The position numbers were made by a program, and so were the translations under genes. From Pristiophorus japonicus (taxonomy: Eukaryota), in assembly GCF_044704955.1 (NCBI RefSeq), contig NC_091989.1:54188001-54252000 (forward strand): a stretch of DNA of 64,000 bases, read 5' to 3'. Of this stretch, positions 1 through 64,000 are shown one piece after another (the first letter of the stretch is position 1; each line of letters starts with the position of its first letter). Below the pieces are notes generated by a model. The model was not told the origin of the DNA. It ran no database searches and saw only the letters and a program-made list of their open reading frames with translations.

Positions 1-2440
1 TAGTAATCTGCTGGAGGACAGATTGCTGGACTGCTGTGACACCCTGCAAGCTCCTTTCAAAACTGGTAAACCCAGCCATGACAACAGCAGTCTGTGCTTG
101 CGTGGCAGCAAACTGAGCTTGCATGAATTCAGGCTGAGTTTCCATTGCAGTACACAGACGTTTGGTGGATGTTGCTTGTGCTGTAATGGAAGCTCAGGCA
201 TCGGCAGACAGATGATCAATGATATTTTGGGTCCACAAGTACGCTAATGCCCACCCCATCATGCTGGAAAGAATGTGCATCACACTCTGCGCAAAGCCCT
301 GTGCGAGATTGTAAGGGGTGGTTTTCAAGGGGTCAGCTTTCCCTTCTGACCTTATATGAGCGGTTTCGAATCGCTCCCACACCCTTGGTTCTAGACTCTG
401 GAATTATGAAGGGACTGTGACAGACTTGGACAGACAATCGGTTTCAAGGTAGGAAGCAGGTATGGCTTTATTGTGTTTAAATGAAGTAAAAGGCACACCT
501 TTAATAACACACACAGAATAGTGATACCAATACATACTGAGAGGTACAACACATTGAATAAATTGTCAAAATACAGCCTGTGGGGAAAAGAATACAGCTT
601 AAACTCTAAATGGGGTAAAGAGGAGAATGCAGATGCATTTACACAAATTCTCCCAGCCTCCCCCTCCCAATTCCCCTAACTAACTAAGTTATAGCTCTGG
701 GGGTTCAGGGGCTATGCTTACCAATCCCTTTTGACAATTGCCAGTGAATCACGGTTGTCGGGGTTCGCTGCACTTTGCCTTCTAGGCGAGCCGTACCCCG
801 ACGGAGGAGAGGACTTCGGACTGCGTAGTCTTCAGTTGGGGTGAGTCTGCTGATGCGGTAAGTCGCGTTTTGGATGTATGGGGTAAGTACCCACTTTCTT
901 TGGTTAGGAATAGTTTTAGTTAGTCCTTTTAGGTAATTTCTCACCCGTTGGTCATTCAGAAGTAGATTGTAGAGTGGAAATAAATGCCGATTCTTCGGTT
1001 TTTGCTGAGTTGGTTTCAGTTGGTCGTTTCGCTTGTTGTGGTGGCCTGGGTTGTCAATTTGGTTGCTGACAACCTTCCGTTTCGTGGGCCTCTTGCTGTC
1101 GGCATGCTCGGTCAATCCTTGTAGTTTTCTCCATACTCCATTTCTTCGCTCCCCACCTCCTGCTGCTTTTCTTCCCTTGTAAAACTGGGAATAGATATAC
1201 CCCAAAAAGGCTTCCTTATCTCCCGCCAAATCTGGCCCAGCTCTTTGTTTCAAGGGAGCCGGTCATTAGTTTTGAGCTCTCTTCTTTGTCAGAATTTGGC
1301 GGACTTGTTCAGTAGTAATTTGATTATGATGTAGTAATGTCGAAAATCACCAGTTGGCATTGTTGAAGCAGTGTTTAAACTCTTGGGCCGTTTGGCTGGA
1401 CCCATGATTTCTATAGGCCTATTTGCACATGCATGCCAATAATGGTCTCCGGTGATTAGCCTGATAGCTCTTGATGCGTTTATGTCCTAGGGAGCGAATT
1501 TATATGCCTCACAGTTCTTGTTAGTTATCGATTGACTCATTCTCCCAGACAAATTGAATTAGCTCCAATACCCAATTCCTGAGTGAAGTCTCACTCTCTG
1601 TTCTGGCAGTCTGTTCCAATATGTTCCTTTAGAGATCTTAAACTTGTAAAGCTCTTGGGTATCTTCCTCAGAGTTTATCCTAGGATACCAAGATGTTCAT
1701 CGCGTTCCAAATTAAATTCCCTTTCCTATGAGTCCAAACACTGGGTGGGGGGGTCTCCATGAATGCATCCCCTTTTATCCTCTGTAGGCCTCTTCTGCCC
1801 ATTAAACTCATTTGTGTCCTGAAATTTTTCCTTTCATTTTAAAAGTCCAAAAAGGGATTCTTCTCTTCTGCAGGGGAAAGGTACAAGGAATCTTTGCAAA
1901 ATATTAGTAAATTCTACAAGATTGGTGCTAGACTTCTCCATGCTTCTTGACCTTGCATTCAAGCTTTCTAGAAGGTCTGCCAATTTATCAAACATTTAAT
2001 TGTGCATACCCAACACTGTTCTTCTGTAGGTTGCTCTATTGAAGTCCTCATTTGTGTGCGGCCTCACTAGCACCTGCGCTGCCCTTTCCCCCTATCCTGG
2101 CTGCAGCCTACTCATGCCCTGTGACTCACCATATGCAGATCCCACCTCTAAGTTATCCTCTAAAGTCTGCGCAATGCCAATATCTGAGCTGGTAGCTGCG
2201 AATGTCTGATCGAGTGATGGTGGTTCTTCATCATCACTCTCCTCTTCCACCACTGGCTGGCCAGGTTGGATTTCTTGGGTCTCTGAAATGAGAAACGCAC
2301 AAGAGTAGGATTGTAGTGAGACGTGGGTGTAAGGTTTGTAGCAGTGTAAGTGTGTGAGGGTTTGATAGAACATGAGGTATGAGTCAGAATTGTTGATAGG
2401 TGAATGATGGGGGGCTGGTAAATTGAAAAGCATAACATTC
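1..2440 (-). pseudogene. Harbinger Myb/SANT accessory-gene remnant (C-terminal exon), split by a solo LTR
   Basis: Minus-strand acidic segment ETQEIQPGQPVVEEESDDEEPPSL. Removing 310-1918 plus one TSD rejoins MEKSSTNL|AQGFAQSVMHILSSM in frame. Composition resembles exon 3 of the other Harbinger Myb genes in the window. Confidence 0.55.
310..1918 (-). mobile_element. Solo LTR (~1.6 kb)
   Basis: Termini TGTA...TACA. 4-bp TSD AGAT at 306-309 and 1919-1922. Minus-strand AATAAA-like signal near 467-473. U5 hairpin GAGCGATTCGAAACCGCTC resembles the one in the LTR at 14183-15624. Confidence 0.85.
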
Positions 2441-2790
2441 TTTTGGGACTTGACAGGGTAGATACTGGAGGGTGGACCCCTGGTTGGGAGTCTAGAACTC
2501 GCGGTCACAGTCTCAGAATAAGGGGTCGGCCATTTAGGACTGAGATGAGGAGAAATTTCTTCACTCAGAGGATGGTGAATCTTTGGAATTCTCTACCCAA
2601 GAGGGCTGTGAATGCTCCATCATTGAGTATATTCAAGACTGATATCGATGAGTTTTGGATAGTAAGAGAACCAAGGGATATGGGGATAGGGAGGGAAGGT
2701 GGAGCAGAGGTTGAAGACCAGCCATGATCATATTGAATGGCGGAGCAGGCTCGCAGGGCCAAATCGTCTATTCCTGCTCCTATTAATTTC
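2441..2790 (+). mobile_element. CR1 (HER1-type) LINE 3' fragment
   Basis: ORF2 C-terminus SRTRGHSLRIRGRPFRTEMRRNFFTQR..VNLWNSLP followed by the typical 3' UTR. Confidence 0.9.
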
Positions 2791-3787
2791 TTATTTGCTC
2801 CTTTTAATTAATCCTCCTACCTGTACCCTCACCCCTGCAGCTTTGGAGTTTATCGCATAGCTCAATGTGATTCCAATTTTGTGCCATTTATCAGTTCTCA
2901 CTGTGGTTGCTGAGTGATTCACTCTACCAATAGCAATAGTGTAGAATTTTTTTTTTTAATTCCTCACCTCTCCAAATTAAAATGTCCTATATTGCAGTCC
3001 CAAAGGAACATTACAAGCGGAAAGGAAGATGATCCAAGCCTGTTGCTAATTTCCCAGTTCCTTCTGGAGGAAATCACTTCAAACCAAGACACCCTTCACC
3101 AAAATGTCAAAGTGAATGTTTAAGCAAGATCTTTGTGGAAAGCTTATTTCAGGGCCAGCTGCGAACGCCTTTGCTACACTGCCAACTGCCATTATAGTTT
3201 GTCATAGCAAGTACTTAGAGGCAAGTTCCCCCATGGTGAGGGCCGCAGGGGTGGGGCCAATCAACTAATTGTTTTCCCGCTTCCTTGACAACATGTTCAA
3301 GGAACGATGATAAATAGTGGTGATTTTATGAAATCTTCCATTATAGGAATGTTATCTTTTACTCATTAGGCAGTATGAAAAACTAGGGCTAGACTTTCCA
3401 CTTTCTGGCTAAGGCCGAAAAAAATGGGCCTTGTTCCAGCGATGCGGGACCTATCGCCTGTGCTGATCACCGGCACAAGGCCCATTTTTTTTTTTTTTTG
3501 CGATTTTTCCACTCGGCCTTACCCCAGCGATGTCAAATGGGCGATGTGATTTCTCGACGATCTCACGATCGCCCAAAGAAAACAGAAGTGATTGAAAAAA
3601 AAAAGCTTCCCTAGCAACGCATTACTGCGCATGTGCAGGTTGATTTTTTTTTCAGATTAATGCTCCTTTCCGCGTTTTGGGAGGTCAGGGATCATCACAC
3701 ATGCTCAGAAGCTCTGTGAGGGTCGGAGAGAGACAGAGAAAGAGGAGAAAGCATTTTGTGGTCTGAATAATCTCATATTAATCGATA

Positions 3788-5606
3788 ATGGAGGCATCAT
3801 TTGAAAGGAGTAGGGCCAAGCCTTTCAGCGAGGAGGCCAATGAGGCCCTGGTGAATGTTGTCAGCACCAGGTGGGAGGATCTGACACGGGGTGGGAATGG
3901 GAAACCTCCACCCATGCATATCGGAGTATTTGGGCAGAGATTGTCGACGTCGTTTTGATGATATCTAAAGAAGCCCGGACACCGGACCAGTGCCGCAAAC
4001 GTTGGAACAGCCTACTGGCAGCTGCGAGAGTAAGTTGAAATTTATATTTATGTATTATTTAATGATCTAAATAGTAACTAGAATCTGCAATGTTATTTGG
4101 TTACATTTAACCATAACTAAATTATGAATAAATTTATGCAACCCAGCATAAAGTTAAATGTTGTAGTGTGAAATATGCAATGTAATGCTAATTTGTAATA
4201 GAACATTTAAATCTGTCAGTCTTAAATGTCTTCAATGTCTTAAATTGCCTGATCCATTTGCTTATGCCGTGCAATGTTATCGTATCATTTACAGAAGAAG
4301 ATCTCGATCAATAATCGGGAGCAACGCAGGACGGACGGGGACTCTGCCATGATGCACAGTTTAAGTGCTTACGAGGAGCTCACGGTGGCCTTGGTGGGGC
4401 CAGAAAGCCGTTCGGTTACATCCCGTGGTGTGGCCGAACCCACCCTTGAGACATGTGAGTAATGAGAAATGTGCATTGTTCAATGTGTGAATCATTAGTA
4501 AATACTGAAAATATCGTAGTTACGCATGTAATGTTATGCAATTAAAATGTAATTTGATGTTATGCAATGTTATGCAATTTCAATGTAATGTTATGCAATT
4601 ATAATATAATCTGATATATAATGGTGATGTACTATAGATGTTCGAATGAGGTCATGTTAGGCCATGTTAAACCTTATGATCATCTGTGCATATGGAGTAA
4701 TGGAAAGCATTGCAATGTTTTGAGTTCGAGAAAAATTGTAATGCAATGATTTGAATAGTTAATCGTTGTTTATCAAATTAAAGGTCAAGTGGTCGTCGAG
4801 TCAGTGGAGTCCACTACCACTGAACCATCATCGCAGGAGGCTGAAGAAGAAGAGGAACCACTGCACACTCCTGGTGCTATGCTTCAGCAGGAGGAGGAGG
4901 AGATGGAGATGGAAGAAGAAGAGATTTTTTTGGCGGGGGGGAAAAACCTGCGGCCATCTCGGTTGAGATGGAAGAAGCACCGGGACCAAGCGGTGTGCAG
5001 GTCGCGACGCCAAGGCGCGTCATATTGCAAACGCCGACCCCACGGAGGTCTGGTCAGCGTGGTGAGCAATCGCCTGCCTTGGAGGGCCAGACAGAGAGCT
5101 TGATTTTCCTGTGCAGGGAGACGGTCGCGATTGGTCGCAACCTTATCCACGGGTTCGAGGGATTCTCTGCGAACTGGAACCAGTCCTCTGCGAACTGGAG
5201 CCAGTTTCCAGCATCCTGGAGCGAGTTCTGCCAGAACTTCTCCAACTGGTCTTCTGAGCAGTCACTGACTGCAAGGGAGACCTCGGAGGCTATTCGGCAG
5301 CAGACAGCCGCAACCAATGCCCTACGGCATGCATTGCTGGCTGGACACGGCGCTGCACCCCAAGGTGTTGTGTCTGCTCGCAGCAAAACTCCGAGCACGC
5401 AAGCGAGTACGGAGGGCACAGTTCCTCCAGACTCGGAAGTAGAGCTTCAGACTTCCGCTTCCTCTCCGTCACCTCCACCACGGCAGGAAGTCTTGACATC
5501 CCACTCTGCACGACGTCTTGGTGTCGGTCTGCGTAGACCAAAATGGGCGGGTGGGGTACGAACACGGGGTGGGACAGGATCTGGAGGGAAACGTGGCCGC
5601 AGGTAG
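3788..5606 (+). pseudogene. Harbinger Myb/SANT-like DNA-binding protein, 3 exons, frameshifted
   Basis: Exon 1 MEASFERSRAKPFSEEANEALV...WAEI...QCRKRWNSL with a GTAAGT donor at ~4030. Exon 2 KKISINNREQRRT... (~4294-4454). Exon 3 is acidic/low-complexity and ends RGGTGSGGKRGRR. Frameshifts in exons 1 and 3. Confidence 0.8.
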
Positions 5607-5719
5607 GGAGGAGGGAGTCTTTCTCGATGGTTCATTTGTATTAAAATGTTCACTTGCTGTTATCAATTTATTATACTCTTGTTATTGTTATTGTTACTAA
5701 ATTGGCCAATTGTATTCAA

Positions 5720-5890
5720 TAGTTAAATGTTCACTTGTTATCATTACTTAACAGTTCATTATCCATTCTTTCTGAAATGGTCACTTGTTATCATCACTGA
5801 AATGGTCACTTATTAGCATGACTGAAATGGTCACGTTGTCATGACTGAAATGGTCACTTGTTATCATTACTTAAATGGTCACTTGCTCTT
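5720..5890. repeat. Minisatellite (~21-24 bp unit AAATGGTCACTTGTTATCAT...) in the Harbinger 3' region
   Basis: About 6-7 visible imperfect copies. Confidence 0.8.
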
Positions 5891-6784
5891 TAAAATGTTC
5901 AATTTCTTCTTCTAATGTTTTGGGGATTTTGAGGCAAGGGTGTGTTGGTGTGGGGGTGGGGGGTTGGAGGGAGGGTGTTGTTCATTAGTCCTTAAAAAAA
6001 AATTATGTTTGTTAATAAAAAAAAAATTTCTACAACTTTTGTACCTTCTCTCTTATTTACATAAGTTTTACAACGTACAGTTCTTCATGCAGATTTGTTT
6101 GTTTATTCTGTTTCACCACGGAATATCATTAAATAACTTCACTACGTAAAAGCTATTTAATAAATAATTCCAATTTATGAGATCTATTTAGCATAAATAA
6201 GGTGATAATACCTAATTATATTCCCTGTCCCAAATTTCTGAGTAAAATTTGCTTAAATTTTACTCACTAAATAACGTAGAACAATTCTCCACCCTTCCTC
6301 AGAGGCTAAAAATGGCGTCCGTATTGCCCATTTCCCTCTCTAAGGCCTGAAAAAGCAACTATTTTTGAGCACTCTTTTGGGCTTTGCATTGGCCCAGCGA
6401 AGTGCATGCTAAGTGCTGAAACTTGGGATGGGCCTTGTGTGGGCGATCATCTCAGCGATCAAAGTGGAAACTTAGGCACCTGTTTTTCCGGCGATACTTT
6501 GGGCCTAGTTTCCACTTTTTGCTCAAAATGGGTGATAGAGGTCCATTTTGGGCTATAGATGGGCCATAGATGGGCGATGTGAGGTGGAAAGTCTAGCCCC
6601 TATATTCCACTATTTTAATAAATCACTCATGATAATGGAACATCCCTGTGCTCTGATCAGTGAATGCTCGGCTTCCTAGCCAAGAAAACAAAAGTTTACA
6701 TTTACAGTATTTTCCACTAGCAAGAAACAGTCATTTTACACCTGAAATCATAATTTCCTCTTGCATTAAAGGTGAGCTCACACT

Positions 6785-7300
6785 CATCATCATCGTCAGT
6801 CCCTCGGTATCAAGGAAGACTTGCTGCCACTCTTAACATGAGTTCTTAGGTGGTTGTACAGTCCAATATGAGAACCATAGTCTCTGTCACAGGTAAGGCA
6901 GATAGTCGTTGAGGGAAGGGGTGGGTGGGACTGGTTTGCCGCGCACTCTTTCCGCTGCCTGCACCTGATTTCTGCACGCTCTTGGCAACGAGACTCGAGG
7001 TGCTCAGCGGCCTCCTGGATGTGCTTCCTCCATTTAGGGCGGTCTTTGGCCAGGGACTCCCAGGTGTCAGTGGAGATGTTTCACATTATCAGGGAGGCTT
7101 TGAGGGTGTCCTTGTAATGTTTCTGCTGCCCACCTTTGGCTCGATTGTTGTGAAGGAGTGCCGTGTAGAGCGCTTGCTTTGAAAGGAGTCTTGGTGTCTG
7201 GCATGCGAACTATGTGGCCTGCCCAGCAGAGCTGACCGAGTGTGGTCAGTGCTTCGATGCTGGGGATGTTGGCCTGGTCGAGGACACTAATGTTGGCCCG
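6785..7300 (-). mobile_element. RTE-clade LINE 3' fragment
   Basis: Minus strand encodes IPSIEALTTLGQLCWAGHIVRMPD...DTLKASL and a C-terminal CxxC...H motif. Short (GAT)n tail at ~6786. Confidence 0.8.
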
Positions 7301-7551
7301 TAGTGCATTGGGAATGACTACTGTCAGGCCCCATTTTAGATATCCATGCTCACATGATAATTCGTGCCGACGATGATAAAAGGAATTATCCCCTCATTTT
7401 AATGCATCTGATATTCATTCCACCCTGTATTTGCTTCATGTGTTCTTGCTTAAGAATTCATAGCAATACATTGCTATTATGAACTAGTGGTTCATTATCA
7501 AAGTTTAACAATCAAACTACATATTACCAGTTCATTCACAACTGCATACCT

Positions 7552-10500
7552 CATCGTGAATCAGAGTGAAAAGCACAGTCCACTGCTGGCAGAGCTGTTG
7601 GCGCTGCCAAAGGGTTCAAAGTAAACCCTAAGAAAGCACAGATAGACCTGCAGGAAGTCAAGTTCTTGGGACTGACTGCGAGCAAGGGGAGAGGGCAAAA
7701 GACGAGGCTTGGAGGAAGGCGGTGCAGGAGCTTCCACACCCTCCAATGTTACAGGGGTGAGATCCTACCTCGGGTTGACCGGTTACTGCAGGGATTTATC
7801 GAGGACTATGCAGCTACCGCAGCCCCCCTACTCTGACTCTTGCATAAAGGAGTCAATTGGGAATGTGATGAAGGCTGTGAAGCTAAATTTGTCCAGTTAA
7901 AAAAGGATCTGCAGACCACGCCAGCCCTAGAGGCTATAGATGGGGTTGAGGAGTTCTTCCTGGAGGTTGCAGCCAGCGGGGACAGTCTAAATTCAGTGCT
8001 GCTCCAGGAGCAGCACGGCCAGCTGAGGCCGATGGTCTACTCCTCCAGGGTCCTCACCGACGTGGAGAGAGGATACTCAAATTGTGAACGGCATTTGCTT
8101 GCCACACACTGGGCCGTAAAAAGGTCCCAGGTATTCACAGGAGTATCCCCAATCACTCTCCTGACCCATCATACCCCCACCCAAATGCTTTTGAATGGAA
8201 GAATCAAGGATGGGACAGTGAGCAGCGCACGGATTGCTCGCTGGACCCTTCTCCTGTCTCAGATTGATTTACGGGTTAAAAGCCTCTCTGAGCCCAGGTT
8301 GGCAGCCAATATGATCTACGCAGGGGAGGCCCACAGGTGCTCTGTTGAAGGGGTTTGGGATGTCGACGTTGGTTTTCGGGCAGGGATACATTCCACACGC
8401 CGCAAAATATATGTGGACAGCTGCACCGCGGTATCTGCGGGGGTCAGACTCACAGGCTGCGGGATTTATGATCCCAGGGCAGGTATTGCCCTGACTCTTA
8501 AACTCCCCAGCTTTATGAGCACCCAGCATGCCGAGCTGTCGGTGGTGGCGTACGTTGTGACCCACCCCGAGGAGTTCCCAACCCCCTACACGATTTGTTC
8601 AGATAGTATGTTAACCTGCAATTCATTTACGGAGTATCTGGCCATCTGGTCTCGTCGCGGATACACATCCACTGATGGCAGGCCCCTGGTAACAAAACCA
8701 CTGTTACAACAGATCATGGCCGCCTTAGGAGAAAGTAGTGAGGTATACATACTGAGAGTGAAGGCTCACTCTAAAATGGAGCCTAGAGCCAAGGGAAACT
8801 CACAGGCAGGCCTGTTAACTAAAGAAGGTGCTCATACGGGTAGGTTTTGGGAACCGTACGGAGCAAACCCCATAGCAGTCGTCAGAGACAGGTCAGGGAC
8901 ACAAGGGAGTGCAGGGGTAGCTTTAGCCTCGGATCTAAAAACAGTCCAGATGCAGGATCCCGTCTTGAAAGCTGTCCTGGCCAGGCTAGCGAAAGGGGAG
9001 AAAGTCGAGGGTCCGTACAGCACGGCAGACATTGCTGTACGGGAGGGCCTACTGTTTAAAAAGGACATCTGGATAGTGCCACAGGATCACCGAAGGGAGT
9101 TCCTCCAACTGGCCCATGCGGGACCGGGAGCGGGGCATCCCGGGCCTGAGATCACCTGGCAGAGGGTGGAACAGGCAGGGTGGTGGCCTGGGCTCAGGGA
9201 AGACATCCGCGACTACTGTGCGGAGTGTCTGGTTTGTGCAGCAAACGACCCTGACCCCCAGAGAAGGAAAGTGTCCTTGGGACACATCGGGCGGGTAGAA
9301 GGACCATGGCAGTCAGTGCAAATCGACTACATCGGGCCTCTTCCCACCGCCCAGGGAGGTTTTAAATATTGCCTTGTCCTGGTGGATGTGTTTTCTAAGT
9401 GGATAGAAGCCTTCCCAACCGCTCTAGTGACAGCCAGAATTCTGGTGAGAGAGGTATTCTCTCGATGGGGACTCCCGCAGTACGTGGAGTCCAACCAAGG
9501 AAGCCATTTTACCGGCCAGGTAATGCAAGCGATCATTAAGATGTTTGGCGTGGAAGGTAAATGGCATGTCTCCCACAATCCCCAATCCTCAGGTCCAATG
9601 GAGCGGTTAAATCGCACCATAAAGGAGAGACTGCGGAAAGAGACAGGTAATTCACCCCACAAGTGGGTGGAGGTCTTGCCTCTGGTTCTCATGGGAGTCC
9701 GGGCCAGTCAGTCAAAAACTACAGGGTACTCCCCACATGAGGACCCCCTCCCATGTGCTAGCCCCAGCCCTGACAGAAGCCCAGCTCAGGGAAGTCGGCC
9801 GGGACTGCTTTGTCGAGAATCTGTTTGAACACCTCAAATAGATTCACTGGCAAGCGGCTAGTAACATGGATCGGCAGCACCGTAGCAAGCAGTTGCTGCT
9901 GGAACCCAGCAAGTCTCAGGAATGGGAGGTAGGGGACTTTGTCATGGAACTATGCTCGGATCGGGGTATTTGAGCGACTGTACATAGGGCCATACAGTAT
10001 AATAGATAAAGCTAGCCCCATGGTATATGCAGTCAAATTACCCCACCACACAATGGTTTCACATAAACCAATGTAAGCGGTTTAACCCCGAACATACAGG
10101 CCAACACAAAACCCAGCCTGCTACAGGGAGCAGCACCACGGCTGGGGGCCAGCAGCCCACAGCCACAGTCTGTGAGAAGCCTTCAGCAGCAGTGGATCTC
10201 CCAATGGCGGAGGGGGTCGCTATGATAAACTACATAGCCCCCAAGGTCGCCGCAATGGTGGGCTGGAAACCAGGGACAGCTCCGGTAACCACAGCCAGCC
10301 CAAAAGTAAAGAAACTCCGGACCTCGAGGCTCAGGGTAAGATGGCCCAAAGTCTCAGTATTTAAAAGGAGGAACTATAGATACAGGCTGAGGAAAACGTT
10401 CAAGATAAAAGGGACAGGGATTCAGAAAAGCGCACAGGTAGAAAGGGACAGTGTAGGGCGAGGGGCAGTGTACTGTATAACGGGAGAAATCCCACCTATG

Positions 10501-10608
10501 TTCTGGGATTCAAAGCCACCCGGAGCAGCCCTAGCTGGTACTGTGAGGAGAAGCCTCCGTACCCCACGGCCCAGAACGCCATGGTCCCCGGTATACGACC
10601 GGCCCTGA
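7552..10608 (+). pseudogene. pol: pol: RT C-terminus, degenerate RNase H (tether), second RNase H, integrase with long C-terminal tail
   Basis: RT: GFKVNPKKAQ..EVKFLG, VRSYLGLTGYCR. Tether: FFLEVAAS...YSSRVL...ERHLLA...THH. RNase H: IYVDS, QHAEL, ICSDS, VKAHS, GN. Integrase: H-H-CxxC, QIDYIGP, ESNQGSHF, ERLNRTIK, then GPY and WFHINQCKRF across frameshifts. Confidence 0.9.
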
Positions 10609-10790
10609 CCTCGGAAAAAGCTCAGGCTCACCAGGACGTAGCCTGGCCATCCAGGTAGGGTGGAGCTGTAAATAATAACCTAGATCCCTTTTCCTCTTTA
10701 GTTAAGCTAAGTTTCAGGATAAGTGGTGTGCCTGTTGTGTTTTGCTCTTGTTTACTGGCCGAGCCTGAGGGTAATGCTCAAGGCAAGGCT

Positions 10791-10812
10791 ATCTTTTCTA
10801 TTTTCGCTACAG
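10791..10812 (+). promoter_or_regulatory. Putative env splice acceptor
   Basis: Polypyrimidine tract ATCTTTTCTATTTTCGCTACAG whose AG (10811-10812) lies just upstream of the env ATG at 10826. Confidence 0.6.
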
Positions 10813-10825
10813 GGAGCCTAATAAA

Positions 10826-13720
10826 ATGAAAGGAATCCTGTTGCTATGGATGGCCCTGATGGAGACGTGTTCGGGACACCGAGGTATGGAGGAATCACTC
10901 GTCTTCGGGTGCTCCGGAGGGAAACCCCCGCGAGTGACCACATGGAGCAGTGTGCCCGGCAAGGATGGGACCACAATGTACCAGCGGGAGGGTTGGAGTC
11001 CAGCTCGACGCGTTACTCCAGCCACGGTACATTTACCTATGGCGAAGCATCCATCCCATGCCCTTTGATACAGGTGACCACTGCCCGGATTTGTGTCACT
11101 GAAGGGAAGAAGGTTTGTTTGACCTGCAAGGGAAACATCCCTTTGGACTGATGGTGGTGGCTTTGGAAGCTAAGCCAGGACGTTAAGGACAAATTTGCAG
11201 ATTGGGAGAGACTCAGTAATGATACCTACCGCACTATCACTGGGACTGAGGGGGGTATAAGTGTATGCTGGGACAAGTGGTGGAAATATGATGAGGGGAT
11301 TTACCTTTGTATGTGGGGGTCTGTGCATGGTGTCCCGTGGGTGTGTCGGTCGCGTTCAATAGGCGATGGCAGGATTCCGGGGATGGAATGAGATGGGATC
11401 GGAATTTGGATTCATGTGTCCTGCCAGTACCCCCTGCCCCAGTACATGCCACTGAGCTCCTGGCACAGACCAGGAAACCCATACCTACAGCTCCTCCAGT
11501 AAAGCCAGACTGAAACAAATGTCCTGCAGCCGCCCCAGGTCCAAGGAATGGGTTGGTCCTCGTGCCCACAGAGAAAACATTATACCAGGGTGTACATTAT
11601 GCTGTCGCTTCTGTGATATTAAATCTGACAGAAGTCCACTTACTTGTTTGGTGTCCTCGAAAAAACTGAACAACTGTACCAGTCTCTGCTGAGTGACATA
11701 TTCCAGAGATTTTATGAACTAGACTTTGGAGACATAAACATAGCAGACCTGTACAGCTTCAGAGCACCGAGCATGGTAGGGGCAGGAAGGAAAAGAAGGG
11801 ATTTGGTAAACGATTTGTTCACAGCCTACAACACAGGTTCCTCAATGACAAACAGCATGGATGATGTGCAACTGGCCCTGCAAATAAATGGGTTAAAGAA
11901 ACAGTTGCGCAAAATCCTTGGGGAGGAAAATACAGTGTTAGGCTTAAGTCTCCACGAAGACCAGGCCATGACTCTACATTTGAAGGAGTAATTTTAGAAT
12001 GGAAAGGCACTCTAAAACAATAAATGCCTTGATCAGAGAGGACAGAAATGCCTCTGATCAAGCAGCTCAAAATGAGGTGTGTGTGCTGTATGGGGCTTGG
12101 TTACTGAGTGAAGGCAGGAGCAACCTGGAAGACTTGAGGCAAGGTCAAGTCCCCTCCTGGATCAGTAACCAACATCTAGCAGCATTACACCCTTACAGTA
12201 ACTCCTTGAGTCCATGCCAGCTTCGTGTAGCCTCTGAAGCCTATCCTGTACCTTTGACTGTGGCAAATCAAATCATACAATCATGGGAAGCATCGTAAAA
12301 ATGCCAGTTATGGGTAGCTCACCTAAGCAAGCACCCATATACAGGATTGAGAATGTTGGAGTCATTCGGGGAGGGATGCATGTGAGATTCGCAGTGGTCC
12401 CGCCCTATGTCATAAAATGGGGGCATACTATGATGGGTACAGACCTCTCTGGGTGCCGAAGCAGGGGTGCACAGGTAATACTGTGTCCCCAAGACTTGAA
12501 CACATTTACCAGGCCACAATGTGGTTTTAACACTGCTGGTGCTAAGCCCATAAACTGCACCATGGAGATACTGGCACAGGGCCATGTTCTTCCACAGATT
12601 GCTTACATTGTGAGTGGGACATATTGCATCACCACAAATGCACAGAGCTACCGGTACTACCAGCACGTGGAGTGTCCGGTGAGCTACAGCAGCTTTTGTT
12701 TTAAACCATTGGCAGAGGTACATGTGGCCCAGTAACGGATCACTTCCACCCCTGAACCTTCTACCATTCACATCACTGTGCAAAATAACATGTCACATTT
12801 GCAAGATTATGTTGCACGCTTTGGTTACGAAATACCTCCACTCCCAGAGCAGTTCACGGAATTACTGAAACATAGAAACATAGAAACATAGAAAATAGGT
12901 GCAGGAGTAGGCCATTCGGCCCTTCTAGCCTGCACCGCCATTCAATGAGTTCATGGCTGAACATTCAACTTCAGTACCCCATTCCTGCTTTCTCGCCATA
13001 CCCCTTGATCCCCCTAGTAGGAAGGACCTCATCTAACTCCTTTTTGAATATATTTAGTGGATTGACCTCAACAACTTTCTGTAGTAGAGAATTCCACAGG
13101 TTCACCACTCTCTGGGCGAAGAAGTTCCTCCGCATCTCGGTCCTAAATGGCTTACCCCTTATCCTTAGACTGTGACCTCTGGTTCTGGACTTCCCCAACA
13201 TTGGGAACATTCTTCCTGCATCTAACCTGTCTAACCCCGTCAGAATTTTAAATGTTTCTATGAGGTCCCCTCTCATTCTTCTGAACTCCAGTGAATACAA
13301 GCCCAGTTGATCCAGTCTTTCTTGATAGGTCAGTCCCGCCATCCCGGGAATCAGTCTGGTGAACCTTCGCTGCACTCCCTCAATAGCAAGAATGTCCTTC
13401 CTCAGGTTAGGAGACCAAAACTGTACACAATACTCCAGGTGTAGCCTCACCAATGCCCTGTACAACACAATTATCACAAAAGCATTTTTACACCCTGGAG
13501 CAAAAGACAGTTGAGGTGGGGACAGAGATCTCTCAGATAGAAGCCCCCTCTTGGTGGGACTTGGGCTTGAGTGTTGAAATCCCCCCTTGGATCAGGATTG
13601 GGTCCCATGTGTTGGTTATATGCCAGTTAACAATTGTCCTGTACCTCCTGTAAACAGGCACAGAATGAGGCGTAGGAGGCGTCGCAGACGACATTCTAGG
13701 ACATACCAGGAACCCTAGAC
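10826..13720 (+). pseudogene. env: env: signal peptide, Ig-like domain, Pro/Thr linker, class I fusion protein (F-like), TM; interrupted by CR1
   Basis: Signal peptide MKGILLLWMALMETCSG. Furin site RKRR at 11788-11799. Heptad QLALQINGLKKQL. Cys-rich region DLSGC...ILCP...CGF...CTM...TYCITT. Second heptad, then SWWD and TM IGSHVLVICQLTIVLYLL. Arg-rich tail in an adjacent frame. Several stops and frameshifts. Confidence 0.8.
12868..13465 (-). mobile_element. CR1 LINE 3' fragment inserted in env
   Basis: LYRALVRLHLEYCVQFWSP...WNSL, with a (CTATGTTT)n tail at 12868-12893. Env reading resumes on both sides. Confidence 0.95.
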
Positions 13721-14171
13721 CTTTGTAACCCTGCTATCTTTTCTGCATTTCTGTAAGGGGAAGGATGGGAATGTTTGGATAGAAAGAAATGTGCAATACT
13801 TTGTAAAATAACCAGGTCACGTCTCCTGCAATTCTACAGGAGACTTTATCCATGTATATAGTTGTGGTATAAAGTGTTTTAAGTTAAGAGCCTGCATGCA
13901 AGCTGTAATGTTTAAAATGCATGTATGAATGTATCTGTTCTGTTGTTTTGAAGTATGTTTCCTGGCAATGGGGGTCAGAGCCCATGGAAACCCAGGAAAG
14001 GATGTGTTGCAGTAAGGCCCAAATTATCAACAGTCAGGCACTGTGTATTTTTCCTTGTTGAAGGGGGAAAGACGTGTTTCTGGGTTTAGCTTGATAATTT
14101 GGGGAAGGTTTTACTTTAGGGTCAGAATTATGCTCTATGTACCATGACACTATAGTGGTGACTATTGTGCC

Positions 14172-14182
14172 AAATGGGGGAA
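14172..14182 (+). other. Polypurine tract
   Basis: AAATGGGGGAA immediately precedes the TGTAAGGA start of the LTR. Confidence 0.75.
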
Positions 14183-15624
14183 TGTAAGGATTGACCAAAA
14201 TTCCCTGGTTTGGGGAATCCATCTTGGTCTCGGATTGTGCCAGTTTAAAACCCCTGTTAAGGATCTGAAGCCTGGAGCCCGAAAACAGCATGTGTGTGTA
14301 CACCTTGTGTGGAAACCTGGACTAACTTTTGGGACCTTGAGGCTTGGCCCTGGAGAACCTTTGTGCTGGACTGTCTGGTGATTCTTGTGAAAGATTTGGA
14401 GGACTTTATGAACTTATTGGTATATTCTGTGGATTTTGCTGGAAAAGACTGCAAAAAGCCTGAACAGGAGAGGCGGAGTAAAAGAACACATACTGCTGAG
14501 ATAATGGACAGGTGGGTTTTGCTGTGTGAGTAATGGGGGTCGGAGAACCTGCAAAGTCAGCAAAACCATTATTTACCTGTCACTCACCTCGCCTCTCTCA
14601 AATCACCACCTGACAAAGATTAATTCCAACAAAGAACTTAGGCCTGGGCCCGAGATTCAGGTGGCAGGATGGCCTAGTACAATGAACTGGCAGTTAACAT
14701 CTCGTCAAACTAAATCGGGCCATCATCTACCGGTAATAGCCCAGGTCAGCCGTTGGAGTTTAATCACATCTCAAAGGGTGCATCTTTTGAAACTGAACAA
14801 GCCCGAACAAAGGACTTTTAGAAAACCAACCAGCTCAGAGCCTTGTATCTAGGCTCCACCTTCTCCAGCAAGAAAGTGTTCGCATCAGTGTTCGTGTTCG
14901 TGCCCGAGTGTTCGCAGTGTCTCCAGCATTTCTCTGACCAGCAAAGGACCAACAAGCAACCTTGCTCCAACCAAAGGGGGTCAAGTCAAAACCGCAACCG
15001 GGAGCGCGACACTCAGCTCGGTCAGCCGCAACTAGTCCCCGAACTCCATCAAGGTCCAGCATGGGATTAAAACCCAAGTGGGCCCATCGAAACCAACAGA
15101 AGAACCTGCCACCATATTACCAGGGGCCAACCAGTGACAATCTAGCCGGCCACCTGCTCTCTATGAGTGGTCGAATCAACCGGGGTCCCCAACGGCAATA
15201 AAACAACATACCCGCCGCTGGAAAACAAAGCCTACCGTCCCTGAAGATAACATCTAAAGCTGCATTGGCAAGTATAATTCTGACCTTAAAGGTGTAGACC
15301 TAGACAGTAAGGTTTGGGTGTTGGGAGGTGGTTTTTTTTTGGTTTAGACAGATACACTGTAATTTTGTGTGTTCTTCTTCCTCTCTTCTAGCTCTGCCTG
15401 ACCGTGATTGTTACGTTGCATTAAAGTTTGGTAGTTTTCACTTGTCTGAAATAAAGTTTTGGTGCCTTCAATTTTCTAATAATCACCTTAGACTCATTCC
15501 AAACACACACTTGTCTGCCTTTTGCTTTATTACTTCTGTGATAAGTGCAGTGTCCAGACCCAGGGGTTAGGAGCACTTCGAAACTGCTCAGAGAAGTTCC
15601 CACAGGCCAGGCATAAGCTGTGGG
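14183..15624 (+). repeat. 3' LTR (~1.45 kb), cut off at its U5 end by a Gypsy LTR
   Basis: TG start after the PPT. AATAAA at ~15450. U5 hairpin GAGCACTTCGAAACTGCTC at 15571-15589. Terminal TACA not seen before the next element starts. Confidence 0.75.
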
Positions 15625-15884
15625 TGTCATGTATGTAACCTTCATGTAACTGTAACCTTCATGTAACAACACTGCATACTGTATACACCTAAGAAATGCA
15701 CACCTTGACCACAGGGGGTGAACTTGTAGGAGACACTCCTCACCTGGTCATCCAGGTATATAAAGGGAGGTCCCACGCAGGGTCATCACTTCTTGGTCCT
15801 GTGATTAAATGTTCAGGTCACAGAGTGACCTTGTCTGCAGAATGTGCCTCGTGTGAATTTATAGTAGTGTGTAAGGACATTACA
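15625..15884 (+). repeat. Gypsy 5' LTR
   Basis: TGTCATG...CATTACA termini, TATAAA at ~15759 and ATTAAA at ~15804, followed by a PBS. Confidence 0.85.
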
Positions 15885-15886
15885 TT

Positions 15887-15906
15887 TGGCGACGAGAATC
15901 GGGAAT
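15887..15906 (+). other. Primer-binding site, tRNA-Ser(GCU)-like
   Basis: TGGCGACGAGAATCGGGAAT starts 2 nt after the LTR and approximates the complement of the vertebrate tRNA-Ser(GCU) 3' end (TGGCGACGAGGATGGGAT). Confidence 0.7.
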
Positions 15907-15914
15907 CAACGACT

Positions 15915-17145
15915 CATAAGACATACGCGCTGATGAAAGACCTGCTCGCATCCGAGAAGCCGGCGGACAAAACATTTGAAGAGTTCAGCAAACTGATCGG
16001 TGAGCACCTCAAACCGGCGAGCAGTATACACAAGGCCCGATACCGATTCTATACACACCGACGTCAGGAAGGACAGAGCATACCGGACTTTGTTGCGGAC
16101 CTTCGGCACTTGGCCAGCCTCTGTAAGTTCACAGACGCCTGCAGGGGGGAGATGTTAAGGGATTTCTTTATTGAGGGCATTGGTCATGCCGGGATTTTCA
16201 GAAAGCTAATTGAGACCAAGGACTTGACCTTTGAAGCGGCGGCGTTGATGGCTCAGACCTTCATGGCGGGGGAGGAGGAAACCAAGATAATATACGCGCG
16301 CAACTCTGCTTCCAACGTGGCAATGGATCAGAGAGTAAACATTGTAAACGCGACTCAGAACCCCGCAGGCAGGCAAGGGAAATTCGACACCACCCAGGCA
16401 GCAACAAACTCTAGAGTGGGTCCTCAACAGAGACAATGGCAGGTTGAACGGACATTTACGCCATCACAGTGGACAATGCATCCCGGGATGGGGCCATTGA
16501 CATCCACTAACAGAGTGCTCAAGAGTAATCAAAGAGACAATCAGAGAGGAATGCCTGGTAACAGCCATTTTGTTCACAACAATCTCAGCTCATGCTGGAG
16601 GTGCGGGGGCAGACATGCTGCAAATACCTGTAGGTTTCAACAATTTATCTGTAGAAAATGTAACTTCAGTGGACATTTAGCCAGAATGTGCAGAAAGCCC
16701 GCAGCGAGGCTAATTTACGAGGCAGATGAACCAGAAAAGGGGTCTGCAAGGCAGGTTGATGCTTGGGACAAAGCAATGGATGCTGAAGTTCAGTGGGTTC
16801 ATGTGGCAAACATCCACAGCTCATATACCAAAACGCCACCTATGATGATGAAAGTTCTATTAAACGGCATCCCAGTACACATGGAGCTGGACACAGGGGC
16901 CAGCCAATCACTTATGAGTGTCCAACAATTCGAGAAACTATGGCCACTCAGAGCTAGCAGACCCAAACTAGAATGCATTGACACGCAATTACGGATATAC
17001 ACCAAAGAGATCATCCCAGTACTAGGCAGTGCAATGTTGGTGGTCACACATAATGGATCAGAGAACCGGCTGCCACTCTGGATTGTCCCGGGAAATGGTC
17101 CCGCGCTTTTGGGGAGGAGCTGGCTAGCCGAAATGAACTGGAAAC
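15915..17145 (+). pseudogene. gag: Gypsy gag-protease, N-terminally deleted and truncated before RT
   Basis: ARYRFYTHRRQEGQSIPDFVADLR, zinc knuckles CWRCGGRHAANTC and CRKCNFSGHLARMC, protease LDTGAS and LLGRSWL. Confidence 0.9.
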
Positions 17146-17372
17146 ACAGCGAGTTGTCCTGATCTGGAAAGCAGTGCCTGAAAGGGTAGTGGGAGCAGAA
17201 TCAATAGTAACTTTCAAAAGAGAATTGGATAAATACTTCAAGAGAAAAATATTAAAGGGCTATGGGGAAAGAGCAGGGGAGTGGGATTAATTGCATAGCT
17301 CCACCAAAGATCTGGCACAGACAAGATTGGCCAAATGGCCTCCTTCTGTACTGTATCATTCTACGATTATAT
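17146..17372 (+). mobile_element. CR1-type LINE 3' end
   Basis: WKAVPERVVGAESIVTFKRELDKY and a 3' UTR ending ATGGCCTCCTTCTGT. Confidence 0.75.
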
Positions 17373-17599
17373 CAAAAGTGAGGCAGCTGCTGTTCAGGCC
17401 AAGCTGCAATTACCGCCCTGTCCCCGCAGACACTGTAGAACCTCCAGGGTTGTAGTTTGTGCTTCTGATGAGATGGCAGCCCCAACTTGTCCTGGGACGC
17501 TGTACAAGAGGAACCATCGCAGACTGTTAAAGAAGCTGTCACAGGCTTTACTGATCTCTGCAACAAAGACAAAGTTTCCCCGATGCTGCTGCAGATTGA

Positions 17600-17900
17600 A
17601 CCATACATCACACATCCTGGGAAAGCTCCTGCACTCCACTCATGAGATTCAAGTCTGCTGTCTTCTCAGGCAATAGAGGCGTCTCCGCAGCCTCCACTGG
17701 GAAACGGCTGAGCCCTCACCTCCTCCCTGTTCTTCTGGCATCCTCAAAGAGTCACCTGTATCAATCTCCTCATCCCCACCAATAAATCCAGCAAGCATGG
17801 AGCTGTTACCGCTGGTAGAGATATACAGTTTAGATATTAATGGTCCGTGCATCCTGATCCATGGAGGTCATCTGACCTTGTCTTGACGTCATCCATTCTA
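17600..17900 (-). pseudogene. Probable Harbinger Myb exon-3 remnant
   Basis: Acidic low-complexity segment TSGNSSMLAGFIGGDEEIDTGDSLRMPEEQGGG resembles other Harbinger accessory exons. Confidence 0.35.
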
Positions 17901-18769
17901 ATCCTTGACATAATCCTTCTCCTGTCAGAGCACAGCAAGCTTGGATATGCCACAGATGATCTTTAATGCCCAGGTGAAAGGCTCTGAGTTAGTGTATGGA
18001 GACAGATAAGGTGGGTAATGAAAATGGTCTCACAGAGAGAGAGGGAGCAAGCGTGCCAGAAGTACAAAGGGTAGGATGACAACGACTACCTAATGCATTT
18101 CTTTTTCCTCCTCCACCCACCCCACTTACAACAGGTCGTGTACAGCAAGAAAAGGAAATTAGATAAAATTGGCGCACAGCAGCCAGTGATGGTGGCAAAA
18201 TTCAGACAGCCTGGAACTCTACTGCAGCTTGACCCTTTAAGTGTTGTACCAAGAACAGGTATTGATTAGCAACCCCTTGCCTGCAGCTGGTACTGGCCCA
18301 CAGGCATTGCCATCATGACTACCAACAACACTAGCCCCCTCTGGAGCTCAACAGTCTGCTTCTCAAAATCTCTCAGCTCCTGCCTATGGCCTCTCCCAGG
18401 TATTGTGTACCTCTTGTCCTGGAACAATATTAATAGCAGTAGGTGATGCTACACCGCTGAAGCAAATCTCCCAGGTGGTAGAAGACAGCTGAGGCAACCA
18501 AAAGGATAAGTGTTCGAAGGTTCCATAACATGAGAAGTTGGAGTTGTAAGAGACAGCATGTAAGAAAGATTTATGAAGGGAGTTCCCAACACAGGTTCCA
18601 GGTGGAAGAATTAGAGAGTACAACGTGAATAAAGATTTATTTCATTCCATTTCAGGCGTGAAGGTGATCAGTGAAGGGTGTCATAAAACATCAAAGTGCA
18701 AAGGGGGACATTACAGTTGTGTTACCTCGGCTGCCCTCATGAGGTAATTAAACAGGAGTCACAGCAGTA

Positions 18770-19492
18770 CAGCGGGACGTGGGGGTACTTGTGCATGGAA
18801 CACAAAAGGATAGTATGCAGGTACAGCAAGTGATCAGGAAGGCCAATGGTATCTTGGCCTTTATTGCAAAGGGGGTGGAGTATAAAAGCAGAGAAGTCTT
18901 ACCACAGCTATATAAGGTATTGGTGAGGCTACACCTGGAATACTGCGTGCAGTTTTGGTTTCCATATTTACAAAAGGATATACTTGTTTTGGAGGCATTT
19001 CAGAGAAGGTTCACTAGGTTTATTCCAGGATTGAGGGGGTTGACTTATGAGGCAAGGTTGAGTAGGTTGGGCCTCTACTCATTGGAATTCAGAAGAATGA
19101 GAGGTGATCTTATCGAAACGTATAAGTTTATGAGGGGGCTTGACAAGGTGGATGCAGAGAGGATGTTTCTACTGATGGGGCAGACTAGAACTAGAGGGCA
19201 CAATCTTAGAATAAGGGGCCGCCCATTTAAAACAGAGATGAGGAAAAATTTATTCTCTCAGAAATTGTAAATCTGTGGAATTCGCTGCCTCAGAGAGCTG
19301 TGGAAGCTGGGACATCAAATAAATTTAAGACAGAAATAGAGAATTTCTTAAACGATAAGGGGATAAGGGGTTATGGGGAGCGAGCGGGGAAGTGGAGCTG
19401 AATTCATGATCAGATCAGCCATGATCTTATTGAATGGTGGAGTAGGCTCGAGGGGCCGTATGGCCTACTCCAATTCCTATTATGTTCTTATG
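18770..19492 (+). mobile_element. CR1 LINE 3' fragment
   Basis: GVLVHGTQK..QVQQVIRKANGILAFIAKGVEYKSREVL...HLEYCVQFW plus 3' UTR and tail. Confidence 0.95.
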
Positions 19493-19770
19493 TAATAAGG
19501 GGCCAGCCATTTAGGACTGAGATGAGGAAATATTTATTCACCCAGAGGGTGGTGAATCTTTTGAATTCTCTATCCCAGGGGCTGTGGATGCTCAGTCGTT
19601 GAGTATATTTAAGACAGAGATCAATGGATTTTTGAATATTAAGGGAATCAAGGGATATGGGGATAGTGCAGAAAAGTGGAATTGAGGTAGAAGATCGGCC
19701 ATGATCTTATTGAATGGTAGAGCAAGCTGAAGGGGCCAAATGGCCTACTCCTAATTCTTATGTTCTTATG
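19493..19770 (+). mobile_element. Second short CR1 3' fragment, tandem to the previous one
   Basis: Repeats the AATAAGGGGCC..TTTAGGACTGAGATGAGG..GGCCTACTCCT..TTATGTTCTTATG 3' end. Confidence 0.9.
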
Positions 19771-21230
19771 GCACTGTTCCATCGACCTGCAAATGAAGAA
19801 GGTGGTTCTCCGCATCACTGGCACTTCATATGCCTCTGGTGTCTGAGGGAAGTAGCCTGCTTCCCAGCAGGTGGTTTCTCCCCTGGTGGATCTCATCCAG
19901 GATGTTTTGTTAGTTGACATCTGCAAAATACTGGGCTCCCCTCCTTCTGCCACCACAAGCCTGAGGCTTTGCTTGCCAGCCACCAGTGAGTGAAGTTGAC
20001 GCCTTGAATAATTACAAAGGAATTCCTTGGTAAAACACGAATCATAGCAGTTGAACACACTGCCAAATGTTTGGGAACAAAATACATGCTACTTACCTGC
20101 TGCATCTCGAAAGAGATTATTGGCACTTTAAATTGCTGCAGACTTTTAAGCTTTTAAGTCCTTCAGACAGTTTACTCCCCCCTTCCACACCATGCTTTAT
20201 TCTCATGTTACATGGGATTTGCACTACTGGCCCATCATTCAATATTTAAATAAGATGGCTAAGGAAATTCTGGGGCAGTCAGTGGGTTAATTCATCACAG
20301 AAGTTATGCCCTTCTGACATCACTGCAACACAAACGGTAATGGTGGATATTTGGGCCACTGTTTGTAATTTATTATGAGGAGACCTCCTGTGGCCTTACT
20401 CAAGCTATGTCAAACAATACATTTTATGATGAAAGGTGTATTGTACCAAGCATGTGCAATGTCTTAGTCTGCCGCTAGGATGGAGCTGTGTGCGATTGGC
20501 AATTGTTAATGGGAACAGAGCAGAGTTCAGTCTGAAGTTCCATTGCTTGGAGAGGGATCTGCTCAAGGTGAGGTGAAGACCTCCTCAATCAGTTTACTGG
20601 TTATTCAAGCTGCAATTCAGAACCCAGGATGAAATGTATGTCAGGTTTTGGAATATTTTGACCATTTTCTCTTTAAATATTTTGGAAAACAATTACAGTT
20701 AAATGTTGGATTTTTAAAAAAAGTGTAATCACACAAGTTTGAAAATAAAAATCATAGGATAAAAGATGATTAATATACTAATGGGGTAGGCATTGGAATT
20801 ATTTCCCCAAAGACAACAAACAATAAGTAATTTGTTAGCCAACCTCAGTAATTGATAAGCACCTCACACCCGTTGTGCTCGGAGATCTCTGATCACGAAT
20901 GCTCAGCAAGGAATGTCTGACATAGGACCTCCCATCTGGTTGTGAACAAGGGGAGATAAAAATAGCCAAAAATACTCTGTGACAGTCAGGTTTTTAAACA
21001 GAAAACTACCAGGTTAATCTTGCACAAGACGCAGAAGGTTAGAATTTAGGTGGTCAGTCAGAAGTTATTTTGTCAAGCAAGCTGACCCACTGATGTGGAA
21101 AAGCATTATTATTACATGAAGCTGAGTTTTACAGGCTGAACTAAGTGAGCTTGGTCATAATTGTTTCTCTGTACATTTACTTGCTGTGAAATAAAGCAGC
21201 TTAATGATTTGTATCAGGCCTCAGCTTGCG

Positions 21231-22682
21231 GGTCAGAATTTTCTGGGGTCCATGTGGGCGCGATCGGAGGCGGGTAGGGCGAGAAACTTGAAATAAGTTG
21301 CTGCGGGTCGGGGACCCACCGTCATCCCGCCCCCATGCACGTGTGCAGACACGGCAACGAACCGAACGGCAGAGGCGGGCAAGCTAATTCAAATCATTAT
21401 TAGGTACTTGTCAGACCCTGAAGCGCCTTTTTATCCTTGCCTTTCAAATTTCCCTGGATGAGAATGGGAATCACGCAGCTCAGGAACCACGTCTGTGAAC
21501 CTGAGGCGGAAGTTGAGTGACCACTGATCCACCTCATTAGTGCACAGCATGGAAAATACAATAAAAACTATCACCTCACAGCTGGTCGCTTTCCTAAGGT
21601 AGATGCTGTTGCTGACTGCATTGACAGTACAGATTTAGCTTTCTCGAGATTGCAAATGTTTCCAGCAAAGTTGGCATCCACCTTCGCCTCATTGGTACAA
21701 CCTATCACACCATTGACAGATTGCTTCTGTCATCTGTACCTGACCTGCCATCTATTCCATCAGCATGGGTGCCATTTCTACTGTCTCAGAATCCTCAGAA
21801 TCTGACCATGATGATCCCCAACAACAGCAGCATCAGGAATACCAGCAGCACCAACAACACCACCAACCTTCCCCTCAACCACTTGATGCCCTACAGGACA
21901 GAGGGCATCATCCCAGTGTGGCACCGTGCCAGAGGCGATACCCCCAAACAGGGTATAGGCAGAGGATGAACTTCCACAAAATGACAGAGCAGCAGGAGGC
22001 TCAGGTTATAGCGCCAGGTCATCTCAGATATTTTCACATTCTGGAGAAAGACCTGCAACCCAGAGAAGTGGGTGGGCATGCGTTACTGTGGCTGTCAAAG
22101 TCAACAGCGCCCTCAACTTCTTCACCTTAGGCTCCTTCCAGGGATCTGTAGCGGACATGTGCGGCATCTCGCAGTCAGCTGCCCACAAATGCATCATGCA
22201 GGTCACCGATACCCTGTTTAACAAGTCAGCCAATTATATCAACTTTGCCGCTGATGAAGCCAGTGTTACTGAGCAGTGCTCAGCTTTGCCGCTCTGGCTA
22301 ATGTTCCATGGATGCAGGGCGTCATTGATTCCACGTGGCTATCAGGGCACCCCATCATCACCCAGGAGTCTTTGACAACCGCAAGGGCTTGCACTCCCTC
22401 AATGTGCAGCTCCTCTGCAACCATAGGACGATCATCATGCATTTGTGCACAAAATTCCCTGGCAGCTGCCATGACTCTTTTGTTTGCGGCAGTCCACCCG
22501 CCCTCAGCTCTTCGATCCTCCAAACAGACTTTCCGGCTGGCTGCTGGGAGAGAAGGGCCATCCACTGAAAACGTGGCTCATGACACCCTTGAGGCCAAGT
22601 ACTGAGACCCAGGAGAGATATAATGAAGCCACATTTCCACCAGATGTAACATATAGCAGACAGTTGGCATGCTCAAAATAGT
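21231..22682 (+). mobile_element. Degenerate Harbinger element with HARBI1-like transposase fragments (21765-22680)
   Basis: [78 protein letters not shown]. Many frameshifts. Confidence 0.85.
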
Positions 22683-22770
22683 TCTAATGACATTTACCCA
22701 TTCTATTTTTATATCCTTGCAAACTCTTTTCCTTTATCCACCAATCTAATCTAATCTTGAATGTTGACAT

Positions 22771-24885
22771 GGGGGGTAATTTTACTTGCAGGAGGTTGTG
22801 GGTTTGAGAACGGATGGGGGGTTTCAAAGAGCAGAAATTGACAACGTATCAGGAAACTGGCAGCAACCCGCCAACATCCGCAATTAACCCAAGTGCGTTA
22901 GGCTGCGTGCAAGCAACCTCCTCAGGAGAGACGGGTTGCCAATTTCAATATGCTAATAGCTCATTAAAGGCAATATTAACATGGTTTTTTGGATTTAACT
23001 GCGGGTGCACGGTTTTCCTGGGCTTCCTGGAACTGGCCAGTGAAAGCAAGGCGTGCTCACAACGGCAATTGAAGGGGCTGAAGCAATAACAGGCAAATAT
23101 TCCAATAAGTACTGAAATCTCCCAGCTGCTTTCTTGTCTGATTGTGTGAAAGGTTTTTGTTCACAGTACCTGTGCTGAGAGGTTACTGACACAACTTTAT
23201 AGGTTACCTGCACTACTTTACAGGTTACCTGCACTAATTTGGAGGTTTGTACATCTGATCTCCATGTTGCAGCTGTTATCGATGAGATCAGCATGGATGC
23301 TGCTTATGCTGTTTTACTTTGGGCCTCAGATGAGGACCAAGATGACCAGCAACATCAACAGCACCAGCAACAGGAACTCCACCCGCAGCACCAGCTGGAG
23401 GAGCCATAGCCTGCTCCTCACAGACCTGCTGCCCCACAGGAGAGAGGATATGAGCAGAGAGGTGCAGCTCACAGGAGGCCATACCCACAACACAGGGTGC
23501 ACAAGCAGAGGATGAGCTTCCTGGATGTGTCGGAGGCTCAGGGTCTTGCGTTAGGGGCGAGCAGACATTTGCAGCCTGCTGCCAAGTGAACCTAGTGGCC
23601 ACACTTTACCAGTCGCTATCAAAGTCACCACCGCCCTTAACTTCTTTGACTCTGGCTCCTTCCAGGGCTCTGCCAGAGACATTTGCAGGATCTTGCAGTT
23701 GGCAGCCCACAAATTCATAAGCCAAGTGAGTGATGACATGTTTGCCAGGCCAGGCAATTATTACACTTTGCCACCGATGATGCCAATCAGAATGAGCTGG
23801 CCTCCCACTGGTGTAGAGTGTCATGAACTGCAGGCAGGCGGCAATGAAAGGACCCTCAGATTACTCAGGAATAGTGATCAACCACAAGGGCTTCCACTAC
23901 ATCAATGTGCAGCCATATGCAATCACACAAAGATGTTTCTGCAGCTAATGATGCTTTTGTCCTGCGCCAATCCATCCTCCCTGATCTTTTCGTACCTTGA
24001 AGCAGACTTACTGGCTGGCTGCTGGGAGATAAGGATAGCCACTTAAAATGTGGCTGATACCACCTGTGAGACACCCAACCAAAAAGTCCCAGGAGTGACA
24101 CAATGAAAGCCATATGACAACCAGATGTGTCATTGAGCAAGCAATTGGCATGCTGAAGTTGCATTTCAGGTGCCTCGGCAGATCTGAAGGTGCCCCTCAG
24201 TACGCACTGGCCAGGGTCTCCAGAATGGTCGCGGTGTGCTGTGCACTACACAACATTGCACAGCAGCAAGGTTTGGACCTTCAAGAGGAATAAAGCGCAG
24301 AGCACAAAGCTGCTTCCGACAATTCCGAGGAGGAGGAGGAGAAGGAAGAGGAACGTGATGCGACCAATGCACCAACAGTAGTGCCCAGTGTACCCAGGAT
24401 GCCCTCATACTGCAAGGTTCAGTTAGGTTCCACCAATGCACCCATCTGGCAGCCACATGCAAAAGGCATTTCCCCCCACCTCCTTCCCCCAACACAAAGC
24501 AGTCGTGCAAACAAACATGCATCCCTTTCACAGCCTCTCCTTTGCTCGTTTTAACATTCATCACGTGAAAAGGCCACGCCAGACAGCAACCAAAAATGGG
24601 CAACACAGGAAGTGGTGGAAACAATTAATATTTATGTGGCTCAAAAATGAAACAGAAACTTAACAATCTAACAATGTGCAACACATCATGTGCGTACTCT
24701 TGTGCAACTGCAAAGCTTTACTCTTCCTTTTCTGTGCACTGCTACGTGGTACAACCCCTGTGGCTTCAGCAGAGGCAGAGGGAGGCTGCTCAAATCCCTG
24801 CTCGGACTGCTGAGATGCTTTTGGCCTCGTCCTCTGGGTTTTGGAGCCCGTAAGGGCCCCACCAAAGACTGCTCCACCTGTAATG
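22771..24885 (+). mobile_element. Degenerate Harbinger element with transposase fragments (~23293-24425)
   Basis: KVTTALNFFDSGSFQGSARDIC, KGFHYINVQ, WLLGDK, VIEQAIGMLKLHFRC, CCALHN. GGGG-start TIR-like end at ~22771. Confidence 0.8.
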
Positions 24886-24894
24886 ATTTTAAAA

Positions 24895-24962
24895 AATGAC
24901 TTACATTTATATAGTGACTTTCACGACCACCGGCCGTCTCAAAGCGCTTTACAGCCAATGAC
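24895..24962 (-). mobile_element. DeuSINE 3' tail fragment
   Basis: Reverse complement of the tail of the SINE at 37920-37990 (TGTAAAGCGCTTTGAGACG...CTATATAAAT). Confidence 0.75.
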
Positions 24963-24964
24963 TA

Positions 24965-25350
24965 CAACACAGAAGGTGGCCATTCAGACCATCGTGCCTG
25001 TATTGGTTCTTTGAAAGAGCTATGCAATTAGTCCCCTGCTCTTTCCCCATAGCCCTGAAAATGTTTTCTTCAAATCGTTATCCAATTCATTTTTGAAAGT
25101 TATTATTGAATCTGCTTCCACCACCCTTTCAGGCAGTGCATTCCAGATATTAGCAACTCGATGGGTAAAAAAAGATTTTCCTTGTGTCACTTCTGGTTCT
25201 TTTGCCCATTACCTTAAATTAGTGTCCTTCAGTTACCAATCTTTATGCCACTGGAAACAGTTTCTCCTTATTTACTCTATCAAAGTCCTTCACGATTTTG
25301 AACATCTTTACCAAACTTCCCCTTAACCTTCTCTGTTCTAAGGAGAAGTC
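24965..25350 (-). mobile_element. CR1-type LINE 3' fragment
   Basis: Reverse complement of the CR1 3' end, same type as 17146-17372. Confidence 0.75.
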
Positions 25351-25549
25351 CATAGGGCCAGCCTGGCAGCCATGTTTTTCAGGACTTGGTCAACTCAGTC
25401 GGTGGTGGTATTATCATGGAAGTGCCCCACCCAGAGCACATTCTGCGCTCTTGCTTCCCTCAGAACTTCCTCAAAATTATGTTCAACATAAAGGCATACT
25501 AATTTGTTAGCTGGGGGTGTTGGGGGGGCGGGCGGGGGGAATGGTGGGG

Positions 25550-26184
25550 GTTAGACAGTACTGATCAACAAAGAGGTTTACTTCACCCTGTCTAGTCTGA
25601 AGCCATGAGACTTCATGGAGTCCAGAGTCAATGTTGAGGACTTAAAAGGTCACTCTCATCTGACTGTATATCACCACCTTTAATAGGCCTCTTGTGCCAC
25701 GGTGGGATGTGAGATAGTGATGGAAAAATCTGTCGTCTGACCGATACAATTTTGTTAGCATGGCCAAGTCAGGCTGTTTCCTGACTTATCTGTAAGATAA
25801 TTCTCCCAACTAGAGCACCCACCCTCAGGTGTTGGTGAGGAGGACTTTGCAGGGTTGCCTGCAAATTACCCTAAAATTGATATATCGGTCATCACCAAAA
25901 GGTCCAACTGATTTTCTTCTTATTTGAACTTTGTAATGATTGTTTACAATTTGGTGGCTTTCTGTGGCATTTCAGAGAGCGTTAAGAATCAGTCACATAG
26001 TGTGCGACAACATTCAATTGTAGGACAGACTGGGTAGGGGTGACAGGCTCCCTTACTGAAGGACATGCGTGAACCAGTTGGGTTTTTGTAACAAAGTTCA
26101 TGGTAATTTTTTTGGTGTTAGCCCACAAATTAATTACCAGAATTATTGAACTCAATTTCACAATGTGCCATGTGATTTGAACTC
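25550..26184 (-). mobile_element. Old LINE 5' fragment (endonuclease start and 5' UTR)
   Basis: Degenerate resemblance to the N-terminal region of shark CR1/L2-type ORF2. No intact ORF. Confidence 0.4.
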
Positions 26185-26187
26185 ACT

Positions 26188-26985
26188 GGGGCCGAAATTG
26201 CCCCTCTCCTTAAGACCAGTTACCACGGCAACTCATCAGCCACGCTGCAGAGTGGAGTGGCCGCCGACTTTTCATGGAATGGCCGCCGATAACCCAATTG
26301 CCCTTCCCATGTTTCCCGGCTGTGCCCTGATCCCCCCGCTACTGCTCCACTGCTGCCGATCCGTGTTAAGCACGTCATCACCATGCACACCACCGATCTA
26401 CTCCCCCGACGACGACATTCCCCTCTGAAAATCTTCCGCCTGCCGGCGATGCCAAAACCTATTTTTTCCCGGTGGTTCAGTGCGGTGTGGCTTCCCTTAA
26501 AGGGGAGGATGCATTGCCGCTGCCGCCATGTTTTTTTTTGTCGGCCGACTGCCACGTCGGGCCAACAATTATGCCCCTGGGTTCGGCCGAGCCACCGACA
26601 GGCAACCTGGCACCCCCTCTTGAGTGCCAGGCTGCTGGCCCAGTCGAAACCCTCCCTGGTGGCCCAGTGGGCCAAAGTTTTTAAATCGTGAAGGCTCTCC
26701 CCTTTAAGTGAAGGGGAGAGCTGTGGTGACATGGCGCCATGATGACATGGCGCCATGATGATGTCATCACGGCAATCACTCCACACTGCCCCTCAGCTGT
26801 TGCCACCGCTGCATATCCGCCCCTCTCATGTATCCACCCCCATCAGGAGCGACTTACGGATCCGAATTAAAAAAAACAACAAAGAGCGGAATTTTGCTCA
26901 AGAGGTGACCTCAACACAGCTGCAGTAAAAACTATCGAAACGGGGTGTGTGCGCTCTGTTTCGGGCGCAGGGCAATTTCTACCCC
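26188..26985. mobile_element. Harbinger-type MITE
   Basis: TIRs GGGGCCGAAATTGCCC / GGGCAATTTCTACCCC. 3-bp TSD ACT at 26185-26187 and 26986-26988. GC-rich and non-coding. Confidence 0.85.
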
Positions 26986-27106
26986 ACTACCTCTTAGTTG
27001 CTGGTCTAATATCATAACTACTATGCTATTGTACGCATGAGTAACTCCAGCACACTAATGTAGGAGGAAATTATCTCAGGAGACAGTATCAAACCCCTTG
27101 CGTTAT

Positions 27107-28360
27107 AAGAACATAGGACCCTAGGAACAGAAGTAGGCCATATGGCCCCTCGAGCCATTCAATGAGATCATGGCTGATTTGTGACTAACTCCATATACCC
27201 CATATCCCTTAATACCCATGGTTAACAAAAATCTATCAATCTCAGATTTAAAATTAACAATTGATCTAACATCAGTTACCATTTGTGGAAGAAAGTTCCA
27301 AACTTCTACCACCATTTGTGTGTAGAAATGTTTCCTAATTTCACTCCTGAGAGGTCTGGCTCTAATCTTTAGACTATGCCCCTAATCATAGACTCCCAAC
27401 CAGCGAAAACATTTTCTCTCTATCTACCCTATCTGTTCCCCTTAATATCTTGAAAACTTTGATCAAATCACCCCTTAACTTTTTAAATTCCAGAGAAGAC
27501 AACCCTAGTTTGTATTATCTCTCCTCGTAACTTAACCCCTGGAGTCCAGGTATCATTTTGGTAAACCTATGCTGCACTCCCTCCATGTCCAATATATCCT
27601 TCCTAAAGTGTAGTGCACAGAACTGCTCACAGTTCTCCAGGTGTGGTCTAACCAGGGTTTTGTATAGTTGTGGCATAACTTCTACCCCCTTGTATTCTGG
27701 TTCCCTAGATAAAAAGGTCAACATTCCATTAGCCTTTTGAATAATTTTCTGTACCAGTTCATGACATTGTAATGATCTGTGTACCTGGGCCCCCAAGTCT
27801 CTTTGGACCTCCTAGGTTTTTAGCTTTTCACCATTTTAAAAGTACCCTGATCTATCCTTTCTAGGTACAAAGTGGATAACATCACATTTGACTACGTTGA
27901 AATCCATTTGCCACAGTTTCACCCAATCATTTAATCTATCAATATCTCTCTGTAATTTTATGCTTTCATCTTCACTGCCTACAATGCTACTTATCTTTGT
28001 GTCATCGGCAAATTTGGATATGTGGCTTTCTAACCCATCAGCTAAGTCGTTAATAAATACGATGAATAGTAGAGGCCCCACTACAGATCCCAACGGAACA
28101 CCACTAGTCACATCCTGCCAAATAAAGTACCTGCCCATTATCCCTGCACTCTATCTCCTGCCACTCAGCCAATTTCCTAACCAGGTCAATAAGTTGCTTT
28201 CAATTCCATGGGCTTCAACCTTAGTTAACAGCCTCTTATGAGGGACTTTATCAAATGCCTTCTGGAAGTCCATATAAATAACATCCATAGACATCCCACT
28301 GAGCAATACTTTAGTCACCGCTTCAAAAAATTCAATCAGGTTCGTCAGTCATCACCTGCC
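27107..28360 (-). mobile_element. CR1 LINE, RT domain plus 3' end
   Basis: VTSGVPLGSVVGPLLF...SKFADDTK and LVRPHLENCEQF. Confidence 0.95.
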
Positions 28361-28376
28361 TTATATATGAATTAAG

Positions 28377-28407
28377 AGTGTCGGCTGTGGCTCAGTGGGG
28401 AGCACTC
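28377..28407 (+). mobile_element. 5' head of a tRNA-derived DeuSINE (split by Tx1)
   Basis: GCTGTGGCTCAGTGG A-box; the element continues at 37540. Confidence 0.7.
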
Positions 28408-28533
28408 GAGGTGGGAGGGGCTGGGAGTGAGCAGGTGCTGCTGGTTACTGCAGGAGTTGGAGTGAGTTTGTAAAAGATTGTTGGTGTTTTTTTTCAAATT
28501 TTAGGGCCGTTCTGGCCCATAAACATCAGCCAG

Positions 28534-30155
28534 ATGGCTGCTGAGGGGCCTGGAGTGCTGGGCCCCTCAGAAGACAATGCTCCCAGGATGAATTTAATCA
28601 GGGGAGAAAATGTCTTAAGAAGGGAGAATAAAAGGCCCAAATATTTGGGCCGAGACCCCAGGAGGTTTGGAAAAGAAAACACAGTGCTGGTTCACTGCCA
28701 GGATAAGGAGATTTGAGCTTGGGATATCATCCAGGCAGTACATGAGGACTGCAGTGAGGGAAGTTGCTTTGCCGAATATTGGATTCAAAGTGATGGTCAG
28801 TGGCTGAGAGGAAGTGGAAAGAATTTTACTGAGCCTGAAGGTTGGTGAGAAGTACTTGGATGTATCTTTGCTGTATTCTGAAGAAGTGGTGGTTTCATTC
28901 TTAAACCTGCCGGTTTATGTTAAGGACGATGTGCTGATAAAAAAGTTGGAGTCGTAGGACATTAAACTTTGCTCAGTAATAAAGAGGAGATACTATCCTG
29001 GAACGCGGGTAGCCAATGGAACCTGTTATGTAAAAGTGAGGTACCCAGAGGGAGTGAAGTCATTACCCTACCGCATAAAATTCGAGACAATGAAAGGAAT
29101 GCAGTACTTTCAGGTTCTGCATGATAACCAAGTGAATGTTTGCTATTACTGTCTTGGACATGACCATCTAGTAAGAAGTTGTCCAGACCTGTATTGTTAC
29201 AACTGTGGCGAGTCTAGACACATCGCTCTGAACTGCAAGGCAAAGAGCTGTGCGGTTTGTCATAAAGGCCCCACCTGCTGTGAGTATGAGGCAGCTGGAA
29301 GCCCCTTGAGCGACGAGGAGATGAGAGAAGGAGCAGAAGGTGTGAGTGGAGTGGCCAGAGGAGGGAGCAAGCGCGGAGGACACAGCCGCCAAACGGAATG
29401 AGGAAAGAGCGCAAGAAGAGGCAGAACATTGCGGAGCAGAAAACAGGATGGAGATGGTGGAAAACACACCAAGTATGGTGGAAAAGGACAAAGTCAGCGG
29501 AGGATATCACGGGTCAAGGACAGTGATATAACTCATCTCTCCCTAAAAAATCAGGTGTCCATGGGGGGAAGAAGAGGCGGGTGCGGGGTGCGGGATAAGT
29601 GTAAGTACTCCAAAGAGAGATGGGGAATTGTACATCTTGGTGGGGGGGGGGGGGGGGTTGGCGCAGGGGCGCAAGTCCAGGCAAAGGTGCAAGAGGCAGG
29701 AGCCTTAAAGGAGCAGCAATACGGGAGTGTGAAGACAAAGACGCCAAAAGGGAGCAAGCTGGGTGGAGACGCGCCATTGTCCCAGAGAGAGAAGAAACAG
29801 GGAGCAAGGGTCAGCAATGGAGGTGAGGCCGAAGGGAGTGGCACTGTTAGAGAAACCATGTTAGAAGGAGGACTCTCTAAGGGAGATTCTGCATCTGATG
29901 GGGAACAGGGACAGGAGATTACAGAGGAGCTAGAGAGTGAGGAGTCAGAGGAGGATGGAGACATGGAATTGGGGGGTGAGGGGTTCGTCATGTGGAAAGA
30001 GAAAGGTTAGTGAGGGGCAGAAGGAGGGTGAAGGGGCAGTTCCGCTGCCTAAATTAATGTAAGGAAGAGGCTAAAACTGCAGAGAAAGTTTAAACAGGTG
30101 GTAAAAAAGAGCCGGAGGCTGCAGGAGAAAGCAACAGGTTGGGAAGGAGAATGAG
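28534..30155 (+). pseudogene. Tx1 family A ORF1 (CCHC zinc knuckles)
   Basis: VVSFLNLPVYVKDD, CYYCLGHDHLVRSC, CYNCGESRHIALNC and an acidic tail. Disrupted. Confidence 0.8.
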
Positions 30156-33100
30156 AGGAGGGAAGGGCCTGAGATTAAATGATGATGGGGGAATTATCAG
30201 GCACACTTCTTTTATTAGGAGCAATGATTACATTGGTTTCGATCAATATGAACGGGCTGAGGGTGAAGAAGAAATTGCAGCAGTTGTTATAGTGTTTTAA
30301 AGGCACTGACTTGTTGTGTCTGCAAGAAGCCTTTGGGATGAGGATATCCTAGAAAGAGTTTGGAAGGTTTTGAAGGGAGAAGTGTTTGCAATTTGCGCAA
30401 ATAATAACCGTCGAGGTGTTGCTGTTTTAGTAAGTTTGTCCATAAAAGAGAGCGTTGCATTGGTGGACAAGGACACTGAGGGGAGATTTTTACAGCCAAA
30501 GGTGCAAATGGATGAATTGAATTGTGATCTCTTTAATAGCTATGCACAAAATTACTATTGCAAGAGTCGTGAGTTTTTTCAGTGGTTATTCATAGAAGTG
30601 GCAGAGATGGAAAACCCTTGTATAGTGGGGGATTTTAATGTATTTTTATCTCGGATGGACATTTCAGCCCAGATGTCCTTTAAGGATGATAATTCCAGAG
30701 GGATGATTATAAAAATGATGGCAAATTTAAATTTGAGAGACGTATGGAGGGATCGGAACCCCATAAAAAGGGAGTTCTCCAGAAGAGTTGTGTGAGTGAT
30801 GTTTTAAAATAGAGCAGAATAGATTTTGTGTTAATGTGGGAAGGATTAAGTTCTGAGGTGATGGAGATTTATTATAAAAAAGTGTTTCTTAGTGACCACT
30901 CGGCTTTGGTTCTTAAAATTAGGAACAGCAGAGTTAAGATCGGTCCAGGGGTATGGATTTTAAACAATCAGTACCTGAAAGAAATTGCTTTTAAAGAAGT
31001 GATTTTAAATATAATAAAGAATGCGTGGAAGGAACCTTTATTCTTGAAAGAAAAAAGAGTTTGGTGGGACAATTTCAAATATGGTAAAGGTTTTTTCGGT
31101 ACATTATGAGAAAGAGAAAGCAACAGCTAACTGGCATCAAGAAGAGAATATAAATAGAAGGTTTACAGATATCTCTAAAGCAGTTGATGGAGGGGATAAG
31201 GGAGCAGAGACTAAGTGGAAGGTTTTAAAAGAAGAGTGGGAATTATTGCCAGCTGAAAAATGCAAGGGGCCATTCTCCGTGCAGAGTCTAAAGATGCATT
31301 GGAGGGAGAAAGATGCACTCGATATTTTCCAGAACAAGAGAAGTTGCGACAAAGTTATCATTAATTGGATAGTTGAAGGTTGGGGAAAAGATCATTAATG
31401 AAAGTGGGGAGATTATGGAGGCGGCTAGTAGCTTTTATCAAGAGTTATATACAAAAGAAGACATTTGCAAATTGGCACTGAAGAAGGTTAGTGTTTTTAT
31501 TGAAGAGGGTTTAAAGGAGGATGAGAGAAGCAAGTGTGACAAAGAAATAGGATTAGTGGAAATAAAAGTAGCAGTAAGTGGAATGAAGGGGGAAAAAGCT
31601 CAAGGTCCAATGGACTAAGTGCAGAATTTCATAAAGAATTTTTAGAGATTTTGTCCATTGGTCTTAGAGGTTTTTAAGGAGATTGAAATCGAGGGAAGCC
31701 TGGCCCCATCTATGAGGAGAGGTATCATAAGCTTAGCTTATAAAAATAAAGGGGATTGAAGGGATGTGAAGAATTAGAGGCCCATCACATTATTAAATTT
31801 AAATTATAAGATCTTAGCGAGGGTTATGGCAAATCGTATGAAGGAGGTGACGCCACAGATAGTTTCGCCCTCACAGTCCTATGGAGTCATTTATGGCTGG
31901 GACATTGTTGACTGTGGTCTCAATCTGAGATGCAAAGAACTCATGGAAGAGAGTGGGAGGGAAGTTTATGTGCTAAAGATGGATCAAGAGAAAGCCATTG
32001 ATAGAGTCTCTCATTAGTTTTTATTGATGGTTTTGGAAGCATTTGGTTTGGAAAAAATTTCATTGAGTGGATAAGGATTTTTTATTCAAACATATTTAGC
32101 TGTGTTAAATGTAATGGTTTTTTATCCAAGTATTTTCCAATACAGAGATCAGTGAGACAGGGCTATTCCCTGTCCCCATTGGTAGCAAAACCATTAGGTT
32201 ACATGATGCAAAAGGAACAAGGCGTAGTCGAGATTGCGGTTCCCAATCGGTGATACACCAATATGCAGATGACATGACCTTCACGTTGAGAGATGGGGAG
32301 TCAGTGAGGAAAACTATGGGAGTAGTGGAGGAGTATTGTAGAGCTTCAGGAGCCAGAGTAAATTATAGTAAGTCCCAATGCCTGGTTGTGGGAAGGACTA
32401 GGGGGGAGGAAAGCCCTTTTAAGGTGGTGGAGGTTTTAGAAGTTCTGGGGATGCATATGGGGTGCAAGAAGGATAGGGATGAAGTGAATCAACTAAATTG
32501 GGAACCAAAGGTTATGAAAATGTAAAAAGATTTTGGGAAGATAGGAAAGAAGATGGTTGAAAGTGCAAGGAAGAGCGACAGTGGTGTCAGCTCTCCTGCT
32601 ATCCAAACTATGGTACTTATTGATGGTGGAGGATATTCCTGAGTGGGAGGAAAAATCCATCCGAGAGGCTTGTGTGAGGTTTTAAGGGAAGGGAAACCAG
32701 CCTTGGTTGCTTACAGTACCATCATTGGACAGCGGAATCAGGGACGACTCAATTTCCCAGATATTTATTTGAAGAAAAAATCCTTTAGAATTAAATGGAT
32801 GAAGAGATTTCTTCAGAAGTCAAATACAAGTTTTTGGAAGAGTTGTTTCCAGCACTTTTTTTAATTAAGTGGGATAGGAGGACAGGGAATATTTTATATG
32901 GATTACAACAATATGTTTTTGAAATCGATTAAACCTCTCCCTAGGTATTATAAAGAGGTTGTAGACACTTGGGCCCAATTTTTTTAAAGTGTGCAGGTTA
33001 TGCCCAAAGGTGCTGAGGAATTTTTAGAACAGCCCTTATTTTTGAACAGGTTGAAGGAGAGCTTTATTTAATCAAGCTTTTAGAAAAACTGGTATTATAT

Positions 33101-33167
33101 ATGTGAAAGATGTATTATATGAGGTAATTCTAAGTTGGTTGCCGGAAGCGGTAATGAGGGACACAAA

Positions 33168-36100
33168 GGCTAGAAATTCATCATATTACCGCCCACTTAC
33201 CGCTCCAAAATAGAAAATTGATGAAAATCGTCATTTACCACCCACATACTGCCCAAATAACGCCTGGTGGTAAATTCATCATTCATTTAGCACCAGCCTT
33301 ATGAAATACCGCCTAACCATCTTTTTCGACGTTATTTTGAGGTCATTAGTCGTGTAATGCCCAAACAAGGCCCAAAAATAACGCCGGCGGTAAATTCATC
33401 AATAAGATCCATTTTATAGCTGGACTGAAATACCGCCCTGAAAACACACATCTTACCTGATCTTAAGCCGGCCTTATCGACGCCATTTTGATTAAAGGAT
33501 AATTTGACAGAAGGCTGATTAGCATTAGTTATATCTTTACAGTTATTATGGAGTAGGCTTTTAAGGGTATTTAAAGGATTTTAAAGGCATTTTAACAATA
33601 TTTTGAATTATTTAAAGGAAATTTAAAGCCGTTTTACAAAATGGAATGGACATTTGTGTTTATTGAAGAGGATTTGAGGATATTTGAAAACATTTGTGGA
33701 GATTTAAATGAATGGCACCTGTAATATCTCAGCCTGTATTGCTGACTAATTATCTAATGCAGAATAGAGGTGGAAAAAGGTTTATTGCAGAGCATTATGA
33801 GAATAATAAAAGAGATCGTAGACTTATGAGGAGGAGGCCTTACCCCAACGAATTTTCAGGGAGAAGCGCTCATACCTGGATCTGACTGATACACGGCGCG
33901 TTAGAAGGTTGCGGGACCATCTGAAGAGAGAGTGGAGGAGGAGGAGGAAGAGAAGGAGAATGTGGAGCCTGGCGATGAAGCCATGCGACCACCACACCCA
34001 CCCCCCCAACCGCCCCCCACCCCCAACATCACAGCGGAGGCTTCGTGGAGCTTTCGCCACTGCAAAATTGTTACCACAGCAGCTCATAAATGAAGGCTTT
34101 ACTTGAACGGTGAGAGTTGTGTTTAAGCTTTGCCTGGCCACTGTATGGAACCAATGAGTACATTACCCCTCATCTTCTAAAAGTTAAACTCTGTACAACA
34201 ATGGTTTAGTTGAGTAAAAAGATTTCTATAAAATTTGAAAACTTTCAGAACTTTGTACAATTAACGTCATAAAGTATCTTTAGCAATTAACAATTAACAA
34301 TTAGCAACAACATTTTTCAATGAAGAAACAGTAACAATTAAAATAAATAACACTAGCAACAAATAAATAACAAGAACAAGAGCAACAGCAACAAAACAGC
34401 CTACACCCCTCCCACCACTCTCCCTGCACCAATTTTACCTGCAGTCACCACTCCCACTGCCCCTTTTACCCCCCCGCCGTGTTTATACCTTTTTTACTCC
34501 CATTTCCCCTACCCCTACTCCTGACTGCGGCAGGACCACAGCATTGTGCAGCCATGCCTCGGGCGCGCTGCTCTCGTTGGGAGATAGGCAGCGCAACCAC
34601 CAGAGAAGCAGGGGGTGTTAAAGACCCCATTTCAGAGTGGGAAGCCTGTTCCAGCTCCCCACCCTCAGGTGCTGTCGGCCTGACCGCTATGGCAATTGGG
34701 GATTCATTGCCATATGTCAGGCCCGTCAATCGCCGCAGGAAATCGACGGACTCAGTGTTCCGGTCCATCGCCGCAATCAGCCACAACATGTCCTCCAACT
34801 GCCGGGTAGATTGTGCGGTGCTGTTCCCAGCAACTGCAGCCATGACCTGGAGAAGCTCTCGACCCACATCGATGCTCAACCTCGACAGTCCCACCATATT
34901 CTGGTGCGCGCCTGCCTGTATCGGAACATTCCCGCTTTGTCGCATTAACCTCCGTGGATTTGGCTCAGTGGTTCGTACACTCGGGGTGCATTGCTGCACA
35001 CCGCTTGGTCCCGCAATTTCAGTGGCGGAGAACCCATGAAAAGTGGATCGCAAAGAGGAAGTGATGACCACAGGTAAAGTGATGAAGTCCTCTTCCTCCT
35101 CCTCCCCCACCACCTCCAGTGGACGAGTCACCAATACCCACGCAACAGCTGCTTCAGGCGCCGGGGTTGGGCGCACCTCCACTTCCTCATCTTCGTCCTT
35201 GTCTACCTTTCGCGACTCCTCATTTGCAACTAGAAAACAACATATGAGTGGTTCGCAGCAGGAGAAGGGTCAGGGTGACATGAGTACGTTCACCAAGAAA
35301 CAGTCATTTATTTACACTAACCCGAACACACAGAAAATGCATGACATTACAATACAATACAGTACATTACTGGACCCCAACATTACAGTACTTTATATTG
35401 TATTGACATGAAATGACATTAAATGACCGCAACAGAGACTGGGGATTTTGACGGACTTACCCTCCCCTACTACTGGATCGGCACCACCTTGGGTGACCAT
35501 CCAGCTGTACACACCCACGATTCCTAGTACCCGCTCCTCGAGGTCTGTCAACTCGAATACTTTTGGTGGTCCTCCACCCGTGAGCCGACACTCAGCACAA
35601 TTACTGGAATCCTTCTGCAAAAATGAAAGTATCATTGTTTAACCTACTTTACCGTCGACTCTTGCAGCAAACACAGATGGAAATCACAGCTGTATGTCCT
35701 TTATTTCATGTCACATTAATGTCCCATTAAGCAGTACACAGTTCATGAGGATGACACTGAATTGCACAAACATCTTTTTACATCTCCGAAAGCCCTCATA
35801 ATAAGATCATGCATGGCAAATAAGGTTTGACACTAAGCTTAACTATATCAGCATCTCATGTGTCACATTTAAATTTTAAATGATCATGTAATGCACGAAT
35901 AAAAATATTACTTACTCTCGCTTTTGAAAAGAGGTCATTCCACCTCTTGCGACATTGAGGTCCCTTACGAGGGGTTCTGATCACTGCAGACACCGCCTTG
36001 GTGATCTCCCACCATATTCTCTGGAACATGGCGGGGGGGTGGTTTTCCCCGACCACCCCTGGTCAGTTGCTGATACCTCCCTTCCACTTCATTCACTAAA

Positions 36101-36671
36101 TGCTCTTGGGCCTCGCCCTCAAACATCCTGGCCCTCTTCCATGCTAGCTTTGGTACTTGAGATATTCGGGAAAATGTAGTGGATTTATATTATTATTATT
36201 ATACTTATATTACTCTTTCTCTAAATTTTATATTATTATATTTATATATATCTTTCTCTCTCCTCATATGTCCTCTCTCCTTCCTCTCCACAGTCGCTCT
36301 ACTTTGACTCTGACTGTAACTATAACAGTAGCTATAACTGTCACTCAATGTGCATGTGCAACCCCGAAATGTGGGAAAAAAATGAAAAAAAAACGTTGAA
36401 GAAAAAAATACGCGCATCCGCAGAAGGCTGAAAGAAACTTCGAAAAAAAAACACACATGCGCAGAAGACTGTGCTTTTCGAACTGAAAAATCAGTTTGAT
36501 CTTGCATGACGACTCGATCGCCACCGTCTGCTGGACATCTGCCAAGGCCGGGTATGTTTTCACCAAACTTTCAGAGTTGGGCAATGGCGATCTTTGGCCG
36601 GTAAAAAAAAATTGGAAGGTTCAAATAGCACTGAGAAATGGTCGGTGGCGAATTTTGTAGAACTTCTAGCC
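33168..36671. mobile_element. Harbinger transposon with internally deleted transposase and Myb gene
   Basis: TIRs GGCTAGAAATTC / GAACTTCTAGCC (TSD not clean). Transposase N-terminus RRRPYPQRIFREKRSYLDL is joined directly to the C-terminus QQLINEGFT (33711-34106). Convergent Myb gene. Confidence 0.85.
34466..36142 (-). pseudogene. Harbinger Myb/SANT gene, 3 exons
   Basis: Exon 1 IWWEITKAVS...QCRKRWNDLFSKAR|GTAAGT. Exon 2 TGGGPPKVFELTDLEERVL. Exon 3 STFHGF...AGPS. Exon 1 is disrupted. Confidence 0.8.
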
Positions 36672-37539
36672 GCTTAGTATGGGAGGAGGATCAGGAGGTA
36701 GAGGAAAAAGCAATTAAGATCATGTATGAGAAGATTGTGAGGGCAGTGCCACAGGATTGGATGGAAGAAATAAATACATAAATCTCCAAAGGAGTTATAA
36801 GGCGTCCCACTTTTCCAAGCTTTCTGCTGGAGAAAGGGGAGGAATTGGTCCAATTTGACAACTAATACTCGAGATTTCTATGGGGTATAAAGAGAATGGA
36901 AATTTAAGACACCTGCTGGTCCGGAGTTTTGGCAGAATATATACCCACAGCTGGACTTCAACAGGATTTGAAAGGGAGTGTGGGCGAATTTTAAATGTCC
37001 AGAGTGGATTGAACTGGATTTCAAATTGGCACATAACCGGATTTTTACCATGATAGTCTTATGCAAGATTGGGCGAGTAGAGGTGGCAACTTGCCCAGTG
37101 TGTGGGATGTGGGATGAAACTCTGTCCCATTTGCTGGTGTTATGTCCGCAGTTAAAGGATTTTAAGTACTATGTTTAGCGGAGCAGCAATTAATTTAATG
37201 TTTAGTTTGGCTAGATTTGTGATTGTGCAAAGAAGGAATGCTCTGTTTTAAGGGGAGGAGAATAAACTATTTTAAATATAAACTAAAAGTTCATTATAAG
37301 GCTCTGTGGATGTTTTATTCAGAAAATAATTTAAAGATAGTATTTTATGATCAATTTGTAAAGTACAATAGATTAACATATGTTACAGGAGACAAAGTAA
37401 ACTTCAGGTTTTAATGTTAATATGTGTTGGATGAATGGCTGTGCAGAGAGACAGAATGAATTTGTATGATACAATGGAATGATCACAATGTTCTAAATGT
37501 TCTTAATTTTCAATAAATATTAATAATTTTTTTTTTTAA

Positions 37540-37990
37540 AGTGGACAGCACTCTCGCCTCTGAGTCAAAAGTTTGTGGGTTCAAGTCCCACTTCAGGCAC
37601 CCGAGCACAAAAAATCTAGACTGACACTCCTGTGCAGTGCTGAGGGAGCACTGCACTGTTGGAGGTGTCTTCTTTTGGATGAGACGTTAAACCGAGGCCC
37701 CGTTTGCTCTCTCAAGTGAACGTAAAAGATCACATGGCACTATTTCGAAGAAGGGCAGGGGAGCTATCCCCGGTGTCCTGGCCAATATTTATCCCTCAAT
37801 CAGCATAACAAAGAAACAGATTATGCAGTCATTATCACATGCTGTTTGTGGGAGCTTGCTGTATGCAAATTGGCTGCCACGTTTCCCGCATTACAACAGT
37901 GACTACACTTCAAAAGTATTTAATTGACTGTAAAGCGCTTTGAGACGTCCGGTGATCATGAAAGGCGCTATATAAATCCAAGTCTTTTTT
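37540..37990 (+). mobile_element. DeuSINE (SacSINE1-like) body
   Basis: B-box GGTTCAAGTCC, Deu-domain-like GGATGAGACGTTAAACCGAGG...AAAGATCACATGGCAC...CCCGGTGTCCTGGCCAA, and tail GGCGCTATATAAAT. Confidence 0.85.
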
Positions 37991-38984
37991 TAAGTGGAAT
38001 GTAATACCAGTCCAGTGTGAAGCTAGGTTCAAAATGGAACCCCTGGTCTGTTGGAACTCCCAGACACTTTATAAACATAGTACTGAGTATTTTAATGCTT
38101 TATAAAATTGAAATGTGCAGCCATGTTCTCAGCTCATTTAAAATTAGCAGTCATGTTCCTGGAGCATTTATAATTAGCTGCTGAACCCTGCACATTCAAT
38201 TAATATACATGTAGAGGTCTCTCCCGAAATGCAGAATGCAAATTTCCAGGTGCAGCCCATAGTATCGCCTTGGGTCAGACTCTATAATGTCCAGTATTAA
38301 TTCAATATAACTGCACTCTACCAGGAAATAAATGATCAAAATGCACTTTCTACTTTGAATATTGTGCACTTCATTTCCCCATTGGCAGGATTGATGCTCT
38401 GTCAACAACCTCAAACTCATCATGCCAAGAACGACTTACTGGCCAGGAGACTGACGACAGAATGTTGGGGATGATTATGCATGTATTTTCCAGTATTTAC
38501 CTTCCATCTCTGAAAAATAGTTAAGATCATTGGGGCCAAGTTTCGGCCTGAGTTGCGCCTGTTTTTTTGGAGCAACTGGTTTAGAATGGAGTATCTTAGA
38601 AATTGCAATTCTCAGCATTTAGATTTAGTTTGCTCCAGTTCTAGTCAGTTAGAATAGTTTCACTTTGGAACAGAATTTTTTTTTCAAAAGGGGGCGTGTC
38701 CGGCCACTTACGCCTGTTTTCAAAGTTTAGGCAGTGAAAACTTACTCCAAACTAACTTAGAATGGAGTAAGTGAAGATTTTTGTACGCTCGAAAAAACCT
38801 TGCCTACACTTAGAAAATCAGGCGTAGGTTACAAATTAGGCGTAGGGAATGGTGGGGGGGGGAAGGGAAGTAATTAAATTCTACAATCATTCAGCAGTCA
38901 TACTTATACAAATAAAGATCCAACCTGAATAAAAATTTATAAACAAAGCAAAGATTAAATAATCCATGTTCCTACCTGTGTGAA

Positions 38985-39385
38985 ACAGCAGCAGCCTTCG
39001 AGCTGCTGTGCTTCAGGCAGGTCTTCCATGTTGGAGACAGGCAGGGGTGGCATCAGTGTCTCGACGGCAGCCCCAACAGCGGCAGCAAGCAGCCTTCGAG
39101 CTGCGGTGCTTCAGGCAGGCCTTCCTTCCATCAGTGGCTGGCCGGCAGCCGAAGATAGAGCAGCAACCTTCGAGCTGCGAAGGGGACTGAGGCCATTCGG
39201 CCATGCGATAGGGGCGGCGTCAGTGGCTCAACGGCAGCCGAAGATACAGCAGCAGCCTTCGAGCTGCGAGGGGACTGAGGCCATTTGGCCACGGGATAGG
39301 GTCATCGTCAGTGACTGGACGGCAGGCAAAGACACAGCAATCAAGCAGCCTTCGAGCTGTGAGGGGGACTGAGGTCATTTGGCCA
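38985..39385. repeat. Imperfect internal repeats (core CAGCCTTCGAGCTG) upstream of the transposase
   Basis: About 5 copies of the core at 70-105 bp spacing. Confidence 0.75.
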
Positions 39386-39435
39386 GGGACAGGGAGAGGC
39401 AGCCACATAGACAGTTTTAAACGTAAATTTGCAGA

Positions 39436-40652
39436 ATGGGTGCTGCATTGTCAACACCACGTATTATGCAATGGTTTGCCATCAATTCACTGCATAGGAG
39501 AGAATTGATTAGAGCTCACCGCACCAGGAACGTCACAGCCCATAGGTGATGGGCAGGAGACCTTACCCACGTCGACAATATCGAGCCAGGTGCTCGTACC
39601 TGGACATGAGCGAGGCTGATTGTGTCAAAAGGCTGCGTTTCCGCAGAGATGTTGTCGCTGAGATCTGTGATATGCTGAGAGCAGATTTGCAGCCCAGAAG
39701 CAGAACGCCAACTGCCCTGTCTGTTGAAGTGAAGGTAACAGCTGCACTTTCTTTCTATGCCTCGGGATTGTTTCAGGCTACAATTGGAGATGTGTGTGCC
39801 ATCTCTCAACGTGCAATACATGGTTGCATTTACCAGGTCACGGCTACACTGTATGCACAAAGGAATGACTTCATCAATTTCCCAATGGCCGCACAAGCGA
39901 TCCATGAGAGGGCTGTGGGCTTCTTCAGGATTGCCGGCTTCCCAAAGGTACAGGGCTGCATTGATTGTACCCACACAGCCTTGCGAGCACCTGTGGAGGA
40001 TTCTGAACAGTACCGAAATAGGAAAGGTTTCCACTCTATCAATGTGCAGCTCGTGTGTGACGACAGGCAGCGCATCATGTCAGTCGATGCAAGATACCCT
40101 GGCAGCACCTATGATGCGTTCATCCTACGCGACAGCATTATATCTGACATGTTTGAGGAGCAGCCAGAAGGGCAGAGCTGGCTACTGGGAGACAAAGGAT
40201 ACCGCTTGACCACCAGGCTCATGACGCCCCTACGCGTGACATGGATGGAAGCTGGCCGTCATTACAACATGGCGCACATTGCGACGCGCAGCATCATTGA
40301 GAGGACCATTGGCATATTGAAACAGCGATTCCAATGCCTGGACCATTCTGGAGGACAGTTGCTATACTCTCCTCAGATTGTCGGTCACTTCACTGTTGTG
40401 TGCTGCATGCTTCATAACTTAGCCATCATGAGGCAGCAGGAGCTGGTAGTGGAACCAGAAGATCTACGTGAGGGTCCAGTGCATGATGATAATATTACGG
40501 ATCAGCAGGATGTGGATCATGATGACGATCAGGAAAGCATGCAAGTGCCTGATGCCGGAGCACGAGGTCGGAGGAGGGCCGTCCATCGTGCCCCTTTAAC
40601 GATTGCTCGAGCCTTGCGCCAGCAGCTCATCCGTAAACACTTCAATTTCTGA
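39436..40652 (+). CDS. Harbinger DDE transposase (HARBI1-like); 1-nt frameshift near 39545, open from 39549
   Basis: VKVTAALSFYASG, GCIDCTH (D), LLGDKGY (D), IIERTIGILK (E), CCMLHN. The upstream ATG at 39436 is out of frame by one base. Confidence 0.9.
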
Positions 40653-41356
40653 TGTCTGAGTGCTCTGCGACCACTGTTGCGCATGGACATGTTTAATCTT
40701 TGCAGTTGTTCCTACGTTGTGTTGTGTTAATGGAACATGAAACAGTTTTAATGAAAAAATATTTTATTGAAAAGTTAACGTCACTGTAATAAAATATTAG
40801 CTGTATCAAACTATACTTTTTAATATGATTCTTGAAGATCACTTAAAAACTTTAAGATCACTTATAAACTTGTAAAGCCTTGAAAGGAAGATGAGATACG
40901 TAAATGAGGCACTAACTGGAATGGAACAGGTTAGTGTACACCTTTGACTGCAAGACTGTTGGGGGATGGGGGGAGGTCGGGTAGCAGAAGGATAAACTGA
41001 TGTAAGGCAAGATTATGGCCGATTTCAGGAAGTACCTCTTCACATGAAGTGATTAATACCTAAAATGCTTCTCTGGGTAGGGTACAAAACAATCTCAATG
41101 TGAAAAATCTTACACTCTTAAGATCACTTAAACTTCAAGATCACTTGAAAATTAAATAAGTTACGGAATGTGAGAGCATTTACACTATAAGATCACTGAA
41201 AAACCCTGAGATCACTTATAAGTTGTAAAGTTACAAAACTTACAAAACAATTTCAATTTGAAAAGTGCTACTACAGCTACATCAAGAACAAGAACAAAAG
41301 CAGCAAAGAAAGGTTGCAACCATGTCTCATTCATATCTCAGTGAATGTTCACTTCC

Positions 41357-42974
41357 TCATGGGGGTGTCATTTGATTGGCCAGGCTGTATGCCCTTATTG
41401 CAGCAGCTACCTCAACCAGGCCCTCCCTGATGGCCTGTACTGTCGATTGCACTCCCTCGGACATTCCCTCCCTAAGTTCCCGTGTCATTACTGCTATTTC
41501 TCCCGTCAGGACCGTCAACTCTTCACCCATTGTACTGACGCCACCGATGGGTGATCGGGTAAGCTCATTGGTCTCCAGATCCAATGCCACAACCTGAGCC
41601 ACATCTGTTGCACGCTGCATCTCAGGAGAGCGTGTCTCCAATCTCCTTCTCCTCTGCCTGGGTCTGCCTCGTGGCACCACTACACTGGGAGGCGCGGGCA
41701 CGGACGGTGGGACGTTCGGTATTGCAAGCGGCACCACTACACAGGGAGGCGCGGGCTGGGACTGTGGCACGCTCTGTGTTCCAGACGGCAGAACTAGAGG
41801 GAGAGGCTCGAGCTGGGACAGTAGGACGCTCTGTGTTGCACGCGGCAGTCCTGGAGAGAGAGGCTCGGGCTGGGACGGTGGAACGCTCGGTGTTCCAGAC
41901 GACAGCACTCGAGTGCGAGCCGTGGGCTGGGATGGTGGGTGAATGGGTGTAAACTGCTCCATGATATCACCAGCATGACTGGGACCCACAGCGTCGGAAT
42001 CAAAACCATAGTAGGTGGAACCAGAACCTATGCAAGAGGGAGGCGCAGGCTCGGATGGTAGTGCACTGACTGTAGAATGCTGCATTATACCAGCAGCACC
42101 ACTGGGACCCGCAACATCGGAATCAAAACCATGGAAGGTAGAACCAAGACCTATGCTAGGGGTTGAAACTCTGGTGCCCCTTGATGGGGGCTCATAAACA
42201 TTAATTTGGAAGCTCTCCACTGCAGACATTTCAGTCATCGCTGTCATCATCCAGTCTGGTTGTACTGGTCCTTGTTCTGTATCCTTAGGATCTTCAGGGT
42301 TGGCAGCAGCAGCAGCATCATCATCATCATGTTCTGCAAAATACATCAGAACAGTCAAATGTTTAACAGCAAGGGAGGGGGCCGGATGGGTGGAATGAGT
42401 ACTCTCACACATCGCAGGTTAGGCAGCAGGTTGATTTAAAGGGCCACGATGCATTTTCAGGACTTACCCTCTTCCTCGCGTGCGGGCCCAGCTTGTGCTG
42501 TACTGATTGCTTTTCTCCATGTACGACTCATCATAGCAGCTATCCTTTGTTCCAAGGGTGTCAGTGGATGCAGATTGGGCGTGCCTCCTCCTGTCCGAGT
42601 TGCCTCCCTTTTGTTGTGGGCCAATTTCTTCTGCAAAGAGTAAAATATAACATTTTAGAGTCTGCAAGGTGGGACATACAGATAGCCAGGTTACAATTAC
42701 GATTAAATTAAAAATGGGAAATATTACTTACACTAACTACTTGACCAAGGTCATGCCATTTCTTTTTACACTGACTTCCAGATCTCATGGTATGCACCAC
42801 TGCGCAGTAATCTTCTGTAACTTGGTTCCAGCGTTTCTTCATTTCTTTTGGTGCCACTTTTATGCGACCTCTGTTGCTGGTATCTAGCTCCTGCCATCTC
42901 TGCTCAATTACGTTGACTAATATCTCCACTTCCTCATGCAAGAAATTCTTTGTTCTTGGTGGACGTTGATCCAT
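41357..42974 (-). CDS. Harbinger Myb/SANT DNA-binding protein, apparently intact (exons 42974-42732, 42630-42468, 42333-41357; 460 aa)
   Basis: [20 protein letters not shown]...W...[13 protein letters not shown] sites have compatible phases (243+163+977 nt). No internal stops. Confidence 0.85.
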
Positions 42975-43919
42975 TGCAAAGTTGAATTGGCACTCTTATT
43001 TCTCAAAACACACAGTCCTTAATTTGCATGTACCAATACAGCACCTGGAAGTTTTGCAGTGAAAAGCTGCACTCACTGATTTCAGCAGGTGATTTATTCA
43101 ACAGTGCTGCTAAAAGCACTCCTTCACACACAAAAATATCACTAAAATTAAATCTCAAGCCTTTCCAGGGGTCCACGAAACAAATCTTCACTTTTCCTCC
43201 AGTCCCTTTAAAAATGGCTGAGTGCTAATGTTTGTTTCACACTGCGTGTGCGCGCACGCTCCAACGCGCACTCGCAGGGTTACCGGCACGACGTTACCTT
43301 ATTTGAATTAGGCCCGCCCCCCACTGCTTAGAGAATCAGCGCGAGTGTCTGGCTCCGCCCCCCGCTGTGATCTGCGCGCCACGCCAAGCTGGTGAAGAGC
43401 TCCGAGAAGCCGAAGAATCTGGCAGTTTTTTACCTGCGCACTTTTGAGCGCGAAAAACGGGCGTCCAGTTCGGGGCTGCGCCATTCTAGGCGCGGCCTGA
43501 AACTTCGGCCCATTGTCACTGCCAGCTAGCAGGAAATACAATTCTTTTGATATGGAGTACATTAGGCTATAGTACATTTACAGAAGCCTTATGCCTTGTA
43601 TTATATTGTGATATAAAACATACAGTATATTATACCCAACATAAAGACCCTCGTGCTGTTGATCATTTGCTGCTCCTTTCGTGCTGACATTTTTGTCGTG
43701 TGTCTCTCATGCATGCGCACATACAACTTTCTTACTGTTGTCTACATTTCTTCTCCCCTAAGTATAGTCAGCTTGAAACATGATGTTGCTTTCCATTCAT
43801 CTCGGACTTTTCACTGTTTAGCAAATCTCTTTCTCTCCTCTTTCTTTGTCCGCTACGTGTCTCTATAAAGCCGTCCCACATATTCCTTTACTGATATAAA
43901 TATGTAGATCAAAGTCCTT

Positions 43920-44517
43920 GGGGCCAAACTTGGTGGACTCACCGCCCACTGCCGCTGAGTTTTCTGGGCGGTCTCCCCTCTGAGTGAGTTTGGTGGAGGC
44001 CTCTCGCCGGCGGGGAAGGAAAACTTCACTCCACTAACGCGCAACTCACCTAAGTGTCCTCCCGCCCGCCGAGCTGCCAGTTAGGTCCAGGCGGGAGTCC
44101 GCTGCAGCAGGGGGAAGTACTGTCGCATGGAGGTAGGTCTAACCTCAACGGTAAGTAAGAAGACCTGCAAAAAAAGGTCAATAAACTTCTTTTTATTTTT
44201 TTTCCAGCGATTCAGGTAGATGAGGTCCCCTGAAGGTTTTCCAATGCGTTTTTTTGAAAATTTAAATTTTTAAATGTTCCCCTCTCCCTGGGCCCGACCC
44301 AATCCTCGGCAGTACTTTGCCGAGGATTGCAAATGCTGCCGAGATTGGGAGGTCCTGCCCGCTGCCGCCCAGTTTCCTGGCGTAAGTCGTTTTTTTGCCG
44401 CCGGGCGGTCATTCCAGGACTTTCCCACAAAAATCCCGCCCAAAGTACCGTCAGGCATCTCAGCGATCCTTTGGGCAGCACTTGGGTGGAACTTAGCTTC
44501 TACCCAAGTTCGGGGCT
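43920..44517. mobile_element. Harbinger-type MITE (internally deleted paralogue at 46628-46900)
   Basis: TIRs GGGGCCAAACTTGG / CCAAGTTCGGGGCT. TSD CTT. Confidence 0.75.
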
Positions 44518-45120
44518 CTTGAGTATAAGGTAGAGCACACAGCAAGAAGAAAGCCAACATGTAATGATGGATACCAAACTGGATGAGGACAGGCTCGTGC
44601 AACACAAACACAGAGTTGAGAGAAATTGTTTGGAGGCTGACGACAAAAGGGAAGTGCAAGAACTCGAGTTGACCATCGTATGGAGTAGAAACAGAAGGTA
44701 AAGAGAAAGCTGGCACCCTGTGCCTGTTCTACGCTCTGGAAACTGAACAGGAAGTCTTCACCTGCCACCATTTTGGCAAATGTGGAGTAGGGGGGTGGGA
44801 GGAGGGTGATGACGAGAGAAAAGAGAGTAGATGGGGGGAGGTGTTACATAAAATGGCAATGGGATAAGAGTGGTTCCGAATGGAGAAAATGCCCAGGAGG
44901 AGGCTGTGGAAACATTGTGGTGGCTGGTTGGGGAAAGAGAGAGCGGGGTGAGAGAGAGAGTGGGGAATGAGAGAAAAATAACAAAACAAAGGCAGTGATT
45001 CTCCTTACCTCGCCGTGTCCGTGGCGGGCGATGTCGGTGGCTGGTCCCGTGTGTCCAGTATTAATTCAATATAAGTGCACTCTACCAGGAAATAAATGAT
45101 CAAAGTTCACTTTTTACTCT

Positions 45121-46036
45121 TTCTACTTGGGTGGCATTGCGAGCTGCAAGGAGGATGCTACGAGGCTGCAGGGAGACTTGGACAGGTTAGGTGAACGGGC
45201 AAATGCATGGCAGATGCAGTATAATGTGGATAAATGTGAGGTTATCCACTTTGGTGGCAAAAACAGGGAGGCAGATTTTATTATCTGAATGGTGACAGAT
45301 TAGTAAAAGGGGAGGTGCAACGAGACCTCTGTGTCATGGTACATCAGTCATTGAAGGTAGGCATCCAGGTACAGCAGGCAGTAAAGAAAGCAAATGGCAT
45401 GCTGGCCTTCATAGCGAGGGGATTTGAGTATAGGAGTAGGGAGGTCTTACTGCAGTTGTACAGGGCCTTGGTAAGACCACACCTTGAGTATTGTGTGCAG
45501 TTTTGGGCTCCTAATCTGAGGAAAGATGTGCTTGGTACTGAGGGAGTGCAGCGAAGGTTCACCAGGCTGATTCCCGGGATGGCAGGATTGATCTATGAGG
45601 AAAGACTGGATCGACTAGGCTTATACGCATTAGAATTTAGAAGAATGAGAGGGGATCTCATAGAAACGTATAAAATTCTGACAGGACTGGACAGGTTAGA
45701 TGCAGGAAGAATGTTCCCGATGTTGGGGAAGTCCAGAACCATGGGTCACAGTCTAAGGATAAGGGGTAAGCCATTTAGTACCGAGATGAGGAGAAACTTT
45801 TTCACCCAGAGAGTTGTCAACCTGTGGAATTCTCTACCACAGAAAGTTGTTGAGTCCAGTTCGTTGGACATATTCAGAAGGGAGTTAGATGTGGCCCTTA
45901 CAGCTAAAGGGATCAGGGGGTATGGAGAGAAGGATGGGGTGGGGTACTGAGGTTGTGTGATCAGCCATGATCATATTGAATGGTGGTGCAGGCTCGAAGG
46001 GCCGAATGGCCTGCACCTAAGTTCTACGTTTCTATG
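45121..46036 (+). mobile_element. CR1 LINE 3' fragment with TSD
   Basis: 211-aa ORF2 C-terminus. TSD TTACTCT at 45114-45120 and 46037-46043. Absent from duplication copy 1. Confidence 0.95.
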
Positions 46037-47499
46037 TTACTCTGAATATTGTGCACTCTTTTCCCAATTGGTAAGATTGATGCTCTGTCAACAATCTCAA
46101 ACTCAAATCATGCCAAGAACAACTTACTGGCCAGGAGACTGATGACAGAATGTTGGGGATGTTTCCTGATTCATTATGCATGTATTTTCCAGTATTTACC
46201 TTCCGAAAAATAGTTAAGATCATTGTCACTGCCACCTAGCAGGAAATACACTTTTTTTGATATGGAGTACATTAGGCTATAGTACATTTACAGAAGCATT
46301 ATGCCTTATAATATATTTTGATATAAAACATACAGTATATTATACCCAACATAAAGACCCTCGTGCTGTTGATCATTTGCTGCTCCTTTCGTGCTGACAT
46401 TTTTGTCGTGTGTCTCTCATGCATGTGCACATACAACTTTCTTACTGTTGTCTACATTTCTACTCCCCTAAGTATAGTCAGCTTTAAACATGATGTTGCT
46501 TTCCATTCATCTCGGACTTTTTGCCCTATTTAGCAAATCTCTTTCCTCTTTGTCTGTCTTCCATTTGTCTCTATAAAGCCGTCCCACATATTCCTTTACT
46601 GATATAAATATGTAGATCAAAGACCTTGGGGCCGAACTTGGTGGACTCACCGCCCACTGCCGCCGAGTTTTCTGGGCCCGACCCAATCCTCGGCGGTACT
46701 TTGCCGAGGATTGCAAATGCTGCCGAGATTGGGAGGTCCCACCCGCTGCCGCCCAGTTTCCTGGCGTAAGTCATTTTTTTGCTGCCGGGAGGTCATTCCA
46801 GGACTTTCCCACGAAACTCCCGCCCAAAGTACCGTCAGGCATCTCAGCGATCCTTTGGGCAGCACTTGGGTGGAACTTAGCTTCTACCCAAGTTCGGGGC
46901 TCTTGAGTATAAGGTAGAGCACACAGCAAGAAGAAAGCCAACATGTAATGATGGATACCAAACTGGATGAGGACAGGCTCGTTCAACACAAACACAGAGT
47001 TGAGAGAAATTGTTTGGAGGCTGACGACAAAAGGGAAGTGCAAGAACTCGAGTTGACCATCGTATGAAGTAGAAACAGAAGGTAAAGAAAAAGCTGGCAC
47101 CCTGTGCCTGTTCTACGCTCTGGAAACTGAACAGGAAGTCTTCACCTGCCACCATTTTGGCAAGTGTGGAGTGGAGGGGGGGAAGAGGGAGGTGACAGGA
47201 GAAAAGAGAGCAGATGGGGGAGGTGTTATATAGAATGGCAAAGGGATAAGAGTGGTTATGAATGGAGAAAATGCCCAGGAGGAGGCTGTGGAAACATTGT
47301 GGTTGTGGGTTGCGGAGAGAGAGAGCGGAGAGAGAGAGCGGGAAGAGAGGAATGAAAGAAGAGAGGCGAGAGATAGGGGAAAGAGAGAAAAATAACAAAA
47401 CAAAGGCAGCGATTTTCCTTACCTCGCAGGGTCCGTGGCGGGCGATGTCAGTGTCGGGCCCTAACACCACTGCTGGCCCCACCCCGCTCTCTTAAATGA

Positions 47500-48300
47500 C
47501 TTTCTGTTGATAGGGTTTGTTAAACCCGCCCAGCGCTTTTCCCGGTACAATTAGAGGAAGCGGGTTTGGTGACATCATTTCATGACACTTCATCAGCTTG
47601 TTTCCTTAAAGGGACCATGGTCAACTTTATTTTGATAGTTGTGCTGTCAGTGTTCTACAGCATTGAGGTGCTGCAAACACTGATAAGCATTGTTGTACAG
47701 AGGTGCACGGCTGCACCCAGGTCCTCCAGAAGCTTATGGAGGGAGTCAGATCACGCAGGGAGAGAAGAGACCTCCCCAGGAGACCAACACAGCCTGGTTG
47801 CACATTGCACTGGAGGACACAAGCAGGGATGTCGTCAGGAGGACCTGGCTGCAGTGGTGCAAACTTTTCAATGATCTCAGTAGATCACGAAATGTTACTG
47901 CAAATCCACACTCAACATCATCCTGCTGTGCCACTCAACACAGCCCCATCACTCTACCTTCTCTACCCTACTCCTACACATTCTTACTCACACCAACTTG
48001 CCTTACACCTCCACTTATCCCTCTCTATTTACATTATCACTTTGCCATCTCACTTGCCACCCCTCAAACTCACTCTCATCGTAGTGCAATCATACCAACT
48101 AACAACATACTCTTGGGTGTTTTATCCAATGTAAAGTTTTGGTTAATGTGGTGTCCAACATTGAAACCTTTACTTTCAATACTTTGTGTTCTTGGACACA
48201 ATTGTGTGCACCTTTAGAAGTGGCTTAGTGAGTTGCAGTGATCGGTGAGACATAACAGTACCCCTCACAATGATAGTGAGTGTGAAAGGATTGGCTTCGG
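47500..48300 (+). pseudogene. Degenerate Harbinger Myb exon-1 remnant
   Basis: PPQETNTAWLHIALEDTSRDVVRRTWLQWCKLFNDLSRS. Confidence 0.65.
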
Positions 48301-48419
48301 CATTGTAGGGATGCTTTCTGGTGTTGATGTGGGAAGGTGCCAACCTGGCAGATCATGTGTGAATGGTGGAATGTTTTTTTTAACAAAAACCACTGCCCCT
48401 TTTTTTTTCTCTTTCCCAC

Positions 48420-48762
48420 GGCAGCTGGTGATCAAAACGTCACTCACACACCATCTAGAATCAACCTTTGTTTCCGAACTTGTGCCATTACCATCTCATT
48501 TTTGCCCATCATCCCTTTTGTCTCTTCAATCACTCCTGCCTTCCACCCTATCACAGACTTTCCCTTTTGTTCTTTCCCCCTCTCCCCCTTTCATTGCCCC
48601 TGCATTTACTTAAAAATCTGTTCCAGTTCTGACGAAGGGTCACAGACCCGAAACGTTAACTGTGTTTCTCTCCACAGATGCTGCCTGACCTTCTGAGATT
48701 TCCAGCATTTTCTGTTTTTATTTCAAATTCCAGCATCCGCAATATTTTGCTTTTGTTCCTTT
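48420..48762 (+). mobile_element. Penelope-like element terminal repeat
   Basis: Pyrimidine-rich segment, hammerhead motif, then CTCCACAGATGCTGCCTGACC...TCCAGCATTTTCTG. Confidence 0.7.
48624..48662 (+). ncRNA. Minimal type I hammerhead ribozyme
   Basis: Stem I CAGTT/AACTG, core CTGACGA(A), stem II GGGTC-ACA-GACCC, GAAAC, palindromic AACGTT. Confidence 0.7.
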
Positions 48763-48764
48763 TT

Positions 48765-49110
48765 GCTAGGTATGACTCCAGCCAGTGGAGAGTTTTCCCC
48801 CTGATTTCCATTGACTTCAATTTTACTAGGGCTCCATGATGCCACACTCAGTCAAATCCTGCCGTGATGTCAAGGGCAGTCACTTTCATCTCACCTCTGG
48901 AATTCAGCTCTCCTGTCCATGTTTGGACCAAGGTTGTAATTAGGTTTGGAGTCAAGTGGTCCTGGCAGAACCCAAACTGAGCATCAGTGAGCAGGTTATT
49001 GGTGAGCAAGTGCTGCTTGATAGCACTGTCGATGATGCCTTCCATCACTTTGTGATGATTGAGAGCAGGTGGTAATTGGTCAGATTGGATTTGTCCTGCT
49101 TTTTGTGGGA
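48765..49110 (-). mobile_element. CR1/L2-type LINE RT fragment
   Basis: KVMEGIIDSAIKQHLLTNNLLTDAQFGF...ALDITAGFD..WHHGALVKL. Confidence 0.8.
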
Positions 49111-49291
49111 AGGTGATAGAGAATTCAAACAGGCTGCAAAGTTGAGAAAACACAGACCCCATGCCTACGTGAGAATGAGCACATTGCATTAAGTCATCAA
49201 TCAACTTAACATTTCAGGACTTTTGGCAGTGAGCCAATTAGGGATTAACAATATATCAATTGAGCCAATAAGGTCAAAGGAGGCGAGTTAA

Positions 49292-50014
49292 TAAGAACAT
49301 AATAAGAACATAAGAATTAGGAACAGGAGTAGGCCATCTAGTCCCTCGAGCCTGCTCTGCCATTCAATAAGATCATGGCTGATCTGGCCGTGGACTCAGC
49401 TCCACTTACCCGCCTTCTCCCCGTAACCCTTAATTCCCTTATTGGTTAAAAATCTATCTATCTGTGACTTGAATACATTCAATGAGCTAGCCTCAACTGC
49501 TTCCTTGGGCAGAGAATTCCACAGATTCACAACCCTCTGGGAGAAGAAATTCCTTCTCAACTCGGTTTTAAATTAGCTCTCCCGTATTTTGAGGCTGTGT
49601 CCCCTAGTTCTAGTCTCCCCTACCAGTGGATACAACCTCTCTGCCTCTATCTTGTCTATCCCTTTCATGATTTTAAATGTTTCTATAAGATCACCCCTCA
49701 TCCTTCTGAACTCCAACGAGTAAAGACCCAGTCTACTCAATCTATCATCATAAGGTAACCCCCTCATCTCCGGAATCAGCCTAGTGAATCGTCTCTGTAC
49801 CCCGTCCAAAGCCAGTATATCCTTCCTTAAGTAAGGTGACCAAAACTGCACGCAGTACTCCAGGTGCGGCCTTACCAATACCCTATACAGTTGCAGCAGG
49901 ACCTCCCTGCTTTTGTACTCCATCCCTCTCGCAATGAAGGCCAACATTCCATTCGCCTTCCTGATTACCTGCTGCACCTGCAAACTAACTTTTTGGGATT
50001 CATGCACAAGGACC
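49292..50014 (-). mobile_element. CR1 LINE 3' part, interrupted at the GVLVH motif by the Tx1 array
   Basis: VLVHESQKVSLQVQQVIRKANGMLAFIARG...HLEYCVQFWSP with a (TTATGTTC)n tail at ~49292-49315. Confidence 0.95.
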
Positions 50015-50094
50015 TTGTAAATGTCTGGTGTGTCACCCAGGTCGGGTGGCACGATTTAATGTTTTATGTTTTTGCAGGTAGACTCTAAAAGAGT
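50015..50094 (+). mobile_element. 5'-truncated (80 bp) Tx1 family B copy
   Basis: Matches the 3' end of the full copy (57160-57238). Flanked by TTCATGCACAAGGACC on both sides. Confidence 0.85.
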
Positions 50095-51026
50095 TTCATG
50101 CACAAGGACCAATTGTGGAGCAGTGGAGGCGTGTCCTGCTCAGTAGGAGCTGAGCTGCAGAGAGAGGAGCAGCTATCAACCTGTGCTCCTGCCTGGAGAG
50201 CCCTGAGATCAGCCCAGGAAGAGCAGGAAGGAAGGGGCTTCACCACCAACTTTCGCCCAGAGGGAGAGGAGGAAGCAGAAAACTTTTAAACAACATTTTA
50301 CCATTCTGCAAAGAGTTGGAGAGAGGGGGAAAGACCAACAAACATCCAGTGTGGAAGGAGGGAGACTCTACTATTTCTACAGGTGGGTGTATTGGTGCAG
50401 TCCCAAAAAGACTTTGTTGAATCGGTGGGGGGAGGAAAGAAGACCTCTGAGGGCCGGAACATCGCGGGGGGTGTGTGTGTGTGGAAGTGTGTGTGGGGGC
50501 CTTGCTACAACTAGGCCCCACACACAATTGAACCCACCCCCCCAATTGTCTAGCCTGGGATAGCTGGAGCTACCAGGCTCAAGAATTTCATCACCTAATT
50601 AAACATCGTTGGGAGTGTGTGCCTGGTTGGCTCTAGCTGCCCCAGGTGAAGACATCTTCTCCCCTCACCTGAAGACCATCCCAAAGACTGTGTTTGTGTT
50701 TTTGCCATCTGGGGATTGCACCCACCCACAGCTGCGAGGGGAGACCTGACCTCGCAGTTCCCCCCCCCCCTTCCCACCCCCCTCTCTCTTTCTCTGTTAT
50801 TCTCTGTTTCTCCCCTCTCTCTCTGAGACCCCTTCCTCCTAAAGTAAAAAAAAAGATAAAACAATTAAGACAACTGAGCAGAGGGAGCAAGGCCCCTCCC
50901 CAATTGCCAACTAGGGGAGAGGTGCCTCGTTAAGAGCTCCTCTGCTCAGTCAAATCAAACGAGGCCAATCAAGACCATTAAGGCCTGTGACTTTGGGGTG
51001 GGTGTAGCCCTTAAAGGGACCCCGTG

Positions 51027-53113
51027 ATGGCGACCCCATCCACGCCGGTGGCAGGGCCAGCAAGAACATATGCGCAGGTGGCAACCGCTTCCACGGCACC
51101 TCCTGTGCCACCTGCTGCCCTGCCACCCTTATTACTAAAAAACACGGGGTCAAGAGCTACACTCACCCCACAATGACCATCGAGGAGTGCGTGCGGGCGA
51201 TGGCTGGGGTAGTCGGCCCCTCGGCCATTGTCGCAGCCTCCAAGATGTCTGGGAAGGCCATGTTCTTCCTGGGGTCGGAGCGGGCGGTGTCCCTGGCCCT
51301 CGAAAAGGGGCTCACGGTGGGCGGGACGTTCCTGCCGGTGGACCCTCTCGAGGCCACCGCGCAGAGGGTCATCATATCGAACGTCCCGCCCTTTGTTCCC
51401 GCTGAGCTCCTCCTCCCTCACCTACACCAACTGGAGGAGGTAAGGTCGGGGATCAACCCCATACCGCTTGGCCTCCGGGAGAACAGCCTGCGCCACGTGT
51501 TCTCCTTCCGCCGCCAGCTCTTTGTCCGGCTGGCGGGGGAGGAGACGACAGAGGGTTATTTTAATGTGGTGCACGAGGGGACTGCCTACCGCGTCTTTTG
51601 GACGTCGGACGGCGTGCGGTGCCATGCCTGCAGGGAGGTGGGGCACGTTCGCAAGAACTGCCCCGCCTCCAAGGCCGCCAAACCACCGAAGGCGGCCAAG
51701 GCTGGCGCCGCCGCCACCCCTCCCCCTAGATGCGTCCGCGTGCCGGGAGCCGTAGGTGCGCGAGCATCGCCGGGGGCCGATGCTTTGACGGCCTCTGGCG
51801 GGGGGGAGGGATTGCGTCCGACCAGAAAGAAGGCGCGGAAGAAGGCAAAACATCCAGAGGCGGATCCCCTCAGTGCGCCAGAAAATATGACCACCGCGCT
51901 CAGCCCAACCCCGTCACCGGCGAGCGCGGAGTGCCCTGAGCCCGTGCCTGAGCGCTTGACCAATATCGCAGAGGGGCCCGGGCGCGGGCAAGAAAAGGAA
52001 AAGGGGGGGGCGGAGCGGGAGGCCTCGGCAGACATGGAGGTCTCCCTGCCTTCGCGCACCCCCAGGAACAAAAAGAGGCACCGCCCCAATGAGGCGGAGG
52101 GGGAACAACATCCCTCCGCGGAGGAGGCGGTGCCCGCCGCGTGTCCCGCGTCCCCCACCAGCGCCCCCAAATTGCGCTGCAGGCGCGAGGAGTCTGTCCC
52201 CGGGGAGGGTGAGACAGTCGAGGCTGCCCAGCCGCTGCCTCCTGGGGAGGGCGTGGAAGATCTGCCTGTCGTGGGGGGCGTGGGGCCGGCGGAAGAATGC
52301 GTAGCCGCCGGGTCGAGCATCCCGGGGACTGAGGCGGGCGGGGCCGAAAAGGCCGAACCTGAGCCCGCCCAGCCAATACCCAACTTCCCCCGGGATTTGC
52401 TCGACTCGGCAGAAACTGAAAATTTTAACATACATCCACACGCTGGGCCGGGGGTTGGCGGCGGGGAGGGGGAAGAACAACAACTCTCGCCCCCTACTTT
52501 GGAGCTGAGGGACTTGGTGGACCTGGAGAATTTTCTAAACCAGGTCTCTCCGTGTTCCCCGGCTCCTGGGGCGGAGGAGGAACCCCTTCCGTTGTCGCTT
52601 CCCGACCCAGCACCAATTTTAAAAGAGCCCAGTGGGGACTCCTCTGCCGACGATCCTGGGGGTGGGATCGGGGCAGAGCCAGGGCCAGATGGAGCGGCCG
52701 GGCCATTTGCCGTACCTCGTGCGGTCGACGGGCCGGCTGCTAGCGGCGACCTCCCGGAGGGGGACGGGGACTCGGTGGAGGACGCGGGTGAAGATCTCGA
52801 GTCCATCGCCAGTGAGGCGGTGGATCTGCTCGCGGCCGCCACTGAGACCCTCCTCATTCCCGCAGAGGAACTCCGGGACTTTTTGGTCCAGTGCCGGGGT
52901 CGCCGCGACCAAGCCCGTCTGGCCCTGGAAAGATGGTCCGAGCCGGGGCTGCTCGTCGCGTCCGTCCGCGCCGCCGCTAAAACCATGGCCGCAGGCGGGC
53001 CCTTGTCAAAGGCTCAAGGCCTTGAGCTGCGCCGACTCAAAAAGTTCCTCGCTGGGCTGCTGAAGGAGTGGAGGTCAACAAACGACTCCACTCCCCCCCC
53101 CACAATAGGTTAA
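51027..53113 (+). pseudogene. Tx1-B ORF1 copy 1 (small deletion near 51130; open from 51173)
   Basis: RVIISNVPPFVP, VFSFRRQ, knuckle CHACREVGHVRKNC. Comparison with copy 2 shows the frameshift. Confidence 0.9.
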
Positions 53114-53139
53114 GGTAGAGGTTGCACTATGCTCTAGTC

Positions 53140-56100
53140 ATGAAGATAACCATAGCCAGCCTCAACATCAACGGCGGCAGAGGGGCACGCCATAGATTTG
53201 ACAATTTTTCGCTCCTGCGGGAGGGGAAATATGCGGTGTGCTTCCTGCAAGAAACTCACACCATTCCGGGAGACGAAGCCACGTGGCTCCTGGAATGGCA
53301 AGGAGAGGTCCGCATGAGCCACCTCACCGCCATTTCTAGTGGGGTGGCCATCTTGCTGGGCCCGCATTTTCAGCCGGAGATCTTGGGGGTCGAGGAGCCC
53401 ATGCCAGGCCGCTTGCTGCACGTAACGGTTCGCCTGGGGGACGTGCCGCTCCATCTCGTGAACGTGTACGCCCCTCAGCCTCGTCCGCAGCAAACGCGCT
53501 TCTTTGAAGAGGTGTCCGCTCTTCTTGGCTCTGTCGACGTCGGCGACTGCATTGTCCTCGGGGGGGATTTTAACTGCACCCTCGAGGCGAGGGACCGCTC
53601 CGGTGCCCTGCAGTGCATTACGGCGATGGAGAAGTTGAGGGACCTGGTCGGGTCCTTCGACTTGGTGGGCGTCTGGCGAAATCTCCACCCCGACTCCAGC
53701 GCCTTTACTTGGGTGAGGCCTGGAGTAGGATGGTCCAGAGTCGACCGCCTTTACGTGTCTCGGGCGTACGTTTCCTGCGTCCCGGCGGCCTCCATGTGGC
53801 CGGTGCCGTGTTCGGACCACCACCTGGTGTGGGCGGAGCTCGCTTCGCTCCGCGCGAGGACGGGGTCCGCGTACTGGCACTTTAACAACCAGCTGCTGGA
53901 GGACGTGCGGTTCCAGGACTCGTTCCGTCGATTCTGGGCCGACTGGAGAAGGAAGCAGGGGGGCTTCCCCTCCTTGAGGCTATGGTGGGACGTGGGCAAG
54001 GCTCACGTCTGCGTCTTCTGTCAACAGTACGCGAGGGGGTCGACCAAGAGGCGGGCGGCCAGGGTCGGGCGCCTAGAAAAAGAGGTGCTCGACCTGGAAT
54101 CCCGTCTCGGTCAAGTCGTCCAGGACCCGGCCCTGCGGACGGTGTACGAAGCGAAGAAGGCCGCGCTGAAGGACCTGCAGCTCGTCGGGTCCCGAGGCGC
54201 GTTCGTGAGGTCGCGGATCCGGTTCATGCGGGACCTGGACCGCGGCTCCCCCTTCTTCTACTCGCTGGAAAAAAGGCAGAGTGTCCGTAAGCAGCTCTTG
54301 ACGCTGCTGGCCGACGACGGCTCTCTCGTCTCGAATCCGGAGGGCGTCAACAACAGGGCCCGTGAATATTACGGGGCTCTGTTCTCTCCGGATCCGTCCA
54401 GCGAGGAAGCGCGTAGAGTTTTGTGGGAGGACCTGCCAAAGGTCAACCCGGAGGGCGCCGAAAATCTGGAAGCTCCGCTAAGCCTGGCGGAGCTGACCGG
54501 TGCCCTCGACCGGCTCTCGAGGGGAAAATCCCCGGGGCTGGACGGGCTGACCGTGGAGTTCCACAGGGCGTTCTGGGACGTCCTGGGGGGCGACTACGCG
54601 CGGGTCCTGGGGGAAAGTCTGGCGACCGGGGAGATGCCCCTCTCTTGGCGTAGGGCAGTCATCGTCCTGCTGCCTAAGAAGGGCGATCTCCGCCTCCTTA
54701 AGAACTGGCGCCCGGTCTCCCTCCTCAGCACGGACTACAAAATTTTTGCCAGGGCGATGTCTGCTCGCCTTGGTGCCGTGCTGGACCACATGATCCACCC
54801 CGACCAGTCCTACACGGTCCCGGGCCGGACAATCCACGATAACATCCATCTGGTCCGGGACCTCATCCATTGTTCCCAGGAGGCTGGTCTGTCGGTCGCC
54901 TTCCTATCCCTCGACCAAGAGAAGGCATTCGACAGGGTGGATCACGACTATCTGCTCGGAACTCTGCGCGCTTTCGGGTTCGGGACGCATTTCGTCGCCC
55001 GGATCCGACTTTTGTACGCCGCCGCGGAGTGTCTGATTAAGGTTAACGGGTCCTTGATGGCGCCCCTTCGCTTTAGGAGAGGGGTGCGCCAGGGATGCCC
55101 CATGTCCGGCCAGTTATACGCCGTTTGCGTGGAGCCTTTCCTGCGCCTCTTGCGGACGAGGTTGACGGGACTGGCTCTGCAAGGGCCGGGCGTGGAGGTC
55201 GTCCTCTCGGCTTACGCCGATGACGTGCTCCTCGCGGTAGAGGATCCCGCTGACCTGCGGAGGATGCGTGAGTGCCAGGAGATTTACTCGGCCGCGTCCT
55301 CCGCCAGGATCAACTGGGAGAAATGTTCCGGACTCCTGGTGGGTCAGTGGCAGGTGGACTCCCTGCCGGAGGAGCTCAGGCCTTTTGTCTGGAGCACGAC
55401 CCATCTCCTCTATCTGGGAGTCTACCTTAGCCCCGACGAGGGAGCCTGGCCGGCGAACTGGCAGGAGCTGGAGGCCAAGGTCGCCGCTCGCCTAGGGTGC
55501 TGGACAGGACTGCTCCGAGTGCTGTCCTACAGGGGTCGAGTGCTAGTCATAAACCAGCTGGTGGCCGCAATGCTGTGGTACCGGCTGGTCACTTTGACCC
55601 CTACCCCTGCGTTCAGAGGAAGCTGGTGGACTTCTTCTGAAACAACAGGAAGCACTGGGTCTCTGCTGCGGTCTTGAGTCTCCCGCTTGAGGAGGGCGGT
55701 CAGTCGTTGGTGTGCGTCAGCGCCCAGCTCGCGACTTTCCATCTTCAGACCCTGCAGAGATACCTTTACGTTGAGCCCCCTCCTAGGTGGTGTGCTCTGG
55801 CGAGGTATTTCTTCCGCCAGCAGCGCGACCTCAATTATGACACGCAGCTCCTGTTTGTGAACTTGGGGGGTGCCAGGACCGCCCTCCGGGAGCTGCCTGT
55901 CTTTTACAGGGAACTCATCAGGGTCTGGAACAAAGTCTCCACCAAGCGCAGCTCTCCGCCGGCTGGAGTGGCGGCCGTCCTGCAGGAGCCGCTGCTCGGG
56001 AATCCGTACCTCCACGACCGAGGTTTTATGTGGCGGTCGGAAGAGAGGGCTGTGGCTGGTGAGGTGACCAGGGTCAGGGACCTGCTCGATGGCGGAGGAG

Positions 56101-57025
56101 CGGGCTGGATGGCGCCAGACACGCTGGCGCAGCGCCTAAATTCTGCCAACGTCCGCCACGCGGCCAATGCCATCGAGTCGCTAAAAACAGCTCTGGGCCC
56201 TGACTCCGTTAGGTGGATCGAGGAGGCTCAAGCACGTGGGGAGATCCCGTCCGAACTGACCCCCGTCCGGACGGAATTCCTCATCGGCGCCAAACCCCGG
56301 AACCTCCCTCGGGGGCCGGCGCCTCACAACTTGAGCCGCCTCGGGGAAATCCCCTCCGTGCCTTTCAGTTCCGCGCGGAGGGGTTTCCTGTACGGGCTGC
56401 TCCTGCACACTCTCAACTTTGCCATCCTCGCCGGCCGTCCGAACACGCCATGGCGTACCATCTTGCCGTCCGGAGGAGGCGGGGGTCCCCGATGGAGGGC
56501 ACTCTACGCAGGGGTCCTCCCACTATTCATCGGGGACTTGGCATGGAGGGTCGTGCACGGAGCAGTGCCGTGCAATAAATTTTTAAGCCGGTTCACAGAC
56601 TCCCAGGCCGCCTGCAATTTCTGCGGTCTGGAGGAGTCCGTGTTCCATGTTTTTATTGAGTGCACGAGGTTGCAGCCCCTGTTCCATTATTTGAAGGGGC
56701 TGCTCCTGAAATTCTGGCTGCACTTCAGTCCCACTCTCCTGATATTGGGCACCCTGTGCGGAGGGGAGCGGGTAGGTCCGAAGGCCTCCTCGTAGGACTG
56801 CTTCTGGGCACGGCCAAGGGTGCCATCAGCCGGTCCAGGCAGCAGGCGGTCGAGGGGGTCGTTCAACCTGACTGCCTGCCTCTCTTCCGCTCTTACATCC
56901 GGTCCAGGGTGTCCTTGGAGATGGAGCACGCGGTGTCCACCGGTACGCTCGCGGCCTTCCGCAAGAGGTGGGCACCGGAGGGACTGGAGTGCATCATCAC
57001 GCCCGGCAACCAAATTTTAATTTGA
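53140..57025 (+). pseudogene. Tx1-B ORF2 copy 1 (APE, RT, Zn), frameshifts near 55612 and 56747
   Basis: IASLNING, LQETH, GDFN, SDHH, KSPGLDG, DQEKAFDRV, RQGCP, YADD, CNFCGLEESVFHVFIEC. Confidence 0.95.
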
Positions 57026-58174
57026 TTTTACGTTTTAAAGTTTATTTTATTTTAATTGCCGGTGCTTTTAGTGTCCCCCTCTCCTTTTATAGGGGGCACT
57101 GGAAAAAGGAAAAAATTTGATTTTAGTGTCCAAAAAAAAACCAAAAAAAAAAAATGGCCTTGTAAATGTCTGGTGTGTCATCCAGGTCGGGTGGCACGGA
57201 TACATGTTTTATGTTTTGCAGGTAGACTCTAAAAGAGTTTCATGCACAAGGACCAATTGTGGAGCAGTGGAGGCGTGTCCTGCTCAGTTGGAGCTGTGAG
57301 CAGTGAGGAGAGCAGCTATCAACCTTAGCTCCTGCCTGGAGTGAGCCCTGAGACCAGCCGAGAAAGAGAAGGAAGGAAGGGGCTTCACCACCAACTTTCA
57401 CCCAGAGGGAGAGGAGGAGAAAAGAAAACTTTTACTCACTTTTACCATTTCTACAAGGAGTTTGAGAGAGGGGGAAAGACCAAAACAACATCCAGTGTGG
57501 AAGGAGGGAGACTCTACTATTTCTACAGGTGGGTGTGGGTGCATTTCCCAAGAGACTTTGTTGTATCGGTGGGGGGAGGAAAGAAGACCACTGAGGGCCG
57601 GAACATCGCGGGGGGTGTGTGTGTGTGGAAGTGTGTGGGGGGGCCTTGCTACAACTAGACCCCACACACAACTGACCCCCCCCCCCAATTGCCTAGCCTG
57701 GGATAGCTGGAGCTACCAGGCTGAAGATTTCTTTAATCACCCACTGAACATCGTTAGGAGTGTGTGCCTGGTGGCTCTGGCTGCCCCAGGTGAAGACGTC
57801 TTCTCCCCCCACCTGAAGACCAATCCAAAGACTGTGTTTTTGTGTTTTGCCATCTGGGGAGTGCACCCACCCACAGCTGCGAGGAGAGACTTGCCCTCGC
57901 AGTTCCCCCCCCCCACCTTCCCACCCCCTCTCTCTTTCTCCGTTACTCTCTGTTTCTCCCCTCTCTCTCTGAGACCCCTTCCTCCTAAATTTAAAAAAAA
58001 CAACAAAACAATTGAGACAACTGAGCAGAGGGAGCAAGGCCCCTCCCCAATTGCCAACTAGGGGAGAGGTGCCTCGTTAAGAGCTCCTCTGCTCAGTCTT
58101 TTAGATAAGAGGCCAATTAAGACCATTAAGGCCTGTGACTTTGGGGTGGGTGTAGCCCTTAAAGGGACCCCGTG

Positions 58175-60274
58175 ATGGCGACCCCATCCACGCCGGTGGC
58201 AGGGCCAGCGAAGACATATGCGCAGGTGGCAACCGCTTCCACGGCACCTCCTGCGCCACCCGCTGCCCTGCCACCATTCAGATTAATTACCAGAAAACAC
58301 GGGGTCAAGAGCTACACTCACCCCACAATGAGCATTGAGGAGTGCGTGCGGGCGATGGCTGGGGTAGTCGGCCCCTCGGCCATTGTCGCGGCCTCCAAGA
58401 TGTCTGGGAAGGCTGCTTTCTTCCTGGGGTCGGAGCGGGCGGTGTCCCTGGCCCTTGAAAAGGGGCTCACGGTGGGCGGGACGTTCCTGCCGGTGGACCC
58501 TCTCGAGGCCACCGCGCAGAGGGTCATCGTTTCAAACGTCCCGCCCTTTGTTCCCGCTGAGCTCCTCCTCCCTCACCTACACCAACTGGGGGAGGTAAGG
58601 TCAGGGATCAACCCCATACCGCTCGGCCTCAGGGAGAACAGCCTGCGCCACGTGTTCTCCTTCCGCCGCCAGCTCTTTGTCCGGCTGGCGCGGGAGGAGA
58701 CGACGGAGGGGAACTTTAATGTGGTGCACGAGGGGACTGCCTACCGCGTCTTTTGGACGTCGGACGGCGTGCGGTGCCATGCCTGCAGGGAGGTGGGGCA
58801 CGTTCGCAAGAACTGCCCCGCCTCCAAGGCCGCCAAACCACCGAAGGCGGCCAAGGCTGGCGCCGCCGCCACCCCTCCCCCTAGTTGCGTCCGCGTGCCG
58901 GGAGCCGTAGGTGCGCGGGCATCGTCGGAGGCCTTTGTTTTCAGGGCCTCCGGCGGGGGGGAGGGAGAGCGTCCGAACGGAAAGAAGGCGCAGAACAAGG
59001 AGAAACATCTAGAGGCGGGTCCCCTCAGTGCGACAGAAAGATTGACCACCGCGCTCGGCCCAACCCAGCCACCGGCGAGCGCGGGGTGCCCTGAGCCCGT
59101 GCCCGAGCCCTTGAACAACACCGCAGAGGGGCCCGGGCGCGGGCAAGAAAAGGAAAAGGGGGGGGCGGAGCGGGAGGCCTCGGCAGACATGGAGGTCTCC
59201 CTGCCTCAGCGCACCTCCAGCAACAAAAGGAGGCGCCGCTCCGTTGAGGCGGAGGGGGAACAACATCCCTCCGCGGAGGAGTCGGTGCCCGCCGCGTGTC
59301 CCGCGTCCCCCACCAGCGCCCCCAAGCAGCGCCGTAGGCGCGAGGAGTCTTTCCCCGGGGAGGGTGAGGCAGTCGAGGCTGCCCAGCCTCTGCCTCCCGG
59401 GGATGGCGTGGAAGATCTGCCTGTCGTGGGGGGCGTGGGGACCGCGGAGGAATGCATTGCCGCCGGGCCGGGCGACCCGGGGACTGAGGCGGGCGGGGCC
59501 GAAAAGGTCGAACCTGAGCCCGCCCAGCCAATACCCAACTTCCCCCGGGAGTCGCTCGACCCGGCAGAAACCAAAACAAATGTTTTTTATGACACTGTAG
59601 ATGCTGGGCCGGGGGGTGGCAGCGGGGAGGGGGAGGAACACCCACCCTCGCCCCTTGCTTTGGAGCTGGAGCACTTGGGGAGCCTGGGGATTTCCTATGG
59701 CCGGGTCACTTCTTGTTCCCTGGATCCTGGGGCGGAGGGGGAACCCCTTTCGCTGTCATTTCCCGACCCAGCACCATTTTTAAAAGAGTCCAGTGGGGAC
59801 TCCTCTGCTGACGATCCTGGGGGTGGGATCGGGGCAGAGCCAGGGCCGGTTGGAGCGGCCGGGTCATTTGCCGTACCTTGTGCGGTCGATGGGCCGGCTG
59901 CTGGCGGCCACCTCCCGGAGGAGGACGGGGACTCGGTGGGGGACGCGGGTGAAAACCTAGAGACCACCGCCAGCGAGGCAGTGGATCTGCTCGCGGCCGC
60001 CGCCGAGACCATCCTCATTCCTGCAAAGGAACTCCGGGACTTTTTAGCCCAGAGCCGGGGTCGCTGCAACCAAGCCCGACTGGCCCTGGAAAAATGGTCC
60101 GAGCCAGAGCTGATCAAGGGGTCCGTCCGCGCCGCCGTTAAAACCTTGGCCGCGGGCGGGCCCTTGACAAAGGCGCAACACCTTGAGCTGTGCGAGCTCG
60201 AGGGACTCCTCGCTGGGCTGCGGAGGGAGCGGAGTTCAACAAAAGACTCCACTCCCTCCCCCACAATAGGTTAA
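58175..60274 (+). CDS. Tx1-B ORF1 copy 2, intact (~699 aa)
   Basis: Uninterrupted ORF MATPSTPVAG... with a CCHC knuckle. Confidence 0.9.
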   Translation: MATPSTPVAGPAKTYAQVATASTAPPAPPAALPPFRLITRKHGVKSYTHPTMSIEECVRAMAGVVGPSAIVAASKMSGKAAFFLGSERAVSLALEKGLTVGGTFLPVDPLEATAQRVIVSNVPPFVPAELLLPHLHQLGEVRSGINPIPLGLRENSLRHVFSFRRQLFVRLAREETTEGNFNVVHEGTAYRVFWTSDGVRCHACREVGHVRKNCPASKAAKPPKAAKAGAAATPPPSCVRVPGAVGARASSEAFVFRASGGGEGERPNGKKAQNKEKHLEAGPLSATERLTTALGPTQPPASAGCPEPVPEPLNNTAEGPGRGQEKEKGGAEREASADMEVSLPQRTSSNKRRRRSVEAEGEQHPSAEESVPAACPASPTSAPKQRRRREESFPGEGEAVEAAQPLPPGDGVEDLPVVGGVGTAEECIAAGPGDPGTEAGGAEKVEPEPAQPIPNFPRESLDPAETKTNVFYDTVDAGPGGGSGEGEEHPPSPLALELEHLGSLGISYGRVTSCSLDPGAEGEPLSLSFPDPAPFLKESSGDSSADDPGGGIGAEPGPVGAAGSFAVPCAVDGPAAGGHLPEEDGDSVGDAGENLETTASEAVDLLAAAAETILIPAKELRDFLAQSRGRCNQARLALEKWSEPELIKGSVRAAVKTLAAGGPLTKAQHLELCELEGLLAGLRRERSSTKDSTPSPTIG

Positions 60275-60300
60275 GGTAGAGGTTGCACTATGCTTTTGCC

Positions 60301-63300
60301 ATGAAGATAACCATAGCCAGCCTCAACATCAACGGCGGCAGAGGGGCACGCCGTAGATTTGACAATTTTTCGCTCCTGCGGGAGGAGAAATATGCGGTGT
60401 GCTTCCTGCAAGAAACCCACACCGTTCCGGGAGACGAAGCCACGTGGCTCCTGGAATGGCAAGGAGAGGTCCGCATGAGCCACCTCACCGCCATTTCTAG
60501 TGGGGTGGCCATCTTGCTGGGCCCGCATTTTCAGCCGGAGATCTTGGGGGTCGAGGAGCCCGTGCCAGGCCGCTTGCTGCACGTAACGGTTCGCCTGGGG
60601 GACGTGCCGCTCCATCTCGTGGACGTGTACGCCCCTCAGCCCGGCCCGCAGCAAACACGCTTCTTTGAAGAGGTGTCCGCTCTTCTTGGCTCCGTCGACG
60701 TCGGCGACTGCATTGTCCTCGGGGGGGATTTTAACTGCACCCTCAAGGCGAGGGACCGCTCCGATGCCCCGCAGTGCATGACGGCGATGGAGAAGTTGAG
60801 GGACCTGGTCGGGTCCTTCAACTTGGTGACGTCTGGCGAAATCTCCACCCCGACTCCAGCGCCTTTACTTGGGTGAGGCCTGGAGTAGGATGGTCTAGAG
60901 TCGACCGCCTTTACGTGTCTCGGGCGTACGTTTCCTGCGTCCCGGCGGCCTCCATGCGGCCGGTGCCGTGTTCGGACCACCACCTGGTGTGGGCGGAGCT
61001 CGCTTCGCTCCGTGCGAGGACGGGGTCCGCGTACTGGCACTTTAACAACCGGCTGCTGGAGGACGTGCGGTTCCAGGACTCGTTCCGTCGATTCTGGTCC
61101 GACTGGAGAAGGAAGCAGGGGCGCTTCCCCTCCTTGAGGCTATGGTGGGACGTGGGCAAGGCTCACGTCTGCGTCTTCTGTCAAGAGTACGCGAGGGGGT
61201 CGACCAAGAGGCGGGCGGCCAGAGTCGGGCGCCTAGAAAAAGAGGTGCTCGACCTGGAATCCCGTCTCGGTCAAGTCGTCCAGGACCCGGCCCTGCGGAC
61301 GGTGTACGAAGCGAAGAAGGCTGCGCTGAAGGACCTGCAGCTCGTCGGGTCCCGAGGCGCGTTCGTGAGGTCGCGGATCCGGTTCCTGCGGGATCTGGAC
61401 CGCGGCTCCCCCTTCTTCTACTCGCTGGAAAAAAGGCAGAGTGTCCGTAAGCAGCTCTTGACGCTGCTGGCCGACGACGGCTCTCTTGTCTCGGATCCGG
61501 AGGGCGTCAACAACAGGGCCCGTGAATATTACGGGGCTCTGTTCTCTCCGGATCCGTCCAGCGAGGAAGCGCGTAGAGTTTTGTGGGAGGACCTGCCGAA
61601 GGTCAGCCCGGAGGGCGCCGAAAATCTGGAAGCTCCGCTAAGCCTGGCGGAGCTGACCGGTGCCCTCGACCGGCTCTCGAGGGGAAAATCCCCGGGGCTG
61701 GATGGGCTGACCGTGGAGTTCCACAGGGCGTTCTGGGACGTCCTGGGTTGCGACAACGCGCGGGTCCTGGGGGAAAGTCTGGCGACCGGGGAGATGCTCC
61801 TCTCTTGGCACAGGGCAGTCATCGTCCTGCTGCCTAAGCAGGACGATCTCCGCCTCCTTAAGAACTGGCGCCCGGTCTCCCTCCTCAGCACGGACTACAA
61901 CATCTTTGCCAGGGCGATGTCTGCTCGCCTTGGTGCCGTGCTGGACCACATGATCCACCCCAACCAGTCATACACGGTCCCGGGCCGGACAATCCACGAC
62001 AACATCCATCTGGTCCGGGACCTCATCCATTGTTCCCAGGAGGCTGGTCTGTCGGTCGCCTTCCTATCCCTCGACCAAGAGAAGGCGTTCGACAGGGTGG
62101 ATCACGACTATCTGTTCGGAACTCTGCGCGCTTTCGGGTTCGGGACGCATTTCGTCGCCCGGATCCGACTTTTGTACGCCGCCGCGGAGTGTCTGATTAA
62201 GGTTAACGGGTCCTTGACGGCGCCCCTTCGCTTTAGGAGAGGGGTGCGCCAGGGATGCCCCATGTCCGGCCAGTTATACGCCGTTTGCGTGGAGCCTTTC
62301 CTGCGCCTCTTGCGGACGAGGTTGACGGGACTGGCTCTGCAAGGGCCGGGCGTGGAGGTCGTCCTCTCGGCTTACGCCGATGACGTGCTCCTCGCGGTAG
62401 AGGATCCCGCTGACCTGCGGAGGATGCGAGAGTGCCAGGAGATTTACTCGGCCGCGTCCTCCGCCAGGATCAACTGGGAGAAATGTTCCGGACTCCTGGT
62501 GGGTCAGTGGCGGGTGGACTCCCTGCCGGAGGAGCTCAGGCCTTTTGCCTGGAGCACGACCCATCTCCTGTATCTGGGAGTCTACCTTAGCCCCGACGAG
62601 GGAGCCTGGCCGGCGAACTGGCAGGAGCTGGAGGCCAAGGTCGCCGCTCGCCTAGGGCGCTGGACAGGACTGCTCCGAGTGCTGTCCTACAGGGGTCAAG
62701 CGCTAGTCATAAACCAGCTGGTGGCCGCAATGTTGTGGTACCGGCTGGTCACTTTGACCCCTCCCCCTGCGTTTGTCGCCAAGATACAGAAGAAGCTGGT
62801 GGACTTCTGGAACAACAGGAAGCACTGGGTCTCTGCTGCGGTCTTGAGTCTCCCGCTTGAGGAGGGCAGTCAGTCGTTGGTGTGCGTCAGCGCCCAGCTC
62901 GTGACTTTCCGTCTTCAGACCCTGCAGAGATACCTTTACGTCGAGCCCCCTCCTAGGTGATGTGCTTTGGCGAGGTATTTCTTCCGCCAGCAGCGCGACC
63001 TCAATTATGACACGCAGCTCCTGTTTGTGAACTTGGGGGGTGCCAGGACCGCCCTCCGGGAGCTGCCTGTCTTTTACAGGGAACTCATCAGGGTCTGGAA
63101 CAAAGTCTCCACCAAGCGCAGCTCTCCGCCGACTGGAGTGGCGGCCGTCCTGCAGGAACCGCTGCTCGGGAATCCGTACCTCCACGGCCGAGGTTTTATG
63201 TGGCGGTCGGAAGAGAGGGCTGTGGCTGGTGAGTTGACCAGGGTCAGGGACCTGCTCGATGGCGGAGGAGCGGGCTGGATGGCGCCAGACACGCTGACGC

Positions 63301-64000
63301 GGCACCTAAATTCTGCCAACGTCCGCCACGCGGCCGATGCCATCGAGTCGCTAAAAACAGCTCTGGGCCCTGACTCCGTTAGGTGCATCGAGGAGGCTCA
63401 AGCACGTGGGGAGATCCCGTCCGAACTGACCCCCGTCCGGACGGAATTCCTCATCGGCGCCAAACCCCGGAGCCTCCCTCGGGGGCCGGCGCCTCACAAC
63501 TTGAGCCACCTCGGGGAAATCCCCTCCGTGCCTTTCAGTTCCGCGCGGAGGGGTTTCCTGTACGGGCTGCTCCTGCACACCCTCAACTTTGCCATCCTCG
63601 CCGGCCGTCCGGACACGCCATGGCGTACCATCTTGCCGTCCGGAGGAGGCGGGGGTCCCCGATGGAGGGCACTCTACGCAGGGGTCCTCCCACTATTCAT
63701 CGGGGACTTGGCCTGGAGGGTGGTGCACGGAGCAGTGCCGTGCAACAAATTTTTAAGCCGGTTCACGGACTCCCAGGCCGCCTGCAATTTCTGCGGTCTG
63801 GAAGAGTCCGTGTTCCATGTTTTTACGGAATGCACAAGGTTGCAGCCCCTGTTTTATTATTTGAAGGGGCTGCTCCTGAAATTCTGGCTGCACTTCAGTC
63901 CCACTCTCCTGATCTTTGGGCACCCTGTGCGGAGGGGAGCGGGTAGTTCCGAAGGCCTCCTCGTAGGACTGCTCCTGGGCACGGCCAAGGGTGCCATCAG
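60301..64000 (+). pseudogene. Tx1-B ORF2 copy 2 (frameshift ~60828, stop 62958-62960)
   Basis: Same APE and RT motifs as copy 1, with different lesions. Confidence 0.95.

Follow-up and report, generated by a model that had tools for sequence, protein, structure and literature searches.

A Tx1-clade LINE stacked at one site within CR1 elements of Pristiophorus japonicus, and a candidate hexamer signal upstream of the insertion point

Three stacked copies and the identity of element and host

The window, a stretch of 64,000 nucleotides from contig NC_091989.1 of Pristiophorus japonicus, contains a CR1-like LINE interrupted by three copies of another LINE. The 3' arm of the host, composed of the ORF2 end and the 3' tail (49299..50014, minus strand), was delimited by translation, self-comparison and in-register continuation. 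In the minus-strand reading it is CR1-like ORF2 beginning with VLVHE, in agreement with the sequence-only reading, which had taken the first occurrence of a 16-mer as native CR1 sequence, antisense to GVLVHE. The three exact occurrences of this 16-mer reported there (49999-50014, 50095-50110 and 57239-57254) were all found, as were the units of the expected size between them, all oriented on the plus strand and thus antisense to the host. When up to three mismatches were allowed, the 64-kb window gave four matches against 0.78 expected, the fourth belonging to another CR1 copy at 18784.

The left copy of a 14-bp target-site duplication (49999..50012) is followed by copy A (50013..50094), a 5'-truncated 3' end of 80 bp plus two shared junction bases, which represent the CC microhomology noticed earlier. 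A 14-bp repeat (50095..50108) separates it from copy B (50109..57238), a full-length Tx1-clade LINE of ~7.1 kb (7,128 bp), and another one (57239..57252) separates B from C. Copy C (57253..64000), the second full-length copy, is 94% identical to B and ends 391 bases past the window, at contig position 54252391. There, a fourth repeat of the 16-mer is followed by the host 5' arm, which restarts 392 bases beyond the window end and continues in register (QRDLG-VLVHE), as anticipated if the array interrupts a single CR1. On the plus strand, 24 bases 5' of the insertion point, lies the hexamer CACCTG (49975..49980), which specifies Gln-Val codons on the CR1 coding strand and is a candidate signal on the grounds of its position and enrichment.

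The two long copies carry distinct lesions, as had been claimed. ORF1 of copy B (51027..53113, plus strand), with a CX2CX4HX4C knuckle and homologues named TX1 ORF1, is frameshifted by a 7-bp deletion near 51128. Its ORF2 (53140..57022, plus strand), encoding an APE endonuclease, a reverse transcriptase (RT) and a C-terminal zinc motif, is frameshifted twice, through loss of 13 bp near 55614 and of 1 bp near 56744. ORF1 of copy C is intact (699 aa, 58175-60274), and its ORF2 (from 60301) is broken near 60828, where 1 bp is missing, and again by a stop at 62958. Both ORFs are intact in four of the eight full-length units fetched, and the element is young and recently active. It ends without poly(A) in a terminal hairpin (57225..57238, plus strand). 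Folding of the six commonest variants showed a constant stem and a loop of varying length, with weak energies and no compensatory changes.

Assignment of the element to Tx1 LINEs, proposed earlier, is upheld by several features. Pfam domains Exo_endo_phos (the N-terminal APE endonuclease) and RVT_1 are present in ORF2, for which the nearest solved structures are those of L1 ORF2p. Identity to ORF2 of Xenopus laevis Tx1L, represented by the UniRef entry "Transposon TX1 uncharacterized 149 kDa protein", is 49% over 1,297 aa and 63% in the RT. ORF1 gave seven matches among 7,425 candidates, one of them (36%) named "Transposon TX1 uncharacterized 82 kDa protein ORF 1". In an RT tree of 21 rows, built without named Keno, Dewa and Tx1-Mar sequences, the element is sister to a stingray sequence (94/99) and lies outside a teleost-type group (100/100), and the fork uniting it with Tx1L and turtle rows is unsettled. 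LINEs of birds belong to CR1. The host RT is about 45-54% identical to many bird and turtle RTs, none of them labelled CR1 in its source, and 27% identical to the Tx1 RT of the element. Its tail consists of two to three copies of an 8-base-type repeat; for CR1 3' tails, a short tandem repeat of an octamer motif is described (PMC4316615), in a passage that does not give the letters of the octamer.

Site preference and the upstream hexamer

Genome-wide, 6,233 element 3' ends adjoin the site (filled right junctions). The exact 16-mer site occurs 45,216 times, 14-20% of these sites are filled, and 24,343 sites with the commonest flank are empty. For one 3'-end variant, the exact site follows 871 of its 1,298 exact copies (67%). 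Among the first 100 such 3' ends on contig C1, 79 adjoin the exact site, 11 variant sites, and 10 are off target; because the genome-wide share of the exact site is lower than that on C1, the on-target share may also be lower elsewhere. In three samples, 25/30, 27/30 and 90/100 3' ends were on target or in an array, the second sample being included in the third. Both the exact share of this variant genome-wide and the share on C1 exceed the >20% of flanks in one repeat type by which target-specific Tx1 families are defined according to PMC4494074. Flanks are LINE ORF2, and not U2 snRNA, Mariner or microsatellites, the targets of Keno, Tx1-Mar, Kibi and Koshi. The claim of insertion at one CR1 site thus withstands examination of flanks, which are far from random. 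Nor is the 16-mer a terminal repeat of truncated copies, since repeats flanking off-target copies are local DNA of 11-15 bp.

Alternatively, there might be no targeting, if one CR1 bearing an old Tx1 insertion had multiplied through CR1 retrotransposition or segmental duplication and unequal crossover alone had produced the arrays. Some arrays (C3, C4 and C1c) speak for this reading by showing repeats of higher order and an evident product of crossover, but it is refuted as a general explanation and retains a negligible probability. Copies are truncated in their own orientation at many 5' points with both CR1 arms intact, and filled CR1 copies include those only 67-80% similar to the one in the window, in each of which the duplication reproduces the site variant of that copy. 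In addition, unique chimeras with 5S rRNA and tRNA are located at the identical base.

The hexamer CA[C/G][C/G]TG was found at -23 to -26 in 12 of 16 off-target sites, in both orientations, against a background of 0.15% per position (p about 3e-24). In older CR1 copies, CACCTG at -24 is present in 15/18 filled and 2/27 empty sites (p 2.6e-7). It is absent from 4/16 off-target and 3/18 filled older sites. Off-target duplications have little in common beyond the first 3-4 bases, and most begin with TTC. Judged from these distributions, the hexamer ~24 bases upstream of the cut, and not the duplicated bases, is likely to be the recognised signal. Accordingly, one synonymous substitution in a CR1 copy is predicted to leave it largely immune.

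Targeting could also be real and set by the 14-16 duplicated bases, perhaps with the help of pairing between read-through RNA and the primer strand, the hexamer being secondary. The TTC start kept at most off-target sites would fit this, as would a CR1 preference far above that predicted from the hexamer and the slightly better folding of the 3' hairpin with read-through bases. We regard it as quite unlikely, given that off-target sites are alike only at their very beginning while the hexamer keeps a fixed distance in most of them, and that, among older CR1 copies differing little in the site itself, it is mainly those with the hexamer that are filled. RNA-guided pairing between the element 3' end and the upstream target was rejected as well: a 10-base complement exists, but 2/77 control CR1 windows reach 10-11 bases, so it is not significant.

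The hexamer fits the E-box pattern, and its occurrence in either orientation at off-target sites would suit a host E-box-binding (bHLH-type) protein that reads it and tethers an element whose intrinsic endonuclease preference is weak. The nearly fixed distance from hexamer to cut (-23 to -26) instead fits a single protein spanning both, and a paper referenced in PMC8869645 attributes target specificity, by its title, to the Tx1L endonuclease itself, which makes the tethering protein an unlikely, if conceivable, explanation. Something beyond the hexamer and the start of the site must still favour CR1, because only ~10% of copies are off target although, as estimated from the background rate, chance combinations of the two outside CR1 should number in the tens of thousands.

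Junctions, arrays and small-RNA chimeras

In truncated left junctions, the duplication is 14 bp long in 15/31 and 16 bp in 1/31 cases. A 16-bp duplication was therefore rejected in favour of the modal length of 14 bp, and the last two bases of the 16-mer (CC) are mostly junction homology rather than duplicated target. Where a truncated copy occupies a variant site and its left site is visible, the variant is repeated on both sides without exception (16/16). The suggestion that each insertion regenerates the target as a duplication is consequently retained as far as copying of local DNA is concerned and corrected in length. It applies to truncated copies, while full-length ones bring some of the 5' junction with them: at variant sites, the standard base was found at 6/6 full-length junctions and the local base at 16/16 truncated ones (p 1.3e-5).

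A further indication of such element-borne junctions is an odd flank, interrupted by a stop when read in frame with CR1, which occurs in young and old CR1 backgrounds. In a non-random sample of loci, it was observed at 10/25 loci with a short copy before a full-length one and at 0/28 truncated-only loci (p 1.7e-4). It directly adjoins a full-length copy in 0/11 cases, for which a target-derived RNA leader alone does not account.

Adjacent units in arrays share a common 5' breakpoint and differ in their 3' ends. In one pair, 5,743 identical bp are followed by 21 changes across the last 1,454, and in another 2,122 identical bp by 20 changes across the last 241. Units 1-2 of C21, units 1-2 of C1c, and C1b do not follow this pattern. 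The proposed head-to-tail stacking at the site is thus confirmed, although it cannot be ascribed to independent insertions alone, as apparent neighbour copying and unequal crossover contribute.

Dispersed 5S loci are located at the CR1 site in 22 of 29 cases, in sense orientation and for the most part complete; their junctions vary, and tails can be as little as 11-15 bases long. One locus (L150) comprises a chain of three tRNAs plus 5S. A 5S-derived SINE (SINE3) was considered, and no common head-tail junction was found among the 22 loci, although very short tails are shared by a few of them; because junctions vary, a partner 5S SINE family was rejected. A promoter-tag model, based on a fixed short upstream piece, is unsupported by the lengths of these pieces, from 12 to >1,300 bases. 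They may originate from array read-through.

We consider it probable that these features, as a whole, derive from a Tx1 LINE targeted to CR1 through the upstream hexamer, in the following scheme. The ORF2 protein likely reads CA[C/G][C/G]TG ~24 bases upstream, after which the CR1 coding strand would be nicked at the T(TC) opening the site and reverse transcription primed there. A cut of the second strand 14 bases further would produce the observed 14-bp duplication. The hexamer would be retained on the left arm, leaving the left junction as the continuing target, and new copies would join on the left, so that in the window C is presumably the oldest and A the youngest. Transcription of full-length RNAs likely begins 5' of the element, so that they include target sequence, by which finished cDNA could anneal to the target and overwrite the local flank. 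New cDNA often seems to be completed by copying a resident neighbour unit, and unequal crossover extends arrays further. Finally, end-to-end jumps of the RT onto transcripts of 5S rRNA and tRNA are the likely means by which these are deposited at the CR1 site.

Relation to known systems

It is already published that Tx1 elements target other transposons and that copies can stack where the site is regenerated. Tx1L inserts specifically into another transposon (PMC4494074), and the present element resembles it in two ORFs, the APE endonuclease and the choice of a transposon as target. The target of Tx1L, Tx1D, is however a non-autonomous piggyBac DNA transposon, in contrast to the LINE coding region occupied here. 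In crocodilians, Tx1-Mar, Tx1-8_Crp, Tx1-4_AMi and Tx1-9_AMi prefer Mariner, LTR elements and Harbinger (Kojima 2015, PMC4494074), and no LINE is among the targets named in the text consulted. The same source describes partner small-RNA elements at a common site, often in tandem; unlike one SINE family, the 5S and tRNA chimeras reported here vary in junction.

Among rDNA retrotransposons, tandem R1 units are separated by a duplication of 14 bp, while in vivo jumps to tRNA and snRNA are described for R2 (PMC3414825). Target sequence from upstream is kept in some R2 RNAs and allows the cDNA to pair with the target site (PMC6895275). Both belong to other clades and occupy an rRNA gene array instead of a dispersed LINE, and R2 uses a restriction-like endonuclease. 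In human L1 chimeras, small RNAs are fused 5' of the LINE 3' end in single insertions (bioRxiv 10.1101/2025.02.02.635956); their 5S and tRNA parts are mostly truncated and antisense, as opposed to the sense, mostly complete and sometimes chained ones at the CR1 site.

A search of open-access literature retrieved no CR1-targeting Tx1, in line with the earlier statement that none was known in sharks. The element-CR1 junction had three matches in metagenomes, all by chance and without element or CR1 around them, and no RNA dataset with the junction was listed among sequencing runs. Contigs of three other organisms cover parts of the element and CR1, and none bridges the junction with 31 bases on each side.

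It is still debated how site specificity is gained or changed in APE-type retrotransposons, and those with a specific site are relevant to gene insertion. In this genome, the signal is defined from genomic data alone, by thousands of insertions, naturally occurring variants of the target and off-target sites, and since intact copies exist, the rule can be tested by oligonucleotide nicking. Tentatively, and with somewhat less than even confidence, a more specific reading can be put forward: a LINE homing into the RT-coding region of another LINE by a distant hexamer, where one synonymous CR1 base would split susceptible from largely immune subfamilies and a target-derived RNA leader would write the signal into flanks lacking it. 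If true, this would provide an example of coevolution between transposons that can be tested directly, and an APE-type retrotransposon would have reached site specificity by a new route.

The earlier suggestion that the family parasitises the coding region of an abundant host LINE is correct with respect to the position in CR1 ORF2. The site resembles a safe harbour, and there is no evidence that active CR1 bears a cost; in this dispersed LINE, at least 2,000 full-length copies of ~7 kb enlarge the 5.9-Gb genome.

Structure of the stacked locus, the element and its host

The 16-bp repeat occurs exactly three times in the window (49999-50014, 50095-50110 and 57239-57254), where the sequence-only reading had placed it. 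The pieces that it delimits also agree with that reading: a short 3' piece of 80 bp, an element of 7,128 bp, and a further long copy, which proved 94% identical to this element. The left arm is indeed the 3' part of a CR1 LINE in antisense orientation, with a frame starting VLVHE. Resumption of CR1 past the array was followed in the 10 kb beyond the window, in which the third copy ends and a fourth repeat leads into a LINE with RT and endonuclease motifs, in register with the left arm. As had been claimed, the two long copies are broken at different places. They differ by 352 substitutions and, since these run along the entire length, represent independent insertions. The window also includes an old fragment of another L1/Tx1-like RT (31591-32050, 42-48% to the ORF2 of the element), two nearby direct-repeat blocks (43511-45047 and 46221-47461, 90-94% identical), and empty CR1 sites of the older type at 18784-18799 and about 45200.

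ORF1 of the element carries a zinc knuckle and matches a protein named TX1 ORF1. In ORF2, APE and RT are joined by a zinc motif at the C-terminus. Over 1,297 aa, the ORF2 of an intact natural copy (L093) shares 49% identity with that of Xenopus Tx1L. Close relatives are found in a stingray, sturgeon and turtles. A 21-row RT tree places the element next to the stingray row, and a cartilaginous fish is thereby suggested as its host. Of eight full-length units from two arrays, four have both ORFs intact, and the family is therefore young. The RT of the host LINE is ~50% identical to RTs of bird and turtle LINEs and 27% to the Tx1 RT. Bird LINEs are CR1, and we take the host to be CR1 on this account.

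Insertion preference and a probable upstream signal

Flanks of the 3' ends are not random: 25 of the best 30 matches fall at the site or within an array; the other five rows represent four loci elsewhere. One exact 3'-end variant has 1,298 copies genome-wide, and 871 of them are followed directly by the exact site. Among its first 100 occurrences on contig C1, 79 are at the exact site. All 21 others were read: 11 belong to variant sites or arrays, and 10 are off target. CR1 arms were inspected for the first 30. At full-length 5' ends, the site is found directly upstream with at most one mismatch in 59 of 60 sampled, many of them array neighbours and thus not independent; in the remaining one, the flank is CR1 that has suffered a deletion. 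Full-length 5' ends are preceded by another copy in 1,900 cases and directly by CR1 in 256, and a single 5'-end pattern was counted 2,230 times. Exact-pattern counts gave 6,233 filled right junctions, compared with 24,343 empty sites of the commonest flank and 45,216 sites in total, hence 14-20% of sites are filled. Measured from the 3' end of CR1, the site lies ~700 bases in, within a part retained by truncated CR1 copies.

The element is a genuine Tx1 LINE that inserts site-specifically and has been active recently. Spread of copies together with CR1 was excluded by their truncation at many points, in the orientation of the copies themselves and with both CR1 arms present, and further by copies in CR1 only 67-80% similar to that of the window and by unique chimeras inserted at the same base.

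The hexamer CA[C/G][C/G]TG is a probable recognition signal. Among 16 off-target sites located through their duplication, it starts at -23 to -26 in 12 (one read by eye); inclusion of an L241 site whose flank begins with TG makes this 12 of 17. With a background rate of 0.15% per position, this is an enrichment at p ~3e-24. Two ends have no duplication, and two sites of a sister family no hexamer. At the CR1 site, CACCTG is positioned at -24 (49975-49980 in the window). In sampled CR1 copies of the older type, it is present in 15 of 18 filled sites vs. 2 of 27 empty ones (p 2.6e-7), and 18 of the latter have TACCTG, a change synonymous on the coding strand. Four more filled older sites, missed by the script, have CACCTG in two cases and lack it in one, the fourth being unscored. 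Such a lack of CACCTG in the older subfamily would explain its rare filling. The hexamer alone falls short of accounting for the full CR1 preference. The empty site at about 45200 has T instead of C as the first base of the signal.

Known Tx1 families include some with a preference for piggyBac, Mariner, Harbinger and LTR elements (PMC4494074), and the portions available of PMC8869645, PMC4640811, PMC3747384 and PMC4316615 name no LINE target. A literature search, with Repbase and closed journals outside its reach, found no CR1-targeting Tx1.

Target duplication and 5' junctions

Repetition of the target was confirmed, but the proposed length of 16 bp is not the usual one, which is 14 at truncated left junctions. 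At 31 such junctions, the match to the target spans 14 bases in 15, 15 in five, 13 in three, 16 in one (that of the window) and fewer than 12 in seven. Off-target copies duplicate 11-15 bases of local sequence.

A site variant is present at 43 junctions genome-wide, of which 30 were sampled. Where a truncated neighbour has a visible left site, the local base is repeated there (16 of 16), whereas intact full-length 5' junctions show the standard base in 6 of 6 (p 1.3e-5); these six come from upstream DNA of 10 of the remaining loci, after leaving out four whose junctions are deleted, truncated or internal. Full-length copies therefore bring with them the final bases of the repeat, if not more of it. 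One unusual type of upstream flank, which interrupts the CR1 frame with a stop and has tracts of 15-45 bases, was observed in young and old CR1 backgrounds. With 12 unresolved rows dropped, it is found in 10 of 25 loci with a short copy followed by a full-length one, 0 of 28 with truncated copies only, 0 of 11 with a direct full-length copy and 0 of 5 empty ones. We infer a full-length RNA with a target-derived leader, whose cDNA would anneal upstream; such annealing is proposed for R2 (PMC6895275). The absence of unusual flanks directly abutting a full-length copy (0/11) lies outside what the leader accounts for by itself.

Array growth and chimeric insertions

The left arm keeps the signal after an insertion, so that further copies would be expected to insert at the left junction. 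An undated array with the site variant on both sides of one internal short copy fits such growth. In many arrays, and at off-target sites too, neighbours share the 5' breakpoint and differ in 3' subtype. Some pairs are identical in most of the 5' part, with differences only toward the 3' end, as would be produced by new cDNA finishing on a resident neighbour; other pairs do not show this pattern, and one, in array C1c, is a clear unequal-crossover product. Array building by independent insertion, as originally proposed, holds for the two long copies in the window but is not the only process in arrays. Among known elements, R1 forms arrays in which 14-bp spacers separate the copies, and R2 jumps to tRNA (PMC3414825).

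Seven full-length copies and a truncated one form a stretch of ~52 kb inside an older CR1 copy at G000:C1:345048959-345101000. At a non-CR1 site (G000:C4:117663750-117675290), 27 units of ~420 bp are stacked; they have one common breakpoint, are of mixed 3' subtypes and show higher-order periodicity, as a satellite-like array seeded by the element. Units of only 11-12 bases, which end within the 3' hairpin and are each flanked by a separate duplication, were noted in L085, L087, L122, L169 and at the end of the C3 array, and may reflect RT stalling at the hairpin.

The first 30 matches to a 5S 3' end on contigs C1-C5 represent 29 loci, with 22 at the CR1 site, three joined to a sister Tx1 tail and four without a link. 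The 5S and tRNA parts were confirmed by Rfam, and varying junctions indicate one-off chimeras. Chimeric insertions containing 5S and tRNA have already been described for L1 (bioRxiv 10.1101/2025.02.02.635956). L150 (G000:C2:57363781-57366807) has at 1099-1525 a chain of three tRNA copies and one of 5S rRNA, arranged head to tail, all in sense, and joined to an 11-12-base element tail within the CR1 site; one of the tRNA copies includes an insert of intron length. The chain resembles the product of successive template jumps on unprocessed Pol III transcripts. The sister Tx1 family (tails in L153, L158 and L170) is ~73-80% alike, and its flanks, at non-CR1 sites, begin TGT(A/G)G, with 13-15-bp duplications in two; L158 is inside an antisense Tx1 5' region, and L153 has a U2-like match at 2453-2686. 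A common sequence of ~60 bases, without a name in Rfam, is shared by L146, L148 (directly 3' of a 5S copy) and L164 (shorter), at two loci between 5S and the element tail, and is possibly an unannotated small RNA. A tandem array of the same 5S variant, with a 989-bp period, begins at position 220497216 of G000:C8.
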